DNA from: Sulfurirhabdus autotrophica
Lineage (GTDB): Bacteria > Pseudomonadota > Gammaproteobacteria > Burkholderiales > SMCO01
Length of the DNA: 64,000 nucleotides
NCBI RefSeq assembly: GCF_004346685.1
Contig: NZ_SMCO01000002.1
Location: 120,940 to 184,939 of the forward strand
Direction: 5' to 3'
Shown one piece after another: positions 1-64,000 of this stretch. Position 1 is the first letter of the stretch. Each line of letters opens with the position of its first letter. A model generated the notes under the pieces. That model saw only the letters and a list, made by a program, of their open reading frames with translations, was not told the DNA's origin and did no database searches. A program made the position numbers and the translations under genes.

Positions 1-1972
1 AATCTTTATAGCGAAAATATTCCACATCGTGACGCCCATTGGAATCGAAGCCGTGAATCGCAAATGGATCACCGATCTTGTCCAAGGCGTCAGCCAATAA
101 CACCGTCGCTTCCCTTGCTAATTCCAGCACTGTGCTTTCGGAACCGAGTACGGCATCATTAGTGGATTCGGACAAATCAATCAGCAGCATCACTGAAAGA
201 TCGCGCACTTTGCGTACATTACGAATCATGATGCGCGGATCAGGCTGTTCACCCATACGCATTTCAATCATGGCGCGTACTGCGGCATTGATATCGATCT
301 CATCGCCATCTTCCTGCTTGCGCAGACGCTGTACACCCTGCGGCTGCATAGCTTCAATCAGGTATTTAAGCCGCGCAACGATAGGTTTGTGCTTGACCAC
401 AATATCGTCAATCATTTGCAGTTCACCGGGCTTAGCACGCTTTTCCAGCACCGTGCACCAGTCGGGACGGTCCAATTGCATCTGATAATCCCACTCCGGA
501 TAATGGTAGGGATCAGGTGGCGGCTCACGACCTTCCTGCTGGTTGATACTGGTAGTTTCCTCATCGCGAAAAAATTCGCTGTTGAGCACCCAAATTTCAT
601 TAGCATCATCACCCGCGCCAGGCACATCAATCGCGTTAATCATTTCCATCACGCTAACGTACTTGCGGATTTGCTGTGTGGTCACACCGGCAACAACTTG
701 CCCGGCTTCACGAATATCTTCGAACTCCCACATGTACTGATTGTCATCGCGGTAAAGAATATCAATCACATCATTAGACTGACTATAAATCACGCCCATG
801 CCCTGCATTTCTTCCGCAAGGCGAATACCCATTTCGCGTACCCATTCCGTCACATTTTGCTGCGCTTTGTTTTCACTGAACAGGCGATAGCCAAGCATTA
901 CCAAAGGGTGATTATCACGATAATCTTCGTCCAACAGAATGCGTGCCAATCGCGCCATCAATCCCACAGCACTATCACCAGTTTGCGGGGTGGCCGTATG
1001 AAATGACAACCATGTTTGCTTAAGTCCCGGAAATTGTGCTACTGCCAACCCTTCAATGCGTGCATCTTCAATTAACCCGATCAGTACAACTTGCAATGCG
1101 CTAAGCCCGGTGCTATCAAATTGCTCAGTGGTATATACCTGATGGCATGCCGCATGTGCTGCACTGGCTCGGTAAAGATCAATACCGGGTATGCGTACTT
1201 CTTCACCAGTAGAAGAATCAAATACGAAATCATCGAAAGCATCGGGTAAATGAATAATATAACCGTCAATTGAAGGTCGATAACCTTCGCGCTGCTCAAA
1301 GTCACCGCTGGTTGGCCGCATAAAGAAATCACGCCCCCACAAGGCGCGCATATACATACCAATGCGTCGCTGCACATCGATGAACAAGGTCCCCTTGCGT
1401 TCTTTTTGCAACACGCCGATAGACTCAGGACTTTCCAGGCTGAAATATTTAAGCTGTCCATCAAAATTGGTTTTATGGGCCTGTGCACCCCACAACGCCC
1501 AGCGCCTTAACCCGCCCAATGTAAGCTGACCAAGCAGCGTACTAAGATGGTCCAGCATCGGACGAATTCCGCGTGGCGCTTGCGCCAGCAGCGTATCCAG
1601 CAAATGCAAAAATCCGCGAAACAACTCAGGATCACCAAGGCGTGCAGCAGCTACAGGACTGGTAGCAAAAATGGCAGCAATCACTGATGCGCTGGTCTTG
1701 GAATACATTTTGATTGCTGCGGCAAGCAGATCGCTCACCGAGTCTTCACCTAGCTCGCGCGCAACTGCAGGTGCATTTTGAATAAATGTCACGACCAGAT
1801 CAGTACCACGACCTAACGATTTTAAACCGGTAGCACCTTGCAGATAATAGTTTTCCAGTCCACGTGGGCTGAACACGCGTGCTGCTTCACCCCAGGAGGC
1901 ACGTAACACTTCGCCTGCATGCTCCCCAAGTTCGTCCAGAATATCCTGATATTTTTCAAGTTCAACCGACAT
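1..1972 (-). CDS. cbbO: CbbO, von Willebrand factor A-domain partner of the CbbQ Rubisco activase. Partial: the C-terminal end runs past the window start.
   Basis: Minus-strand frame starting at the ATG at 1970-1972 stays open to position 1. It is not in the supplied ORF track, which appears to list only ATG-to-stop ORFs. My hand translation shows VWA-like sequence. It lies directly downstream of cbbQ in the cso locus. The plus-strand ORFs in the track here are antisense artefacts. Confidence 0.7.
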   Translation of the reverse strand, partial: MSVELEKYQDILDELGEHAGEVLRASWGEAARVFSPRGLENYYLQGATGLKSLGRGTDLVVTFIQNAPAVARELGEDSVSDLLAAAIKMYSKTSASVIAAIFATSPVAAARLGDPELFRGFLHLLDTLLAQAPRGIRPMLDHLSTLLGQLTLGGLRRWALWGAQAHKTNFDGQLKYFSLESPESIGVLQKERKGTLFIDVQRRIGMYMRALWGRDFFMRPTSGDFEQREGYRPSIDGYIIHLPDAFDDFVFDSSTGEEVRIPGIDLYRASAAHAACHQVYTTEQFDSTGLSALQVVLIGLIEDARIEGLAVAQFPGLKQTWLSFHTATPQTGDSAVGLMARLARILLDEDYRDNHPLVMLGYRLFSENKAQQNVTEWVREMGIRLAEEMQGMGVIYSQSNDVIDILYRDDNQYMWEFEDIREAGQVVAGVTTQQIRKYVSVMEMINAIDVPGAGDDANEIWVLNSEFFRDEETTSINQQEGREPPPDPYHYPEWDYQMQLDRPDWCTVLEKRAKPGELQMIDDIVVKHKPIVARLKYLIEAMQPQGVQRLRKQEDGDEIDINAAVRAMIEMRMGEQPDPRIMIRNVRKVRDLSVMLLIDLSESTNDAVLGSESTVLELAREATVLLADALDKIGDPFAIHGFDSNGRHDVEYFRYKD

Positions 1973-2096
1973 AATCCTGCTCCGGATGGTGTGTTGCTTT
2001 AGTGAGTTGTTGTATGCAATGTAAGAAATACAAAACACGCAACTGACCCATTAAGGTGGGTAAACCCTTGGAAAACCCACCTGCGCGATACAAAAC

Positions 2097-2900
2097 TCAG
2101 AAGAACGTGCTTACTGCTGCATCCAGCGCATCGCGCATATCAGGATCATCCGTAATCGGGCGAACCAGGGTCATGCGGCAAGCAGACATGGGATCCACAC
2201 CACTGGCAATCAAACTGCCCGCGTAGATCAACATACGAGTGGAAATCCCTTCGTCCAGGCCGTGTCCTTTCAAATTGCGAGCGCGCTCGGCGATCGATAC
2301 CAGCTTGCTGGCCACGTCTTGAGAAACCCTTGTCTCATGCGAGACAATTTCGGTTTCAATTTCATGGTCAGGGTAGTTGAAATCCAGTGCACCAAAACGC
2401 TGCTTAGTAGACTGTTTTAAGTCCTTCATCAGCGATTGGTAGCCTGGGTTATAGGAGATAACCAACTGAAAATCTGGGTGCGCCTGAATTAACTCGCCTT
2501 TCTTTTCGAGTGGCAGCACCCGGCGGGCATCAGTCAGTGGGTGAATTACAACGGTTGTATCCTGGCGTGCTTCGACCACCTCGTCCAGATAGCAGATGGC
2601 TCCGTGGCGCGCAGCAATGGCCAACGGACCATCTTGCCAGCGGGTTCCGGAAGCATCCAGCAGAAAACGGCCAACCAGGTCGGAGGCGGTCATATCTTCG
2701 TTACACGCTACGGTAATAAGCGGCTTGCCTAATTTCCAAGCCATGTATTCAACAAAGCGTGTTTTACCACAGCCGGTAGGGCCTTTCAGCATCATCGGCA
2801 TACGGACTGAGTAGGCGGCTTCATACAGCGCTACTTCATCTGTTACTGAGCGGTAGTAAGGTTGTTCTTTAACACTGTATTGGCTAATCACGTCATTCAT
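2097..2900 (-). CDS. cbbQ: CbbQ, MoxR/NorQ-type AAA+ ATPase (Rubisco activase subunit).
   Basis: Walker A motif GPTGCGKT and an AAA+ core of NirQ/NorQ/CbbQ type. The likely true start is the internal Met (MNDVISQY) at 2900, which has an AAGGGAA ribosome-binding site. The long ORF start at 2939 is the alternative. Confidence 0.85.
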
Positions 2901-3032
2901 GATGGTTCCCTTTAAAGTTGGCAGCAAAACTGTCGACAACTTGCAGCAGGGGCATCTTCAATGACGCCTCTCGCTACTGCTTACCCACTGCCGACTGCAT
3001 TTCGCAGTACATAATGATTTACAATCAAACTC

Positions 3033-3260
3033 TCAGTCTGGCCAGACACGGTCTGGGTGCAGCACGTTGGTTGAATTGGTTGAGCTAGCTGCAGGTTTTG
3101 TTGCTGCTACTTTTGTGGTTGGCTTGGCAGCGCTTACTGTTGCAGGTTTAGCTGCTGACTGAGCGTCAGACTTTTCCGCAATGGCAGGTGTCTTGGCTTG
3201 CTGCGCTTTAACCTGGCGTACACCTTGTGCAAGTTTGGATCCCATTTTTTTTACAGACAT
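3033..3260 (-). CDS. Small low-complexity Ala/Lys/Thr/Ser-rich protein, McdB-like candidate partner of the adjacent ParA ATPase.
   Basis: 75 aa with a basic, disordered-looking composition (AKPATVSAAKPTTKVAATKPAAS) and a Trp three residues from the C-terminus (RVWPD). It overlaps the stop of the upstream ParA-like gene by 10 nt. Its position is the one occupied by mcdB in alpha-carboxysome loci. Confidence 0.5.
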   Translation of the reverse strand: MSVKKMGSKLAQGVRQVKAQQAKTPAIAEKSDAQSAAKPATVSAAKPTTKVAATKPAASSTNSTNVLHPDRVWPD

Positions 3261-3886
3261 AAAACCTCCTCAATGATTGCTTCAATATCCGCCACAGCCT
3301 GCTGGCCACGCTTACCCATACCGTATACGCTCTGACCTTCTACTGCAGCACTGCGGTAAGCCGCGCGTCGCTGCATTCCGGCAACCAGCACCGGCACATC
3401 AAATTCCGCCACTGCTTCCCGCATATCCCTTGACAGGGCATTACGCGCTTCCAGTTGATTCAGTACCAGACAGGCCCGGAGATCAGGGTTGTACTGTCTG
3501 GCTTCATTTACTGCAACGGCCATATCCACACTGGCCCACAAATCAATCGGTGATGGCAACACCGGAATCAAGGCGAGGTGAGCAACGCGCAAAATCGCTA
3601 CTATGGCATCACCTTGTACTGTCGGAGGACAATCCACCACCACATAGCGATGTTTACGCGACAATTTGCTAAGCACACCGGCAGGATTACCACCCAGCTG
3701 AGCTACCCCCGGCAATCCAGAATTACCTCCGCCCATTCCCACCCACTGGGTAATTGAGCGTTGGGGATCGGCATCCACCAGATGAGTAGAACTGCGTAAT
3801 GCCAAACCCGCTGATAAATTCAGTGCCAGCGTCGTTTTACCGGTGCCGCCTTTCTGGTTAATCACTGCTATGATTCGGTTACTCAT
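3251..3886 (-). CDS. ParA/MinD-family ATPase, McdA-like (maintenance of carboxysome distribution).
   Basis: Deviant Walker A motif KGGTGKTT near the N-terminus (IAVINQKGGTGKTTLALNLS). 211 aa. Embedded in the cso locus between the shell/assembly genes and cbbQ. Confidence 0.7.
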   Translation of the reverse strand: MSNRIIAVINQKGGTGKTTLALNLSAGLALRSSTHLVDADPQRSITQWVGMGGGNSGLPGVAQLGGNPAGVLSKLSRKHRYVVVDCPPTVQGDAIVAILRVAHLALIPVLPSPIDLWASVDMAVAVNEARQYNPDLRACLVLNQLEARNALSRDMREAVAEFDVPVLVAGMQRRAAYRSAAVEGQSVYGMGKRGQQAVADIEAIIEEVLCL

Positions 3887-3948
3887 GTCCGCTCCATCAT
3901 GGTTTTCTGCCAGTTATGGTGGGGTCGTATCGCTGGATCACACCGCGT

Positions 3949-4227
3949 TTAATTCTTTGTTTTCGTCACCAATGCTTGCATATCGGCAATAAAAGTAGAA
4001 TTCATTTCACGCAATGCAGCCTGCCCTTCACCATCGATACTGATATTCGCGTAGGTTTTACCAAAACTCACGTCAGGATAGTAATCATCACGTTTCGATA
4101 ATTCTGCCAGCTCATCCAGGAACTGACGGGTTTCAGCATAACTGCCAAAATCAAAACGTTGATTAAACTGTGCAACGCGTTCCTTACTGGCTGTTGAACC
4201 AGCATTCACATCTTTAGATTCCGTCAT
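3949..4227 (-). CDS. Pterin-4a-carbinolamine dehydratase-like protein, candidate alpha-carboxysome Rubisco assembly factor (acRAF-like).
   Basis: 92 aa with a PCD-like core (DDYYPDVSFGKTYANISI) in which Tyr-Tyr replaces the catalytic His-His. It is translationally coupled to the ferritin-like gene (ATGA overlap at 4224-4227). cso loci carry a PCD-like gene at this position. Confidence 0.55.
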   Translation of the reverse strand: MTESKDVNAGSTASKERVAQFNQRFDFGSYAETRQFLDELAELSKRDDYYPDVSFGKTYANISIDGEGQAALREMNSTFIADMQALVTKTKN

Positions 4228-4673
4228 GATATGGCTCCTTTCTGAATTTCCATCAGCCCTCGATCCAGCTCACTCAAGTGACCCAGTTCGTCCTGCAAAA
4301 TTTCAGCAAACAGCGACTGCGTCTCGCTATCGCGTATCCGTGCACAGTAGTGCGACGCTTCTTCATACAAACGAATCGCCTCAATTTCCAGCACACGATT
4401 TATCTGCAACATTTCTTCAACGCTACGCCCAGTTCGCACTGGTGGTAGCTGGGTGGCATTAGAAGGAATACCTAGCACCAGCATTCTTTCCATCAGACGT
4501 TCAGCATGAACCAATTCCTCATTCACATCCTCACGCATACGCGCACTCATGTCAGCCATGCCCCACAAACCAACCAGCTTGGACTGCATCAGGAACTGTT
4601 GCACTGCAGCCAGTTCATGACTGAGAGCGCGCGTCAGATATCCGCTTAAACGTGGGTCGGAATACATAGCCAT
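4224..4673 (-). CDS. Ferritin/bacterioferritin-like domain protein associated with the cso locus.
   Basis: 149 aa, helical, ferritin-like with Glu/His-rich motifs (EELVHAERLMERM, QDELGHLSELDRG). The position is conserved in alpha-carboxysome operons. Confidence 0.6.
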   Translation of the reverse strand: MAMYSDPRLSGYLTRALSHELAAVQQFLMQSKLVGLWGMADMSARMREDVNEELVHAERLMERMLVLGIPSNATQLPPVRTGRSVEEMLQINRVLEIEAIRLYEEASHYCARIRDSETQSLFAEILQDELGHLSELDRGLMEIQKGAIS

Positions 4674-4699
4674 ACCTCCATTCGCCTTAAACGCCGTTT

Positions 4700-5026
4700 T
4701 TAGCTGAGATCACCTTCAATCATGCCCATACTGCCATCAGGTGTACTTGGCAGAATGTTCTCTACCTCGGAGTGCACGCGAGCAATAATGTGTGCTGCTA
4801 CCAGACCGTCACCGACGCGTTCGCACGCATCTGCTCCGGCACGTACCGCGGCGTTTACCGCGCCGGTTTCGCCGCGTACCAGTACGGTTACGTATCCACC
4901 ACCAACAAACTGACGACCTACCAGGCGAACTTCTGCCGCTTTGGTCATTGCGTCTGCTGCTTCAATCGCAGGTACCAATCCACGGGTTTCGATCATGCCT
5001 AATGCAACTCCGCTAACGTTTGCCAT
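4700..5026 (-). CDS. csoS1: Carboxysome shell BMC-H protein CsoS1 with a C-terminal extension (CsoS1B-like).
   Basis: [37 protein letters not shown] is a canonical BMC domain. It carries a roughly 12-aa C-terminal tail absent from its paralog. Confidence 0.9.
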
Positions 5027-5374
5027 TTTCAGTACTCCTTCAGGTTCAATTAATTACAAGTTTTCTTTATGCTGATGCGCTTGGCAGAATGTTCTCTACC
5101 TCGGAGTGCACGCGAGCAATAATGTGTGCTGCTACCAGACCGTCACCAACGCGTTCGCACGCATCTGCTCCGGCACGCACTGCTGCGTTAACCGCGCCAG
5201 TTTCGCCACGTACCAGTACAGTTACGTATCCACCACCAACAAACTGACGACCTACCAGGCGAACTTCTGCCGCTTTGGTCATTGCGTCTGCTGCTTCAAT
5301 CGCAGGTACCAATCCACGGGTTTCGATCATGCCCAATGCAATTCCGCTTACATTTGCCATTTTCAGTACTCCTT
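4746..5374. repeat. Tandem direct duplication of about 295 bp (4746-5040 and 5080-5374, over 90% identical) covering both csoS1 genes and their ribosome-binding site/leader.
   Basis: Direct comparison of the two stretches. The spurious plus-strand ORFs 4722-4913 and 5020-5247 in the track translate almost identically. Confidence 0.85.
5067..5360 (-). CDS. csoS1: Carboxysome shell BMC-H protein CsoS1.
   Basis: 97-aa BMC domain, near-identical to the neighbouring copy at both protein and DNA level. Confidence 0.9.
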
Positions 5375-5394
5375 AACTAAGTTAAAAAAATTGC

Positions 5395-5652
5395 TCACTT
5401 GCTGTCACCAGCGTCCCATGCATCAATAATTCCGCATATTGTCAGATCGGTCATTGTTGCCCTGTCACCTGTGGCGATTCGTGCTGCTGAACCACCTGCC
5501 GTTATCACCCATTTCCCCGGAGGTACGCCTACCGGGTCACATGCCACGCTGAGTTTTCCCTGAACATCTTCCAAAACTCTCAGTGAAGTATTCTGCAATC
5601 CCGGTACTCGACGCGTCGCTACCAGTTCCGATACCACGCGCATGATTTCCAT
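5395..5652 (-). CDS. csoS4B: Carboxysome vertex protein CsoS4B (EutN/CcmL family).
   Basis: EutN/CcmL-like sequence (MEIMRVVSELVATRRVPGL...). An internal Met start at 5652 abuts the csoS4A stop without overlap. The long-ORF start at 5685 is the alternative. Confidence 0.75.
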   Translation of the reverse strand: MEIMRVVSELVATRRVPGLQNTSLRVLEDVQGKLSVACDPVGVPPGKWVITAGGSAARIATGDRATMTDLTICGIIDAWDAGDSK

Positions 5653-5653
5653 A

Positions 5654-5905
5654 TCAACCTTCCGACCAGTGATCAATGATGCCAATGATGGTCAAATCAC
5701 TGGGGAAGTCTTTGCTACCTGCTGCTTCACGAGCTGCAGAAGAACCAACACAAATTACCCAGTCACCCGCGATACAGCCCACAGCATCCACAGCAACCTG
5801 GCGCGGCCCGCCTACTTTCTCTCTCACCACCAACAGCGGACGGTGTCCCAGATCTTTGATCCTGTTGGTCGAAACCAGCGTTTTTTCCACCTGACAAATC
5901 TTCAT
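5654..5905 (-). CDS. csoS4A: Carboxysome vertex protein CsoS4A (EutN/CcmL family).
   Basis: MKICQVEKTLVSTNRIKDL... is a typical CsoS4A N-terminus. 83 aa. Confidence 0.85.
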   Translation of the reverse strand: MKICQVEKTLVSTNRIKDLGHRPLLVVREKVGGPRQVAVDAVGCIAGDWVICVGSSAAREAAGSKDFPSDLTIIGIIDHWSEG

Positions 5906-5924
5906 CGCTCGCTCCTAAATCGTT

Positions 5925-7511
5925 TTATGCCGCGTCAACTTCAACCAGCTCAATCGGGCTGCCTGGTCGTTTATCCTGTACTGTCATTCCGCACACCAGC
6001 AAACCCTTTTTTGCCAGATCTGCATACCGTGCTTCAATTGCCTCTTTCACGCGCTGACAACGCTCCACTGTACGTTCACGGCAACCTGGCACCCTGTTGT
6101 CATAGCGAAAGTGAATAGCCACTGGAGCCGGCAGACCATGATTCACATTCAGCTTTGTGAAAATCTTGATGCCCACATCCATATCCGGTGCCCCTTCTTC
6201 TACAGTGTGCAGATGGGCAAAGTAAGCCAGATTACGCAACTGGAATTCTTCAAATCCATCACCTACACTGATGAATCTTTCTGCATGACCAATATCGGTA
6301 TACCGCCCACCCCAATTGCTGCATACATATTCAATCTGCGACAAGTTATTGATCAGCAGCGAAGTGATCAGTCTGCGCATTCCTTCATGTGGCTCTCCAC
6401 TACTAGCACCCCATCCGGTCGCTTCACTGGCTGCCTGGATCGCCTGATACACCTTAAGCCGGGCAGTATTCGCATCATCATTTACCGTGCTGCGATACAG
6501 TTCAATGTTGTCAACAAACCGGTGCAAATTCATTTCACCTGCGGCATCGGGTATATGTACCTTGATTGCATCAGTATCTGTATCAACGCCGATCAACAAT
6601 GTATCTACCGAAGCACCACAACAAAAACTGTTTTCAATCGCCTGGCGAAACGCGTTCAGACGTTTCAAACCCGCTTCTGCTGCTACGGTCACGTTACTGC
6701 AATGTGCAGCACAACCCTCGTGAGTCGGATCTGAACTACTCCAGTGATACACAGCCACTTTCAAGTAGCGCGTACCTGCATCTGCTGTTACCGGACGCCC
6801 CTCGCGAAAGCGCATCAATTCAGTTTCAATCCAGCGTTTAACATTAGCGTCTACGTCAAACATTGCACCGGCGTATGCTTTACGACTTCGTACTGCACCT
6901 TCCGGCAGGCGCAAGATATAGCGCACCAAACCTTTCAGTCGCCCATCCGAACACGGCGAGATATCTACCGCGTGATAACCGCTATCGAGAAAAAATGCTA
7001 TAGCGGCATCCGTATCCTTCTGCGGATTTTTTAGTTGCGCCTGCTCAGCTTTCTGGCGCAGTGTTTGCATGACGCACTCACCATACAAAGCGCGCATATC
7101 CAGATCAGCTATCCAGGCATCATCCAAAATCCTTGCTGGTAATTCAAAACCCAGCTGTTCACGAGCAATTACCTGAGCACGTTCAGTAAAATCAGCTTCA
7201 TGTTGCAAACCGGCAATGCGTTTAAGCACTTTAACGATTGCGTCAAAACTGCCTTTAATTGTCTGTTCATGTTCCAGCAGACGTTTGTTCTCTGCTTCGT
7301 TGGTCAACGGGTGACGACAAACTCGACCACCCCCTGTTGAGCAAGCAGGATTGGGCTCAACTAAGGTATTAAGAGCGATGCCTTGTGGTGCGAAAACCGG
7401 TTGAATAGGGCGCGCCTGCAGTACCCCACCAGCTGTACCTAACCCATAAGGGAGGCGACTAGCTGAAGGCTGCTGGTTTCTCATGCGCTCTGGTCGGTTT
7501 CTCGTATTCAT
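5925..7511 (-). CDS. csoSCA: Carboxysomal beta-carbonic anhydrase CsoSCA (CsoS3).
   Basis: 528 aa. It sits between csoS2 and csoS4A, and its size and sequence character match CsoSCA. Confidence 0.8.
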   Translation of the reverse strand: MNTRNRPERMRNQQPSASRLPYGLGTAGGVLQARPIQPVFAPQGIALNTLVEPNPACSTGGGRVCRHPLTNEAENKRLLEHEQTIKGSFDAIVKVLKRIAGLQHEADFTERAQVIAREQLGFELPARILDDAWIADLDMRALYGECVMQTLRQKAEQAQLKNPQKDTDAAIAFFLDSGYHAVDISPCSDGRLKGLVRYILRLPEGAVRSRKAYAGAMFDVDANVKRWIETELMRFREGRPVTADAGTRYLKVAVYHWSSSDPTHEGCAAHCSNVTVAAEAGLKRLNAFRQAIENSFCCGASVDTLLIGVDTDTDAIKVHIPDAAGEMNLHRFVDNIELYRSTVNDDANTARLKVYQAIQAASEATGWGASSGEPHEGMRRLITSLLINNLSQIEYVCSNWGGRYTDIGHAERFISVGDGFEEFQLRNLAYFAHLHTVEEGAPDMDVGIKIFTKLNVNHGLPAPVAIHFRYDNRVPGCRERTVERCQRVKEAIEARYADLAKKGLLVCGMTVQDKRPGSPIELVEVDAA

Positions 7512-7559
7512 CGCTATTTCATTTCCGTTTTTGGTTGCTCAATCTCTGCCTGTTTCAAA

Positions 7560-9917
7560 TCAACCTCTGGCACCACCGGAGTAAGTTATGGCCGATCCTT
7601 TCGAATCATTACCACTACTTCCGGTAATTCGGCTTACCGGTAACTCTGGACGCTCACGATCTTTCAACTGTGAAGCACCGATTACCGCACCACGCTGCTC
7701 ACCCCTCATTGTGGGGTTACGGCGCGTTGAATTTCCTTCCGTGCCAGTTACACTTTCATTACGTCGCCATGCTGCACCCGTTATCGCAAAACCGCCTTCA
7801 CGACCATCACCTGTCAGTCGGCTACGTGCTTCCTCAACCAACTGAACCTGAGCCATGACTACGGGTGCCGTACTTTCCTGATGGCGGAACTCAGGGGTAC
7901 CAGACACCAGACCCGTTGCCAGATTAACCGGGCCAGTGATACGTCCGATTGCACCGTAAGCAGTGCCTGTGATGTTGCTGATGCTACTATCCTGGGCACT
8001 GCGAGCCGGGGTAGCGATGCTAAAATTTCCTTGCACTCTTTGTTCCTGCGGTGCAGGTGCTGCTTCGCGCGGTACATTTACCGGACGCTGTGTGAGCGGG
8101 TGCGGATTACTGTTTGCACCACGCTGAGACACACGCTGATTGGACCCGGAATAAGGAGTGCCGCTCAAAACCTGGCTTTCGCCACGCCCTGCACCTGTTA
8201 CCTTCCCACCTGATTCAACCCGGGCACCACTCAGAGACAAACTTGCCTGAGCCCCACGACTAGCCATCAAAGCCCGTGAAGCGGCCTGACGATCTGCATC
8301 GCAAAAAGAGGTATATTGATCAGGCCCGATATACTCTGTTCCAGAAATCGGCTGACAACCACCATACTCATCGCCTGTTACCTTACTGCTATGCTCAACT
8401 GGTGTACCGGATACCTGCTGCTCATGCCAGGTGCGCATTACACCAATTTTTTCCGGTGCTGGTGCCGGTTCGCGATTGCAAGCCTGATATTGAGCAAGGC
8501 CATCAGATTCAGTACCGGTCACACTTGCACAAGCACCACGATCACCACCTGTAACCATGCTGCCAGGAGCAACGTCTGTTCCGCTGATTTCGCGATTTTT
8601 AACCGTGCTCATCAAACTAACCTTGTGCGGCGCGCTGCTGCCATTACGACATGCACTGGTGTTCTGGTCCTGAGCGTATTGACTACCGGTAAGCTTACAG
8701 TTGCAGCTACCAGACTCGTCACCCGTTACTTTTGAGCTGCGGCCCACTTCTGTACCGCTCACGTTTAAACCAGCTCGGGTATTGGCTATACCCACTTTTG
8801 ATGGTGTCAGCGCTGGTTTGGTGCCACAGAACGATTCAAACTTGTCAGCACTCAGATACTCAGTACCGGTTACGTTTTTGCATGCACCAAATTCGCTACC
8901 TGTCATCTTTTCGCTACGATCGGTATCAATACCGCTGATGCGCTGGCCTCGGCTGGTATTGCTGATACTTACCTTAGCTGGTGCAGCCTCAGGTGTCGCA
9001 TCACACAACTGCCCATATTGCTCAGCACCAATATATTCAGTACCGGTAATCGCACGACAGCTGCCAGATTCAACACCGGTCACCTTGCTGATGCGCTCAA
9101 CCTGAGTACCGCTCACTGTGGTACCACTCAAAGTAGTACCAATTTCAACTTTGACAGGTGAAACCTGGGTACGTACACGCCCCGTAGGTCGGCAAGCAGG
9201 ATCATTGCCACGACCGTTCTCGCACATTTCTGCGCGGCGTGCTCGTGCAGCATCCCGGCCACTTAAACCCGCAGTTGCCCTTTGGTTTAATTTTCCGGAT
9301 TTAACTGCTTTCTTTCCCTGACTGGATAGTGCGCGGCGGCGCTCCTGACATAATTTGCGTACGGCAGAGGCAACCGAACCAACAACAGCCGTAGGCTCAT
9401 CATCTACAATCGCACATACTTCCTCTATTGCCTGCTCACGCTCAGCCTCTTCCGCCCTGTCTTTGCTTTTGCAACCACACCCTGACTTTTGATCATCCGA
9501 TCCAGCATTCGCGGTTAAAGATGCGGATGCTGACATGGTTGTCGCAGGTGCAGATGTACGAATACTTGATGCCGTTTTAGCTGAACCCAGCGCCGCTTTC
9601 CCACCCAGTGACATGGCTTCACGTCTCGCTCTGGATAATGACTTGCCAGAAGCATTCATCACTGAACCTGAGGTGGCAGCAGATGTTGTTGCAGACAATG
9701 AAGCTGCTGGCGCTGTCTGTGCCGGACGTGCAGTCTCAACGGTTGAAGTTATCGGTGCTGCTGTTGACATTGCTGGCCTGGTTGCTGGACGTGCAGGTGC
9801 GGATGGTTTTGCACCAATCGCGGTGCGTCCGTTCTGGGACAGCGCACGGCGCCTTTCCAGTGCAACAGCGCGTGACGAACGCGGAGTCGTTGTATTGTTT
9901 GCCATTGGATCGCTCAT
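7560..9917 (-). CDS. csoS2: Carboxysome scaffold protein CsoS2.
   Basis: 785 aa, intrinsically repetitive. N-terminal RRRALS-type repeats are followed by many VSGT/ISGT...KVTG(D/V)E(S/Y)G(S/G)C repeats with paired cysteines. A GGAGGA ribosome-binding site precedes the ATG. Confidence 0.85.
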   Translation of the reverse strand: MSDPMANNTTTPRSSRAVALERRRALSQNGRTAIGAKPSAPARPATRPAMSTAAPITSTVETARPAQTAPAASLSATTSAATSGSVMNASGKSLSRARREAMSLGGKAALGSAKTASSIRTSAPATTMSASASLTANAGSDDQKSGCGCKSKDRAEEAEREQAIEEVCAIVDDEPTAVVGSVASAVRKLCQERRRALSSQGKKAVKSGKLNQRATAGLSGRDAARARRAEMCENGRGNDPACRPTGRVRTQVSPVKVEIGTTLSGTTVSGTQVERISKVTGVESGSCRAITGTEYIGAEQYGQLCDATPEAAPAKVSISNTSRGQRISGIDTDRSEKMTGSEFGACKNVTGTEYLSADKFESFCGTKPALTPSKVGIANTRAGLNVSGTEVGRSSKVTGDESGSCNCKLTGSQYAQDQNTSACRNGSSAPHKVSLMSTVKNREISGTDVAPGSMVTGGDRGACASVTGTESDGLAQYQACNREPAPAPEKIGVMRTWHEQQVSGTPVEHSSKVTGDEYGGCQPISGTEYIGPDQYTSFCDADRQAASRALMASRGAQASLSLSGARVESGGKVTGAGRGESQVLSGTPYSGSNQRVSQRGANSNPHPLTQRPVNVPREAAPAPQEQRVQGNFSIATPARSAQDSSISNITGTAYGAIGRITGPVNLATGLVSGTPEFRHQESTAPVVMAQVQLVEEARSRLTGDGREGGFAITGAAWRRNESVTGTEGNSTRRNPTMRGEQRGAVIGASQLKDRERPELPVSRITGSSGNDSKGSAITYSGGARG

Positions 9918-10109
9918 GCTCTCATCCTCCCGTATTCACTCAATCCTTGCACTGGCCGAACTAGCGGGCGGCGCAAGAAGCATATATGGATAAATCCTGT
10001 TTCTTTCGGTGCTTGACTACAACTTGCCTCACCCCAAACCAAGGTACTATCACGGTATTCTTTAACCGCTATACCCCTTGATTTGGTTGCGAATGCAATT
10101 TAAAGCTAA

Positions 10110-10442
10110 TTACTTTCCACGGAACACAACAAATGATGTGCCCTGGCTTTGCGAGTAATTGTCATATCCGATCAATCGCACATGGTTACCAGGGTGCGCA
10201 CGGTGACAGGCTTCCAGCTCGGCTATAATCACATCAACTGACTGCTCGCCGAACATTGGCAACTTCCACATATACCAGTAGTAAGCACTAGCCCGTGCAG
10301 GTTCAACGTGCTCTATCCCCGGATTCCATCCCTGACTTACCAGATAAGCAATCTGACGACGGATTTTTTCCGGGGTCATTGGAGGCAAATACGAAAATGT
10401 TTCGTATTTAGGTGTGGATTTGAAATCTTGAATATCAGCCAT
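10110..10442 (-). CDS. cbbS: Rubisco small subunit.
   Basis: 110 aa ([48 protein letters not shown]...), immediately downstream of cbbL. Confidence 0.95.
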
Positions 10443-10531
10443 TTCTTTTTCCTTTCATTTTTGGGCGGCGGTGCTCTTCAACCCCTGTCCCGCACCTGTT
10501 TTCGTTTTAGCCTTTTGATTTATCGCTTAAA

Positions 10532-11953
10532 TTAGCGGTTAACCACGTCCAGCTTGTCCACGGTATCGAACTCGAACTTGATCTCTTTCCATGTTTCCAT
10601 AGCGATCTTCAATTCCGGGCTATCCTTGGCTGCATTGGTAAGAATCTCTTTACCTTCACGTTCCAGTTCACGACCTTCGTTACGCGCTTCAACACATGCT
10701 TCCAGCGCAACACGGTTAGCAGCCGCACCTGCAGCGTTACCCCATGGGTGACCTAAAGTACCGCCACCGAATTGCAACACTGAATCATCACCAAAGATGT
10801 TTACCAGTGCCGGCATGTGCCATACGTGAATACCACCAGAAGCGACCGGGAATACACCTGGCATGGAACCCCAATCCTGGTCAAACATAATGCCGCGTGA
10901 ACGGTCTTCAGGAATAAATGACTCGCGCATCAAATCAATCCAGCCCAGCGTTGCTTCACGGTCACCTTCCAATTTACCAACAACGGTACCTGAGTGCAGG
11001 TGATCACCACCGGACAGACGCAGAATCTTGGTCAAGACGCGGAAGTGAATACCGTGGTGCGGGTTACGATCCAGCACGGCATGCATAGCGCGGTGAATGT
11101 GCAACAACATACCGTTCTTGCGACACCAGTTCGCCAGACTGGTATTAGCGGTAAAGCCACCCGTAATGTAATCGTGCATGATAATTGGAGCGCCGATTTC
11201 CTTGGCAAATTCAGCACGTTCAATCATGTCTTCATAAGTTGGCGCCGTTACGTTCAGGTAGTGACCTTTACGCTCGCCAGTTTCTGCCTGAGCAGTCAAC
11301 GTTGCATCCTGCACGAACAGGAAGCGATCACGCCAGCGCATGAATGGCTGACTGTTGATGTTCTCGTCGTCCTTGGTGAAATCCAGACCACCACGCAAAC
11401 ATTCGTATACAGCACGACCGTAGTTTTTAGCAGACAAACCGAGTTTTGGCTTGATGGTACAACCCAACATCGGACGGCCATACTTGTTCATCTTGTCGCG
11501 TTCAACCTGAATACCGTGAGGAGGACCACCGCAGGTCTTCACGTAGTGCAGAGGGAAGCGCACGTCTTCAAGACGCAATGCACGAATTGCTTTAAATCCA
11601 AACACGTTACCCACCAGAGAGGTAAACACGTTAACCACAGAACCTTCTTCAAAAAGGTCGATCGGATAAGCAACAAAGGCATAGAAGCAAGTATCATCGC
11701 CTGGCACGTCTTCAATGCGATAAGCGCGTCCTTTGTAGTAATCCATGTCTGTCAAAAGATCGGTCCAAACTGTGGTCCAGGTACCGGTTGAAGACTCGGC
11801 AGCAACTGCAGCAGCAGCTTCTTCACGGTCTACGCCAGCTTGCGGGGTGATCTTAAAGCAGGCCAGGATGTCCGAATCCAATGGTGCGTACTCTGGCATC
11901 CAGTAGGTCTGTCGATATTCCTTAACACCTGCCTCATACTTTTTTGCGGCCAT
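10532..11953 (-). CDS. cbbL: Rubisco large subunit, form IA.
   Basis: 473 aa with the hallmark [24 protein letters not shown] motif, the active-site lysine region and a C-terminal WKEIKFEF tail. Confidence 0.97.
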
Positions 11954-11986
11954 GTTTGCTCTCCTAAGTGCTATAGTTGAAAAATT

Positions 11987-12209
11987 CTGTTGGAACCGTC
12001 ATTAAGGTTCCGACGGTTGAGCCCATTCTGGAAGAGATGGTTATTTAATAAAAGTTAAATATATTTACTATTACGTTTTACTTTTATTTATTAACTTCAT
12101 CCTTCCACAATCCAACCCTGTACCAACTGTTGGAACCGTCATCTAGTTCCGACGGTTGAGCTTATTGTGAGAGCTCACATTAATTAATAAAAGTTAAATA
12201 TATTTACCG
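11987..12209. promoter_or_regulatory. Two copies (11987-12069 and 12127-12209, period 140 bp) of an approximately 83-bp element in the cbbR-cbbL divergent promoter region. Each copy carries the dyad AACCGTC-N11-GACGGTT (LysR T-N11-A type).
   Basis: Seen directly. Both copies share ctgttggaaccgtcat...gttccgacggttgag...ttaataaaagttaaatatatttac. Copy 2 also contains the perfect inverted repeat TGTGAG-AG-CTCACA. Confidence 0.7.
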
Positions 12210-12238
12210 TAATCATTTATTTTAATTTAATATAAGTT

Positions 12239-13213
12239 ATGCCTATACACCACGCAACGCTGCACCAACTGAAGATTTTCGATGCTGTCGCCAGGCACAT
12301 GAGCTTTGCTCGTGCCGCAGAAGAACTGCACCTGACACCACCAGCACTATCGATTCAGGTCAAGCAATTGGCGGAGGCTATCGGGCAACCACTGTTCGAA
12401 CAGATTGGCAAAAAAATATCGCTCACCGCCGCGGGTCAAGTTTCATGGTCTACCTGCCGGGATGTACTGAGTCGTCTGGATCAACTTGCCCAGGAATTGG
12501 CCTCTCTTCAGGGTCTGGAGAAGGGCAACCTGAAACTGGCTACTCTTGCTACCGCCAAATACTTTATCCCACGGTTGTTAGGGGAGTTCTGTATAAAACA
12601 CCCCGGTGTTGACACTGCCTTGTTTATGGGCAATCGTGAAGCACTACTGGAAAGGCTCGCGCGCAATCAGGACGACCTCTACATTCTGGGCCAACCTCCG
12701 GAACATATGAATGTTATTACGGAACCTTTTGCTGATAATTTTCTGGTCGTAGTTGCCGCCCCAAACCACCCATTAGCGAATGAAAAAAAAATTGATCCAT
12801 CTCGTTTACGAGAAGAGCCATTTATCCTTCGGGAACCAGGATCAGGCACACGCCTTTCTACCGAAAAGTTTTTTGAGCAACATGGCGTGACACTTAAAGT
12901 GCGCATGGAATTAGGAAGCAACGAAGCGGTGAAACAAGTAGCTGCAGGTGGTTTGGGCATAGCGGTACTATCTTCAAGCGCTTTACGCTCCGAGCTTGCA
13001 AATGAGGAGCTTGTGATACTGGACGTCAAGGGTTTCCCGCTGGAACGCAAATGGTATGTGGTTTACCCGATGGGAAAACATCTGACCCCTGCCTCCAGGG
13101 AATTCATGGCATATCTATTTGCTGCTCCACCCACACACCAACTTGACCATAACCAGCTTCATGCAATTTCTGCCAAGCCTGAACACAAGAAAAAACGGCC
13201 GACACCCAAGTGA
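12239..13213 (+). CDS. cbbR: LysR-type transcriptional regulator CbbR.
   Basis: N-terminal LysR helix-turn-helix (LHQLKIFDAVARHMSFARAAEELHLTPPALSIQVKQLAE). Divergent from cbbL. Confidence 0.85.
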   Translation: MPIHHATLHQLKIFDAVARHMSFARAAEELHLTPPALSIQVKQLAEAIGQPLFEQIGKKISLTAAGQVSWSTCRDVLSRLDQLAQELASLQGLEKGNLKLATLATAKYFIPRLLGEFCIKHPGVDTALFMGNREALLERLARNQDDLYILGQPPEHMNVITEPFADNFLVVVAAPNHPLANEKKIDPSRLREEPFILREPGSGTRLSTEKFFEQHGVTLKVRMELGSNEAVKQVAAGGLGIAVLSSSALRSELANEELVILDVKGFPLERKWYVVYPMGKHLTPASREFMAYLFAAPPTHQLDHNQLHAISAKPEHKKKRPTPK

Positions 13214-13452
13214 AGATATATTTAGCATGCAAGATTACTAATCCATCCATTAAGCCTTGCCAGCTAAAGCGTATGTCTTTTGGAATGCTTTACGATTTGA
13301 GGGTAATTCAATCCGGCCATATAGCCAGATTGAAACCAGCTTGATGCGCATTTATTCAATGCGAAATATTGATTCTGCGTGCCCGGTAATTCAGTCAGGC
13401 ACGCCAGAAAATTGAAACCACAATTCATCTTTGACAAGTACTAACTCATCCA

Positions 13453-13788
13453 TCAGGGCATTGCTCTTAAAACAGCAGCCTTAACTTGTCCCAAGTGAAC
13501 CTGTGCCCTCGTTACCTCGGCACGTTTTTTCCCTTTATAAACGATCGTTGCCCTTGTCCAGGCAAGCTTTTTTAATTCGATCGCCAATTCTTCAATTTCA
13601 TACAAATGCAATTGATTCAGGTATCGTGCCACAGCCGCCATATCATCCGATGTGCATAACCATTCACCATACGTATCCAGGCGCTTCGCGATATCCCATG
13701 CATACACAGCAAAAGATTCTAAAGCTTGTTCGTGATTCTGAATCGTTGTTTTCTGTTCCATAATATTTCCTTTGATAACAGTATTCAT
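13453..13788 (-). CDS. Hypothetical protein, 111 aa.
   Basis: ORF only. Tandem with the next small ORF. No recognisable motif. Confidence 0.35.
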   Translation of the reverse strand: MNTVIKGNIMEQKTTIQNHEQALESFAVYAWDIAKRLDTYGEWLCTSDDMAAVARYLNQLHLYEIEELAIELKKLAWTRATIVYKGKKRAEVTRAQVHLGQVKAAVLRAMP

Positions 13789-13831
13789 TCAATCAAAATT
13801 CATCGTTAAATTTGCTATGCGTTGTAGCAAG

Positions 13832-14149
13832 TTACAGCAGTGCTGCGCAGGACAACTTTTGCTGAAAACTTGCCAGACGTTTCGCATAATTCCAACCTTC
13901 TTCGTTATGATCATTGATCACAACAGGTACAAATCCTTCGGGTGTCTGAATCAGCTTCATCACGATAGGCCCTTTTCTTTCTGTATTTTCAGGCTGCGCG
14001 TCCGATTTATTTTCCTTCAATAAGGCAGCTTGTTCACGCATGTCGGACTGGTCAATTAATGAAGCTGATTTACGCGGTGTCAGTATGGATATGTCCGCAA
14101 CGTGCTGTTCATGTTCATTCAACTCAGTATGTGTTTGATTCCAATTCAT
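13832..14149 (-). CDS. Hypothetical protein, 105 aa.
   Basis: ORF only. Confidence 0.35.
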   Translation of the reverse strand: MNWNQTHTELNEHEQHVADISILTPRKSASLIDQSDMREQAALLKENKSDAQPENTERKGPIVMKLIQTPEGFVPVVINDHNEEGWNYAKRLASFQQKLSCAALL

Positions 14150-14408
14150 AGTGCTCTCCGTTCAATTAAGTTATGTTTATTTCGAGGCTGGAATTCAAGC
14201 CTCAACGGAGTAAAAGCAAGGTCCATGCCATAACAATTTATTGCATATAAAACAATGCACTAAAAATAGAATTAATCTGAAAAAGAAAAAGGGGGATAAA
14301 AAAAACAAGATATCGTCGCTATTTAGCGACAACGAACTGCATGCCAAATACTTACCAGTTGAAACTTATGGGTTTTTAGGTATTTTAATAAGCGACAGAA
14401 ATAAAACC

Positions 14409-15770
14409 TTAATAATCCCGATCAGACTTAAACAGTCCAGGATCAAGGTCATATCTGTGCAACAGCCTGTAGAACTCAGTACGGTTTCGCTTCGCCATCA
14501 GTGCAGCCTGGCTCACGTTCCCGTCTGTGACTTTCAGCAACTTGGTCAAATATTCCCGCTCAAACTGTTTCCTTGCATCCAGCAGCGAAGGAATCTTACT
14601 AGGCTTATCTCTAAGCGCACGTTGCACTGATGCAGTAGAGATGATCGAAGTGGTACAAAGCGCAACGGTCTGCTCAACCACATTGAGCAACTGCCGCACA
14701 TTTCCTGGCCAGGAAGCGCCAATCAATATTTCCATGGCTTCAGGGGAATAACCTTTAATTTTCTTCCCGTAATTCTCAGCTGTACGAGCCAGAAAATGCG
14801 CAGCCAATAAAGGTATATCTTCACGGCGTTCTGCTAAAGAAGGAATTTCCAGAGACACCACATTCAACCTGTAATATAAATCTTCACGAAAATTCCCTGC
14901 AATCATTTCTTCTTCAAGTTCGCGATGGGTAGCAGAGATAATTCGCACCTCTACCGGGACTGATTGCGAAGAACCAACGGGTCTGACCTGTTTTTCCTGC
15001 AACACACGTAACAATTTCACCTGCAGCGCAATGGGCATATCCCCAATTTCATCCAGCAGAAGTGTGCCGTTGTTGGCAGAGCGAAACAACCCGTTGTAAT
15101 CTTGCGTTGCGCCGGTAAAAGAACCTTTAGTGTGACCAAACAATTCAGATTCAAGCAATGCCTCAGGAATGGCGCCGCAATTCACACCAACAAAGGGTTT
15201 GTGATGGCGCGAACTGGCAAGGTGTATTGCTTTTGCCAACAACTCTTTACCGGTTCCGCTATCGCCGTGTATAAATACGCTGGCATCTGTCGCTGCTACC
15301 AGCTTTGCCTGAGCAAGCATATCCTCCATAACGGGGCTGCGCGTAATCAGCTCTGACCGCCAATCGTTATTTTTTCCGCCGTTATCATCAACCCCATGAC
15401 CGCTAAGGTGTAATGCACGTTCTATTTGTCCAAGCAACACCTTACTATCAAACGGCTTCGTCAAAAAACTGAATACGCCTTGCTTCGTAGCGGCTACAGC
15501 ATCTGGAATAGAGCCATGTGCTGTCAAAATAATCACTGGCAATGTGGCATTATTTTTATGTATCGCCTCAAACAAGGCCATGCCATCCATCCCGCCCATG
15601 CGTAAATCTGTAATGACCAGTTGCGGACGAGCTACAGCCAGGTGTGAAAGCGCCTTTTCGCCGCTTTCTGCCGTTGTCACACCATATCCAGCAGCTTTAA
15701 GTCGAATGGAGAGTAACCGCAGCAAGTCCGTGTCATCATCCACCAGCAGAATTTCACTATAAGCATTCAT
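14409..15770 (-). CDS. Sigma-54-dependent two-component response regulator (NtrC family, QseF/GlrR-like).
   Basis: Receiver domain (LLVDDDTDLLRLL), sigma-54 AAA+ core (GDSGTGKELLAKAIH, GAFTGA-type region) and a C-terminal helix-turn-helix. Confidence 0.85.
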   Translation of the reverse strand: MNAYSEILLVDDDTDLLRLLSIRLKAAGYGVTTAESGEKALSHLAVARPQLVITDLRMGGMDGMALFEAIHKNNATLPVIILTAHGSIPDAVAATKQGVFSFLTKPFDSKVLLGQIERALHLSGHGVDDNGGKNNDWRSELITRSPVMEDMLAQAKLVAATDASVFIHGDSGTGKELLAKAIHLASSRHHKPFVGVNCGAIPEALLESELFGHTKGSFTGATQDYNGLFRSANNGTLLLDEIGDMPIALQVKLLRVLQEKQVRPVGSSQSVPVEVRIISATHRELEEEMIAGNFREDLYYRLNVVSLEIPSLAERREDIPLLAAHFLARTAENYGKKIKGYSPEAMEILIGASWPGNVRQLLNVVEQTVALCTTSIISTASVQRALRDKPSKIPSLLDARKQFEREYLTKLLKVTDGNVSQAALMAKRNRTEFYRLLHRYDLDPGLFKSDRDY

Positions 15771-16324
15771 TTTGAAGGTACCGTTTTAGATTCACGTTGG
15801 ATAATGCTCTTTTCTATATTCTTCAGAGCATCCAGCTTTTGTTGTAACTGATCAGCACGTTTCTGCTCATCCTTCATCGCCTGGTTCATTTTCTGGAATC
15901 GTTCTTCCTGCCGCTTCAGTTCGTAGGTTTGATTAGCTAGTAGTGCAGCCAGATTGGCTATACTGCTGTTATCTTTTTTATCTTCAAACACTTCAGCCAA
16001 TAACGAATTAGCACGCACATCATCTTTAAAATTGGTATTTGGTAAACACAGCAAAAAAGCCAGTTTGATCCGATTCACTGCAGTTTTCTGTTTTGCTAAT
16101 GCCTGAAGTACCGATGTATATTCACGATTCAGCTCATCGCCTTGAAGACCACGAACGCGGGAAATATACTGGAGTGTGTCTATTGTCTCGGCATCTTTCT
16201 TATTAACGAAATTAATCACAGCGCAGTTATTGCAGCTTGCAGGAAGGGGTTCAACTCCGGCACAACTAGTTAAGACCACGCTCGAAATAAAAAGCAGAAG
16301 CAAGTATAGGGTTCGATTATTCAT
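15767..16324 (-). CDS. Lipoprotein (QseG/YfhG-like), encoded between the kinase and the regulator.
   Basis: Signal peptide with lipobox LTSC and a coiled-coil-rich C-terminus. It overlaps both neighbours (ATGA-type coupling). Confidence 0.5.
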   Translation of the reverse strand: MNNRTLYLLLLFISSVVLTSCAGVEPLPASCNNCAVINFVNKKDAETIDTLQYISRVRGLQGDELNREYTSVLQALAKQKTAVNRIKLAFLLCLPNTNFKDDVRANSLLAEVFEDKKDNSSIANLAALLANQTYELKRQEERFQKMNQAMKDEQKRADQLQQKLDALKNIEKSIIQRESKTVPSK

Positions 16325-17812
16325 TCAGGTCTGCTCAGCCAGGTTTAAGGGTAATTTTAAGCAAAAATGTGCGCCACGATCAGGGTTTGCCACCACATCA
16401 ATGGATCCGTGATGAGCTATTGCGTACTCCTTGGCTATGGATAATCCCAGCCCAGTACCCATCACATGCCCTTCCTGGCGTTGCTCACCCTGAAAAAAAG
16501 CATCAAACACCTTGGTGTAATCACTAGGTGGAATACCAGGCCCCTGGTCAACCATATCCAGCACAACCTGATTTTTTTCCTGACTAAGCGTAACTTGTAT
16601 AGTACCGCCGCGTGGAGAATACTTGACCGCATTAGACAACAGATTATCTATCAGAATCATTAACTTTTCTTCATCTCCTGAATAAGTTAAAGAAAAGACC
16701 TGATTTTCTATTTTTAATTCTTTTGTCATGATCGCTAATTTCTGGTTCGCCTCAACTTTAAGTATGAGTTTATCCAGCTCAACCGATTCCAGATTCAAAG
16801 CAGAATCTCGCGACAAGGCAATGCTGAAACTGAGTAAGTCTTCAATTCTTTTCTGAAGCTGAACAGCACTCTGCTGCAATATGCCGACAATTTCAGATTG
16901 CTGCGGATTCAACCTGCCCACGACCTCATCAGCCAGTAATTCACTGCCTTCACGCACCGATGTCAGCGGCGTTTTAAGTTCATGGGAGATATGCCTTAAT
17001 AGTTTATTTTTTTGCGCTTCAACATTGACCAGTCGCACTCTCAGCCAATCCAGACGATGCCCTAATCGCTGGATATCTTCCGGACCTTTTACGGATACCG
17101 GCAAGGAAAATTCACCATCACCCAGGCGACGTATTGCGGCATCAATTTGCGCGATCGGGCGTGTAATCAAATAAGTAAATCCACCGCTCAGCAATAGCGC
17201 AAACGGAATGACAGCCAGGGCTTGCAACATCATGATGCTTTGCGCTTTCTCAGCCATGGTTTGTAAAACATCCACCTGCCGGTCAATCAATCGGCTACTG
17301 CCGGTTAATATCTGTTGAGCCATGTCAATCATTACGGGAAAAATCTGAGCTGACTTGCTGCTAAGCTCAGAATCATGGGGATTTACCCTTAAGGTTTCAA
17401 ATGTATTGTGCTCAGTATTGGACAATTCAGTGAGCAGATTGCGTTGGAGTTCATCCAGTTGCAAGGCAGATAATCGCTTGGCAGTATCTTCAAACTTTAA
17501 ATGCATCTTTTCATAGCCTTCAAAGAGCGATTTATCATCCAGCACCAGAAACTGGCGAGCATTACGTTCCATGGTGGTGATCTGCTCAAGCAACATTCGG
17601 CTAGCCTGAGTGGCAAGCACTGCCTGATAAACAGCCCTTTGACTATGATCGGCAAGTTTGCTTAAATAAATAGCAGCGCTCACATACGATGCTATTAATG
17701 GCAGAGAAACAAGCACAAAGCCGGTAACGATAAGCTTCAGGAAGGACTTCGGATAATATGAACGCATGAAAGAAACTGATTGCCGCTGTATTCCAGATTG
17801 AGAAATAACCAC
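16325..17812 (-). CDS. Sensor histidine kinase (QseE/GlrK-like).
   Basis: Two transmembrane segments, HAMP domain, H-box (HELKTPLTSV) and HATPase_c (GTGLGLSIAKE). Confidence 0.8.
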   Translation of the reverse strand: MVISQSGIQRQSVSFMRSYYPKSFLKLIVTGFVLVSLPLIASYVSAAIYLSKLADHSQRAVYQAVLATQASRMLLEQITTMERNARQFLVLDDKSLFEGYEKMHLKFEDTAKRLSALQLDELQRNLLTELSNTEHNTFETLRVNPHDSELSSKSAQIFPVMIDMAQQILTGSSRLIDRQVDVLQTMAEKAQSIMMLQALAVIPFALLLSGGFTYLITRPIAQIDAAIRRLGDGEFSLPVSVKGPEDIQRLGHRLDWLRVRLVNVEAQKNKLLRHISHELKTPLTSVREGSELLADEVVGRLNPQQSEIVGILQQSAVQLQKRIEDLLSFSIALSRDSALNLESVELDKLILKVEANQKLAIMTKELKIENQVFSLTYSGDEEKLMILIDNLLSNAVKYSPRGGTIQVTLSQEKNQVVLDMVDQGPGIPPSDYTKVFDAFFQGEQRQEGHVMGTGLGLSIAKEYAIAHHGSIDVVANPDRGAHFCLKLPLNLAEQT

Positions 17813-18029
17813 CTGCTACACTAAGCAAATCAGTATAGACAATCTGAGAAAAATATTTGATGCTTGTAGCGTTACTAAACAAAATGTAATGTTAATCGGT
17901 GTTTATGACGATTTAAATACACAGGTATTTTGCCAATTTATCATTGAAAAAGCAGCGGTACTAATTGTGCTTTTTCGATTAAACTAGTGACGTATTATTT
18001 ATGCCCTCCAAGCCATTCGAGATTACGCC

Positions 18030-18476
18030 ATGCAACCAGATACAACGATTATTTCCATTGCTCATGTCATCCAACTGGCTGTTGCACCGGTTTTCCTGCT
18101 TACAGGGATTGGGGCAATATTATCAGTGCTCGTTAATCGTTTTGCCCGGATTATCGACCGCACCCGCATGGTAGAAGGCAAAATAGAAAATCAGGACGCC
18201 ACAGCCAGGGCAAGATTCATGGTTGAACTGGATGTGCTCTCCCATCGCTCCCATCGCATCAATTGGGCAATCAGTTTATGTACCCTGTCGGCCCTATTGG
18301 TTTGCATTGTGATTGCGACATTATTTGTGGGGGCATTTGTGGTTGTGGATATGTCTGGAACCGTGGCACTGCTTTTTATTGCTGCGATGCTTGCACTGAT
18401 TGGAGGACTGATTAATCTTTTAAGAGAAATCTATCTGGTTACTGCATTTATGCGTAAAATAAAAATGTTGACCTGA
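18030..18476 (+). CDS. Small integral membrane protein (DUF2721-like).
   Basis: 148 aa with hydrophobic N- and C-terminal segments flanking a charged loop. Confidence 0.45.
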   Translation: MQPDTTIISIAHVIQLAVAPVFLLTGIGAILSVLVNRFARIIDRTRMVEGKIENQDATARARFMVELDVLSHRSHRINWAISLCTLSALLVCIVIATLFVGAFVVVDMSGTVALLFIAAMLALIGGLINLLREIYLVTAFMRKIKMLT

Positions 18477-18713
18477 GTCGCTCGTACACCCCACACAAAA
18501 CCAGTTCTAGCATTTAACACAGGTAAATTTGTTTAAATAAAATAAAGGGCAATCACATTGCTACACGCTCTTATTCCTGAACACACAGCGATTCATACAA
18601 AACAATTCAGGCGGAATAAAGACCATATATCTATTATGGTTTATACGTAAAAATTAGTTCATAATAATGCAAAATGCAATTCTAAAAATACACCTTACAC
18701 GCTGCTTCACTCT

Positions 18714-20408
18714 ATGACCGATAGCGAATTTTACCGTACCTTATTACGCGCTTATATCGACAGCGCAAACGATGGCATCTTCGTCTTATGTGACGAAATG
18801 AAATTTCATGTCGCCAATCCGCTACTTCAATCCTGGCTCGGGGTATCAGAAGATTTCCTTACCCAGCATAAATCTCGCCTGCCAATTATCGACTTCATTG
18901 GTAACAAAGAGAGCAGCGAGCAATTTATCCGCCATTTCGAGATAGCACTTACAGGTAAGCCTGTCAGCTTTGAATGCTACATTCATCCGACAGGCGCAGA
19001 TGCAAGATGGGTTGAAGTTAACCTTAACAAAGTCAATCTGGATGCGGGGGAGATGTTTATCGGCATAGCGCGCGACGTCACCCAAAAGAAAAAGTCCGAT
19101 GAACAAATCTGGCAGCATGCCAATTTTGATGCACTTACCGGATTGGCTAATCGCCGGCTATTCCAGGATCGCATGGAACAGGAAATTAAAAAGGCTCATC
19201 GTGCGAATCTCCAACTGGCATTGATTATCCTGGATCTGGATCGATTTAAAGAAGTAAACGACACCCTTGGCCATGAAATGGGTGATTTACTTCTCAAGGA
19301 AGTTGCGCAACGATTAGTGAGTTGCGTGCGCGAAGCTGATACTGTTGCTCGCCTGGGAGGAGATGAATTTGCTGTCATTCTAGGAGAACTGGAGGACATT
19401 GATTGCGTGGAACGCATTACCCAAACCATCCTGAAAAAACTATCAGAACCATTTGATATAGGTGAGCAGGTAATCTACATATCAACCAGTATTGGCATCA
19501 CACTCTACCCAGAAGATGCTAACAGCTTTGATGAGTTACTCAGGAATGCCGATCAGGCCATGTATGCCGCCAAGCATCAGGGCCGCAATCGTTGCAGTTT
19601 CTATGCTCCCTCCATGCAGGAAGCGGTGCAACACCGGATGCGCCTGGCCAATGATTTACGCATTACCCTGGGCGCACTGACTGAATCTTTCCGCTTGGCC
19701 TACCAGCCAATTGTTGAGCTATCGACCGGTATAATCCATAAAGCAGAAGCATTGATACGCTGGCAACATCCCACACGAGGCCTCATCAATCCTGCAGAAT
19801 TCATCCCCATTGCCGAAGAAACCCAGATGATACTTGAAATCGGAGATTGGGTATTCCATGATGCGGCGCTTCAAGTTGCCAAGTGGCGTTTATCTCACCA
19901 TTCTGCATTTCAGGTTAGCATCAACGTTTCTCCAGTGCAGATTCAAAACATGACCAGTTTTAATGAGTGGTTTGATTACTTGCAAAAACTCAATCTGCCC
20001 GGACAAAGCATTGTGATTGAAATTACCGAGGGGTTGTTGCTGGATGCCAATGAAGGTGTCACCAAACAGCTACAAACATTCCACAAAGCTGGGATAGACG
20101 TATCTCTAGACGATTTTGGCACTGGTTACTCGTCCCTCTCCTATCTTAAGAAATTCAACATCGACAATATTAAGATAGACCAATCTTTCGTAAGAAACCT
20201 GGCACCCGATTCAGACGATATGGTTTTATGCGAAGCCATGATCGCCATGGCTCACAAGCTTGGCATTAAAGTGATCGCTGAAGGTGTAGAAACAGCAGAA
20301 CAAAGAGATTTATTAGCAGCTGCAGGTTGTGATTACGGACAAGGCTATCTGTTTTCCAAACCTTTACCCGCTAAAGAATTCGAAGTATTTCTGAACAGAT
20401 ATAAATAG
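18714..20408 (+). CDS. PAS-GGDEF-EAL c-di-GMP turnover protein.
   Basis: RLGGDEFAVIL (GGDEF), EALIRW (EAL), and the DDFGTGYSSLSYL motif. Confidence 0.9.
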   Translation: MTDSEFYRTLLRAYIDSANDGIFVLCDEMKFHVANPLLQSWLGVSEDFLTQHKSRLPIIDFIGNKESSEQFIRHFEIALTGKPVSFECYIHPTGADARWVEVNLNKVNLDAGEMFIGIARDVTQKKKSDEQIWQHANFDALTGLANRRLFQDRMEQEIKKAHRANLQLALIILDLDRFKEVNDTLGHEMGDLLLKEVAQRLVSCVREADTVARLGGDEFAVILGELEDIDCVERITQTILKKLSEPFDIGEQVIYISTSIGITLYPEDANSFDELLRNADQAMYAAKHQGRNRCSFYAPSMQEAVQHRMRLANDLRITLGALTESFRLAYQPIVELSTGIIHKAEALIRWQHPTRGLINPAEFIPIAEETQMILEIGDWVFHDAALQVAKWRLSHHSAFQVSINVSPVQIQNMTSFNEWFDYLQKLNLPGQSIVIEITEGLLLDANEGVTKQLQTFHKAGIDVSLDDFGTGYSSLSYLKKFNIDNIKIDQSFVRNLAPDSDDMVLCEAMIAMAHKLGIKVIAEGVETAEQRDLLAAAGCDYGQGYLFSKPLPAKEFEVFLNRYK

Positions 20409-20432
20409 AGCCATTGCAATTTTTGACTTATA

Positions 20433-23400
20433 TTATTCAATTTTATTTTTAATAAAATCCATAAATTCACCCAGCGGTAAAGGTTTACTAAACAAAAAAC
20501 CCTGGAAAGCCTGACAACCACGCAACTCAAGAAATTGACACTGCGCTTCATTTTCAACGCCTTCGGCAATCACGTCCAGCCCTAGTGTTTCTGTCATGGC
20601 AATAATTGTCTGCACAATAGTGGCATCGTTAGGGTCGCTGACAATGTCCCGTACAAATGACTGATCAATTTTGATTTGACTCAACGGCAAGCGTTTCAAA
20701 TACTGCAGGGAAGAATAACCTGTTCCAAAATCATCCATGGAAAAACTCACCCCAAGCAATTCTATTTGGTGCATCTTGCTGATGGTTTCCTCAACATTTT
20801 TAAGCATGGCACTTTCAGTCAACTCCAGTTTCAAAAGGGTGGGATTTGCTCCTGTCTCCTGCAGCACGCGCTGTACCTGCCAGACAAAATCAGCCTCATG
20901 AAATTGTTTGGCACTGACATTTACCGCCAGTGTCAGGCTTTTGGCTATCGCATCGTTTTGCCAGTTTGACAGTTGCGCACAAGCTGTTTGAAGCACCCAA
21001 AGTCCAATCGGGATGATGAGGCCGGTTTCTTCGGAAAGGGGGATGAATTGTGCTGGTGAAACCAGACCATACTGAGGATGGTCCCAGCGCAACAATACTT
21101 CTGCTCCCAAGGGGCGACGCAGATTATCCACCTGAATCTGGTAATACAACCGAAATTGCTGCTTGTTTAATGCAAGCCGTAATTCATCTTCCAGTTCCGC
21201 ACGTGTATCGATAGCACGCTGCATGACTGAATCATAGAAACGAATTGCATTGCGACCGCTAATTTTGGCTTGATACATTGCTGTATCCGCATACCTGAGA
21301 AGATCATCGGGAATTTCCTGACGACCACTGAATAGCACAATACCAATGCTCGAAGTGGTATAGCACCTACGTTCATTGAGCATATAAGATTCGCTCAGCG
21401 TGGTGCGTATTTTTTCGGCGACCATTTCTGCTTGCGCTGCTGCTTCATCCACATCTGCACTGAGGGTTTCCAGTACCACGAGAAATTCATCGCCCCCCAG
21501 ACGTGCCACCGTATCACCTTCACGTACGCAAGATTGCACCCTTCTGGCTACATCGATAAGTAGCAGATCACCAATCGCGTGTCCCTTCGTATCGTTGAGG
21601 GTTTTAAAGTTATCCAGGTCGATAAACAGTACTGCCCCATACTGCCCATTGCGAGAACTTGCCGAAAGCGCCTGATTCAAGCGATCCATTAACAGCCGAC
21701 GGTTAGGCAATTGCGTCAGCACATCATAAAATGCCATCTGATGTATTTTGTCTTCGGCATGCTTGAGGTCGGTAACATCGTAAAACCACCCTAATATTGC
21801 CGGCACATTTTCATATTCCAGTTTAAAATAAGAAGCCAGCACCCACGTTTTTTTTGTTTCTGAAACTTTCAATTCCACCAGATTGTTAGTTACCGATTTC
21901 CCTTGCTCAAGTTGTTGTAGAGCATCTTCAAAATCCTGGGGATCCGCGTAATACTGTTTGGGGTCTGTTCCAATCACCTGATCACGTTCAAGCGAGATTA
22001 AATCGGCATATTGCTGGTTTGCAAACAATACGTTATGCCCACCAGAAGCAGCAATTCTTACTGCTATGGGACTGGTTTCAAGCATAAAGCGAAATCTGGC
22101 TCCATTTTTTTGGATTAATTCCTCTGCATGTTTGCGTTCTGTCATGTCATAAAGAATCACCAGACTGGACGTCCCTATCCATGACATACTAAAGCTAATG
22201 TCACGTACCGTGCCATCCTTACACATGACCCGGTATTCCATCGGATCAAACCCACCCCCCTTCTGCTGCATTTTTTCTACCGCCGCATGCCATTCCTGGG
22301 CAACCTGTTGCCGATAAATGGGGTCGGGATAGGCCCGTGGCCACCACGCTTCCAGCGTTGGAATATCTTCCAACGTATATCCAAAGGTATCAACAAATTT
22401 TCTGTTCAATAACGTAATTTTCAAATTTTCGTCATTCATGGCCATTGCCACTGGCGACGATTCGATAATCGCGCGAAAATTTTCCTCACTTGCACGCACC
22501 GCTGCTTCTGCAAGCTTACGTTCGGTAATATCGTTGGCCGATGGTACGAGGAACGCAATCTTGCCTGTCTTGTCACGCACAGGCTGCAAGGAAAAATCAA
22601 TAGAAACCAAATGGTTTCCGGTGCCGCGCACCTGAAAATCATAGCGCGAGACCTCACCCTGAGTTGCGAGTTTAATTGCGGTACGAAGTTTTTGTTGTGT
22701 TTCCTCCAAGCCAGAAAACCAGTAGGTCTGGTCTAAAGGTTTACCCATCACATCAGATAACGCCACCCCTCCCATATCCAATGCCGACTGATTGACCTTA
22801 ATCAGCGTTCCATCCAACTCCATCAGCCCTACGAACGTCGTTGGGCCAAAGCCATCAATCATATTACTCAGCCGCTCTTCACTCTTTCGCAGCTCGGCTT
22901 CAGCAATGTGTCGACCGATGGCGATGCTTGCGATATAAGTGGCGGTATCAATAAATTGCAAATGCTCCTGCCGTGGCAACCCTGGTTGACGATAATACAT
23001 TGCGAAGGTGCCGAGTACCCTCCGTTCCGTATCGAGTATTGGCGTTGACCAACAGGCACGCAACCCATGCGGGAGCGCCGCCTCTTTGTAAGCATCCCAA
23101 AGTGGATCAGTGGCAATATCTTCTACAAACACTGCTTCCTTAAGATAAGCTGCAGTACCACATGACCCTGCGTTCGGGCCTATCGGCTGCCCGTCTACTG
23201 CGGCCACAAATTCAGCTGGCAAACTGGGTGCTGCGCCATGCCGTACATGAACACCATCTTCATCCATCAGCAAAATAGAACCTAACATTCCAGGGGACTG
23301 AGCTTCAATAAGCTGCACTAACGAAGTCAGCGTTTCCGGCAATGCAACGCCCACGGCGATCATCTCTAGCACTTGTTTCTGTCCGTCAAGCAGCGTCTCT

Positions 23401-24230
23401 ACCTGCTTACGCTCAGTAATATCATGCACAATGCCGAGAATCTGGGTGACTTGCCCATATTCATCAAAAACAAAAGGCGTTTCACGACTTACCAGCCAAT
23501 GCCATGCCCCGCCTTTATCCCGAATACGATAATCTATCTCGCGTATGTCACCGCTGGAGGCTTCTTTCCATGCTTCATGGGATGCAATAATACGAGCCAA
23601 ATCTTCTGGATGAAAAATCTGGAGCACATTACTGCCCATGGCCTGTGTCTCTTCAACCGTATAGCCATAGGCAGTAAGCCAATGCTTGTTCAGATAAACA
23701 TTTCGCTGCTCCACCAGATCGTAGATGTAGACAGTGCCCGGCTGAGTATCCAGAATCCGCTCAAGCATAAATTTTTGATCTTGTAGTGCCAACTCAAGTT
23801 TTTTGCGCTGACTGATGTCACGAACACTGGCTATTATGGCAGGTTCGCCATTGTGAACAATTGGATGTGAGAAGATTTCTACCGGCAGTTCACTGCCGTT
23901 TTTGTGTCGGTGCCGCCATTCAAACTTATTCCCCGATTTCAAGGATTCGCTGAGGTGGACATGTACCTCCTTGACCAAATCTTTGGCAGCCAAATCAACT
24001 GCATTCATATTTCTGAAATCATCAAGGCTGTAGCCATAACGGTTTACTGCGGTAGTATTCGCATCCAGAATTTGCCCCTTGAGGCTAAGGATAAAAACAG
24101 CATCAGGGTTTGCATCGAATATCGCCCGATAATCTATGCCATGATAGTCAGAGGTTTTTACATCCATATCAGGTTTATTAAGTATCAGTTCGTTATCGAG
24201 AAACTGCACTGTCATACTGGATAGAAGCAT
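20433..24230 (-). CDS. Multi-PAS/GAF-GGDEF-EAL signalling protein, 1265 aa.
   Basis: Repeated PAS-like blocks (ITERK... repeats), RLGGDEFLVVL, EVLLRW, and DDFGTGYSSLQYL. Confidence 0.9.
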   Translation of the reverse strand: MLLSSMTVQFLDNELILNKPDMDVKTSDYHGIDYRAIFDANPDAVFILSLKGQILDANTTAVNRYGYSLDDFRNMNAVDLAAKDLVKEVHVHLSESLKSGNKFEWRHRHKNGSELPVEIFSHPIVHNGEPAIIASVRDISQRKKLELALQDQKFMLERILDTQPGTVYIYDLVEQRNVYLNKHWLTAYGYTVEETQAMGSNVLQIFHPEDLARIIASHEAWKEASSGDIREIDYRIRDKGGAWHWLVSRETPFVFDEYGQVTQILGIVHDITERKQVETLLDGQKQVLEMIAVGVALPETLTSLVQLIEAQSPGMLGSILLMDEDGVHVRHGAAPSLPAEFVAAVDGQPIGPNAGSCGTAAYLKEAVFVEDIATDPLWDAYKEAALPHGLRACWSTPILDTERRVLGTFAMYYRQPGLPRQEHLQFIDTATYIASIAIGRHIAEAELRKSEERLSNMIDGFGPTTFVGLMELDGTLIKVNQSALDMGGVALSDVMGKPLDQTYWFSGLEETQQKLRTAIKLATQGEVSRYDFQVRGTGNHLVSIDFSLQPVRDKTGKIAFLVPSANDITERKLAEAAVRASEENFRAIIESSPVAMAMNDENLKITLLNRKFVDTFGYTLEDIPTLEAWWPRAYPDPIYRQQVAQEWHAAVEKMQQKGGGFDPMEYRVMCKDGTVRDISFSMSWIGTSSLVILYDMTERKHAEELIQKNGARFRFMLETSPIAVRIAASGGHNVLFANQQYADLISLERDQVIGTDPKQYYADPQDFEDALQQLEQGKSVTNNLVELKVSETKKTWVLASYFKLEYENVPAILGWFYDVTDLKHAEDKIHQMAFYDVLTQLPNRRLLMDRLNQALSASSRNGQYGAVLFIDLDNFKTLNDTKGHAIGDLLLIDVARRVQSCVREGDTVARLGGDEFLVVLETLSADVDEAAAQAEMVAEKIRTTLSESYMLNERRCYTTSSIGIVLFSGRQEIPDDLLRYADTAMYQAKISGRNAIRFYDSVMQRAIDTRAELEDELRLALNKQQFRLYYQIQVDNLRRPLGAEVLLRWDHPQYGLVSPAQFIPLSEETGLIIPIGLWVLQTACAQLSNWQNDAIAKSLTLAVNVSAKQFHEADFVWQVQRVLQETGANPTLLKLELTESAMLKNVEETISKMHQIELLGVSFSMDDFGTGYSSLQYLKRLPLSQIKIDQSFVRDIVSDPNDATIVQTIIAMTETLGLDVIAEGVENEAQCQFLELRGCQAFQGFLFSKPLPLGEFMDFIKNKIE

Positions 24231-24399
24231 ATTAAGAAGAGATTATGCCTAATCGCTATTGTTGCTTTTTTAATACCTGCTGGCAATATTATAAAGCGTC
24301 AATCCTCTTCACATGAATGTCGGCTTACATACGGCAATCAGCAAACCAGTCAAAGCTGACCAGTTTCTGATCTTACAACACTTTGAAACCCTGCTGATT

Positions 24400-27300
24400 T
24401 TAAGAAGCCGCTCTCGTTGGACGCAAGGGATCAGCCCCAATGGTGCCACGGAGGCTTTGCAGATACGCACCTGTCTTCACTTTTTCAAGCCTGGCTTTGG
24501 CCCGCATCAATCGGTCATGAATCTCCAGCCTGATCACCATATCCTGGTGACTAGGGCGACTGACAAAAGCTTCAAGGTTATGAATATGGCGCTGCCACAA
24601 AGTTACATCCCTAGCCTGCTTTGTCTCCAGGCGCTCCAGATACCAATCCGAGGCCAGCAGTGCTTCACGAGTAAACATGGCGCGAATGGCTGGATCATGC
24701 ACGTCTTTCCCCTCGTAACTGCCGTTTGCCATGATGTGCAGCAGCGCTTTGATAGGCGGGCAGGCATCTTCTATGCTGCCATCTTCCAGATAAGATGCGC
24801 CCACTTTTTGCTGCGCTTCTACAATATTTTCCACTCCATCTACAAAAACAGCCAAATCCTGTGTTTCCGGGCGGAGAATGCTTTCACCGAATACCGACAT
24901 AGGCGCATCAAAAATCTTGCCTAAATATCCATGTACAAAACGTTCTGTGATGCGATAACCCAGACGACTTGCTTGAACTGATCGCCCCTCATACTGGATA
25001 TCTGCCACTTTTTCCATATAGCCGTTTTCAATCAGAAAGTGAGGATCGCGATCCTGAGCAGATAGGCGCGACCATATTTCAGGTACCAGTAAACTGACAT
25101 CATGATCCACACGGAATTTAGATCCAATATAGCCTGCCGCTGTGGAAAAACCCGAATAACCCGTAAGAATAAATGAAACCAGCGCGTTATTCAGATCGAC
25201 AGTCGGCCGGAGTGCATTAAATGGTCCTTTCGTTAGCGCGCCTTCACTCCCTGCGCCTGTGGTGGAGGGCGATTTCCCGGTCAAACTGCAAATAAAATCC
25301 ATGAACAGTTCGGGCAACTCCTGATAATGAATCGGGTTGTACACGGCTAATGGACGAATACCAGGTTCAGCCGGGTTATTACGTCGGCCGACCAGTACTG
25401 CGTTAACAGGTTCAATAACAGCAACTTCCAAAGGTAGTCGCCGACTCAGTCGCGCCCCCACTTCTGCCACATAGCGGCGAACCGGATGCGATAAATCAGG
25501 ACGCAATTGGAGATAACGTGGGTTTTTGCTTGGCTTTCCATCCACTATCCTCGGATGAGCTGATGACACCACATATTCGTCTGACTCTGAAGCTTCACGC
25601 AAGATTGTTCGCATAGGTTCTGTATATTGGCCAAAACCCACAACATCTTCCATTATTTCGGACAGAGCTTCGCCCTTCAGCGGCTCAAAGTTGGCAATAA
25701 AGTTATCACGCTGAGCTATATCCAGTTCAGTCTGGCGATCTAATCCGCGGTGCACTGCTTCGTCAGGCCGCTGGAACAAACGGTACTCGCAATTACTGAC
25801 CAATTTAACACTGGCATCCGCACTTTTTGGGGATACATTCGAAAGCACTTCAGCAGGTACGACAACCGATGCGGTAATGTCGTCTTCTTTCTGCACTTTT
25901 TCTGCCGCAATAAAATCCTGACGCATTTTGAAAACTCGCCATGCGCCATTTTCCTCAAAGCCCATCCGTAAATAAGAGCCCACCAACTTACGTTCACCCA
26001 GTTTGAGTTCATGACCAGGCTGGCCATTTACAAAATCAACAGACAAGCGTTGACGCCAGCTATCACCCCAGTCCGGGCTGTACATGCGCTTGATAATAAA
26101 AACCAGCGCCAGAATGCGATCTGGCACACTTTCCAGCCAGTTGTTAAAAGCGTCTGTATAGGAGGGGGAAGGGGTGAGTACTTTAATAACAGAACCCAAA
26201 CTCCGTTCCGAACTCAGTAATTTACGGCTCGCATCCCTGTCTTCACGTTCAAAACCTGGTTTAAAGCGGTCACCATAGTGACGTTGAAAAATCGCTTCCA
26301 CCTGATCCAGATCTTTATCCAGATCCGCGACAAACAGCGGTCCATATATAACCGCATCATTGAGTGATTTGGAAATCTCTGATTTACCACCTCCGGAAAC
26401 AGTGCAAGGCTTATGACAAAACACGCCTTCTGCATCCGTACCCACCAGACGCCAGGATGGTGCCCCCGGATGTTTCTGCATTTCTATTTTGTAGCCATTT
26501 GGCTGCATGTAAATTTTGCCGGGACGCAGTTTTATTGTTTGCTTAACGCCTGATTTCATCCACGAAATCGTTTGTCCGGCGAGATCCATGCGCAAATCCT
26601 GAGGCACATAAATCACATCCGGAAACTGTTTGTCTACCCCATAGCCCTCGGGCTGCAATGTCATCAACTCGCCATACTGCGCTACCATATCGTCAAAGTC
26701 ATAGCCAGGTGCACGGGTGTGACTATCCACCCCGAATTCCTCACCATGATTTCGCCGAGGGAAGGCCAAAGCGCCTCCCGCGTGTTCTTCTTCAGCCAGG
26801 CCAAATAAATTTGTGGCATAACTGATCTGTGTTTTGACTTCTTTTTTGCAATAGCCGTAATAATTATCTGCCAGCAGGGTCACAATCACGCCTCGCTCAT
26901 CTCTGGCTGTGATCTTGAACGCAGCGCCATCGTTATAACGTTCACTTTCGTCTTTCCAGCACATGCCATCTACCTGTTGGCGTGGCGTTGCTTTATCCCA
27001 TGCTGGCAAGCCCAGTTCTTTCTTGGTAAATCTCGTCAGATGGGGGGCCAGAATCACACACCCGCTGTGACCTGACCAATGGTCTGCATCCAGCCCGGCA
27101 TCATTGGAGGAAAGATAAGGATTACCCCCGTTTCCGAAAATGCTTTCTACAAAATCCAGATTGCTTACCAGGCTGCCTGGCGCAAAAAACCGAATTTCCA
27201 TATTTTTTTCTGATTCACTGCCTGGAATTTCCGGACAAATCACCGGACGCAGCAAGAGTGACACAAACATACTCGCTTCATGGGGTTGCCCGGATGTAAA

Positions 27301-27867
27301 CGGCAATTTCATATAACTCGGTGGTGGTGTTAAGGCCTTCCGCAATAAATTCGCAAACGTTAGCTTAGGAACGGCCTTCTTGTCGCCGGGGATAGGTAAC
27401 CCGCCTTCCGCAACATGGAAAGAACCCTTGGTAGTGCGACGGTCGCTTGCTGGATTATGCAACACCCCATTTCGAATACGGTAGCTACTGACATACTCAC
27501 TGCTGAACACATCTTTATCAATGGGTAGTGAAAGCTCTCTGGATACGCCGTGTCGATCGAGAATCAAAGTATCTTCAGGCAACCGGGGGATATCTCCACC
27601 TGCAACATCAGAGAGATAGCTATTCAGAAAATCCTGAATACGCTGATCCGGCGGACACAGATAGCCGCTCAACAAACGGGATTTTTCGCGATAACTTCTT
27701 AACAGATCTTGTGCAACGGCCATGAAATCGCCATCACTTCCCTGCAAGCAGGCGGGCTGGCCAGAGGATTCAAGTTTCAGATTAATGTAGAGCTGCAGGC
27801 GTTCGCGCGTTTCTTGTACATCTTCCGGGCTTCCATTGAGCCCAAGAAATTGATTCAAATCCTTCAT
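24400..27867 (-). CDS. Large cytoplasmic protein of unknown function, 1155 aa. Speculatively a PPi-dependent phosphoenolpyruvate carboxykinase, based on size class only.
   Basis: Single uninterrupted ORF with a good ribosome-binding site and no transmembrane segment or signal peptide. It contains a GGGKSE P-loop-like segment. The family assignment is not secure. Confidence 0.55.
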   Translation of the reverse strand: MKDLNQFLGLNGSPEDVQETRERLQLYINLKLESSGQPACLQGSDGDFMAVAQDLLRSYREKSRLLSGYLCPPDQRIQDFLNSYLSDVAGGDIPRLPEDTLILDRHGVSRELSLPIDKDVFSSEYVSSYRIRNGVLHNPASDRRTTKGSFHVAEGGLPIPGDKKAVPKLTFANLLRKALTPPPSYMKLPFTSGQPHEASMFVSLLLRPVICPEIPGSESEKNMEIRFFAPGSLVSNLDFVESIFGNGGNPYLSSNDAGLDADHWSGHSGCVILAPHLTRFTKKELGLPAWDKATPRQQVDGMCWKDESERYNDGAAFKITARDERGVIVTLLADNYYGYCKKEVKTQISYATNLFGLAEEEHAGGALAFPRRNHGEEFGVDSHTRAPGYDFDDMVAQYGELMTLQPEGYGVDKQFPDVIYVPQDLRMDLAGQTISWMKSGVKQTIKLRPGKIYMQPNGYKIEMQKHPGAPSWRLVGTDAEGVFCHKPCTVSGGGKSEISKSLNDAVIYGPLFVADLDKDLDQVEAIFQRHYGDRFKPGFEREDRDASRKLLSSERSLGSVIKVLTPSPSYTDAFNNWLESVPDRILALVFIIKRMYSPDWGDSWRQRLSVDFVNGQPGHELKLGERKLVGSYLRMGFEENGAWRVFKMRQDFIAAEKVQKEDDITASVVVPAEVLSNVSPKSADASVKLVSNCEYRLFQRPDEAVHRGLDRQTELDIAQRDNFIANFEPLKGEALSEIMEDVVGFGQYTEPMRTILREASESDEYVVSSAHPRIVDGKPSKNPRYLQLRPDLSHPVRRYVAEVGARLSRRLPLEVAVIEPVNAVLVGRRNNPAEPGIRPLAVYNPIHYQELPELFMDFICSLTGKSPSTTGAGSEGALTKGPFNALRPTVDLNNALVSFILTGYSGFSTAAGYIGSKFRVDHDVSLLVPEIWSRLSAQDRDPHFLIENGYMEKVADIQYEGRSVQASRLGYRITERFVHGYLGKIFDAPMSVFGESILRPETQDLAVFVDGVENIVEAQQKVGASYLEDGSIEDACPPIKALLHIMANGSYEGKDVHDPAIRAMFTREALLASDWYLERLETKQARDVTLWQRHIHNLEAFVSRPSHQDMVIRLEIHDRLMRAKARLEKVKTGAYLQSLRGTIGADPLRPTRAAS

Positions 27868-27998
27868 AACTTTCTCTACCCCAAACTTAATCCTTGAAAC
27901 CGATTTTACGGTTAATCCCGCATCCCGGGAAAAAGGTTATTCTAACCCGAAAAAACCACAATCATGGGTTTGAACGGAATTTATAAATAGCACCCGCC

Positions 27999-28646
27999 CT
28001 AAGCACCCTGCTTAAGTCGTTCAACCTCCTGAAACAACTCAGCAACCAGCACTTCCAATCGGTCCAGTCTCTCTCGATCAGATCCAGAAAATGCTTCCTC
28101 CTGGCGATTGGTGAAATCAACAACTTCTTGTACAACTTCCCCGCTAAAAAGATGTGCATAGCGCGATTCCCGTTTTCCTGGTTCACGGGGTAACTTAACC
28201 ACAAACGGCCCGTCATTGCGTTCCGTTAAATGGTTCAGGGTGTTTTCAACTTCCTGCATATCATTAAACTGACACAAACGATTAGTGTGGGTGCGCAATT
28301 CTCCAGGTGTTTGAGGACCACGAAGCAGTAAAACACAAATAATACCCAACTCCTGTGGGGTAAATTTCAGCGTACCAAACTCTGTATTGCAAAATCGATG
28401 CTGAAATTTGGCAACACGACTGCCAAAACCCGTCTGCGCATTCACCATATGTTTTTTAACCAGCTCATCCACTGTTTGCAAAACCGTTGCCTCATCCAGT
28501 TCCAGAACCGGATCGCGGCTGCTTTTCTGATTGCATGCATTGGTCAGCGCGTTAAGGGAGAGCGGATATTGCTCAGGCGTGGTTATTTCCTTTTCAATCA
28601 GCGCGCCAATAATGCGTGTTTCATATAAAGTCAGTTCAATGTTCAC
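27999..28646 (-). CDS. yceH: YceH/DUF480 (UPF0502) family protein.
   Basis: Strong similarity to E. coli YceH ([30 protein letters not shown]...[16 protein letters not shown]). Confidence 0.8.
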
Positions 28647-28686
28647 TATGCCATTCCTTCAATCTGTTTCAGAAACCATTAACTGA

Positions 28687-29394
28687 TTAATGCAAGGTAC
28701 GCGACTGGCCACAACATTGTTTGTACTTTTTACCACTTCCGCAAGGACAGGTATCATTGCGGCCCACTTTAGGGGTATCTCGCTTGACCGGGCTATGCTT
28801 GCGCTGAGCCAGCCAATAGTTGTAAATTTTAAATACGCTATCCGGCAGCACTGCCATACATTCCAGCACCAGTTTTTCGTATTCATCAGGTGGCATAAAC
28901 TCCTCTCCCCTGTTTTCTGCATCCTCCTTGAACGCACCAGATAAAAGCAAAATGGGAAATGTCAGTTTTTTTAACGGCTCGTTACCCGGCGTCATCCATT
29001 CCTGTTTAGAAAGTGACCAACCTAAAATATAACCATCACACCAGGATTGATAGCTGTCTCGTTCATCTCCCTGACTTTCAGCTTTCAGCATAAGGTTCAA
29101 ATGCTGTCCGTCATCCATGAACTGGGATACCACATGATTGTAAAACCCCATCAACAGCCCCATAAACTCATTAATCTGGGCTTCTGATTCAATAGTTGGC
29201 TTGGTTCCAAGCACTTCTGCTATCCAGCGACTGGCTGGAATAACATCTGGCGAACTGACAACAGCACATAGCAAGCCTTGTAATTTATCCAAAGGCATCG
29301 CTTTACCCTTGAAGACCGGGGATACCAGCCATGTTTCCAATTGTTTTATTTGTTCTTCTGTCATAGGGCCTGTTGCCTGCATGTGTGAATTCAT
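28687..29394 (-). CDS. YecA-family protein (UPF0149 domain plus C-terminal SEC-C metal-binding motif).
   Basis: C-terminal [24 protein letters not shown] motif with a UPF0149-like N-terminal region. Confidence 0.75.
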
Positions 29395-29616
29395 CGTACG
29401 GTATTGAAGAGCGAAAACACCATATTACCTCAGCCAGCCAGTTCCATAAATTCTCTTTACCCAAACAGGTGCATTGAGCTGGTTTTCACCAAGCCTTGTT
29501 TAGAAATTAAATCAGCAATCCGTTTATTCATTTTTAACCAGGCACACCATGTTATCCTTCACACATAAAAACTCATTACTTCAACCATTAAAACGTGCGA
29601 TAACGCTCTAGTTCAT

Positions 29617-30873
29617 ATGCGATTTACTTTGCGGCTGCTTTTATTTTTCCTGCTTATCCTGCCTTTTGCGTGCGTATTGCTCATTTGGCTTGCACTCTCT
29701 TCGAAACCAGCCGTACCTGAATCAGCCAATTTGTCCCACCTGGACATTGCCCGTGCGGAAGCTATCCTGAGACAAAATAATCCCCGCTATTTAGTGCCGG
29801 GAACCCTGCACAGCATAACGATCAATCAACAAGATCTCAGCCTGGCAGCCAACTACCTGTTACACAGAACGGGTCATGGTGGCGCACGTATCGATATAAC
29901 AGAAAATGCCATGCAGGTAGAAAGCAGCATCAAGTTACCGGCCATCCCCATTCCCACTTACCTGAATGTATGGCTAGCTGTAGAAGAATCAGAAGGGCAA
30001 CCTGAAATTACCAAACTGAAACTGGGCTCTCTCACCGTTCCCACATTTATGGCGAATTTAATTGTTCATGAATTGTTAACCAGCACCAAACAAACAAGAG
30101 AATACCAACTAGCTCACAGTGTTATTCAGCAGTTTAATCTTCAACCCGATAGATTAAACATGACATACCAGTGGCGACCAGATCAGCTGGGGGAACTCAG
30201 CCGGCACTTTATATCTGGCGCCGACTCCACTATCCTGCTTGCCTATCATGCACATTTAATGGCGCTCCAATCAACCGGTACGGCAATGTCCGGCTCCGCC
30301 GCCAACATGATGAAACCCATGTTTAAATTTGCTCAAGCACGCAGCATCATGGGTGACCCCATCGCTGAAAACCGTGCACTACTGCTGGTACTTGGCGCAT
30401 GGGCAAGCGGCCATGGCATGTCTACTCTGGTCCCTACAGAAATTCGCCATCCCTGGCGTTTCTCACTCACGCTTGAGCAGCGCATTGATTTTGCCCAGCA
30501 CTTCCTCACCTCTGCCGCAATTGCTGCAGGCGCAGACATTTCCCTGTCGAATGCAGTCGGCGTGTATAAGGAAGTGTCAGATTCAAAGGGAGGGAGCGGA
30601 TTCAGCTTTACAGACATAGCAGCAGACCGTGCAGGTACCCGTTTCGGTGAACTGGCCACTGCCTCGCCTGAAAATGCCAGGCGTGTTCAAAAACTGTTAT
30701 CCGAAGGCGTACAGGAAAAAGTCATCATCCCTAGAGTCGGCGATTTACCAGAAAGCATGCCTGAAAACGTTTTCAAACAGCGCTTTGGCGATGTAGGATC
30801 GGCCATTTATCTATCGCAAATGGCCGTTATAGAAAAGCGTATTGCCGACTGTAAATTATACAAAGGGAACTGA
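29617..30873 (+). CDS. Hypothetical membrane-anchored or secreted protein, 418 aa.
   Basis: N-terminal hydrophobic segment (LLLFFLLILPFACVLLIWLA). No recognisable catalytic motif. Confidence 0.45.
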   Translation: MRFTLRLLLFFLLILPFACVLLIWLALSSKPAVPESANLSHLDIARAEAILRQNNPRYLVPGTLHSITINQQDLSLAANYLLHRTGHGGARIDITENAMQVESSIKLPAIPIPTYLNVWLAVEESEGQPEITKLKLGSLTVPTFMANLIVHELLTSTKQTREYQLAHSVIQQFNLQPDRLNMTYQWRPDQLGELSRHFISGADSTILLAYHAHLMALQSTGTAMSGSAANMMKPMFKFAQARSIMGDPIAENRALLLVLGAWASGHGMSTLVPTEIRHPWRFSLTLEQRIDFAQHFLTSAAIAAGADISLSNAVGVYKEVSDSKGGSGFSFTDIAADRAGTRFGELATASPENARRVQKLLSEGVQEKVIIPRVGDLPESMPENVFKQRFGDVGSAIYLSQMAVIEKRIADCKLYKGN

Positions 30874-30909
30874 TTAGAAATAAAAATCAGCTGACCGATC
30901 ACCAAGCGT

Positions 30910-31248
30910 TCATTTTGGTTTCTTCGAAGGGAGCGAATGAACAAAATCAAGACACTTCAATACCCATTCCGATAAATCCGAGTCCTCCTCATATCCTGAA
31001 GATTCAACGTATACATACCCCTTCATCGGTTTACCAGTAAAATCCATCTCGCGTACGTACGGCCTGGATAGTGCCAGCTCGTAATACTCCGGGCCCACTC
31101 TTGCCATAAGAACATCCCCCACAATTCCGACAAACATATATCCACGAGACATGAAGGCTAACCCGCCAAACATCTTCCTCTCGGTAATGTTCTGCTGCGA
31201 CGGGAGAAGTTCTCTCAATCTTTGGGCAAGCCCTTCATCGTAAGACAT
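30910..31248 (-). CDS. TfoX N-terminal domain protein.
   Basis: 112 aa containing FGGLAFM...G characteristic of the TfoX_N domain. Confidence 0.65.
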   Translation of the reverse strand: MSYDEGLAQRLRELLPSQQNITERKMFGGLAFMSRGYMFVGIVGDVLMARVGPEYYELALSRPYVREMDFTGKPMKGYVYVESSGYEEDSDLSEWVLKCLDFVHSLPSKKPK

Positions 31249-31411
31249 GAAATATTCTCCTAACGAGGATTAGAAAACCACTTAATGTGCCATAAGTTAA
31301 GACTTGGTTTTGAATTATCCGCTAATGAAATCAACCTTGATAAAAATTTTACAATTGAAAAAAACTGGCAAGCTTATTGGAAAATCCATTAAGTTTGCCA
31401 GTTCAAAACAT

Positions 31412-32611
31412 CTACACCGCTTTAACGCTACGGTCAGTTAACCGGACCATATCGTTCATCACCCCATCTAACCCACCATAAACGTTAAGTGTGCTGATCC
31501 GGCCTGAGATTTTTTCCAGTATTTCCAGTTCTTTTAAGCGTATCAAAACAGGGTTCCCTTCCATCACCTTCGCGGTGTTATGCAATGATCGCGTTGCCTG
31601 CGTTTCCTCCTGCCGTTTGATCAGGTTTGCTTCTGCCACTTTTTGCGCTTCCACAACCTGAGTCAGAATAGCTTTCATTTCGCCAGGCAAAACAATATCG
31701 CGTGCACCAACCGTCTTAACTTCAATACCATAAGACAATGCTTTTTCAACAACAATCGCCTGCACCTGCTGGTTTAGTGAATTTTTATCTACCAGCAATT
31801 CATCCAGTGTTTGTGTGCTGACTATCGTACGCAAAGCCAGTTGCAGCTCTCGATACAAATAGTCTTTGGCATCAGCCAGTTCTGATTTAACCAGACGGGC
31901 ATCTTTAATCTGCCAGGTTGATGACAGGTTTACGCGTAAACTGACGCGGTCTTTGGTCAAAATTTCTTGCCCGTTAACCTCCATGTTTTGCAAACGACCA
32001 TCCAGCATTGTTACCGCAATTTTGCGGTTAAATTTCCACCAGACATAGGTACCTGCAACCAATGTGCCAACATTTTCGCCATCCACCTCCAGAAACCCGA
32101 CATGCCGCTCAGGTATGCTAGCACTGGTCACTGCTGCTGACGTAGCCAGTTTCAGCAACTCGTCCTTGGCATTGGTGAGTAACGCAGCCAGCTTTTTGGA
32201 TACTGAAAAATCTTCTCTGATATCGATCTTCTCAATACGTATAGCATGCTGGGTCTTCCAGTAAGCACCTTGCTGAGCAGGCGCTTTAATATCTTTCAGC
32301 ACATTATTCTGATAGACCAAACCCACTTCCTGCTCACCGGTTTGCCATGTTTGCAAGTGCGTAGCAAATGCCTCTGCATGAAGCTCGGCCAGATAAATCA
32401 CTTCTTTGCTCACGCCCGCCTGCAAGGTGGTGAGAATATCGGTGACCTGCACCTGATACCGGTTCTGCCAGTCCCACACATAATGTACGCCAGGCACCAA
32501 AACCCTGACGAACTGTTTATCTTTGAATAGCAAGCCTCGCTGAGACTCTGCAATGATGATTTTCTTGTACTCCAACATGAATAATTTCATGGCACTTCTC
32601 CTGATTAACAA
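31412..32611 (-). CDS. SPFH/band-7 (stomatin/flotillin-like) domain protein.
   Basis: 399 aa with an SPFH-like core and a coiled-coil, Ala/Glu/Gln-rich C-terminal region. Confidence 0.7.
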   Translation of the reverse strand: MLIRRSAMKLFMLEYKKIIIAESQRGLLFKDKQFVRVLVPGVHYVWDWQNRYQVQVTDILTTLQAGVSKEVIYLAELHAEAFATHLQTWQTGEQEVGLVYQNNVLKDIKAPAQQGAYWKTQHAIRIEKIDIREDFSVSKKLAALLTNAKDELLKLATSAAVTSASIPERHVGFLEVDGENVGTLVAGTYVWWKFNRKIAVTMLDGRLQNMEVNGQEILTKDRVSLRVNLSSTWQIKDARLVKSELADAKDYLYRELQLALRTIVSTQTLDELLVDKNSLNQQVQAIVVEKALSYGIEVKTVGARDIVLPGEMKAILTQVVEAQKVAEANLIKRQEETQATRSLHNTAKVMEGNPVLIRLKELEILEKISGRISTLNVYGGLDGVMNDMVRLTDRSVKAV

Positions 32612-32847
32612 TCGTTGGCAGTGTCTCCACTCAAGTACTGGCTTGCATCATTGTGACGTGCAGGCAAACTGCTTGTTGCCAATTGCGCGCACGCTAACCC
32701 TGATACAAGGCAGTACCTGAGCTGGCGTTGGAATTCCTGAATCAGGCGTTAAATGTTACTGCTTCACGCTCACTTCATTCCTCCCGCCGCCTGGAGGCTT
32801 ACCTGTGCCCTTGCGGGCTATTTTTTACAGCTACCGTGACAGGGTAG

Positions 32848-32921
32848 TTTCACTAGCCGGAGTCGAACCGGCGACAACTGAATGACTATTTCAGCGCTCT
32901 ACCAAGCTGAGCTATAGCGAT
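32848..32921 (-). ncRNA. tRNA-shaped element 2. Canonical acceptor, D and T arms, but a non-canonical anticodon loop (ATAGTCA, pyrimidine at position 37) and an A1-A72 mismatch. Possible tRNA mimic or pseudo-tRNA.
   Basis: Hand fold of the minus strand: ATCGCTA-TA-GCTC-AGCTTGGTA-GAGC-G-CTGAA-ATAGTCA-TTCAG-TTGTC-GCCGG-TTCGACT-CCGGC-TAGTGAA-A. It shares its first nucleotide with the CCA of element 1. Confidence 0.5.
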
Positions 32922-32994
32922 GGAGCCGCCAGATGGATTCGAACCAACGACACCCGATTTGCATCGGTGCTCTACCAGACTGAGCTATGGCGGC
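32921..32994 (-). tRNA. tRNA-shaped element 1 with an encoded CCA. The anticodon region TGCAAA suggests Cys(GCA) with discriminator U73, but the anticodon arm is 2-3 nt short (6-nt loop, or a 4-nt loop with a CCGAT/ATCGG stem). Possible pseudo-tRNA or tRNA mimic.
   Basis: Minus-strand hand fold: GCCGCCA-TA-GCTC-AGTCTGGTA-GAGC-ACCGATGCAAATCGGG-TGTC-GTTGG-TTCGAAT-CCATC-TGGCGGC-T-CCA. It is 71 nt before the CCA, against about 74 expected. Confidence 0.55.
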
Positions 32995-33102
32995 AATTTT
33001 CAGTACTTGCTTGTTATCGATACGCAGTTCGCCATTGACGGCTGCGTCAGACAGATTTTTGAATCTGCTCCGCTGATAACAGGCCCACACTAAAATTTTT
33101 TA

Positions 33103-34329
33103 TCACCCCTTTACACAAACTACTTGCTTTAAGGTGTGAACAATTTCGACTAAATCCGCCTGTGCAGCCATCACCTGTTCGATGGGTTTGTAAGCAGAGG
33201 GGGTTTCATCTATAACATCTTTGTCTTTACGACATTCCACGCCTTCCGTCGCTTTAATATGTTCAGCCAACGTAACTTGGCGTTTGGCTTCAGTTCTTGA
33301 CATCACGCGCCCCGCACCGTGGCTGCAACTACAGAAACTTTCCTCATTCCCAAGTCCGCGTACGATGAAAGATCGCGCCCCCATGCTGCCCGGAATAATT
33401 CCCATCTCGCCCTTGCGCGCGCTTACGGCCCCCTTACGCGTTACCCAGACATTTTCACCATAATGACTTTCACGACTGATGTAGTTATGGTGGCAATTCA
33501 CCGCTTCAACATCAGCTTCAAATTTCACATTCATGACTTCGCGCATGGCGCTTAATGTGTTCAACATCATCACCTCCCGATTTGCGCGAGCGAAATCCTG
33601 TGCCCATGCAACTGCTTCGATATAGTGGCGAAAATTCTCACTCCCTTCGGGTATGTAAGCCAAATCTTTATCCGGCAAGTGAATGAACCATCGCTCCATA
33701 TCCTTTTTGGCTTGCTCAATAAAGTACGTACCAATACGGTTACCTACTCCGCGTGAACCACTATGCAACATCACCCACACTGCATCTGCTTCATCCAGAC
33801 AAATTTCTACAAAGTGATTCCCTGTACCCAACGTCCCTAAATGATTCAAGTTGTTCGTGTTCTTCAAAAAAGGATGCTTTTCACACAAATGCTCAAACCC
33901 GGCATGTAAGGGCGCCCATGCTTGCAACACTTCTTCTGGCGCTTTACCCCAGCTACCTGTATCACGTACACCACGATGTTGAATCGAGCGTCCATGCGGT
34001 ACTCGCTTCTCAATTTCCGCACGCATTGCACTTAACGAATCTGGCAACTGTGCAGCAGTAAGTGATGTTTTTGCCGCCATCATGCCGCACCCAAGGTCCA
34101 CACCTACGGCCGCCGGAATTACTGCGCCAATTGTCGGTATCACGCTACCAATTGTCGCGCCCTTACCAACGTGCACATCTGGCATGGCAGCGATCCATTT
34201 ATGAATAAATGGCATCTGGGCAATGTTGCGCAGCTGCTGCTTGGCGTTATCGTCAAATTGCACACCTCTTGTCCATGATTTAACTGGATGTTGGCCTTCG
34301 GCACTTAAAACTTCGTATGGTGTATTCAT
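33103..34329 (-). CDS. rtcB: RNA-splicing ligase RtcB.
   Basis: Conserved CHHNY, GSMGARS and SHGAGR motifs. The probable start is the internal Met at 34329 (AAAGGAA ribosome-binding site). The long ORF starts at 34359. Confidence 0.85.
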   Translation of the reverse strand: MNTPYEVLSAEGQHPVKSWTRGVQFDDNAKQQLRNIAQMPFIHKWIAAMPDVHVGKGATIGSVIPTIGAVIPAAVGVDLGCGMMAAKTSLTAAQLPDSLSAMRAEIEKRVPHGRSIQHRGVRDTGSWGKAPEEVLQAWAPLHAGFEHLCEKHPFLKNTNNLNHLGTLGTGNHFVEICLDEADAVWVMLHSGSRGVGNRIGTYFIEQAKKDMERWFIHLPDKDLAYIPEGSENFRHYIEAVAWAQDFARANREVMMLNTLSAMREVMNVKFEADVEAVNCHHNYISRESHYGENVWVTRKGAVSARKGEMGIIPGSMGARSFIVRGLGNEESFCSCSHGAGRVMSRTEAKRQVTLAEHIKATEGVECRKDKDVIDETPSAYKPIEQVMAAQADLVEIVHTLKQVVCVKG

Positions 34330-34371
34330 ATTTATTCCTTTCAACTTATTGTTATTCACAGTTATCAGATA

Positions 34372-34387
34372 GCAATTGCTGTGCCAG
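34372..34387 (-). promoter_or_regulatory. Sigma-54 (-24/-12) promoter driving rtcB. Minus-strand sequence is TGGCAC-AGCAA-TTGCT.
   Basis: Exact match to the consensus TGGCAC-N5-TTGCW, about 12-45 nt upstream of the rtcB start. Divergent from the sigma-54 activator gene rtcR. Confidence 0.7.
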
Positions 34388-34522
34388 AAATAATTAATTT
34401 CAGCATAATATTTTTATCCAATTGTAAATAAACAAATAATTCACACTATTAAACAAATAATAAATTGGCGCGATAAATTTAATATACAATAAATCTATCT
34501 TACAAGATAAGTTGCTATCTAA

Positions 34523-36121
34523 ATGAATACAACGATAATCGGCATTTTGGGTTCCAGGCTAGATCATGGCGGCCTTGGCAGAAACAGAACGAAACGGTGG
34601 CGTCCAAATGTTTCGCTGCTCATGCATGCAGAACTGCCCGTTAATGAGTTTGTGTTGATCCATCACCCGGAAGAGGCTGCACTTGCCGAGATCACCATGC
34701 GCGACATGCGCGAAATATCTCCGCAAACAAGTGTCATCCCTTATCTGGTTAATTACAGTGATCCATGGGATTTTGAGGAGGTATACAGTCAGCTATTGGA
34801 TTTCACACGCAGCTATTCATTTGACCCTGAACAAAGTGATTATTATGTCCATATCACTACGGGAACACATGTAGCCCAAATCTGTTTGTATTTATTGACT
34901 GAGGCAAGATACATACCCGGCAAACTGCTGCAAACTTCCCCAGGCGAAGAAGGGCCAAAGGGGCAATACCAGATCATTGATCTTGATCTTTCGCGATACG
35001 ATCAGATTGCATCACGTTTTGAGCGTGAGGCCATGGATGGCATCACCTATCTGAAAAGCGGAATAGAAACACACAACACAGCATTCAATGCATTAATTTC
35101 ACAACTGGAACATGTATCTATCCGATCCTCCGCGCCCATCCTGCTTACCGGACCAACCGGAGCAGGCAAGTCACGCCTTGCAAAACGCATTTATGATCTG
35201 AAGAAACAGCGTGGGCAAATAAAGGGTAAATTGGTTGAGGTTAACTGTGCCACTTTGCGGGGCGACAATGCAATGTCTGCCCTTTTTGGCCATGTAAAAG
35301 GCGCATTCACCGGTGCGCTTAACACCCGCGCCGGGTTGTTACGGGAAGCAGACAACGGCTTGCTGTTTCTGGATGAAATTGGCGAACTCGGCCTAGACGA
35401 GCAGGCAATGCTGCTCAGGGCAATTGAAGACAAGATTTTTATGCCATTTGGCGCAGATATTGAAGTAAGCAGTAATTTTCAGTTAATCGCAGGAACCAAC
35501 AGAGATTTATTCGAGCAAGTTCGTCTGGGACTTTTTCGCGAAGATCTATTGGCACGTATTAACCTGTGGACTTATGAGCTACCTTCCCTAAGAAACAGAA
35601 TAGAAGATCTGGAACCAAACATAGAACACGAGTTGCACCAATTCACCATTAAAGCCGGACACAAAGTGAATTTTAATAAAGGTGCGCGTGAAAACTATCT
35701 GGAATTTGCTCGCTCACCGCAAGCAATGTGGCGGGCAAATTTCCGCGATCTCAATTCCAGCATTACCCGCATGGCCACTTTGGCAACCGGAGGCAGGATT
35801 ACGGAAGAAATTGTAGAAGGTGAGATTTTGCGCCTACAAAAAGGGTGGTCCGGATTTTCAGATAAGCAACCATTCTCAACTGAAATACTCAGTGAAATTT
35901 TACCATCAGAAACATTAACCGAAATTGATTTGTTTGATCAAATTCAACTGACGCAAGTCATCAATATATGCAGAGAAAGCCGGAGTCTTGCAGAAGCAGG
36001 TCGTAAATTATTTAATCGCAGCCGCACACAAAAATCCAGCATCAATGACTCACATCGGTTAAAGCAATACTTAATACGTTTTGGCCTGGAGTTCCAAGGA
36101 GTAATCACCAGGCAATCCTAA
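34523..36121 (+). CDS. rtcR: RtcR, a sigma-54-dependent activator with an N-terminal CARF-like sensing domain.
   Basis: 532 aa. AAA+ sigma-54 interaction core (GPTGAGKS, GAFTGA) with a non-receiver N-terminal domain. Divergent from rtcB. Confidence 0.8.
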   Translation: MNTTIIGILGSRLDHGGLGRNRTKRWRPNVSLLMHAELPVNEFVLIHHPEEAALAEITMRDMREISPQTSVIPYLVNYSDPWDFEEVYSQLLDFTRSYSFDPEQSDYYVHITTGTHVAQICLYLLTEARYIPGKLLQTSPGEEGPKGQYQIIDLDLSRYDQIASRFEREAMDGITYLKSGIETHNTAFNALISQLEHVSIRSSAPILLTGPTGAGKSRLAKRIYDLKKQRGQIKGKLVEVNCATLRGDNAMSALFGHVKGAFTGALNTRAGLLREADNGLLFLDEIGELGLDEQAMLLRAIEDKIFMPFGADIEVSSNFQLIAGTNRDLFEQVRLGLFREDLLARINLWTYELPSLRNRIEDLEPNIEHELHQFTIKAGHKVNFNKGARENYLEFARSPQAMWRANFRDLNSSITRMATLATGGRITEEIVEGEILRLQKGWSGFSDKQPFSTEILSEILPSETLTEIDLFDQIQLTQVINICRESRSLAEAGRKLFNRSRTQKSSINDSHRLKQYLIRFGLEFQGVITRQS

Positions 36122-36124
36122 GCT

Positions 36125-36883
36125 TCACTCCCAGCTTTTATCATATAAAACCGCACAACCTTTTCCTGATTTCTTTGCACGATACATAGCCATATCGGCT
36201 TTATTCAATGCCTCAACCGCATCCAGTCGTTCCGATCCTAACAGGCATATTCCGATGCTGGCACCAACGTGCAGTACATGGCCGTTAAAATCAAAAGGCC
36301 TATTTGCCAGATTAATCAACTTTTCAGCGATTCGTAACGATTTATCCTTTGCTTGCGGCTCATCAACATCCAAATGATCAACCATAACAACAAACTCATC
36401 CCCCCCCATTCGCCCTGCAACGTCTTCTGTTCGAATGGAAGACCTAAAGCGTGTAGCTATTTCAACCAGCACCGCATCGCCCGCATCATGACCAAAATCA
36501 TCGTTTACACGCTTAAAGCCATCCAAATCAATTACCAGCAAAGCCCCAAAAATCTTATGTCTAACGCTGCTCGCTAACACTCTTTCCAGATGTTTTAAAA
36601 CATGACGTCTATTTGCCAGTTGCGTCAACGCATCGGTAAATGCCAAGTGACTGATTTGACCTAGAGCATCATCACGCGCATTCACAAAAGGCTTAATCAC
36701 CCATAAGTAAACAGCTGGCGTAGACAAAGTTGCCAACAGCATTACGTCCAGCACTGCTTCTGCAATTGCATTCATTTCAAAGGGAACAATGCGCAAAACA
36801 AGCATAATCAGGAATTCTGCAGATGCAATAATGGCTGCTATCCTGATAATCACTTGTTTTGTTGATAATAGTTCAATGATCAT
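36125..36883 (-). CDS. Membrane-anchored GGDEF diguanylate cyclase.
   Basis: RMGGDEFVVMV motif with N-terminal transmembrane helices. Confidence 0.85.
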   Translation of the reverse strand: MIIELLSTKQVIIRIAAIIASAEFLIMLVLRIVPFEMNAIAEAVLDVMLLATLSTPAVYLWVIKPFVNARDDALGQISHLAFTDALTQLANRRHVLKHLERVLASSVRHKIFGALLVIDLDGFKRVNDDFGHDAGDAVLVEIATRFRSSIRTEDVAGRMGGDEFVVMVDHLDVDEPQAKDKSLRIAEKLINLANRPFDFNGHVLHVGASIGICLLGSERLDAVEALNKADMAMYRAKKSGKGCAVLYDKSWE

Positions 36884-37168
36884 AGTAGAATTTATTATAA
36901 AAACTCAAAATTGAATTGACCGTTATGCAATAAGAATATACTACGCGTCAATCTGAAACAAATATCCTTAAAAGTATTACGCTCCTCAAAATTCGGGAAA
37001 TTTCAACTAATACATTTTAAGCCTGATCAGCGTGTAACTCGTTGTGCATAGATTGGCTACTTAGACATTCTTGTTATATTCTAAAAAAATACGATAGTAT
37101 AGGAATTTGGCTTTCAAATCTGCTATAAGCACCACAAAAGTGCCCGAAAAACCAATATTGAACTTGAC

Positions 37169-37774
37169 ATGGCAGCTTACAAAATTTCAACGTTTAAAAA
37201 ACCATACGTTTTTCAACGAGGTTTCACCTATATCGGGCTGATGATTGCTGTGGCTATCATGGGTATCAGCCTAGCTGCTGTGGGCCAGATGTGGCACAAC
37301 ATTCAAACTCGTGAAAAAGAAAAACAGCTACTCTATATTGGCGATCAATACCGGAAAGCCATTGCACATTATTATCAGGAGAGTCCAGGCGCCGCAAAAA
37401 AATATCCGACTTCACTGGACGAACTGGTCAAGGATTCACGCTACGTCACTACAAAACGCTATATCCGGAAAAAATATAAAGACCCGATAACCGGCAATGA
37501 AGAATGGGGAGTGATTCCTGGTACAAATGGTGGCATTATGGGCGTTTACAGCCTCTCTACAGACGAGCCACTTAAAACGGGTGACTTTCGCCCTGCAGAC
37601 AGCCTGTTTGAAAATAAAAAGAAATATTCTGAGTGGGCCTTCTTTGCGCCACGCACCAGCCCCGCCACCACGCAAACACAAACATTAGCTACTGGAACAG
37701 CACCCAATCAAAATCCAGCAATCCCGCAAACCATTCCTCAACCACCATCTTCCATTATTCAGCCTCAAAACTAG
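37169..37774 (+). CDS. Prepilin-type N-terminal domain protein (pseudopilin-like), atypical.
   Basis: QRGFTYIGLMIAVAIMGISLA resembles a prepilin cleavage/methylation region, but it has Gly rather than Glu at +5. The C-terminus is Pro/Gln/Thr-rich. Confidence 0.45.
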   Translation: MAAYKISTFKKPYVFQRGFTYIGLMIAVAIMGISLAAVGQMWHNIQTREKEKQLLYIGDQYRKAIAHYYQESPGAAKKYPTSLDELVKDSRYVTTKRYIRKKYKDPITGNEEWGVIPGTNGGIMGVYSLSTDEPLKTGDFRPADSLFENKKKYSEWAFFAPRTSPATTQTQTLATGTAPNQNPAIPQTIPQPPSSIIQPQN

Positions 37775-38312
37775 TAAGTTCGAGTATTTAGCCCATAGAT
37801 AGAGCTGAAGGCTTATTTGTTTGCATATGCCCACACCAGCAAATAGCTTTAAAGTGCCCATTTGAAACCCTGGCTGACAACTAACTAGTACCAAGTTGCG
37901 TAGGGTAGACATCCATTCGTTCACTCTGAATCTTGGCCGTGCCAAATATCGTCATCTACATGGGTCACTTGGGAGATAAAGGTCTAAGTTAAGTAGCTGA
38001 TCGTAAAAACGTTTACTAAAGATATTGGCAATTATGTCGATACTTTAATTTTATTGGGACAATTCGTGAATGTAAATTACCAATTCCAATAGGTACATTA
38101 ATCAGCACAAGTGCGTAATTATTTAACAACTTGTTATCAGTTCGCTGATTTTGATCGCCTGAATTATGTCTTTGATTCAGGCTTTCCAGATAAATGTTTC
38201 GCTTAAAATAATCATTGGACTACTGGTGTAAAACATTGCGTACATATTCGATTCAAACCCATCTCCTGCTGCTAGTCTTGGGAGTTTCCGTTCCGCGCGT
38301 ATCAGCCGTCGG

Positions 38313-38531
38313 ACTTGTCATTTATTCCTCAGCGACCCCAACGATGCAGCCATTGCCAGAACCATCGTGGCACTGGCACAGAACTTGGGGTTAAGCGTCA
38401 TTGCGGAAGGTGTTGAAACAGACGCGCAATGCGCATTTCTGGCGAGTGCAGGTTGTTATGCATATCAAGGGTATTTTTTTAGTCGCCCCCTGGCTTTAAA
38501 TGCATTCGAAGCTTTTGTGCTGCAACCTTGA
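38313..38531 (+). pseudogene. Remnant of the C-terminal end of an EAL-domain gene.
   Basis: An in-frame stretch translates to ...[63 protein letters not shown]-stop, the conserved EAL C-terminus. The upstream frame degenerates with no EAL core or start codon. It sits in a roughly 1 kb gene-poor gap. Confidence 0.6.
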
Positions 38532-38803
38532 AACCTTCTGGATATTGTGTCAGTACAGTGTCTGCGAGTTCCTGACTATCATTGATCACAAACCAATTGC
38601 ATGTTGTGCAAGTTGAGCAAACCTTTATGAAAGAGTCAACGCGTGCTTAGGGTTGGTAACACCCATTCTTTCCCCCTGTTACCAAGTTAAATGGGCTGCG
38701 GGGATACCGGCGCATAAAACGATCACCTGCAGTAACATTTGAATCACTGTTTGAACAAGATGGCGGATTATGTTAATGACCTGACTTAGATAAATCTGCT
38801 TGC

Positions 38804-39451
38804 TTGTCAAAGAATATTGCACTAGCATTTCGTGTTATGAAAGCCAAGCCAACAATTATTTCCTTTTCACTTATTCTGTTACTCATATCGAGTCCAGCAT
38901 GGGCTGATATATATAGTTTCACAGCAGCAGATGGTACAGTCCATTTAAGCAATGTTCCGTCAGACGGTCGTTATACGCTGTACATGCGCACCCCATCAGA
39001 AAATCCAACTGTTTCCGTTAACAAACCGGGACGTGTTAACACTGCATCCGCAGAAAATCGTCAGCGTTATAGCCATTTCGTCAAACAGGCTGCGCAGACT
39101 TACAACATTGAACCCGCTTTGCTGGAAGCAGTCATTGCCACTGAGTCGGGTTTTAATTCCAATGCTGTTTCTCCCAAAGGAGCGGTAGGCCTGATGCAGA
39201 TCATGCCTGATACAGCAAAGCGTTATGGTGTTTCCAATCTCTATGACCCTATGCAGAATATTTCAGGGGGCGCACAATATCTCAGCGACCTGATGCAACT
39301 ATTCAACAATGATTTGAAACTGGTACTGGCTGCATATAATGCAGGTGAAAACGCCGTCATCCGGCATGGAAATCGTATTCCGCCATATAATGAAACTATC
39401 AGGTATGTACCTAAGGTCATGGGCGCATATACAAAATATCAGCAGATGTGA
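38804..39451 (+). CDS. Soluble lytic transglycosylase (SLT domain) with a signal peptide.
   Basis: ESGFNSNAVSPKGAVGLMQIMPDTA is the SLT catalytic motif. The real start is possibly the internal Met at 38837 (MKAKPTIISFSLILLL). Confidence 0.8.
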   Translation: MSKNIALAFRVMKAKPTIISFSLILLLISSPAWADIYSFTAADGTVHLSNVPSDGRYTLYMRTPSENPTVSVNKPGRVNTASAENRQRYSHFVKQAAQTYNIEPALLEAVIATESGFNSNAVSPKGAVGLMQIMPDTAKRYGVSNLYDPMQNISGGAQYLSDLMQLFNNDLKLVLAAYNAGENAVIRHGNRIPPYNETIRYVPKVMGAYTKYQQM

Positions 39452-39581
39452 TTCACCCCCTAACCAGATTTCACCAACCTTGCGCTTTTTAACACTCACT
39501 GAGTGATTGTGCGCCCCTTGCTCCGTTTTTCGCAACTTATCCCTAGTTGTGCATTTTCACACACGAATCATTCCGCATCTT

Positions 39582-40982
39582 TTACAAGTGTTTGAAATCA
39601 CGCTTGTCCAGACCGTATTCCTGCATTTTCCTATAGAACGTTTTGTTATCGACTTCGCAGTGTTGTGCACAATGCGCCACATTACCCTTAAATCGACGGA
39701 GACATTCAGACAGATAGGCTTTTTCAAATTCCGCAATGATGCTTTGCCTGCCTTCTTTAAAGGGTAAATTCAACGGCAAGTTGATACCCTGATGAGTGTG
39801 CTCAGGGGGTTGAATTTGAGTAGCAGTCAGTTCCACAGAATTAATCACCTCCCCCACTGTGAGTGCTGATGCACGCTCCATTACATTGGCCAATTCACGT
39901 ACATTGCCCTGCCAGTGATAAGCCAGCATCGCGTTAAGTGCATCGTGGCTGATTCCCGTAAGGTGCCTTCCGGTTTTATCGCAAAAAACTTTAATAAAGT
40001 GCTCTACAAGCAAAGGTACGTCTTCCATGCGTTCACGTAATGGCGGTAATTGCATGCGGACAACATTCAAACGATAATATAAATCAGACCGGAATGTGCC
40101 GTCTGCGACTGCCTGCTCCAAATTTCTGTTGGTTGTTGCAAGTATTCTCACATCAACAGGGATGGTTTCATTTCCACCTACTCGCTGAATCTCTTTTTCC
40201 TGCAATACGCGCAATAATTTCACTTGCATCACATGAGAAATTTCGCCAATTTCATCCAGGAGCAACGTCCCTCCCGTTGCATACTCAAATTTCCCTCTTC
40301 TGGCTTGTATTGCACCGGAAAAGGCACCCCGCTCGTGCCCAAACAGTTCGCTTTCCAGCAGCGTTTCAGTCAGCGCTCCGCAATTAATTCGGACAAAGCG
40401 TTGATCGCGCCTGTTACTGTGAAAATGAATTGCACTGGCAACCAGTTCTTTACCCGTGCCGGTTTCTCCCGTAATGAGAACGGTTGTATCCAGATCAGCC
40501 AGGTTACGTACCATCTCGAAAATTTCCAGCATCTTGGGGCTTTTACTGATAATGCGTTCAAAACGATAAGGGTCTCCTACACGTTCACGCAATGTGCGTA
40601 CTTCTTCAACCAGATCCTGCCGCTCAAGCACCCGTCGTACTACGAGCATCAATTCTTCGGGCGAAAACGGCTTCTGAATATAATCTATAGCCCCTGCTTT
40701 CATTGCATTAACGGCGGAATCTACAGAACCATGCGCTGTTACTATGACCACTGGCAAATCAGGACGCCCTCCATGGATTTGCTGCATCAACTCTACGCCA
40801 GACATGCCAGGCATGAGCTGATCGGTCAACACTAACCGAATACCCCCTTGCTGTACTCGTTGCAATGCAATTGCGCCAGAAGATGCTGTTGCCACACTGT
40901 ATCCATTCGCTTCCAGCACCGATCGAACCAGTTCGCGGTGGGATTCCTGATCATCCACCACCAATATCATCAAATCACTCAT
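39582..40982 (-). CDS. Sigma-54-dependent response regulator (NtrC family).
   Basis: Receiver domain ([14 protein letters not shown]), AAA+ core ([21 protein letters not shown]) and a C-terminal helix-turn-helix. Confidence 0.85.
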
Positions 40983-42870
40983 TTCGGTTTTTTCTCCGGC
41001 TTATCGGCAGAATAAAGATAACTGAAGTACCCACACCAACCTGGCTTTTTAACTGAACTTCTCCACCATGTGCTTCCACAATTCGCGATGCCATTGCCAT
41101 TCCCAGACCGGTACCTTTTTGCTTGGTTGTAAAAAACGGACGCAGAACACTTTGAATATCTTCTGAGGCAATGCCTTCACCCGTATCCTGAATTTCAACT
41201 GTTATGAAACCTTCTTTCGGTCCTACTGCTGTACTCACACTAAGTTTTCCGCCATTTACCATGGCTTCAACCGCATTTTTCAACACATTATTAAGTGCTT
41301 GTTCGAGCTTGAATACATCTGCGTAAACCTGGGGTAAATCCGGTGCAAAATTATGTTCGACGGTGATTTTTTCTGATATTTCTTTGTAAATGGGTTCTAA
41401 CAAACTGGCTAGGCTAGCGTTGAGGTTGAGCGGTGCAAAATGCAGTTTCAAGGTTCGGCTGTAATCCAGCAGGTCCGTTACCATTCTGTCCATTTCATTA
41501 ATTGCAACTAACATATCCTGATGTGCTTTATACACACCCCCTTCAATAGTCTGAGGGTGCAAAATCGCCGCATTCATTAAAATACGACCAAGATAATTGC
41601 GAATCTGATGGGTTATCCACGAAGCTACCTGACCGATGGATGCCATTTTTTCAGATTGAATCAGTTCATTTCTCAAAGCTTTAGACAGCGTCACATCACG
41701 CCCAATACATATTGCGCCAATCAACATGCCGGCATTGTCACGCAAAGGAGAAAGGGTCACTTCAACATCAATAATCTTACCATTTTTGCAGGTCAGGCGA
41801 GTTTCGGCATTTTGTACTGGCTGTCCTTGATATACCACGCCATAGAGCCTGTCCAGCTCAGCACAATCCTGATAAATCATGGATGAAGGTTTGCCTATCA
41901 CCTCTGCCCTGGAAAATCCCAAAGTGCGTTCTGATGCGGTATTAAACTCCACCATACGGCCATCAAGTCCCGTGGTCGCCATCATGTCAGCAGAGTTATC
42001 CAGGATATTTGCCAGATAATCCCGCGTTTCTTTAAACTTGCAACGCTGTTCCTCAATTTTATTTAATTGCGACTGCAACTCATCCGCCATATGGTTAAAA
42101 CTTTGAGCAAGTAAACCTATTTCATCCTTATGCAGAATGGGCGCTCTTGCATTCAGATCACCGCCCTGTAAACGTGACATCCAGGACATCAGTGATTGAA
42201 TTGGCGATACTACAGTACGACGAAAAATCCCTTCAATCAGTAACAACAATACAACCAGCGAAATAACAATTAAACTTGCCGTAATGACGGCAATACGCTG
42301 TATTTCGATTTCCAGATTTCTGGAAAGCTCTTGAGCGCGGTGCGTAATACGAGTACGAGAAAGTGCAATTTCAACCACACCCAAATTAACACCTTCATAT
42401 TCTATTGGACGTCGCACCACTAATAACCCTGGATCATTACGCGCTTTAGTAAGCACGCTTAAAAAATCACTCTGCTTGATTGATTTACCAAATTGCTGGA
42501 AATAAGGTTCTTTCAATTTTAGAAAATGCGTCAAGGGTACGCCAGCAGGATTAAATATCACCACATATAAAATATCTGAATCTGACGACAATTCTTCAAC
42601 ATAACCCTCAAGCAATAAGTAATCGTATGAAAGGATACCCTGAGGCGCTATTCTCGCTAAAAATCCGGAAGAAGCATTTCCCTTATCAAAAAGAAATTGC
42701 GTCAGGGCTTGCGTATCTTGAGCCAGCCGTTTTTCCATACTCTGGCGTTGATTGATAAACAAAGCTACGCCAAGCATGGTCATGAACGTTGCGACAAATA
42801 ATGCTTGCGTCAAAAAAAAACGCGTTTGAATACCACGTGGGCGAGCCAGCCACTGCTTAATTTCCAGCAT
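40975..42870 (-). CDS. Sensor histidine kinase (HAMP-PAS-HisKA-HATPase).
   Basis: Transmembrane segments, HAMP domain, PAS domain, an H-box region, and N/G boxes (GTGLGMAMASRIVEAHGG). Confidence 0.85.
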   Translation of the reverse strand: MLEIKQWLARPRGIQTRFFLTQALFVATFMTMLGVALFINQRQSMEKRLAQDTQALTQFLFDKGNASSGFLARIAPQGILSYDYLLLEGYVEELSSDSDILYVVIFNPAGVPLTHFLKLKEPYFQQFGKSIKQSDFLSVLTKARNDPGLLVVRRPIEYEGVNLGVVEIALSRTRITHRAQELSRNLEIEIQRIAVITASLIVISLVVLLLLIEGIFRRTVVSPIQSLMSWMSRLQGGDLNARAPILHKDEIGLLAQSFNHMADELQSQLNKIEEQRCKFKETRDYLANILDNSADMMATTGLDGRMVEFNTASERTLGFSRAEVIGKPSSMIYQDCAELDRLYGVVYQGQPVQNAETRLTCKNGKIIDVEVTLSPLRDNAGMLIGAICIGRDVTLSKALRNELIQSEKMASIGQVASWITHQIRNYLGRILMNAAILHPQTIEGGVYKAHQDMLVAINEMDRMVTDLLDYSRTLKLHFAPLNLNASLASLLEPIYKEISEKITVEHNFAPDLPQVYADVFKLEQALNNVLKNAVEAMVNGGKLSVSTAVGPKEGFITVEIQDTGEGIASEDIQSVLRPFFTTKQKGTGLGMAMASRIVEAHGGEVQLKSQVGVGTSVIFILPISRRKNRNE

Positions 42871-43759
42871 CTGCGGTTTCCAGCAAACTTTTTAACATTG
42901 CGTATTCTGCGTCGTTGGCCACTTCAAATCTGTCTGCATTCAACTTTTTTAGAATGGAAACGCCTTCCATATGCCGATGCAATTGAAGCAACACTTTCAT
43001 GATGTTATTGACTAGCTGTGGGTCCATATCTCGGCGGACTGCCAGTGGCAATTGTGGTATGGGTTTACTTTCGATCAACACCCGTAATTGTGTTTTGTCT
43101 ACTCGCTGAACAATTTCCGGATGAGAAAACACAGACGATCCCACACCAGCAGCTTGAGCTTCGCTGTTGTAAACCGCAAATAGCGCGTTAGGCGGGTTTT
43201 TGGTAAAGATCATGCGATATTGATCCTGCGGTAATCCTGCTGCTTGAAGGACACTTTTAGCCAAAACATAGCTGACCATGGCATTCCGATCACCAAATGC
43301 GATGGTTTTACCACGTAAATCGGCTATATTTTTTATTCCTCCATCATTTCTGACAACGATTGCCGCAGAGATGGTACATTCAGGGCTTTCACAAAGTTTG
43401 GCTATGGCAATGTACCCGGCAGCTTGATGTGCTTGTACATATTGCAGTTGATTCAAGTAAACAATATCAAATTCACCAGCACGAACGCGCGCCATAAATG
43501 AATTAAAATCCTTGTCAGTTTCAACACGCACTTCACGACCCAATGACTGGCTAAGAACATGGGCAAGTGGCGAAAAATTCCGCACCATGATTTGTGCATT
43601 CCAGCGTGGAAAAACACCAAATGTCAGAGGGGGTTTATTCGGATCTGAAACAGCCAATACTTGAAAAGGGAATGCTATTGCAATGAAAAATACAACAAAA
43701 ATGGCGAGTTTCCACCATTTAAAAGCATGATAAAATTTCGACTCGTCCATATTTTGCAT
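42857..43759 (-). CDS. Periplasmic PhnD/SsuA-like substrate-binding protein, candidate sensing partner of the kinase.
   Basis: Signal/transmembrane segment followed by a phosphonate-binding-like fold. It overlaps the kinase start. The start is taken at the internal Met at 43759 (MQNMDESK). Confidence 0.65.
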   Translation of the reverse strand: MQNMDESKFYHAFKWWKLAIFVVFFIAIAFPFQVLAVSDPNKPPLTFGVFPRWNAQIMVRNFSPLAHVLSQSLGREVRVETDKDFNSFMARVRAGEFDIVYLNQLQYVQAHQAAGYIAIAKLCESPECTISAAIVVRNDGGIKNIADLRGKTIAFGDRNAMVSYVLAKSVLQAAGLPQDQYRMIFTKNPPNALFAVYNSEAQAAGVGSSVFSHPEIVQRVDKTQLRVLIESKPIPQLPLAVRRDMDPQLVNNIMKVLLQLHRHMEGVSILKKLNADRFEVANDAEYAMLKSLLETADAGN

Positions 43760-44134
43760 GGGAACAAAAACATCCCCGCACAAGCATGCACTGTCCTGCC
43801 ATTGGCATTTCGAAATGCAATACATTTGTTTCCGTTCAATATGAGTGTGATGATGTCCAATCCCCGGTACGGCTTAATGATGTTTTTTATTTATAATCCG
43901 GTAGATGGCTATTTTTTATATATACAAAATAGTACTCCGCAGCCGAAACTTAGGCAAGCGTCATGTAATAACTCATTCAAACGAAATCAAAAATTACCTT
44001 TTAAATTGACTGCTAACTTATTAAAAACAAAAAACCCCTTTTTTATCTGATTCAATTTTTCTTCGCAACATATTGATGTCATATACCAATACATACTTTT
44101 CTGATGTACTGCTGAATGATTTTCACAAGGTTTA

Positions 44135-45436
44135 TTAAGGCACCTCATGATCAATCATGATTCTTAACGATTCCGAACCGACTTTAACAGGCTTGCTATA
44201 TCCTTCCAGATCCCCGCTTTGCGGTGCCGCAGATCCGGATTTTGATAAGCGAGCGACTACCTGCACTTGCTCAAAACTGGAAAGCTTCATTTTGGACGTC
44301 ATCGCCATATCATCTGTTAATTGAAATTTCAAGGGAAGTGCTCCCCCTGTTTTACTAAGAATAGCCAAAGGCATTCTTGAACCGTTGGCAGCGCGGGCAA
44401 ACACAAATAACTTGGCATCCGTAACTAACTTAGCCTTCAACGCTGGCGCAATCTCCACTACGCCGCTCACTTTCCCCACCACGCCTGCTTGCTGAGTTGA
44501 TACGTTGGATGGTTGATCCGGGACCAGCCCCTTCATTTCCGATTGCAGTTGCATTGCTGCTGCCTTGTCACCTGTTCGCGCTTTCGCATCCAGAATACTT
44601 AGCGTTATTTCTTTGTTGGATTCTTTACCCGGTGGTAGCAATGCGTACAGCTTTTCCCAATATTTAACAGCATTTTTATAATCACGCCGGTTGTACGATG
44701 CTGTGCCTGCAAGGTACAGCGCTTTTTCATTTTCGGGGTGAATTTTCAAAGCTTGTTGCACCAGTGCTTCTGGTTTTCCTTCCAGACTGCGGCCTTGAGC
44801 CATTGCCAACGCATCCGCATAATCTGCCAATAATGTTGCATCGTTATTAACCAGTTTTGTGGCACGTTCAAAAGCCTTCACTGCTTCGGGATATTGCTTG
44901 AGCATCACATAAGAACGACTTAGCATTACCCAGCTCTCGGTATCATCCGGCACTCGGTTTAACCTGTCTTTCAGGCGTTCAACAAAACCAATGACCGAAG
45001 CTTGCATCTGATCTGCTGCCGGGCGTTCTGTTTGTTCAGCAGCCATAACGGGGGCTTGCACTGTTCTTTGCTTATCTATTGACTGTGGAGATCCAAGCTT
45101 CACATAAAGCGCAATTGCTATCCCGGGTAACAGCAACAAGAACGTAATGGCTACAGCATAATTAAAATGCGATTTCGCAACTATTGATTTTTGCGATACC
45201 GAAACATCTTCCATCATGCGCTGCTCAAGTTCACTTTTTGCTTCGTCATAATGCTCCATACTGAGTGTCCTATTGGCTAAATCGTGCTCTAGCTCATTCA
45301 TTTGTTCCCGATAAAGCGACACGTTCAACTGCTTCTGCTCAACGCCGCTTAACGGTTTTTTAGATAACAAGGGTGGTATTAGAAATGCAAGAACAGACAC
45401 CATCATCAACCCGGATATTATCCAAAAAATCACCAT
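44135..45436 (-). CDS. TPR-repeat membrane protein, CcmI/CycH-like cytochrome c biogenesis factor.
   Basis: N-terminal transmembrane helix, coiled-coil, a second transmembrane helix, then TPR repeats (AYEKALYLAGTASYNRRDYKNAVKYWEK). Confidence 0.5.
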   Translation of the reverse strand: MVIFWIISGLMMVSVLAFLIPPLLSKKPLSGVEQKQLNVSLYREQMNELEHDLANRTLSMEHYDEAKSELEQRMMEDVSVSQKSIVAKSHFNYAVAITFLLLLPGIAIALYVKLGSPQSIDKQRTVQAPVMAAEQTERPAADQMQASVIGFVERLKDRLNRVPDDTESWVMLSRSYVMLKQYPEAVKAFERATKLVNNDATLLADYADALAMAQGRSLEGKPEALVQQALKIHPENEKALYLAGTASYNRRDYKNAVKYWEKLYALLPPGKESNKEITLSILDAKARTGDKAAAMQLQSEMKGLVPDQPSNVSTQQAGVVGKVSGVVEIAPALKAKLVTDAKLFVFARAANGSRMPLAILSKTGGALPLKFQLTDDMAMTSKMKLSSFEQVQVVARLSKSGSAAPQSGDLEGYSKPVKVGSESLRIMIDHEVP

Positions 45437-45676
45437 AATTGCATTCCGGATACAATATAAAAAAACGAACTCTCAACAAGTGTGCTTTCTTAATGCCAAG
45501 TGCAATTAGTACCGGGAAAATCCCAAATAAACACGCACTAATTTCAAATTAAAAAACATCTGCTACCTCCCTTATTTCGGATGTTCTCCCGAACAATACG
45601 AATATAAGGAAGCGAGCAAATTACATGTTTTTAAACAATATCATCCAATACTATAATTTTAATTTTGCGATGAGTA

Positions 45677-46783
45677 TTATGGGCAAAGTGCCGCCTTGTA
45701 ACTGGTAATAATACTCTTCTGCAAAGCAATCATATCCGCCCACGGTCCATACTTATGCTTGTCTGGTGAGTACACGGCAGGGGAGTTAAGGTCTGGTGGT
45801 GCGCAATAGTTAGTTGCATAGTTAGCTCTTGGATAATAATTCGGATAGCCTGCATCAACCGATTTATTCATCCAGTCAGGCACACCATCGGGTCCTTTTA
45901 AATTACCCCAGTCAACCAATCTATTTTTCCATAATGGCCTTGGCTGGGATATCACATAGGCCATCACATCCCAAGAGTCTTCCTGACTGAGCAATGATGT
46001 GGTATCGGGTGGCACAGCAGTCGCCATTGAAGCATCGGCATGACCAAAAGGCATGTTGCCATAAATGAAACCTACTGCAGTCCGCAACCGGTAAATTCCG
46101 GCTCCATCATTAAAGCTGTTTGGACCAAATATTGCTGGATAAACATGTCGGTTGGCATCTGCATCCCAAACACCCTCTCCATCAGCCTGGTGGCAAGCTT
46201 CACATTTATTTTTATAAATAGCCGCCCCACGAACCGGGTCGGCAGCACGTGTCATATCTGGTACTGACAGCGTACCTGTTCCTTTAACGTCTTGGTACTT
46301 GGCCACCTTCATGCCAGTCGCCAGCCAAGCCCAGTAAGCTTTAATCGATTGCATTTCATAACTGGTTTCGGGTAATGGCACGCCATTCATGGACCGTTGC
46401 ATGCAATCGTTAACACGGACTTCCTGTGTTCGATAATCATGGCTGCGCGATGAATAAGGTCCCGGGTTTGCATATTTAAGCGCCACCACCGACCAGGGAA
46501 TGGCCAATGCAGAAGTGCCCGCCTCTAAATGGCAGCTGGAGCAAGACAGTCGGTTACCCGAGATCGGCGGCATGTAATTACTGCCACCGCCTAACTGGTT
46601 ATAGGTATCAGTAAGAACCAGCCTCCCTTTGCGGATCATGTCTCCAGTGGGATCACCGACTGGAGGAATGGTAGATTCAGCCGGTTTAACCCATGTACCC
46701 TGAAATCCATCTGCACCTGCAGCAAATGCAGTACCCGTGTTAAGTAGCAGTAATATTATTGATATCGACAAATTTTTCATCAT
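45677..46783 (-). CDS. Dihaem c-type cytochrome, secreted.
   Basis: Two CXXCH motifs (CSSCH, CEACH). Signal peptide after the internal Met start (MMKNLSISIILLLL). Confidence 0.75.
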   Translation of the reverse strand: MMKNLSISIILLLLNTGTAFAAGADGFQGTWVKPAESTIPPVGDPTGDMIRKGRLVLTDTYNQLGGGSNYMPPISGNRLSCSSCHLEAGTSALAIPWSVVALKYANPGPYSSRSHDYRTQEVRVNDCMQRSMNGVPLPETSYEMQSIKAYWAWLATGMKVAKYQDVKGTGTLSVPDMTRAADPVRGAAIYKNKCEACHQADGEGVWDADANRHVYPAIFGPNSFNDGAGIYRLRTAVGFIYGNMPFGHADASMATAVPPDTTSLLSQEDSWDVMAYVISQPRPLWKNRLVDWGNLKGPDGVPDWMNKSVDAGYPNYYPRANYATNYCAPPDLNSPAVYSPDKHKYGPWADMIALQKSIITSYKAALCP

Positions 46784-46865
46784 GACTAAATTCCTCTGTG
46801 TCAATGTGGTCCATTCAGTATTCAAAAGCTGGCAAATATAAACTTTGCCAGCCAATACCTTTGAT

Positions 46866-48800
46866 CTACCTTAAGGATGAATTCCATGTGGTAGAGGTCA
46901 TTACATAGGGTTCTGCCATACCTGTATTTAACCAGGCATCCAGCATATTCTTGCCTTCATCACGCAGGAATGAGCTGGTGCGATCATTTGCAAGATGCAG
47001 GAACTGAATATACTCCCAGCTGGTAGGCTGATACATGAGGCTGATCACAGCAGTAGCAGCGCCATTTGGGGGGCTCAGCGGAACTGTGTCCATGTATATA
47101 TATGTCCCGCCCGGGCCAGGGTTATTGAACTGAGTTGCTGGTACAGGCAAGGCGTTACGTTTCTTCGCCTCGTCATACTTGAAGCCGTAAGGCGGAATGC
47201 GATTATCTTTCACCACGGTATTATTCAAGATAAAATGGAATGTTTCATGGGTACTACCTGCTTTCATTTTAGCCAGATCTCCCAATGTAAAATCCACTGC
47301 CCCAGTCACACGATCAAAACTAAGCGGCCTGGTTGCAGGCTGACCAAGCAACAACAACTGTTTGGCCCATTCCTGAGTCATGGCACCATTTGCCTCATAG
47401 ATGCGGGTATTGGTACCTTTTAAATCCAGCAATGTTCGGATAGTCTTTGTTTGACCATCAATGGTTACCTGCATATCGCCATACTTACCGTCTTCACGGA
47501 TCAATACACCCGATGAGTTATACCATTTGAAATTCAGCCACATTCTGCGACCTTCCGGATAGCCGGAGATCAGCTTGTGCCCGGTCAGGTTTGTCACAAC
47601 CAGAGTTGACTTCGCAGCTTTCATGGCAGCAGCAGAGTTGAGCGTAGCTTTCGCACGCGTAATCCCTTCATTCATCGAAGTTATTTGCTCGGGTGTCAAA
47701 CCACTGCCCAAACGTAATTTGCTGGGCACTTGCGAATCCAGCCACTGAATAGCCTGAGGCATCCAGTAATTGCCCCCGGTTAAATCATGCAACGGCAAGT
47801 CATAGCGCGTTTTAGGTTCATTATGAACAGTTGTGCTCGCTTGACCTACAGTAGGTGGAAGGTGGCAGGTCTGACAGGTAAAGGTACGAACTGTACCGTC
47901 TTCGTAATTACCTCCTTTACCTGCAAACTGCGCTTGATCGTAAACTTTTTTCACTACACCCTGACGTAAATTCAGCGGTAATTTGCCATAGTCCGTCACC
48001 TTGTATGTGGGCCAGGCACTTGCCTTGTATTCACTGTAGGTGCGTTCTACAACGCCATATTTATAGGGTGGATTATTGAATGCTGCCTTGGTTTCAACCT
48101 TGGAACCCAATATGCCACTGTAAGTCCCGGCAGCGAGTGGAACCTGCGCGCCATTGTTGTGAGCCAGATCACCTGTCACTGGATTGGATACATCGTGACA
48201 AGTTCCACAAAAGTCTGGTGAGCGATGGAATTTTGATTGCAATGAAGGATGTTTGGTAACGGCATCGGCGTAAGGACCCAATTTGCTCACCTTAGGCCAC
48301 ATCACATACTGCCCGGAGCCATAATGACCTTCCGTGCCAGTTTTCGCAATGAAAGGAGAATTTTGCACACCCTGATATTCAGATTTATCCGGATTTGTCA
48401 TTCGGTGACAGGTATCACATTCAATACCATTTTTATCCCGCTCCAGCATAGCTGATCCATCTGTGGGTACTGAACGCCCGGCTGTCCAGCCTCCGGATGT
48501 ATGGCATCGGAGACAGACATCGCCAGAACCATTAAAATCCTGCTCAGCGACAGCCATGGTCGCCCAGAACACCGGATCGCGAGCAGCATGAGACATCATG
48601 CTGCCTTGCCAATTATGCTGAGGCTCAACGGCCTTGTTATAATTGCCATGACAAAAACTGCACTGTTCAGCCTTATCAAATTCACCAATTTCATGGGGCT
48701 GAGTTCCCGGCATTTGCGCTTCATTAGGAACAACCGATGCCGCATGTGTTGTACCCGCCATGATGAAAAGCAAAAATAAAACTGCCGATAGCATTTTCAT
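46866..48800 (-). CDS. Pentahaem c-type cytochrome, secreted, about 640 aa mature.
   Basis: Five CXXCH motifs (CSFCH, CLRCH, CDTCH, CGTCH, CQTCH), widely spaced. Signal peptide from the internal Met (MKMLSAVLFLLFIMAGTTHA). Confidence 0.8.
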   Translation of the reverse strand: MKMLSAVLFLLFIMAGTTHAASVVPNEAQMPGTQPHEIGEFDKAEQCSFCHGNYNKAVEPQHNWQGSMMSHAARDPVFWATMAVAEQDFNGSGDVCLRCHTSGGWTAGRSVPTDGSAMLERDKNGIECDTCHRMTNPDKSEYQGVQNSPFIAKTGTEGHYGSGQYVMWPKVSKLGPYADAVTKHPSLQSKFHRSPDFCGTCHDVSNPVTGDLAHNNGAQVPLAAGTYSGILGSKVETKAAFNNPPYKYGVVERTYSEYKASAWPTYKVTDYGKLPLNLRQGVVKKVYDQAQFAGKGGNYEDGTVRTFTCQTCHLPPTVGQASTTVHNEPKTRYDLPLHDLTGGNYWMPQAIQWLDSQVPSKLRLGSGLTPEQITSMNEGITRAKATLNSAAAMKAAKSTLVVTNLTGHKLISGYPEGRRMWLNFKWYNSSGVLIREDGKYGDMQVTIDGQTKTIRTLLDLKGTNTRIYEANGAMTQEWAKQLLLLGQPATRPLSFDRVTGAVDFTLGDLAKMKAGSTHETFHFILNNTVVKDNRIPPYGFKYDEAKKRNALPVPATQFNNPGPGGTYIYMDTVPLSPPNGAATAVISLMYQPTSWEYIQFLHLANDRTSSFLRDEGKNMLDAWLNTGMAEPYVMTSTTWNSSLR

Positions 48801-49140
48801 TTCTTCAATCTCCTCTATCCTTCCAGCTAAAATTTTCCTGTTGCTTATTTTCAAGTGTTTATTACTTTGAATAATGCATGCAGGCTGACAAATACAATTT
48901 TTCAAACACACAACAAAACGAAGTCAAACTGAGTAAGTATTCAACATGACCCACAAACCATCGAAAACTGCCTGAACATTTTTCGATTTACATTTTTTAC
49001 CGGGATATTTCATAAATTGAAGAACTCGTCGCCAATTTATGAAATATCCAACTTGATACATTTGAAAACTTAAAAAAATAGCGTTACCGATATCTATTAA
49101 CTGATAAGTTGCCGTACTTTCTCGCACTTGCAAGTTGCAC

Positions 49141-49178
49141 GGTAAAAAACCTGCTCCCACTCAAATGAATGGGAGCAG
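49141..49178 (-). terminator. Rho-independent terminator after the metallophosphoesterase gene.
   Basis: 9-bp stem CTGCTCCCA/TGGGAGCAG with a 10-nt loop, followed on the minus strand by a TTTTTT run. Confidence 0.7.
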
Positions 49179-49209
49179 TCAAGCTCACTTCCTTATACCA
49201 GGCGTTTAA

Positions 49210-51075
49210 TTACTTAGCGCCTCTTAAAGGCTGAATTTCCGGATTAGCAAATGCAGGCACTGGCAATGGCTTCAACAAGTTAATACGATGTCCCTGTGGA
49301 TTTGCTGTCATATTAGGCAGCGTTTTCAGGTAACGCACTACAATTTCGGTCACATCCAGCGGATTACCCAACTCATCTACGAGTGGAGTAACTGATGCGC
49401 CAGTTCCTCCACACGCACCACAGTTATTGATCGTGTTAGGATCCTGAGCAAACCAGTAACCAGCTACTGAATATGGCTTAACCGAAGTATCAGCCGGATC
49501 TATTGCCACGCCATTTATCTTGATATTTGAACCACGACTTCCATATGGCTGATAAACATCCAGATCATAAGACACCCCGCTATAACCAAACATCCAGCCA
49601 CCGGTCCACAGCTGTGGATTGGTATCAAACGAACCACGAGCAGAGTTCTCAACCTGATCTTTCAGGTTCTTCCCATAAGCTGGGTACACCTTAGCTATCC
49701 GTGCCCCTACAGGCATAAAATGGTAAAGGTCCTGCATGGTGATCGGTCCTGGTTTAACATGCGTGCCATAACGGAAGCCGCGAATGGTCGCAAAATCTGA
49801 TCCAGCAGCCCATCGCATAGCATCAGCAATCAAATCATGGGACGTACCTTCAATCACACCAGGTCCTTCAACTGTATTGTTATCAGTGAAGTTGGAACGG
49901 TGTAAATTGACAGCTGTATAACCTACAACAGAATCACAGGAACGGAGCATGGTAGCCGTATTACCCCCAATCGTTACCGTTTGCCCTGGAACAAATGTTT
50001 TTCCGTAAAAAGGAGCCGTCACTTTAGCAATCTTTGCAGCAACCAACAGATTTGGCGTAATAGCATCAGTAATAATATGCGGAGTCCAAGTCCATGACAC
50101 TTTTCCATCACCTGGTGTTAGGTGCCCCTTACTGACCTTCACTTGAATTTCACCCAACATGGTACCGTCCTGACCTTCTTCCACCAGTACAGTGCCCGTT
50201 TTCACAACAATCGGCTTAATGGTTCGCTCATGCATGTCGGCATTTAATACAAAATCCACGCCTGGAATGGTTTCTGTCAAGGTAATGGTTTTGGCCAATT
50301 CCAACTCAGAGATCATCACAATCAAGTCGACTTTTTCTACATTACGCAATTGGTTAATGTAGTAAGGAAGCTCTGCACTGCCGTCTGTGAATATAAATCC
50401 TTTTGTCACAATCGGGCCAATAGCACGAATACCGCGTTGTGTAGTCATCCCTAGAACACCAATTTTCACGCCATTAACGGTTGTTACTTTGTAGGGTGGC
50501 AAAACACGCTGACCCGATTTGGTTGGATAAGGTGTAGTGGGGTCTAACAGTGCTGCTGCTCCAATTGCCGGGCGATCTGCACCTGCCACGTCAGGGCAAA
50601 GTGTTGTAACAGTTGTACAAGTGTAGTAAAGGTTGGCTGCAAGTGCGTTCCACTGAGCCAGAGGGGGAACAGTTGATGTCCCTACAAAAGTTTCAAGGAA
50701 ACGTTCAGTACCATACAGATAATCCCAGTTCCCTGGTGCATCAAAATCTGGCTTCAACATACTGACCACATCAATCATTGCCTGACCACGTGTAAACATT
50801 GCTTCAGCCGAACCTTGAAGTGTGTCTCCCGTATTGAAATAAACAGTCTGGTTCGGATTAGCAGCGCGAATATCATTAATGACTGTCGCCATCCTGGCCA
50901 AACCTCCTTCCATACGGCCTGTTGTATCACTGCGCACATTAGGCCTTGGAATCAGGTGACCATGGATGTCACCAGAGTGAATTAAAGTAACCGTGCCGCT
51001 GCCAGCATATACGGAAGCTGATATCAGCATACCCGTCAGCATCGTTAATTTCCCTGCAAATGAAGCGATCTTCAT
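49210..51075 (-). CDS. Secreted bifunctional metallophosphoesterase/5'-nucleotidase family protein (UshA/SoxB-like).
   Basis: Signal peptide, a GDIHGH calcineurin-like motif and a 5'-nucleotidase-type C-terminal region. 621 aa. Confidence 0.7.
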   Translation of the reverse strand: MKIASFAGKLTMLTGMLISASVYAGSGTVTLIHSGDIHGHLIPRPNVRSDTTGRMEGGLARMATVINDIRAANPNQTVYFNTGDTLQGSAEAMFTRGQAMIDVVSMLKPDFDAPGNWDYLYGTERFLETFVGTSTVPPLAQWNALAANLYYTCTTVTTLCPDVAGADRPAIGAAALLDPTTPYPTKSGQRVLPPYKVTTVNGVKIGVLGMTTQRGIRAIGPIVTKGFIFTDGSAELPYYINQLRNVEKVDLIVMISELELAKTITLTETIPGVDFVLNADMHERTIKPIVVKTGTVLVEEGQDGTMLGEIQVKVSKGHLTPGDGKVSWTWTPHIITDAITPNLLVAAKIAKVTAPFYGKTFVPGQTVTIGGNTATMLRSCDSVVGYTAVNLHRSNFTDNNTVEGPGVIEGTSHDLIADAMRWAAGSDFATIRGFRYGTHVKPGPITMQDLYHFMPVGARIAKVYPAYGKNLKDQVENSARGSFDTNPQLWTGGWMFGYSGVSYDLDVYQPYGSRGSNIKINGVAIDPADTSVKPYSVAGYWFAQDPNTINNCGACGGTGASVTPLVDELGNPLDVTEIVVRYLKTLPNMTANPQGHRINLLKPLPVPAFANPEIQPLRGAK

Positions 51076-51765
51076 GTAATACCCCGATTAAATTTATAAA
51101 ATGCCAGTTGATTGATCAATTAAACGATGCCAAAAAATTCACAGTTAAAACACATGAACTTTCTAGTCCACCCATACTAAATTGATGACTCATTTGTACT
51201 AGCAAGTAATATGCCATTCGCGCATGACATTTATGTAATATTTAAATCCCAATAAAATCATTGAAATAGTATTTTCCTATCAAATTGAAAAATCCATTAC
51301 AGCTTGATTTCGGGCATGGATTGGATGAACAATCTACCCGAATTTCCTTTTTATGCCCGACATTGCAAGTAATCCATACGTAACTTCGACCCCGATAAAA
51401 ATCCTTTTTTTATTCAAGGCATAACTTCCTCTTGATGCCTGATTAACCAATCCTTTATTCTGTATTAATTAATAAAAAATACTCAATAGGCACCGAATTC
51501 ATCGCCACATCTATTAAATCTGTTGCCCTCAAAATAACGGGCTTAAATACCCGTTATTGATATTTTGCGCCCGCTTTTAATAAATACTTTAAATTCAATA
51601 TACTGCATTCATTTTACATATCATATCGAAGCATTTATGTTGAAATTCAGCATAAATACCATTTGTCATTAAACAAATAATTACCATCGATTTATTATGC
51701 AATATGCTATTTATACGAAATTAATTATGCAGTTATAAGAAAACCTCATCAGAACACATAAAAAT

Positions 51766-51781
51766 GGCACATTATTTGCTT
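51766..51781 (+). promoter_or_regulatory. Sigma-54 promoter TGGCAC-ATTAT-TTGCT upstream of the PQQ-repeat protein gene.
   Basis: Exact consensus -24/-12 element about 80 nt upstream of the ATG at 51863. A sigma-54 activator gene lies immediately downstream of the target gene. Confidence 0.65.
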
Positions 51782-51862
51782 GTATTTTTCTCCTAGAATC
51801 AATAACTTTTATCTTTGTTGAATGCTTTCTGTATGCAACATGGCAAATATTAAGGAATCAGC

Positions 51863-54814
51863 ATGAATCAATTGAATTTTCCACGTATCGCTTTATGTTT
51901 TTTCCTATTCACAAATATATCTGCCATCCATTTATCCGCCAATGCACAGGAATTCATTCAATACGGCAGTCCTAACACATACAACAACACTACTGCACGC
52001 GCAGCCTTCCCTCAATCATGGAGTCAATATGGAAATGGTCAGCAGCATAATCCGGTATACACTGTTCCAGGTAACGCCCCTTCGTTCCTGACCACAGGTA
52101 TCTCCACGATTTCCCCCCTTACGGGAGATGAATTCCGACGAATTGATTTAGCTCAGAATTATTTTCCTCAGGATGGCCGTATGGCATGGGGCTCGTCTGC
52201 ATCTCAATGGGTAGGCAATGTCGCTGGTTCGTCTGTCGCACAAGGCATTGTTTTCACCACGACAAGCAGACGTGAAATTTATGCTACTGATGCCCAAAGC
52301 GGATTAGCCATTTGGAGGAAAGAACTTGTTTCCGTTGCCGGCATGGGGCAGCCACTGGTACAAACAATTGGAGGCAAGCTACGCGTAATTGTTACGACCG
52401 GAGATGCTGATTTCAACGCTCAAAACAGCGTTCGCGCCATTGGTGGATTACAACATGATCGCGGAGCGGAGTTCTCTGCAGTGTATTGTCTGGATGCATT
52501 AACCGGTACGCAGATATGGCGCTTTGATACGCAAGGTTCTTCACGCCCTACGCCACTGTATCGCAATGGCTACCTTTATGTAGTGAGTGGAGATGGACAT
52601 TTATACGTATTGGATGCAACCAATGGTTCGCTGATATCGACTTTTACTAACCCGGGTGAGGGCCAGGTAGGGCTATCCAGTCCAAACTGGTTTTTGACTG
52701 CTCAAGGTCATGTCCTCATTTACTATGGAACCCTTAGTCCACGTAATATTGTCGCTGTAGATGTCACTTCTCCTGCAGCTCCTGTTCTTGCCTGGACTTA
52801 CGCACCCCCTGGAGCAGCATCAAATGCTCCTGGCGATGTATCTGTAGCAGTCGATCAAAGTTCTGCCTTGCTTGTAACCAGTGTATTCACCAACGTAGGT
52901 ACAACTTCATCCCCAATTTACGATGAACAAATCATTGCACTTGATGCAAATACGGGCCAGGCAATATGGAATGTGTACAGCGGCCAGGGGCCTACTCTGG
53001 ATGGGTTCAAATCCGCCAATCCAATGATAAACAACGGAGTTGTTTATCTGGGTAACCCTTTAAATGCAACTGTACAGGCTTACGATTTGCGTACCGGAAG
53101 TTTTCGCTGGTCAACCGCTATTCCATCCAATGATCCTGCGATACGCAACGCACCACGCGCAGCACCAGTACTGGTGAATGGAAAATTGATAATACCAGTC
53201 GCACAACATATTTATACTTTTGATGCCATGTCCGGTGCATTGCTTAACGACTACTATTCACCACAATCCTACATTGCCTTCGGATTAAATCAGCCGGTAG
53301 TGGTTGGCAACGTCATGTATATTTCCTCTACATCAGGGTACGTATACACCTTTCCTGTTAGCTACATCACCACGCAAGCAGGCCCGGGACCTGTCACTGT
53401 CCCGGCACTACCTTTAAAAACAGCCGAATATTATGACTCTACCGCAAAGCCGAGCAGTTCCCAGAAAACCGGCTTTCCTGCACAGTGGTTATCCTATGCT
53501 GGCGGACAAAATCACAATAGTTATCTGTCTACAGGACCTGCCATCAGCAAAAAATGGGCATCATCCATGCTTTCAGCAATTTCACTAAGCTCAACACCGC
53601 TTGATGATGCCATTTTCGGGACTGAGATTGCTACACAGATGACCCACTTATCTTTTGGCGCAGGTACTGGTGTAGCTGCAGCCAACGGCATAGCCTATGC
53701 CACAGGCAACAATCGGACTGTTAACGCCTATAACGCCACAACAGGCAAGCTGATCTGGCGATTCCGAACCAACAATCACAATTTTGGTCAGCCTGTCGTC
53801 ACACCCAATGCCGTGCTAGTCATGGGTGGCAATATAGCAACGAGTTTATCGAACAACATCAGCTTTTCCAAACAATCAGCCCAAACCCGCTTAGGAACGG
53901 GATTCATGTATATACACGCACTTGATCCGCTTAATGGAAACGAGAAGTGGACTTTTTATGCCGGGCAGGGCGCCATGTCATCAACTCCGCTCTACTCTAA
54001 TGGCGTACTGTACTGGGTAGATGGCCAAAGCAAGGTATGGGCTATCAATGCGGACACCGGCACCCCTGTTGCGCCATTCATGGATTCGAATGGCAATCCG
54101 CTGCTAACACTAGGCGGTGGGTTCAATGCTGTTTCTTCTGCTAACGTATATCAGGATCCGAGCGGTAAAAAGCTGATGGTTGTAGGGATGAGCATGCCTA
54201 ATCAAATGGTAGCAGTAGATCTTGGCACGGCCACCATTGCCTGGACACAACCACTAACGGGTTTAGCAACACATTTCACTGGATTATCGTCCGCTTCGCC
54301 TGCCATAGATCAAGCCAATGGCCTTGTGATCAGCACCGCCATGGCAAATGTAGATTCTACGACGAATACAGCCCAAGTATTAACATTTGGATTGAATGCC
54401 TCAACAGGAACGATAGTATGGACACAACTTCTTGATGCCGGCCCAATTCCAGCCGGATTTGTGGCACCTACTCCGATGGTTGCAAATAACCGCGTTTATC
54501 TGACCAACCCGACCGCAAATCAAATCACTGCACTAGATGCCACTACCGGGTCAACTTTATGGAAGACAGCTGTTACCGCAACAGGAGGCAAGTATTCCTG
54601 GGCACCCGGAACACTTGTAGGTAGTACTAAACTGATCATGCCAATGGGGGGGAACTTATATACGCTTAACCCTGACTCCGGTGCCTTACTCAAAACTTAC
54701 GTCATAGGCGGCGCACACACTTATAACCATGTATTAGTCATAGGCAATAGCGTATACCTTGGAAATGCCTATGGCTGGGTATTGGGTATTCCACTGGCGG
54801 ATGTAGCGGGTTAA
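51863..54814 (+). CDS. Large secreted PQQ-repeat (BamB-like) multi-beta-propeller protein, 983 aa.
   Basis: Signal peptide. Recurring T/SG-x-x-x-W motifs (TGTQIWRF, TGQAIWNVY, TGKLIWRFRT, TGTIVWTQLL, TGSTLWKTAV) typical of PQQ-like propeller blades. Confidence 0.7.
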   Translation: MNQLNFPRIALCFFLFTNISAIHLSANAQEFIQYGSPNTYNNTTARAAFPQSWSQYGNGQQHNPVYTVPGNAPSFLTTGISTISPLTGDEFRRIDLAQNYFPQDGRMAWGSSASQWVGNVAGSSVAQGIVFTTTSRREIYATDAQSGLAIWRKELVSVAGMGQPLVQTIGGKLRVIVTTGDADFNAQNSVRAIGGLQHDRGAEFSAVYCLDALTGTQIWRFDTQGSSRPTPLYRNGYLYVVSGDGHLYVLDATNGSLISTFTNPGEGQVGLSSPNWFLTAQGHVLIYYGTLSPRNIVAVDVTSPAAPVLAWTYAPPGAASNAPGDVSVAVDQSSALLVTSVFTNVGTTSSPIYDEQIIALDANTGQAIWNVYSGQGPTLDGFKSANPMINNGVVYLGNPLNATVQAYDLRTGSFRWSTAIPSNDPAIRNAPRAAPVLVNGKLIIPVAQHIYTFDAMSGALLNDYYSPQSYIAFGLNQPVVVGNVMYISSTSGYVYTFPVSYITTQAGPGPVTVPALPLKTAEYYDSTAKPSSSQKTGFPAQWLSYAGGQNHNSYLSTGPAISKKWASSMLSAISLSSTPLDDAIFGTEIATQMTHLSFGAGTGVAAANGIAYATGNNRTVNAYNATTGKLIWRFRTNNHNFGQPVVTPNAVLVMGGNIATSLSNNISFSKQSAQTRLGTGFMYIHALDPLNGNEKWTFYAGQGAMSSTPLYSNGVLYWVDGQSKVWAINADTGTPVAPFMDSNGNPLLTLGGGFNAVSSANVYQDPSGKKLMVVGMSMPNQMVAVDLGTATIAWTQPLTGLATHFTGLSSASPAIDQANGLVISTAMANVDSTTNTAQVLTFGLNASTGTIVWTQLLDAGPIPAGFVAPTPMVANNRVYLTNPTANQITALDATTGSTLWKTAVTATGGKYSWAPGTLVGSTKLIMPMGGNLYTLNPDSGALLKTYVIGGAHTYNHVLVIGNSVYLGNAYGWVLGIPLADVAG

Positions 54815-55506
54815 GTGAATCATCACTATATAGTCACTCATGCCAATGCTTCGATTAGGCTAAAAAATATAAAGGTAGTGGCCAATCATTGTAGCTATCA
54901 GGGCGGCAATCTCTGCCAGAGAATTCTAACTGCAGTAATTCTGAGCATTTCCTAATAAAGTTAATCCTTAAAAATTAACTTTATTGCTCTCCCACCCTGC
55001 TGATCATAATAAGCATTTCCCACATTTTAATTAGCAACGCAACAACCACTGCGTGATTGAAATTCGAATATTTCAGTACTTGAGCCTTCGCTTAAATTTC
55101 CTAAATCTAAAAAAAATTTAATATTTTTCATTGCTAGAAGTTTTCCCAACCATCTCAAACCCGGTCAAACAAGGTTTTTATCAAAAAAAACTAACGTCCC
55201 CCGTTATGTTAAAAAATTCTACTATAGTTATTTGCATGATGATGTATGTGGTTATCCATAAGACTAGCGATATGATTATCACGTAGTGAAGCCAGAAGCT
55301 AACACACTAAAACTATAATAGTTTCAGAAAGTTACTTAAAAATAAAATTTGTTATCTCTATGTTTTATCGACGAAACTTCAAGCAGTGAAAGCGAGATGT
55401 TTTATATAAAAATTATTGCAAAAGCATTAATAAAATGTATAAAAACAATTAGATACAGTTTTATTTAGCTATCTAACTCGAAAAAATTACATCCGGGGAT
55501 TAGTAT

Positions 55507-56943
55507 ATGGCGAAAAAAATTCTTATTGTCGAATGTGAGGAAACGTTGCGGATTAATATCAACCATTATCTGGCTGCTCAGGGCTTCGATACTGAATGTC
55601 GAACTGGAAATGAGAACATCGTATCCTTACTGGAGCACCAGACATTCGACGTACTCATCGACTGCATGTGTGCTGGAAATGAAGATGGGCTGGATCTTCT
55701 ACGGCACGTTCGCAAAGTATCGCCCTCGACTGCGGTGATAGTCACGACCGACAAAGGATCCATGGATTCAGCTATCAAAGCTTTTCGCACTGGTGCCTGC
55801 GACTACCTGATAAAACCCTTCCAGCTGGAAGAGCTGAAACAAAAGATTGAAAACATCTGTCACTTGAGCATGATTTCTGGCCAAAACATCGCCCTCCGTT
55901 CAGAAATCCGAAAGCGCCACGACTCATCCAATATCATCGGCAAGAGTCGAGCGATGATCGATTTAATGAAGAAAGTGGAGAAAATCGCGCAGTGCCATAG
56001 CAACGTGTTGATTACCGGCGAAACCGGAACTGGAAAAGAATTGGTGGCACGCGCCATTCACGATTTATCGCCTAATCATGACTCGGTATTTATACCTTTA
56101 AACGTTGCTGCCATCCCTGAGAACCTAGTGGAAAGCCATTTTTTCGGGCATGTGCGTGGGGCCTTCAGCGGAGCAGACCGTGCACGAGAAGGCATATTTC
56201 GTGCCGCCTCGGGAGGAACGCTATTCCTGGACGAAATCGGCGAAATGGCACTTGCCATTCAGCCAAAATTGTTGCGCGCTCTGGAAGAAAAGGAAATCCT
56301 GCCCCTCGGCAGTGACGTCCCGCTGAAAGTCAATGCCCGAGTAATTACGGCAACCCACCGTAACCTTGAACGGATGGTCGAGGCAAATACCTTTCGACAA
56401 GATTTACTGTTCCGGCTAAACGTAGTCAATATCCACATACCTCCCCTCCGCGAAAGGCGAGAAGATATCCCGTTGCTGGCGAGGCACTTCATTAGCCGCC
56501 ATTGCCGTGAACTCGGGAAACCAGTGTTTGATATCGACCATGTTGCTATGCAGAACTTGGTGGATCATGACTGGAGCAAAGGAAACATAAGGGAGCTTTC
56601 CAATGCCATCGAGCGTGCAGTCATCATGTGCGAGTCCGGCACCCTCAATCTCGATGATTTGCTTACCAATGTTAAAGGCAACAAGACTCCTCCAGCAAAT
56701 TTACAATCCGCAGCAGAAAAATTTGAAGCTGGCTACATCCAGTCTGTTCTGGAAAGCGTTAACGGTAGACGGGAGTTGGCTGCAAAAAAACTTGGCATTT
56801 CACTGGCAACATTGTATCGCTGCATAAAGAAGCATAGACAAATTGATCCTGAATGTTGCACAAGTTGCTCTAAAGTATCAACCAGTACAGATTTATCAGG
56901 TGGTGCAGGCTTCCAACAAACTGGCTTTTCACCCCCAGGATAA
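55507..56943 (+). CDS. Sigma-54-dependent activator with an atypical receiver domain. Orphan: no cognate kinase adjacent.
   Basis: AAA+ core ([21 protein letters not shown]) and C-terminal helix-turn-helix. The receiver has ECEE in place of the usual acidic DD pair, with Asp in VLID and Lys in YLIKPF retained. Confidence 0.85.
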   Translation: MAKKILIVECEETLRININHYLAAQGFDTECRTGNENIVSLLEHQTFDVLIDCMCAGNEDGLDLLRHVRKVSPSTAVIVTTDKGSMDSAIKAFRTGACDYLIKPFQLEELKQKIENICHLSMISGQNIALRSEIRKRHDSSNIIGKSRAMIDLMKKVEKIAQCHSNVLITGETGTGKELVARAIHDLSPNHDSVFIPLNVAAIPENLVESHFFGHVRGAFSGADRAREGIFRAASGGTLFLDEIGEMALAIQPKLLRALEEKEILPLGSDVPLKVNARVITATHRNLERMVEANTFRQDLLFRLNVVNIHIPPLRERREDIPLLARHFISRHCRELGKPVFDIDHVAMQNLVDHDWSKGNIRELSNAIERAVIMCESGTLNLDDLLTNVKGNKTPPANLQSAAEKFEAGYIQSVLESVNGRRELAAKKLGISLATLYRCIKKHRQIDPECCTSCSKVSTSTDLSGGAGFQQTGFSPPG

Positions 56944-57441
56944 GGATGGTATAGGATTGAGCAACGAATCGGGAGGGCAAGTGCCCCAGTCAATATAGTG
57001 TCGCCATTGAGCCACCGTATCTGATTATATCAATATTATTCTATAAAATATGAGCGGAAAATGGATTTTAGCCGCATAACGCTCAGCATTTCGACAGTAA
57101 CTTTGTATCTCCTCAAGAAGCAACTCAAACAGGCTTAAGTGAAAAATTCATAAGACCGAAATTCTCACAACTGCGAATATCCGAGAAAAAACTCTCAGAA
57201 TTGATACACAAATCATTGGATTTTGTGCATGCGCAACCATTTGTTCTGAGAGGATTTTATAATTAATAAAACTTAATTCCTTTTGTTACATTCGGTTACG
57301 AAATCCTACGCCATTTCTACTCATGGCAGGCATCAATATTGCTGTAGCTAATAAGTATGCATAGCTGACTCATGCTCCCAGCAACCATGGAAAAGCATAT
57401 TCACCTATTCAGTTAAATCGTTTCACTACACTAAACTTCAA

Positions 57442-58980
57442 TTGGAGCACCCCAAAATGAAAAAGCAATATAGAAACACGTTCCTTAAGCTGGGACTGAC
57501 TGCAACGCTAGCTAGCTCCATGGGTATGGCACTAGCAGCGCCAACATATACGATCAGCAACGTACTCGTCCCACCCGACGAGTATTCTGGCGAAGCAGAC
57601 CTCACGCCGGCGCCGGTTTACAAACCGCACGAGACTGGTGCTGCGGCGACGCCCACGTACTGGATCTCAAGCAACGAGCGCGGTAATGAGGCAGTAGCCC
57701 CCGGACAGACACAACAGTTCGACAAAATGGCTGGCATCTCGATCTTCGAATACGGGACCAACAAGGTGCTGTCGACGCTCAACATCGAGAAAGCCTGTAT
57801 TCCGGTGGTCTTGCCCGACGGCACGCTGATGAAGACATTTGGCGGCTGCGCGCCTCTAGGAGCCGAAGGCCACCCGCGCCATCCACACGGCATTTCCATC
57901 GACGATGCCCAGAAGGTCGCCTATCAGGTGATCGAGCATTCCGGTTTGCAATGGAATGCGACCCGTACCGCCTTTAAGAAAGCGACCACGACCGATGCCG
58001 AATCGGGCCTGCTCGTGGCCTATGACATCAGCGATCTGACCAATCCGAAGATCCTCAAAAGCTACGTGCTCGGCCATGCTGCCGAGGAAGACGTGGTAAA
58101 TCCGATCAACCATAAGATCTACGCGGGCAATCACGAACCCTCTCCGACCAACGTCGGGTGCTTCGTGTCCGTGATCGACCGCAGCCTGGCACGTCCCTAC
58201 AAGTTCATTGATCTGCCCGGCACCGACTGCGTGCAAGGCGTCGGCGTCGATGCGGCGTTGAACACGGTGAATGGCACCACGCACTTCGGCCAGAAGATGT
58301 ACACCTTCAACAGCACCAACGACACCGTCGCCTATTCGGTCGATATCCGCGGGCCGTTTAATGCGTTCGTCGCGAGCTTGCCTCAGTCCGAGCAGTTCAC
58401 GATCCCGGCCGGCTATATCGTCCACCTGCACGACCTGGCCACCGATGGGGTGAATCATCGGGCGTATAACGCAATTCACACCATCGCCACGGCCGAAGAG
58501 GTAACCGCAGAGGATGCGGAGGTGGCAGGAGCCCCCGAGGCGGATGAAATCACTGGCCGTTGGGTAGCGGAGGTCAACACCGATCCGTCATCACCCGACT
58601 TCAAGAAGGTCACCATCATTGATCTGTCCAACGGCCAGTCGGTGCCTGCGGTCCGGAATCACCATGACGCGATCGCCACGCTTCACGGCAGTAATGCTTT
58701 CCAAAACCTCTTCATCCACGCGCACTTTCTAGACGTCGATCCAGCGCGCGCCGCGTTGCTCGTGAGTGGAGAGCATACCGGCAATCTAGCGGTCGTCAAC
58801 ACCAACACGATGACACTGCAGAACGTGCACTCGATCACGCGACTGATCCCGAACTGCACGCCAACGGATCTCGAACCCCATGTGCATGGTGTCGACATCC
58901 AACTGACGACCGGCACAGCCTATGTCAGCGACGAAGGTGAGCACTGCACCTACGAGTCAGTAACGATCCTGCAACCCTAA
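57442..58980 (+). CDS. Secreted hypothetical protein, 512 aa, the first gene of the GC-rich island.
   Basis: Signal peptide (MKKQYRNTFLKLGLTATLASSMGMALA/AP). GC at third codon positions is far above the window average. No recognisable catalytic motif. Confidence 0.6.
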   Translation: MEHPKMKKQYRNTFLKLGLTATLASSMGMALAAPTYTISNVLVPPDEYSGEADLTPAPVYKPHETGAAATPTYWISSNERGNEAVAPGQTQQFDKMAGISIFEYGTNKVLSTLNIEKACIPVVLPDGTLMKTFGGCAPLGAEGHPRHPHGISIDDAQKVAYQVIEHSGLQWNATRTAFKKATTTDAESGLLVAYDISDLTNPKILKSYVLGHAAEEDVVNPINHKIYAGNHEPSPTNVGCFVSVIDRSLARPYKFIDLPGTDCVQGVGVDAALNTVNGTTHFGQKMYTFNSTNDTVAYSVDIRGPFNAFVASLPQSEQFTIPAGYIVHLHDLATDGVNHRAYNAIHTIATAEEVTAEDAEVAGAPEADEITGRWVAEVNTDPSSPDFKKVTIIDLSNGQSVPAVRNHHDAIATLHGSNAFQNLFIHAHFLDVDPARAALLVSGEHTGNLAVVNTNTMTLQNVHSITRLIPNCTPTDLEPHVHGVDIQLTTGTAYVSDEGEHCTYESVTILQP

Positions 58981-59037
58981 TTAGTCCACAGCGCTACTAA
59001 CCGACCGGGCCTTGTGTCCGGCCAAAAGGAGACAGAC

Positions 59038-59616
59038 ATGAAACAGACGCTCAAAAACCAAACCAAACATTCCAGCATCGCGCTCACGGCGGTGGCCGTC
59101 TTTTCGGTGATCGGGATCGGAACCGCGCAGGCCGCGCCGACCTTTACCAGTGCGAATATAGTCCTCGACCGCTTCGGCAACCTCGAATGCACGTTCAGGG
59201 AGACGGGACTCACCCCCGGTGGGCAGGTCAGATACGACTGCGCATCGACATCCGTAGGTGTGAACACACAATGCTTCCTGAAAAACAAGCCCGTGGGAAA
59301 CAGCAAGCTGCTTGTTTTCCATAACATAAGTGCTGCAGAACTAGTAAATATCGACGTCAGCAGAAGCGGGCAGGTCAGAGCCGGGATCATTACGCAAATA
59401 CCCGAATCACCAAATAACGCACTCGTCTGCACAGTACCCGCGGAGGTAGCCGTTACCTCCATAAGGTGGTGCGACAACTCGCTTGTGGATCTTACCAACA
59501 CTATCACTGCCGCTAATGTGAGTGAATTGTTCACTAATCTTGTAACCAATGGCAGCGGCAGCGTGCCTTCGTGCGCCGTATTGGCGACAATGCCAGGTTT
59601 ACCACCGGGCGAATAA
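59038..59616 (+). CDS. Small secreted Cys-containing protein, paralog 1 of 3.
   Basis: AAGGAG ribosome-binding site. Signal peptide ending AQA/AP. Shared family motifs FRETGL, C(F/Y)xKNKxVG, IRWC(D/N) and ELF. Six Cys. Confidence 0.65.
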   Translation: MKQTLKNQTKHSSIALTAVAVFSVIGIGTAQAAPTFTSANIVLDRFGNLECTFRETGLTPGGQVRYDCASTSVGVNTQCFLKNKPVGNSKLLVFHNISAAELVNIDVSRSGQVRAGIITQIPESPNNALVCTVPAEVAVTSIRWCDNSLVDLTNTITAANVSELFTNLVTNGSGSVPSCAVLATMPGLPPGE

Positions 59617-59729
59617 GCCAGGCGGGATGGGCACGCGCGTGTCGTGCCCAGGCGAAACCAGATAGTTAATCCATCAACCTGATACATCGCTCAACGCCTC
59701 GGGGTTGGGCAATTTCAAGGAGTATAAAC

Positions 59730-60326
59730 ATGAAATATACATTCAAAAAACATGCCAAGCTGTCCGGCATCGCGCTTGCGGCAATGGCCGCTTTATCGAT
59801 GCTCGAGACCGGAGCCGCGCAAGCCGCAAATTTTGCCATCGCCGGTATCACCGTCAACAGCGTAGGTTTCCTCGATGCTGCCTTCAAGGAGACAGGACTA
59901 GGCGCCGGTGCATCGATTAACTACACCAGCGGAGCGACGGACGTCGGTTGGTTGACTCAATGCTTCGTCAGAAGTAAGCCCGTAGCCAACATTGCACCCA
60001 GGCTACATGTCGCCCACGCCGCTGACGGACTGACTACCGACCGAACCCTCCTTGCTAGCAACCGGGGGACGATCAGCTCTTCCATCCTGACCGCCTACCC
60101 CACCGCAGCAGAAAACGAGGGTGTTCCACCACTCTGCCCGGAAGTGGAAGGGGTGACGATGACCGAAGAGATTACCGCCATAAGGTGGTGCAATGCCACG
60201 CTGACGGATACGACTACCCCTCTTCAGGGCGCTACGATGCCTGAATTGTTTCTGCAGATCACAAGAAATGGCACAGGCACCGTGCCTGGCTGCGGCGCAT
60301 TACCGGGAATGCCAACTAACTATTAA
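59730..60326 (+). CDS. Small secreted Cys-containing protein, paralog 2 of 3.
   Basis: Same architecture and motifs (FKETGL, QCFVRSKPV, IRWCNAT, ELF). Four Cys. Confidence 0.65.
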   Translation: MKYTFKKHAKLSGIALAAMAALSMLETGAAQAANFAIAGITVNSVGFLDAAFKETGLGAGASINYTSGATDVGWLTQCFVRSKPVANIAPRLHVAHAADGLTTDRTLLASNRGTISSSILTAYPTAAENEGVPPLCPEVEGVTMTEEITAIRWCNATLTDTTTPLQGATMPELFLQITRNGTGTVPGCGALPGMPTNY

Positions 60327-60427
60327 ACCGAGCCAGTTGTGCACGCGCTCTTCGTGCCCCAGCGAATGGGTAATCGTTAATCCATCACATCAGGCCGGAC
60401 ATTGTTGCCGACCTTAAGGAGAAAGAC

Positions 60428-61003
60428 ATGAAACAGACAATCAAAAATCAAGTCAAGCGGGTCAGCATCGCGCTCGCAGTAATGGCCGCCTTTACGGCAT
60501 TCGGGACCGGCACCACGCAAGCCGCCGCAACCTTTACCAGGGCTGACATCACTCTCGACATTGCCGGCAACCTCGCATGTGGCTTTAGGGAGACGGGACT
60601 CGGCACCTACTCGCAGATCACCTACGACTGCGGAGCTCAGGCCCTCGGTGTAGTGTCAGGCTGCTACGTTAAAAACAAGTTTGTGGGCCCCACCTCGACG
60701 GCTGTTTTCCATAATGTGACAGCAGAAGAATCAGTAGCACTCCTCGCCAAGAATAATGGGACGATCAACACCACAATCACAGTGGCAGCACCCGAATCAC
60801 ATGGAGGAGGAGCCATCTGCACCGAGCCAGCTGAGTCACGCATTGTCGCTGTGAGGTGGTGCAATGCCTCCCTGGTGGATATGACCAACGGCATCGTAGG
60901 CGCTACGTCGAGCGAACTGTTCGCGCAGCTCGCAAGAACTGGCACCTCGGTAGTCGCTGTGCCAACGTGCGCCGAATTGCAAGCAGCCCCCCCTACCCCG
61001 TAA
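60428..61003 (+). CDS. Small secreted Cys-containing protein, paralog 3 of 3.
   Basis: Same architecture and motifs (FRETGL, GCYVKNKFVG, VRWCNAS, ELF). Six Cys. Confidence 0.65.
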   Translation: MKQTIKNQVKRVSIALAVMAAFTAFGTGTTQAAATFTRADITLDIAGNLACGFRETGLGTYSQITYDCGAQALGVVSGCYVKNKFVGPTSTAVFHNVTAEESVALLAKNNGTINTTITVAAPESHGGGAICTEPAESRIVAVRWCNASLVDMTNGIVGATSSELFAQLARTGTSVVAVPTCAELQAAPPTP

Positions 61004-61769
61004 CGGGTAAAGGGCACACACTTATCGTGCCCACGCAAAACAGGTTAATCTATCAACCTAAATGCAACCGCACAATCTCTCAGGGTTGGGCGGTTTTTTA
61101 TGGGTTACGTTTTGCTCTATCAGTAGATAGACCATTCCGTAATTGTTTACCACTAGTTGAAAGAGCGCTGCCAAAAAATGCGTTACAAGCCGAGCCTTGC
61201 GCGCAATTTTTTATGCTTGAGCGTGGCGTCATGTTACAAAAGTTTCATCTAGTGTTTAAGTTTTATAGATCCGAAGCCCTAATATTAGGGAACGACATGG
61301 GTATTTCAGGGGCAATTTAATCGTAAATTACAAAACGAACTTATTAGCTAAATAGGTGATAAATTTATGAAATTTACTTTAACCCTATTATTTTATGGGA
61401 CTTTCTTTGCAGGACTACTCCTCAAACTTTTCACATACCACCTTGATTGACATTCATTTGATGATTGACTCGATATGCTTATATACTTTTCTTGAAGCCT
61501 AATTCATAATGTTTTTAATATGATGCAGTGAGTAATACACAAAAATTATTTTCAGAATATGCTTTTTTATTAAAGCTCAATTCATAATATTCATTTAGAA
61601 TTGAATGGTGTGTACAATAAAAATGAACAATTTGCATCCATATAACAAAATAATATTTATAAGAATATGGAACAAGTACTTGCTGTTGCAGTCAAAATAT
61701 TAGTATGACATAACTATAATATGAGCAATCATCATGTAACAGCCCATCTGGGTTAGTTCTGGTTGCCAA

Positions 61770-62210
61770 TTGAACGGAGATTTACTTGTGAAATTCCCTG
61801 ATATAAAAAGAGCAAGCGGCTTTACGCTCTTGGAGCTATTGGTAGTAATGGTCATCATCGGGTTACTGGCTGGTTATGTTGGCCCTAAATATTTTGCTCA
61901 AATTGGCAAATCGGAAGTTAAAACCGCAAAAGCACAAATCGATGCTATCGGTAAAGCGCTTGATCAATACCGCCTGGATACTGGACACTACCCCACCAGT
62001 GAACAAGGCTTGGCTGCATTGGATACCCGCCCAGCAAACGAACCTAAATGGGAAGGTCCTTACCTGAGAAAAAATGTTCCGCCAGATCCATGGGGAAAAC
62101 CCTACCTGTACAAGCAGCCTGGTGAACATAGCGAATATGATCTGCTTTCCTACGGAAAAGATGGCCAGCCAGGCGGTAGTGGTGATGCTGTAGATATTAC
62201 CAACTGGTAA
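61770..62210 (+). CDS. gspG: Type II secretion major pseudopilin GspG family protein.
   Basis: Prepilin leader then GFTLLELLVVMVIIGLLA, and a C-terminal DPWGKPYLYKQPGEHSEYDLLSYGKDGQPGG motif typical of GspG. The start may be the GTG a few codons downstream. Confidence 0.8.
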   Translation: MNGDLLVKFPDIKRASGFTLLELLVVMVIIGLLAGYVGPKYFAQIGKSEVKTAKAQIDAIGKALDQYRLDTGHYPTSEQGLAALDTRPANEPKWEGPYLRKNVPPDPWGKPYLYKQPGEHSEYDLLSYGKDGQPGGSGDAVDITNW

Positions 62211-62216
62211 CGAACC

Positions 62217-63407
62217 ATGCATTATGCAATCAAAGCCCTGCGTGAAGACGGCAGCGTAATAGCCCTGACTCTGGAAGCCACTGACGAAAGTGACGCTTCA
62301 CGACAAGCTATGAGCCAAGGACTGACTGTACTCACAACCAAGCCGCAATTGGCTTTGTCAGGGCTCTTCGCCAAGCGCAATACTCACTTCCCGTTAGTTC
62401 TGTTCAGCCAGGAATTACTGGCTCTGCTGGATGCGGGATTGAACCTGGTAGAAGCGATTGAAACCCTGGCAGAAAAAGAGCAACGTACCGAAACACGTAA
62501 ACTGCTGGACCAGTTAATCAAGACGTTATACGAAGGCCAGACCTTTTCTGCAGCTTTGCAACACTTTCCAGAAGCGTTTCCGCCGCTTTATGTTTCCACA
62601 GTGCGCGCCAGTGAAAAAACAGGTGGATTAAGCGAAGCAATCACTCGCTATATTGCTTACCAGTCACAGCTGGATATCGTACGCAAAAAATTGGTTAATG
62701 CTTCTATTTATCCTGTATTACTCATGGTAGTCGGTGGCTTGGTCACATTATTCCTGATGGTTTATGTTGTGCCAAAATTCAGCCACATCTATGAAGACAT
62801 GGGTGGAGACCTGCCCTGGATGTCGCGCATGTTGATTGAATGGGGTAAATTACTGGAAGCCCATGGTAGTACCATGCTGGCTGTGACAGTTGGTGTACTG
62901 ACTTTGTTTATCTATTTCTTTACACGGGTTGAAACCAAACGCTGGATCGGTGAAAAATTATGGCTGGTTCCGGTGATTGGCGAACGCATGAAAGTGTACC
63001 AACTGGCGCGCTTTTACCGTACTGTAGGCATGTTGTTACGTGGCGGCATTCCTATCACCACTGCATTGGATATGGTGTCCGGTTTACTGGCCCTGGCGCT
63101 CCGTGGTAGCTTGCAGGGTGCTATTCTGAAGGTTAGGGAAGGCAGTCCACTTTCCGTTGCAATGGAAATGAATGCATTAACTACCCCGGTTTCACTTCGC
63201 ATGTTACGAGTGGGCGAGCGAACCGGCAACATGGGCGACATGATGGAGCGTATTGCCGCCTTTTATGATGATGAAATGGCACGCTGGGTAGATTGGTTCA
63301 CCCGACTCTTTGAGCCTATATTGATGGCAGTGATTGGCCTGATTATTGGTCTGATAGTGGTATTGATGTATATGCCTATCTTTGAACTGGCAGGGAGTAT
63401 TCAATGA
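62217..63407 (+). CDS. gspF: GspF/PilC-family inner-membrane platform protein.
   Basis: 396 aa with two GspF-type repeats and three transmembrane segments. Confidence 0.8.
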   Translation: MHYAIKALREDGSVIALTLEATDESDASRQAMSQGLTVLTTKPQLALSGLFAKRNTHFPLVLFSQELLALLDAGLNLVEAIETLAEKEQRTETRKLLDQLIKTLYEGQTFSAALQHFPEAFPPLYVSTVRASEKTGGLSEAITRYIAYQSQLDIVRKKLVNASIYPVLLMVVGGLVTLFLMVYVVPKFSHIYEDMGGDLPWMSRMLIEWGKLLEAHGSTMLAVTVGVLTLFIYFFTRVETKRWIGEKLWLVPVIGERMKVYQLARFYRTVGMLLRGGIPITTALDMVSGLLALALRGSLQGAILKVREGSPLSVAMEMNALTTPVSLRMLRVGERTGNMGDMMERIAAFYDDEMARWVDWFTRLFEPILMAVIGLIIGLIVVLMYMPIFELAGSIQ

Positions 63408-64000
63408 ATTCCCCGAACACAAATGCAATCCTGCTTACTGAAGCACATGCCAGTGAAATTCCGGCATCCGTTATGCGAGAAGCTCGTGCTGAGTCTGCTC
63501 GCAACAACCGACGCATTATCGACATTCTGGAAGAAAGATTAGGATTCCCCGCACAAGATTTTGTGGCAAGTTTGGGACTTACACTGCTCTACCCTGTCGC
63601 CTCAATGGGGGAGTTACACCAGTGGTCAATCGCCTTTGACGTCCTCCCTTTTGCACAATCACTACAAAAAGAATGTATCGCCTTCCGCAATAGCGAAGAG
63701 CAATTGCTGCTGGTTTTTGCCGATCCATTTGCTCAAGATATTCAAAGCTGGGCTGAAGAAATCATCACTCAGCCATTCCGTTGGTACCTCGCACAACGAG
63801 CCGATATCACGGCGTACCTGGCACGGCATGAAGAGTCCATGCGCGCCATGGAAAATGTCATGCCTAGCGACCGGCAGGAAAACAGCCCAACCGCCGGAAT
63901 CGAGATACTTTCGCTCAAATCCATCAGTGAAGACACCAGCCCAGTGGTCAAACTGGTCCATTCCACGCTATATGATGCGCTTAAACTCAATGTCAGCGAT
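63404..64000 (+). CDS. gspE: GspE/PilB-family secretion ATPase, N-terminal part (truncated by the window end).
   Basis: Starts at an ATGA overlap with the gspF stop. The T2SSE_N region ends ...SPVVKLVHSTLYDALKLNVSD. The ORF is open to the end of the window. Confidence 0.7.
   Translation, partial: MNSPNTNAILLTEAHASEIPASVMREARAESARNNRRIIDILEERLGFPAQDFVASLGLTLLYPVASMGELHQWSIAFDVLPFAQSLQKECIAFRNSEEQLLLVFADPFAQDIQSWAEEIITQPFRWYLAQRADITAYLARHEESMRAMENVMPSDRQENSPTAGIEILSLKSISEDTSPVVKLVHSTLYDALKLNVSD

Follow-up and report, generated by a model that had tools for sequence, protein, structure and literature searches.

Two tRNA-shaped elements lie end to end between the RNA ligase gene rtcB and a Band-7/SPFH gene of Sulfurirhabdus autotrophica, within the 64,000-nt stretch of DNA analysed here (the window). 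Both fold as cloverleaves that carry every nucleotide of the tRNA-elbow tertiary interactions, and purifying selection on them is strong except in the anticodon loop. From the comparison of related sequences, the feature is real and conserved, and its link to an RNA-repair operon is no coincidence. In the reading that we favour, to which we assign a probability of roughly 0.55, the elements would be non-decoding tRNA mimics of the b7a-tRNA (band-7-associated tRNA) kind that serve as the RNA partner of a Band-7 oligomer together with RtcB.

Operon layout and the structures of the two elements

The elements belong to a compact operon on the minus strand. Its RNA ligase gene, rtcB (33103..34359; Pfam RtcB, 1.9e-130), is listed as an ORF from the GTG at 34359, although the ATG at 34329 is likely to be the true start because of the position of the promoter. 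The sigma-54 (-24/-12) promoter motif, TGGCACAGCAATTGCT, occupies 34371..34386 on the minus strand just upstream of rtcB and matches TGGCAC-N5-TTGCW exactly. Divergent to the operon lies rtcR (34523..36121, plus strand), which encodes a sigma-54-dependent activator with an RtcR/CARF-type domain at its N-terminus (Pfam RtcR 2.2e-73 and Sigma54_activat 2.7e-44; NCBIfam RNA_repair_RtcR equivalog, 773 bits against a cut-off of 650). The pair of elements is found 108 nt downstream of rtcB, and the end of element 2 is 257 nt upstream of the start of the Band-7/SPFH gene (31412..32590, minus strand), which encodes a slipin/stomatin-like protein of 392 aa from the ATG at 32590. The operon has no rtcA in the window, so that the arrangement comprises rtcR, the sigma-54 promoter, rtcB, the two mimics, a structured leader and band-7.

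Two more perfect matches to TGGCAC-N5-TTGCW occur in the window, at 32054-32069 (minus strand) and 51765-51780 (plus strand); the former falls inside the Band-7 ORF on its coding strand, and a TfoX_N gene (30910-31248) lies downstream of it. A weak consensus scan of the minus strand from rtcB to band-7 in the window found neither a sigma-70-like promoter nor a terminator that would make the tRNA-likes an independent unit there. A GNRA hairpin at 32807..32818 mimics a terminator when read on the plus strand. We infer that the tRNA-likes would be transcribed in an RtcR-dependent manner under stress.

The presence of two tRNA-shaped elements, proposed in an initial annotation from hand folding, was borne out by two programs that both call the pair on the minus strand. 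ARAGORN reported 32921-32994 as 'tRNA-??? (ca)', with a two-base 'anticodon', and the abutting 32847-32921 as 'tRNA-Thr (agt)'. The Rfam tRNA model scored element 1 at 52.3 bits (E-value 2e-8 for the 64-kb window) and element 2 at 47.6 bits (4.5e-7) against a gathering score of 29, and these were the sole above-threshold Rfam matches in the window.

Element 1, of the 'first' type (32921..32994, minus strand; 74.3 bits with model R1), reads GCCGCCA-UA-GCUC-AGUCUGGUA-GAGC-A-CCGAU-GCAA-AUCGG-GUGUC-GUUGG-UUCGAAU-CCAUC-UGGCGGC-U-CCA. The perfect 7-bp acceptor stem, U73 and encoded CCA described in the initial annotation are all present, and so is the aberrant anticodon arm that had been estimated to shorten the molecule by about 3 nt: in the Rfam alignment the anticodon loop lacks 3 nt, and RNAfold gives a 5-bp stem capped by GCAA (CCGAU 32967-32963, GCAA 32962-32959, AUCGG 32958-32954). 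This register leaves one base at position 26 and a 5-nt variable loop, and the RNAfold centroid agrees with it. The T stem contains a U50·U64 mismatch. A close relative (L081; GCA_043759595.1, JAYVLG010000129.1, 2480-3010) is 98% identical over the whole rtcB-to-band-7 intergenic region. Its single difference inside the tRNA-likes turns this U50·U64 into U·G, and it has no called gene where the window has the TfoX_N gene.

Element 2, of the 'second' type (32848..32921, minus strand; 80.2 bits with the family covariance model described below), reads AUCGCUA-UA-GCUC-AGCUUGGUA-GAGC-G-CUGAA-AUAGUCA-UUCAG-UUGUC-GCCGG-UUCGACU-CCGGC-UAGUGAA-A. It is unusual in having A34 and C37, a mismatch of A1 with A72 and no CCA. 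The mismatch, which is flagged in the Rfam alignment, the pyrimidine at position 37 and the sharing of its first base with the A of element 1's CCA had all been noticed by hand. The initial annotation erred in seeing no sensible U33-anticodon register here, since three methods (the covariance model, ARAGORN and RNAfold) agree on a 7-nt loop that contains U33 (A32-U33-A34-G35-U36-C37-A38, 32889-32883) on a standard 5-bp stem. Covariance-model folding thus yields a canonical 7-nt loop for element 2 and not for element 1, and the description of both anticodon loops as compromised holds for element 1 only; in element 2 the loop geometry is canonical though the triplet is unconstrained. Neither element combines the 7-nt loop, U33 and purine 37 of a decoding tRNA, as element 1 has a 4-nt loop and element 2 has C37.

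Conservation across rtcB loci and association with Band-7

The RtcB of the window was compared with one genome per species, which yielded 80 rtcB loci at 66-82% identity, including Cellvibrio, Methylobacter, Methylomicrobium, Thiothrix, Kangiella, Methylophilaceae and others. In many of these, ARAGORN found one or two tRNA-likes just 3' of rtcB, with 'anticodons' that ranged over ATT, AAA, ACA, GTT, CAT, CCA and undefined. A family covariance model was built from 49 elements and then run on all loci, and Band-7 and RtcR homologues were located by tblastn.

With this model, all 47 loci with a Band-7 homologue (47/47) contained one or two elements on the same strand as Band-7, mostly 240-500 nt upstream of it and up to ~1,080 nt in a few loci. 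The corresponding count for loci with neither Band-7 nor a real tRNA array was 0/32, a figure that leaves out one locus with an array of ordinary tRNAs (L048) and includes six loci with less than 1.5 kb of downstream DNA. In Kangiella-type loci, where rtcA stands between rtcB and Band-7, the element is next to Band-7. Where unrelated genes have been inserted after rtcB (L015, L020 and L024) the element remains beside Band-7, and in L060, whose Band-7 unit is inverted, the element is retained with that unit. Since the elements track Band-7 through rtcA, foreign genes and inversion, their partner is Band-7 and not rtcB. The earlier suspicion that the RNA-ligase neighbourhood was no coincidence is therefore upheld, but the tight partner proves to be the downstream Band-7/SPFH gene.

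The excluded locus, L048, is a 7.2-kb contig of a groundwater gammaproteobacterial metagenome-assembled genome whose rtcB is surrounded by ordinary tRNA genes, at least 18 in an array, all having standard anticodons and CCA ends. Neither rtcR nor Band-7 was present in the 7.2 kb. Here rtcB is linked to tRNAs in another way, and such an array may indicate a mobile element. The inserts in L015, L020 and L024 encode a weak Phd/YefM-like antitoxin hit, an endonuclease/exonuclease/phosphatase-family protein and unknowns. No Band-7 relatives were found in viral contigs.

A sigma-54 motif with at most two mismatches was present upstream of rtcB in 45/46 Band-7 loci. A second, perfect sigma-54 motif was found 120-175 nt upstream of the first tRNA-like in L015 (at 4840), L020 (at 7999) and L024 (at 6964), which are exactly the three loci where foreign genes part rtcB from the tRNA-likes; in L020 it is identical to the rtcB promoter. 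The inverted unit of L060 has a one-mismatch motif upstream of it (2100-2085, minus strand).

Structural conservation was assessed on 64 elements from 41 sources. In this alignment 95% of cells were paired, against 27-39% in slid controls, compensatory changes occurred in 17 of the 21 pairs and in all four stems, and no shuffle matched the observed covariation score. U8, A9, the D stem, A14, G18-G19, G53-U54-U55-C56, A58 and C61 were invariant or nearly so. Tandem loci with a first and a second type made up 23 of the 41 sources, with single elements in the other 18. The two types differ in the anticodon arm: the loops of first elements range from 1 to 22 nt, with 7 nt in 4/23, while second elements have a 7-nt loop in 21/23 cases and an A1·A72 mismatch in 15/23. 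CCA is encoded by 10/23 first, 3/23 second and 5/18 single elements. Among the 7-nt loops Y32, U33, A37 and A38 are common and position 34 is near random.

Over 40 moderately close pairs, per-site divergence was 0.09 in the tRNA body and 0.46 in the triplet 34-36, and the adjoining rtcB and band-7 genes gave 0.49 at their 4-fold degenerate sites. Strong purifying selection therefore acts on the body, and the triplet drifts at an approximately neutral rate on average. Diversifying selection on the anticodon triplet was not supported overall, as its rate is about the same as that of the 4-fold sites. Elements with 92% identical bodies share the triplet at just 40% of positions, and orthologues at the same position would be read as Asn, Met, Arg, Leu, His, Gln, Ser, Ile or undefined; the conservation of the anticodon among orthologues that marks a decoding tRNA is absent here (0.46 against 0.09 for the body). 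One clade departs from the average. In second elements of the Cellvibrio group (L009, L013 and L017) the loop CUGUUAA is unchanged at 4-fold divergences of 0.46-0.60, and in L010 it reads CUACGGA, a switch of four of the seven bases, at a 4-fold divergence of only ~0.2 from L013. Stasis followed by an abrupt switch hints, in this single clade, that the loop may sometimes matter.

Conservation, covariation and structure extend into the ~257 nt that separate element 2 from the Band-7 start (32591-32847, minus strand). The 3' end of element 2 runs directly into hairpin A (CUACC-CUGUCAC-GGUAG, 32831..32847), which begins immediately 3' of the discriminator base. It is followed by the GNRA-capped hairpin (GCCC-GCAA-GGGC), kept in most loci, and by a structured domain (32624..32797) in which a long-range helix (CCUCC 32797-32793 with GGAGA 32628-32624; consensus CCUCC/GGAG(G/A)) encloses a long hairpin at 32712-32639. 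Among the loci the leader is conserved over 240-500 nt and ends ~35-45 nt before the Band-7 start. Hairpin A is present in nearly all loci and covaries, for example as CUGGU/ACCAG in Cellvibrio and CCACC/GGUG in a betaproteobacterial group. In distant loci hairpin A and the GNRA hairpin are kept and are followed by a T-arm-like GGGGUUCGAnUCCCC and a closing helix, covarying by eye. RNAalifold on 13 leaders gave compensatory changes in 22 of the 38 predicted pairs and 91% of cells paired, against 33-39% in slid controls, pairing figures that are flattered by deriving the structure from the same alignment on which it was scored. No Rfam family matched the 257-nt leader at the gathering score or at E<5. 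The structured RNA may be a leader of the band-7 mRNA, or it may form part of one large non-coding RNA with the tRNA-likes.

Comparison with known tRNA-like RNAs

The closest match is the b7a-tRNA, predicted by Burroughs and Aravind (Nucleic Acids Res 2016) as summarised in bioRxiv 10.1101/312249; the passage of that 2018 summary dealing with these RNAs describes them as not validated. A literature search for later characterisation of b7a-tRNA, of RtcB with SPFH or of PA4582/PA4583 found none, and tRNA-likes go unmentioned in the searchable papers on the rtc locus of P. aeruginosa, where a Band-7 gene is present. The window elements share with the predicted kind a tRNA-like cloverleaf non-coding RNA (evident from the Rfam scores and from covariation in the family), the adjoining Band-7/SPFH gene and the RtcB RNA-repair neighbourhood, with rtcB directly upstream, rtcR divergent and a sigma-54 promoter motif. 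In a comparison that goes through a second-hand description, there is no known difference in kind. Judged by their match to the family as summarised there, the window elements are b7a-tRNAs, further members of the predicted kind. Possible additions to that description are the tandem arrangement of first and second types, the short loops, the triplet that evolves at a neutral rate, the link to sigma-54 and the structured RNA further downstream.

A second candidate was YrlA (RF02553), a bacterial Y RNA with a tRNA-like domain that is the partner of Ro60/Rsr and is encoded in rsr-yrlBA-rtcBA operons. Both are tRNA mimics whose genes adjoin that of a putative scaffold protein in an rtcB operon controlled by RtcR, and a YrlA match was obtained at 32890-32956 (minus strand). 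This match reached only 33.6 bits against a gathering score of 69, covered model positions 23-87 of 114 and combined element 1's T arm with the D arm of element 2. The hairpin between the elements that it relies on, formed by the 3' acceptor strand of element 1 and the 5' acceptor strand of element 2, has 6/6 standard pairs in the window, and this pairing was not kept in L003 or L007 when examined by hand. Unlike YrlA, the window elements have no Ro-binding stem and are complete, unpermuted cloverleaves. A Pfam search of the nine ORFs at 27999-37774 found no TROVE/Ro60 domain. Chen et al. 2014 warned that tandem tRNAs yield false YrlA matches, and YrlA membership was rejected with the sub-threshold match explained as this known artefact.

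Canonical bacterial tRNAs share with the elements the cloverleaf, the elbow nucleotides and an acceptor/T-arm geometry fit for RNase P, and some copies encode CCA. They differ in that the elements conserve neither anticodon loop length nor triplet, commonly have a 1-72 mismatch and are embedded between protein-coding genes of one operon, apparently under a sigma-54 stress promoter. We also name among the closest known systems the vault RNA and the major vault protein, which has an SPFH-like shoulder domain.

Possible roles of the tRNA mimics

The initial annotation had offered tRNA mimics as one of its options, and our analyses support it. The elements appear to be non-decoding because the first elements have loops of 1-22 nt, the triplet evolves at a neutral rate, and second elements often carry A1·A72 and seldom encode CCA. 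In the model that we propose, RNA damage would activate RtcR and lead to a single transcript with rtcB, tRNA-like 1, tRNA-like 2, the structured leader and band-7. RNase P and 3' processing would free element 1 as an L-shaped RNA with a CCA end, and element 2 would perhaps stay joined to the ~250-nt structured RNA downstream. An oligomer of the soluble Band-7 protein, working with RtcB, would take up the tRNA-like RNAs as its RNA subunit. By analogy with YrlA and Ro60, their role would be that of a tRNA-shaped adaptor or scaffold and not that of an amino-acid carrier. Second elements mostly keep the 7-nt loop, U33 and A37/A38, so the loop is not simply irrelevant, and a pure scaffold model leaves this unexplained. 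A more elaborate version, which we regard as speculative and doubtful, is that an inducible RNA of ~0.4 kb (tRNA-likes 1 and 2, hairpin A, the GNRA hairpin and the closed domain) would be the RNA subunit of a soluble, vault-like SPFH-cage RNA-repair particle under RtcR/sigma-54 control, with the element 2 loop as a lineage-specific mimic of the tRNA species that local anticodon nucleases attack.

The retained loop geometry could be accounted for if element 2 and the single elements were bait for an anticodon nuclease, mimicking the tRNA targeted by a toxin such as colicin, PrrC, VapC or similar. Such a decoy might soak up the nuclease, or it might be cut to 5' halves with a cyclic phosphate that feed back on the CARF domain of RtcR or are resealed by RtcB. 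In Salmonella, RtcR binds 5' halves of tRNAs that carry a terminal cyclic phosphate, and the same study raises competitive inhibition of the nuclease as a possible role for the tRNA-like YrlA, both of which would fit. Second and single elements vary the triplet and keep the 7-nt loop with Y32, U33 and A37-A38, which would suit a bait, as would the stasis of CUGUUAA with the switch in L010. The signal of stasis and switch, however, comes from one clade, and the triplet, averaged over the 40 pairs, evolves about as fast as synonymous sites, which is what the absence of selection would give. First-element loops of 1-22 nt should not be recognised by any anticodon nuclease. The RNAs are apparently made only after RtcR is already active and therefore could not be the primary sensor. 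On balance we find this role unlikely.

Rather less probable, in our view, is that the elements act only in cis on the Band-7 mRNA, as 'punctuation' at which RNase P and RNase Z would sever band-7 from rtcB (and rtcA) and, with the leader, set its stability or translation, leaving the excised RNAs functionless. The fixed orientation and position of the elements, always on the same strand as and upstream of Band-7 and followed by a conserved, covarying leader, agree with such a module, as does the continuity of the CCA-less element 2 with hairpin A. Processing signals, on the other hand, need neither an invariant elbow of D and T loops nor a covarying stem at the anticodon position, and they do not call for the two copies that are retained in 23/41 sources. 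The units with their own promoter (L015, L020, L024 and L060) keep the tRNA-likes though there is nothing upstream to sever.

That the elements are genuine decoding tRNAs, with element 2 a tRNA-Thr(AGU) and element 1 an odd tRNA, is very improbable. Both score above the Rfam tRNA gathering threshold, ARAGORN reads element 2 as Thr(AGU), and some relatives have CUCAUAA or CUGUUAA loops with an encoded CCA. Against this stand the 4-nt loop of element 1, the C37, A34, A1·A72 and missing CCA of element 2, the poor sharing of triplets between nearly identical bodies and the many 'anticodons' of the orthologues. Genes for tRNAs are common integration sites, which together with the aberrant loops and the acceptor-stem mismatch might recall the pseudo-tRNAs or integration-site remnants also raised by the initial annotation, but decaying pseudogenes or an attB-type remnant are scarcely credible and are contradicted by a body that evolves about five times more slowly than neighbouring 4-fold sites (0.09 against 0.49) with compensatory changes in four covarying stems, by a position that is fixed in gamma-, beta- and other, distant proteobacterial loci, and by the Pfam scan of the nine neighbouring ORFs (27999-37774), in which no integrase was found.

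The preferred reading, tRNA mimics as partners of Band-7, bears on the substrates of RtcB operons and the roles of their non-coding RNA partners in bacteria. The kind of RNA had already been predicted, and knowledge of it may be extended here by the details from the comparison and by the structured RNA downstream of the elements. Such mimics occur in 47 of the 80 sampled rtcB loci, their Band-7 partner has thousands of homologues, and they are easily annotated as odd or pseudo tRNAs. Where 'tRNA-Thr(AGU)' or 'tRNA-Undet' is called beside rtcB and slipin genes, the call should be left out of any count of decoding tRNAs. The window offers a clean and compact example of the arrangement, in which the likely stress-inducibility of the RNAs would provide an experimental handle. 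The comparison also separates the parts of these RNAs that are constrained, which are the elbow, the stems and the 7-nt loop geometry of the second copy, from those that are free, which are the triplet and the loop of the first copy.
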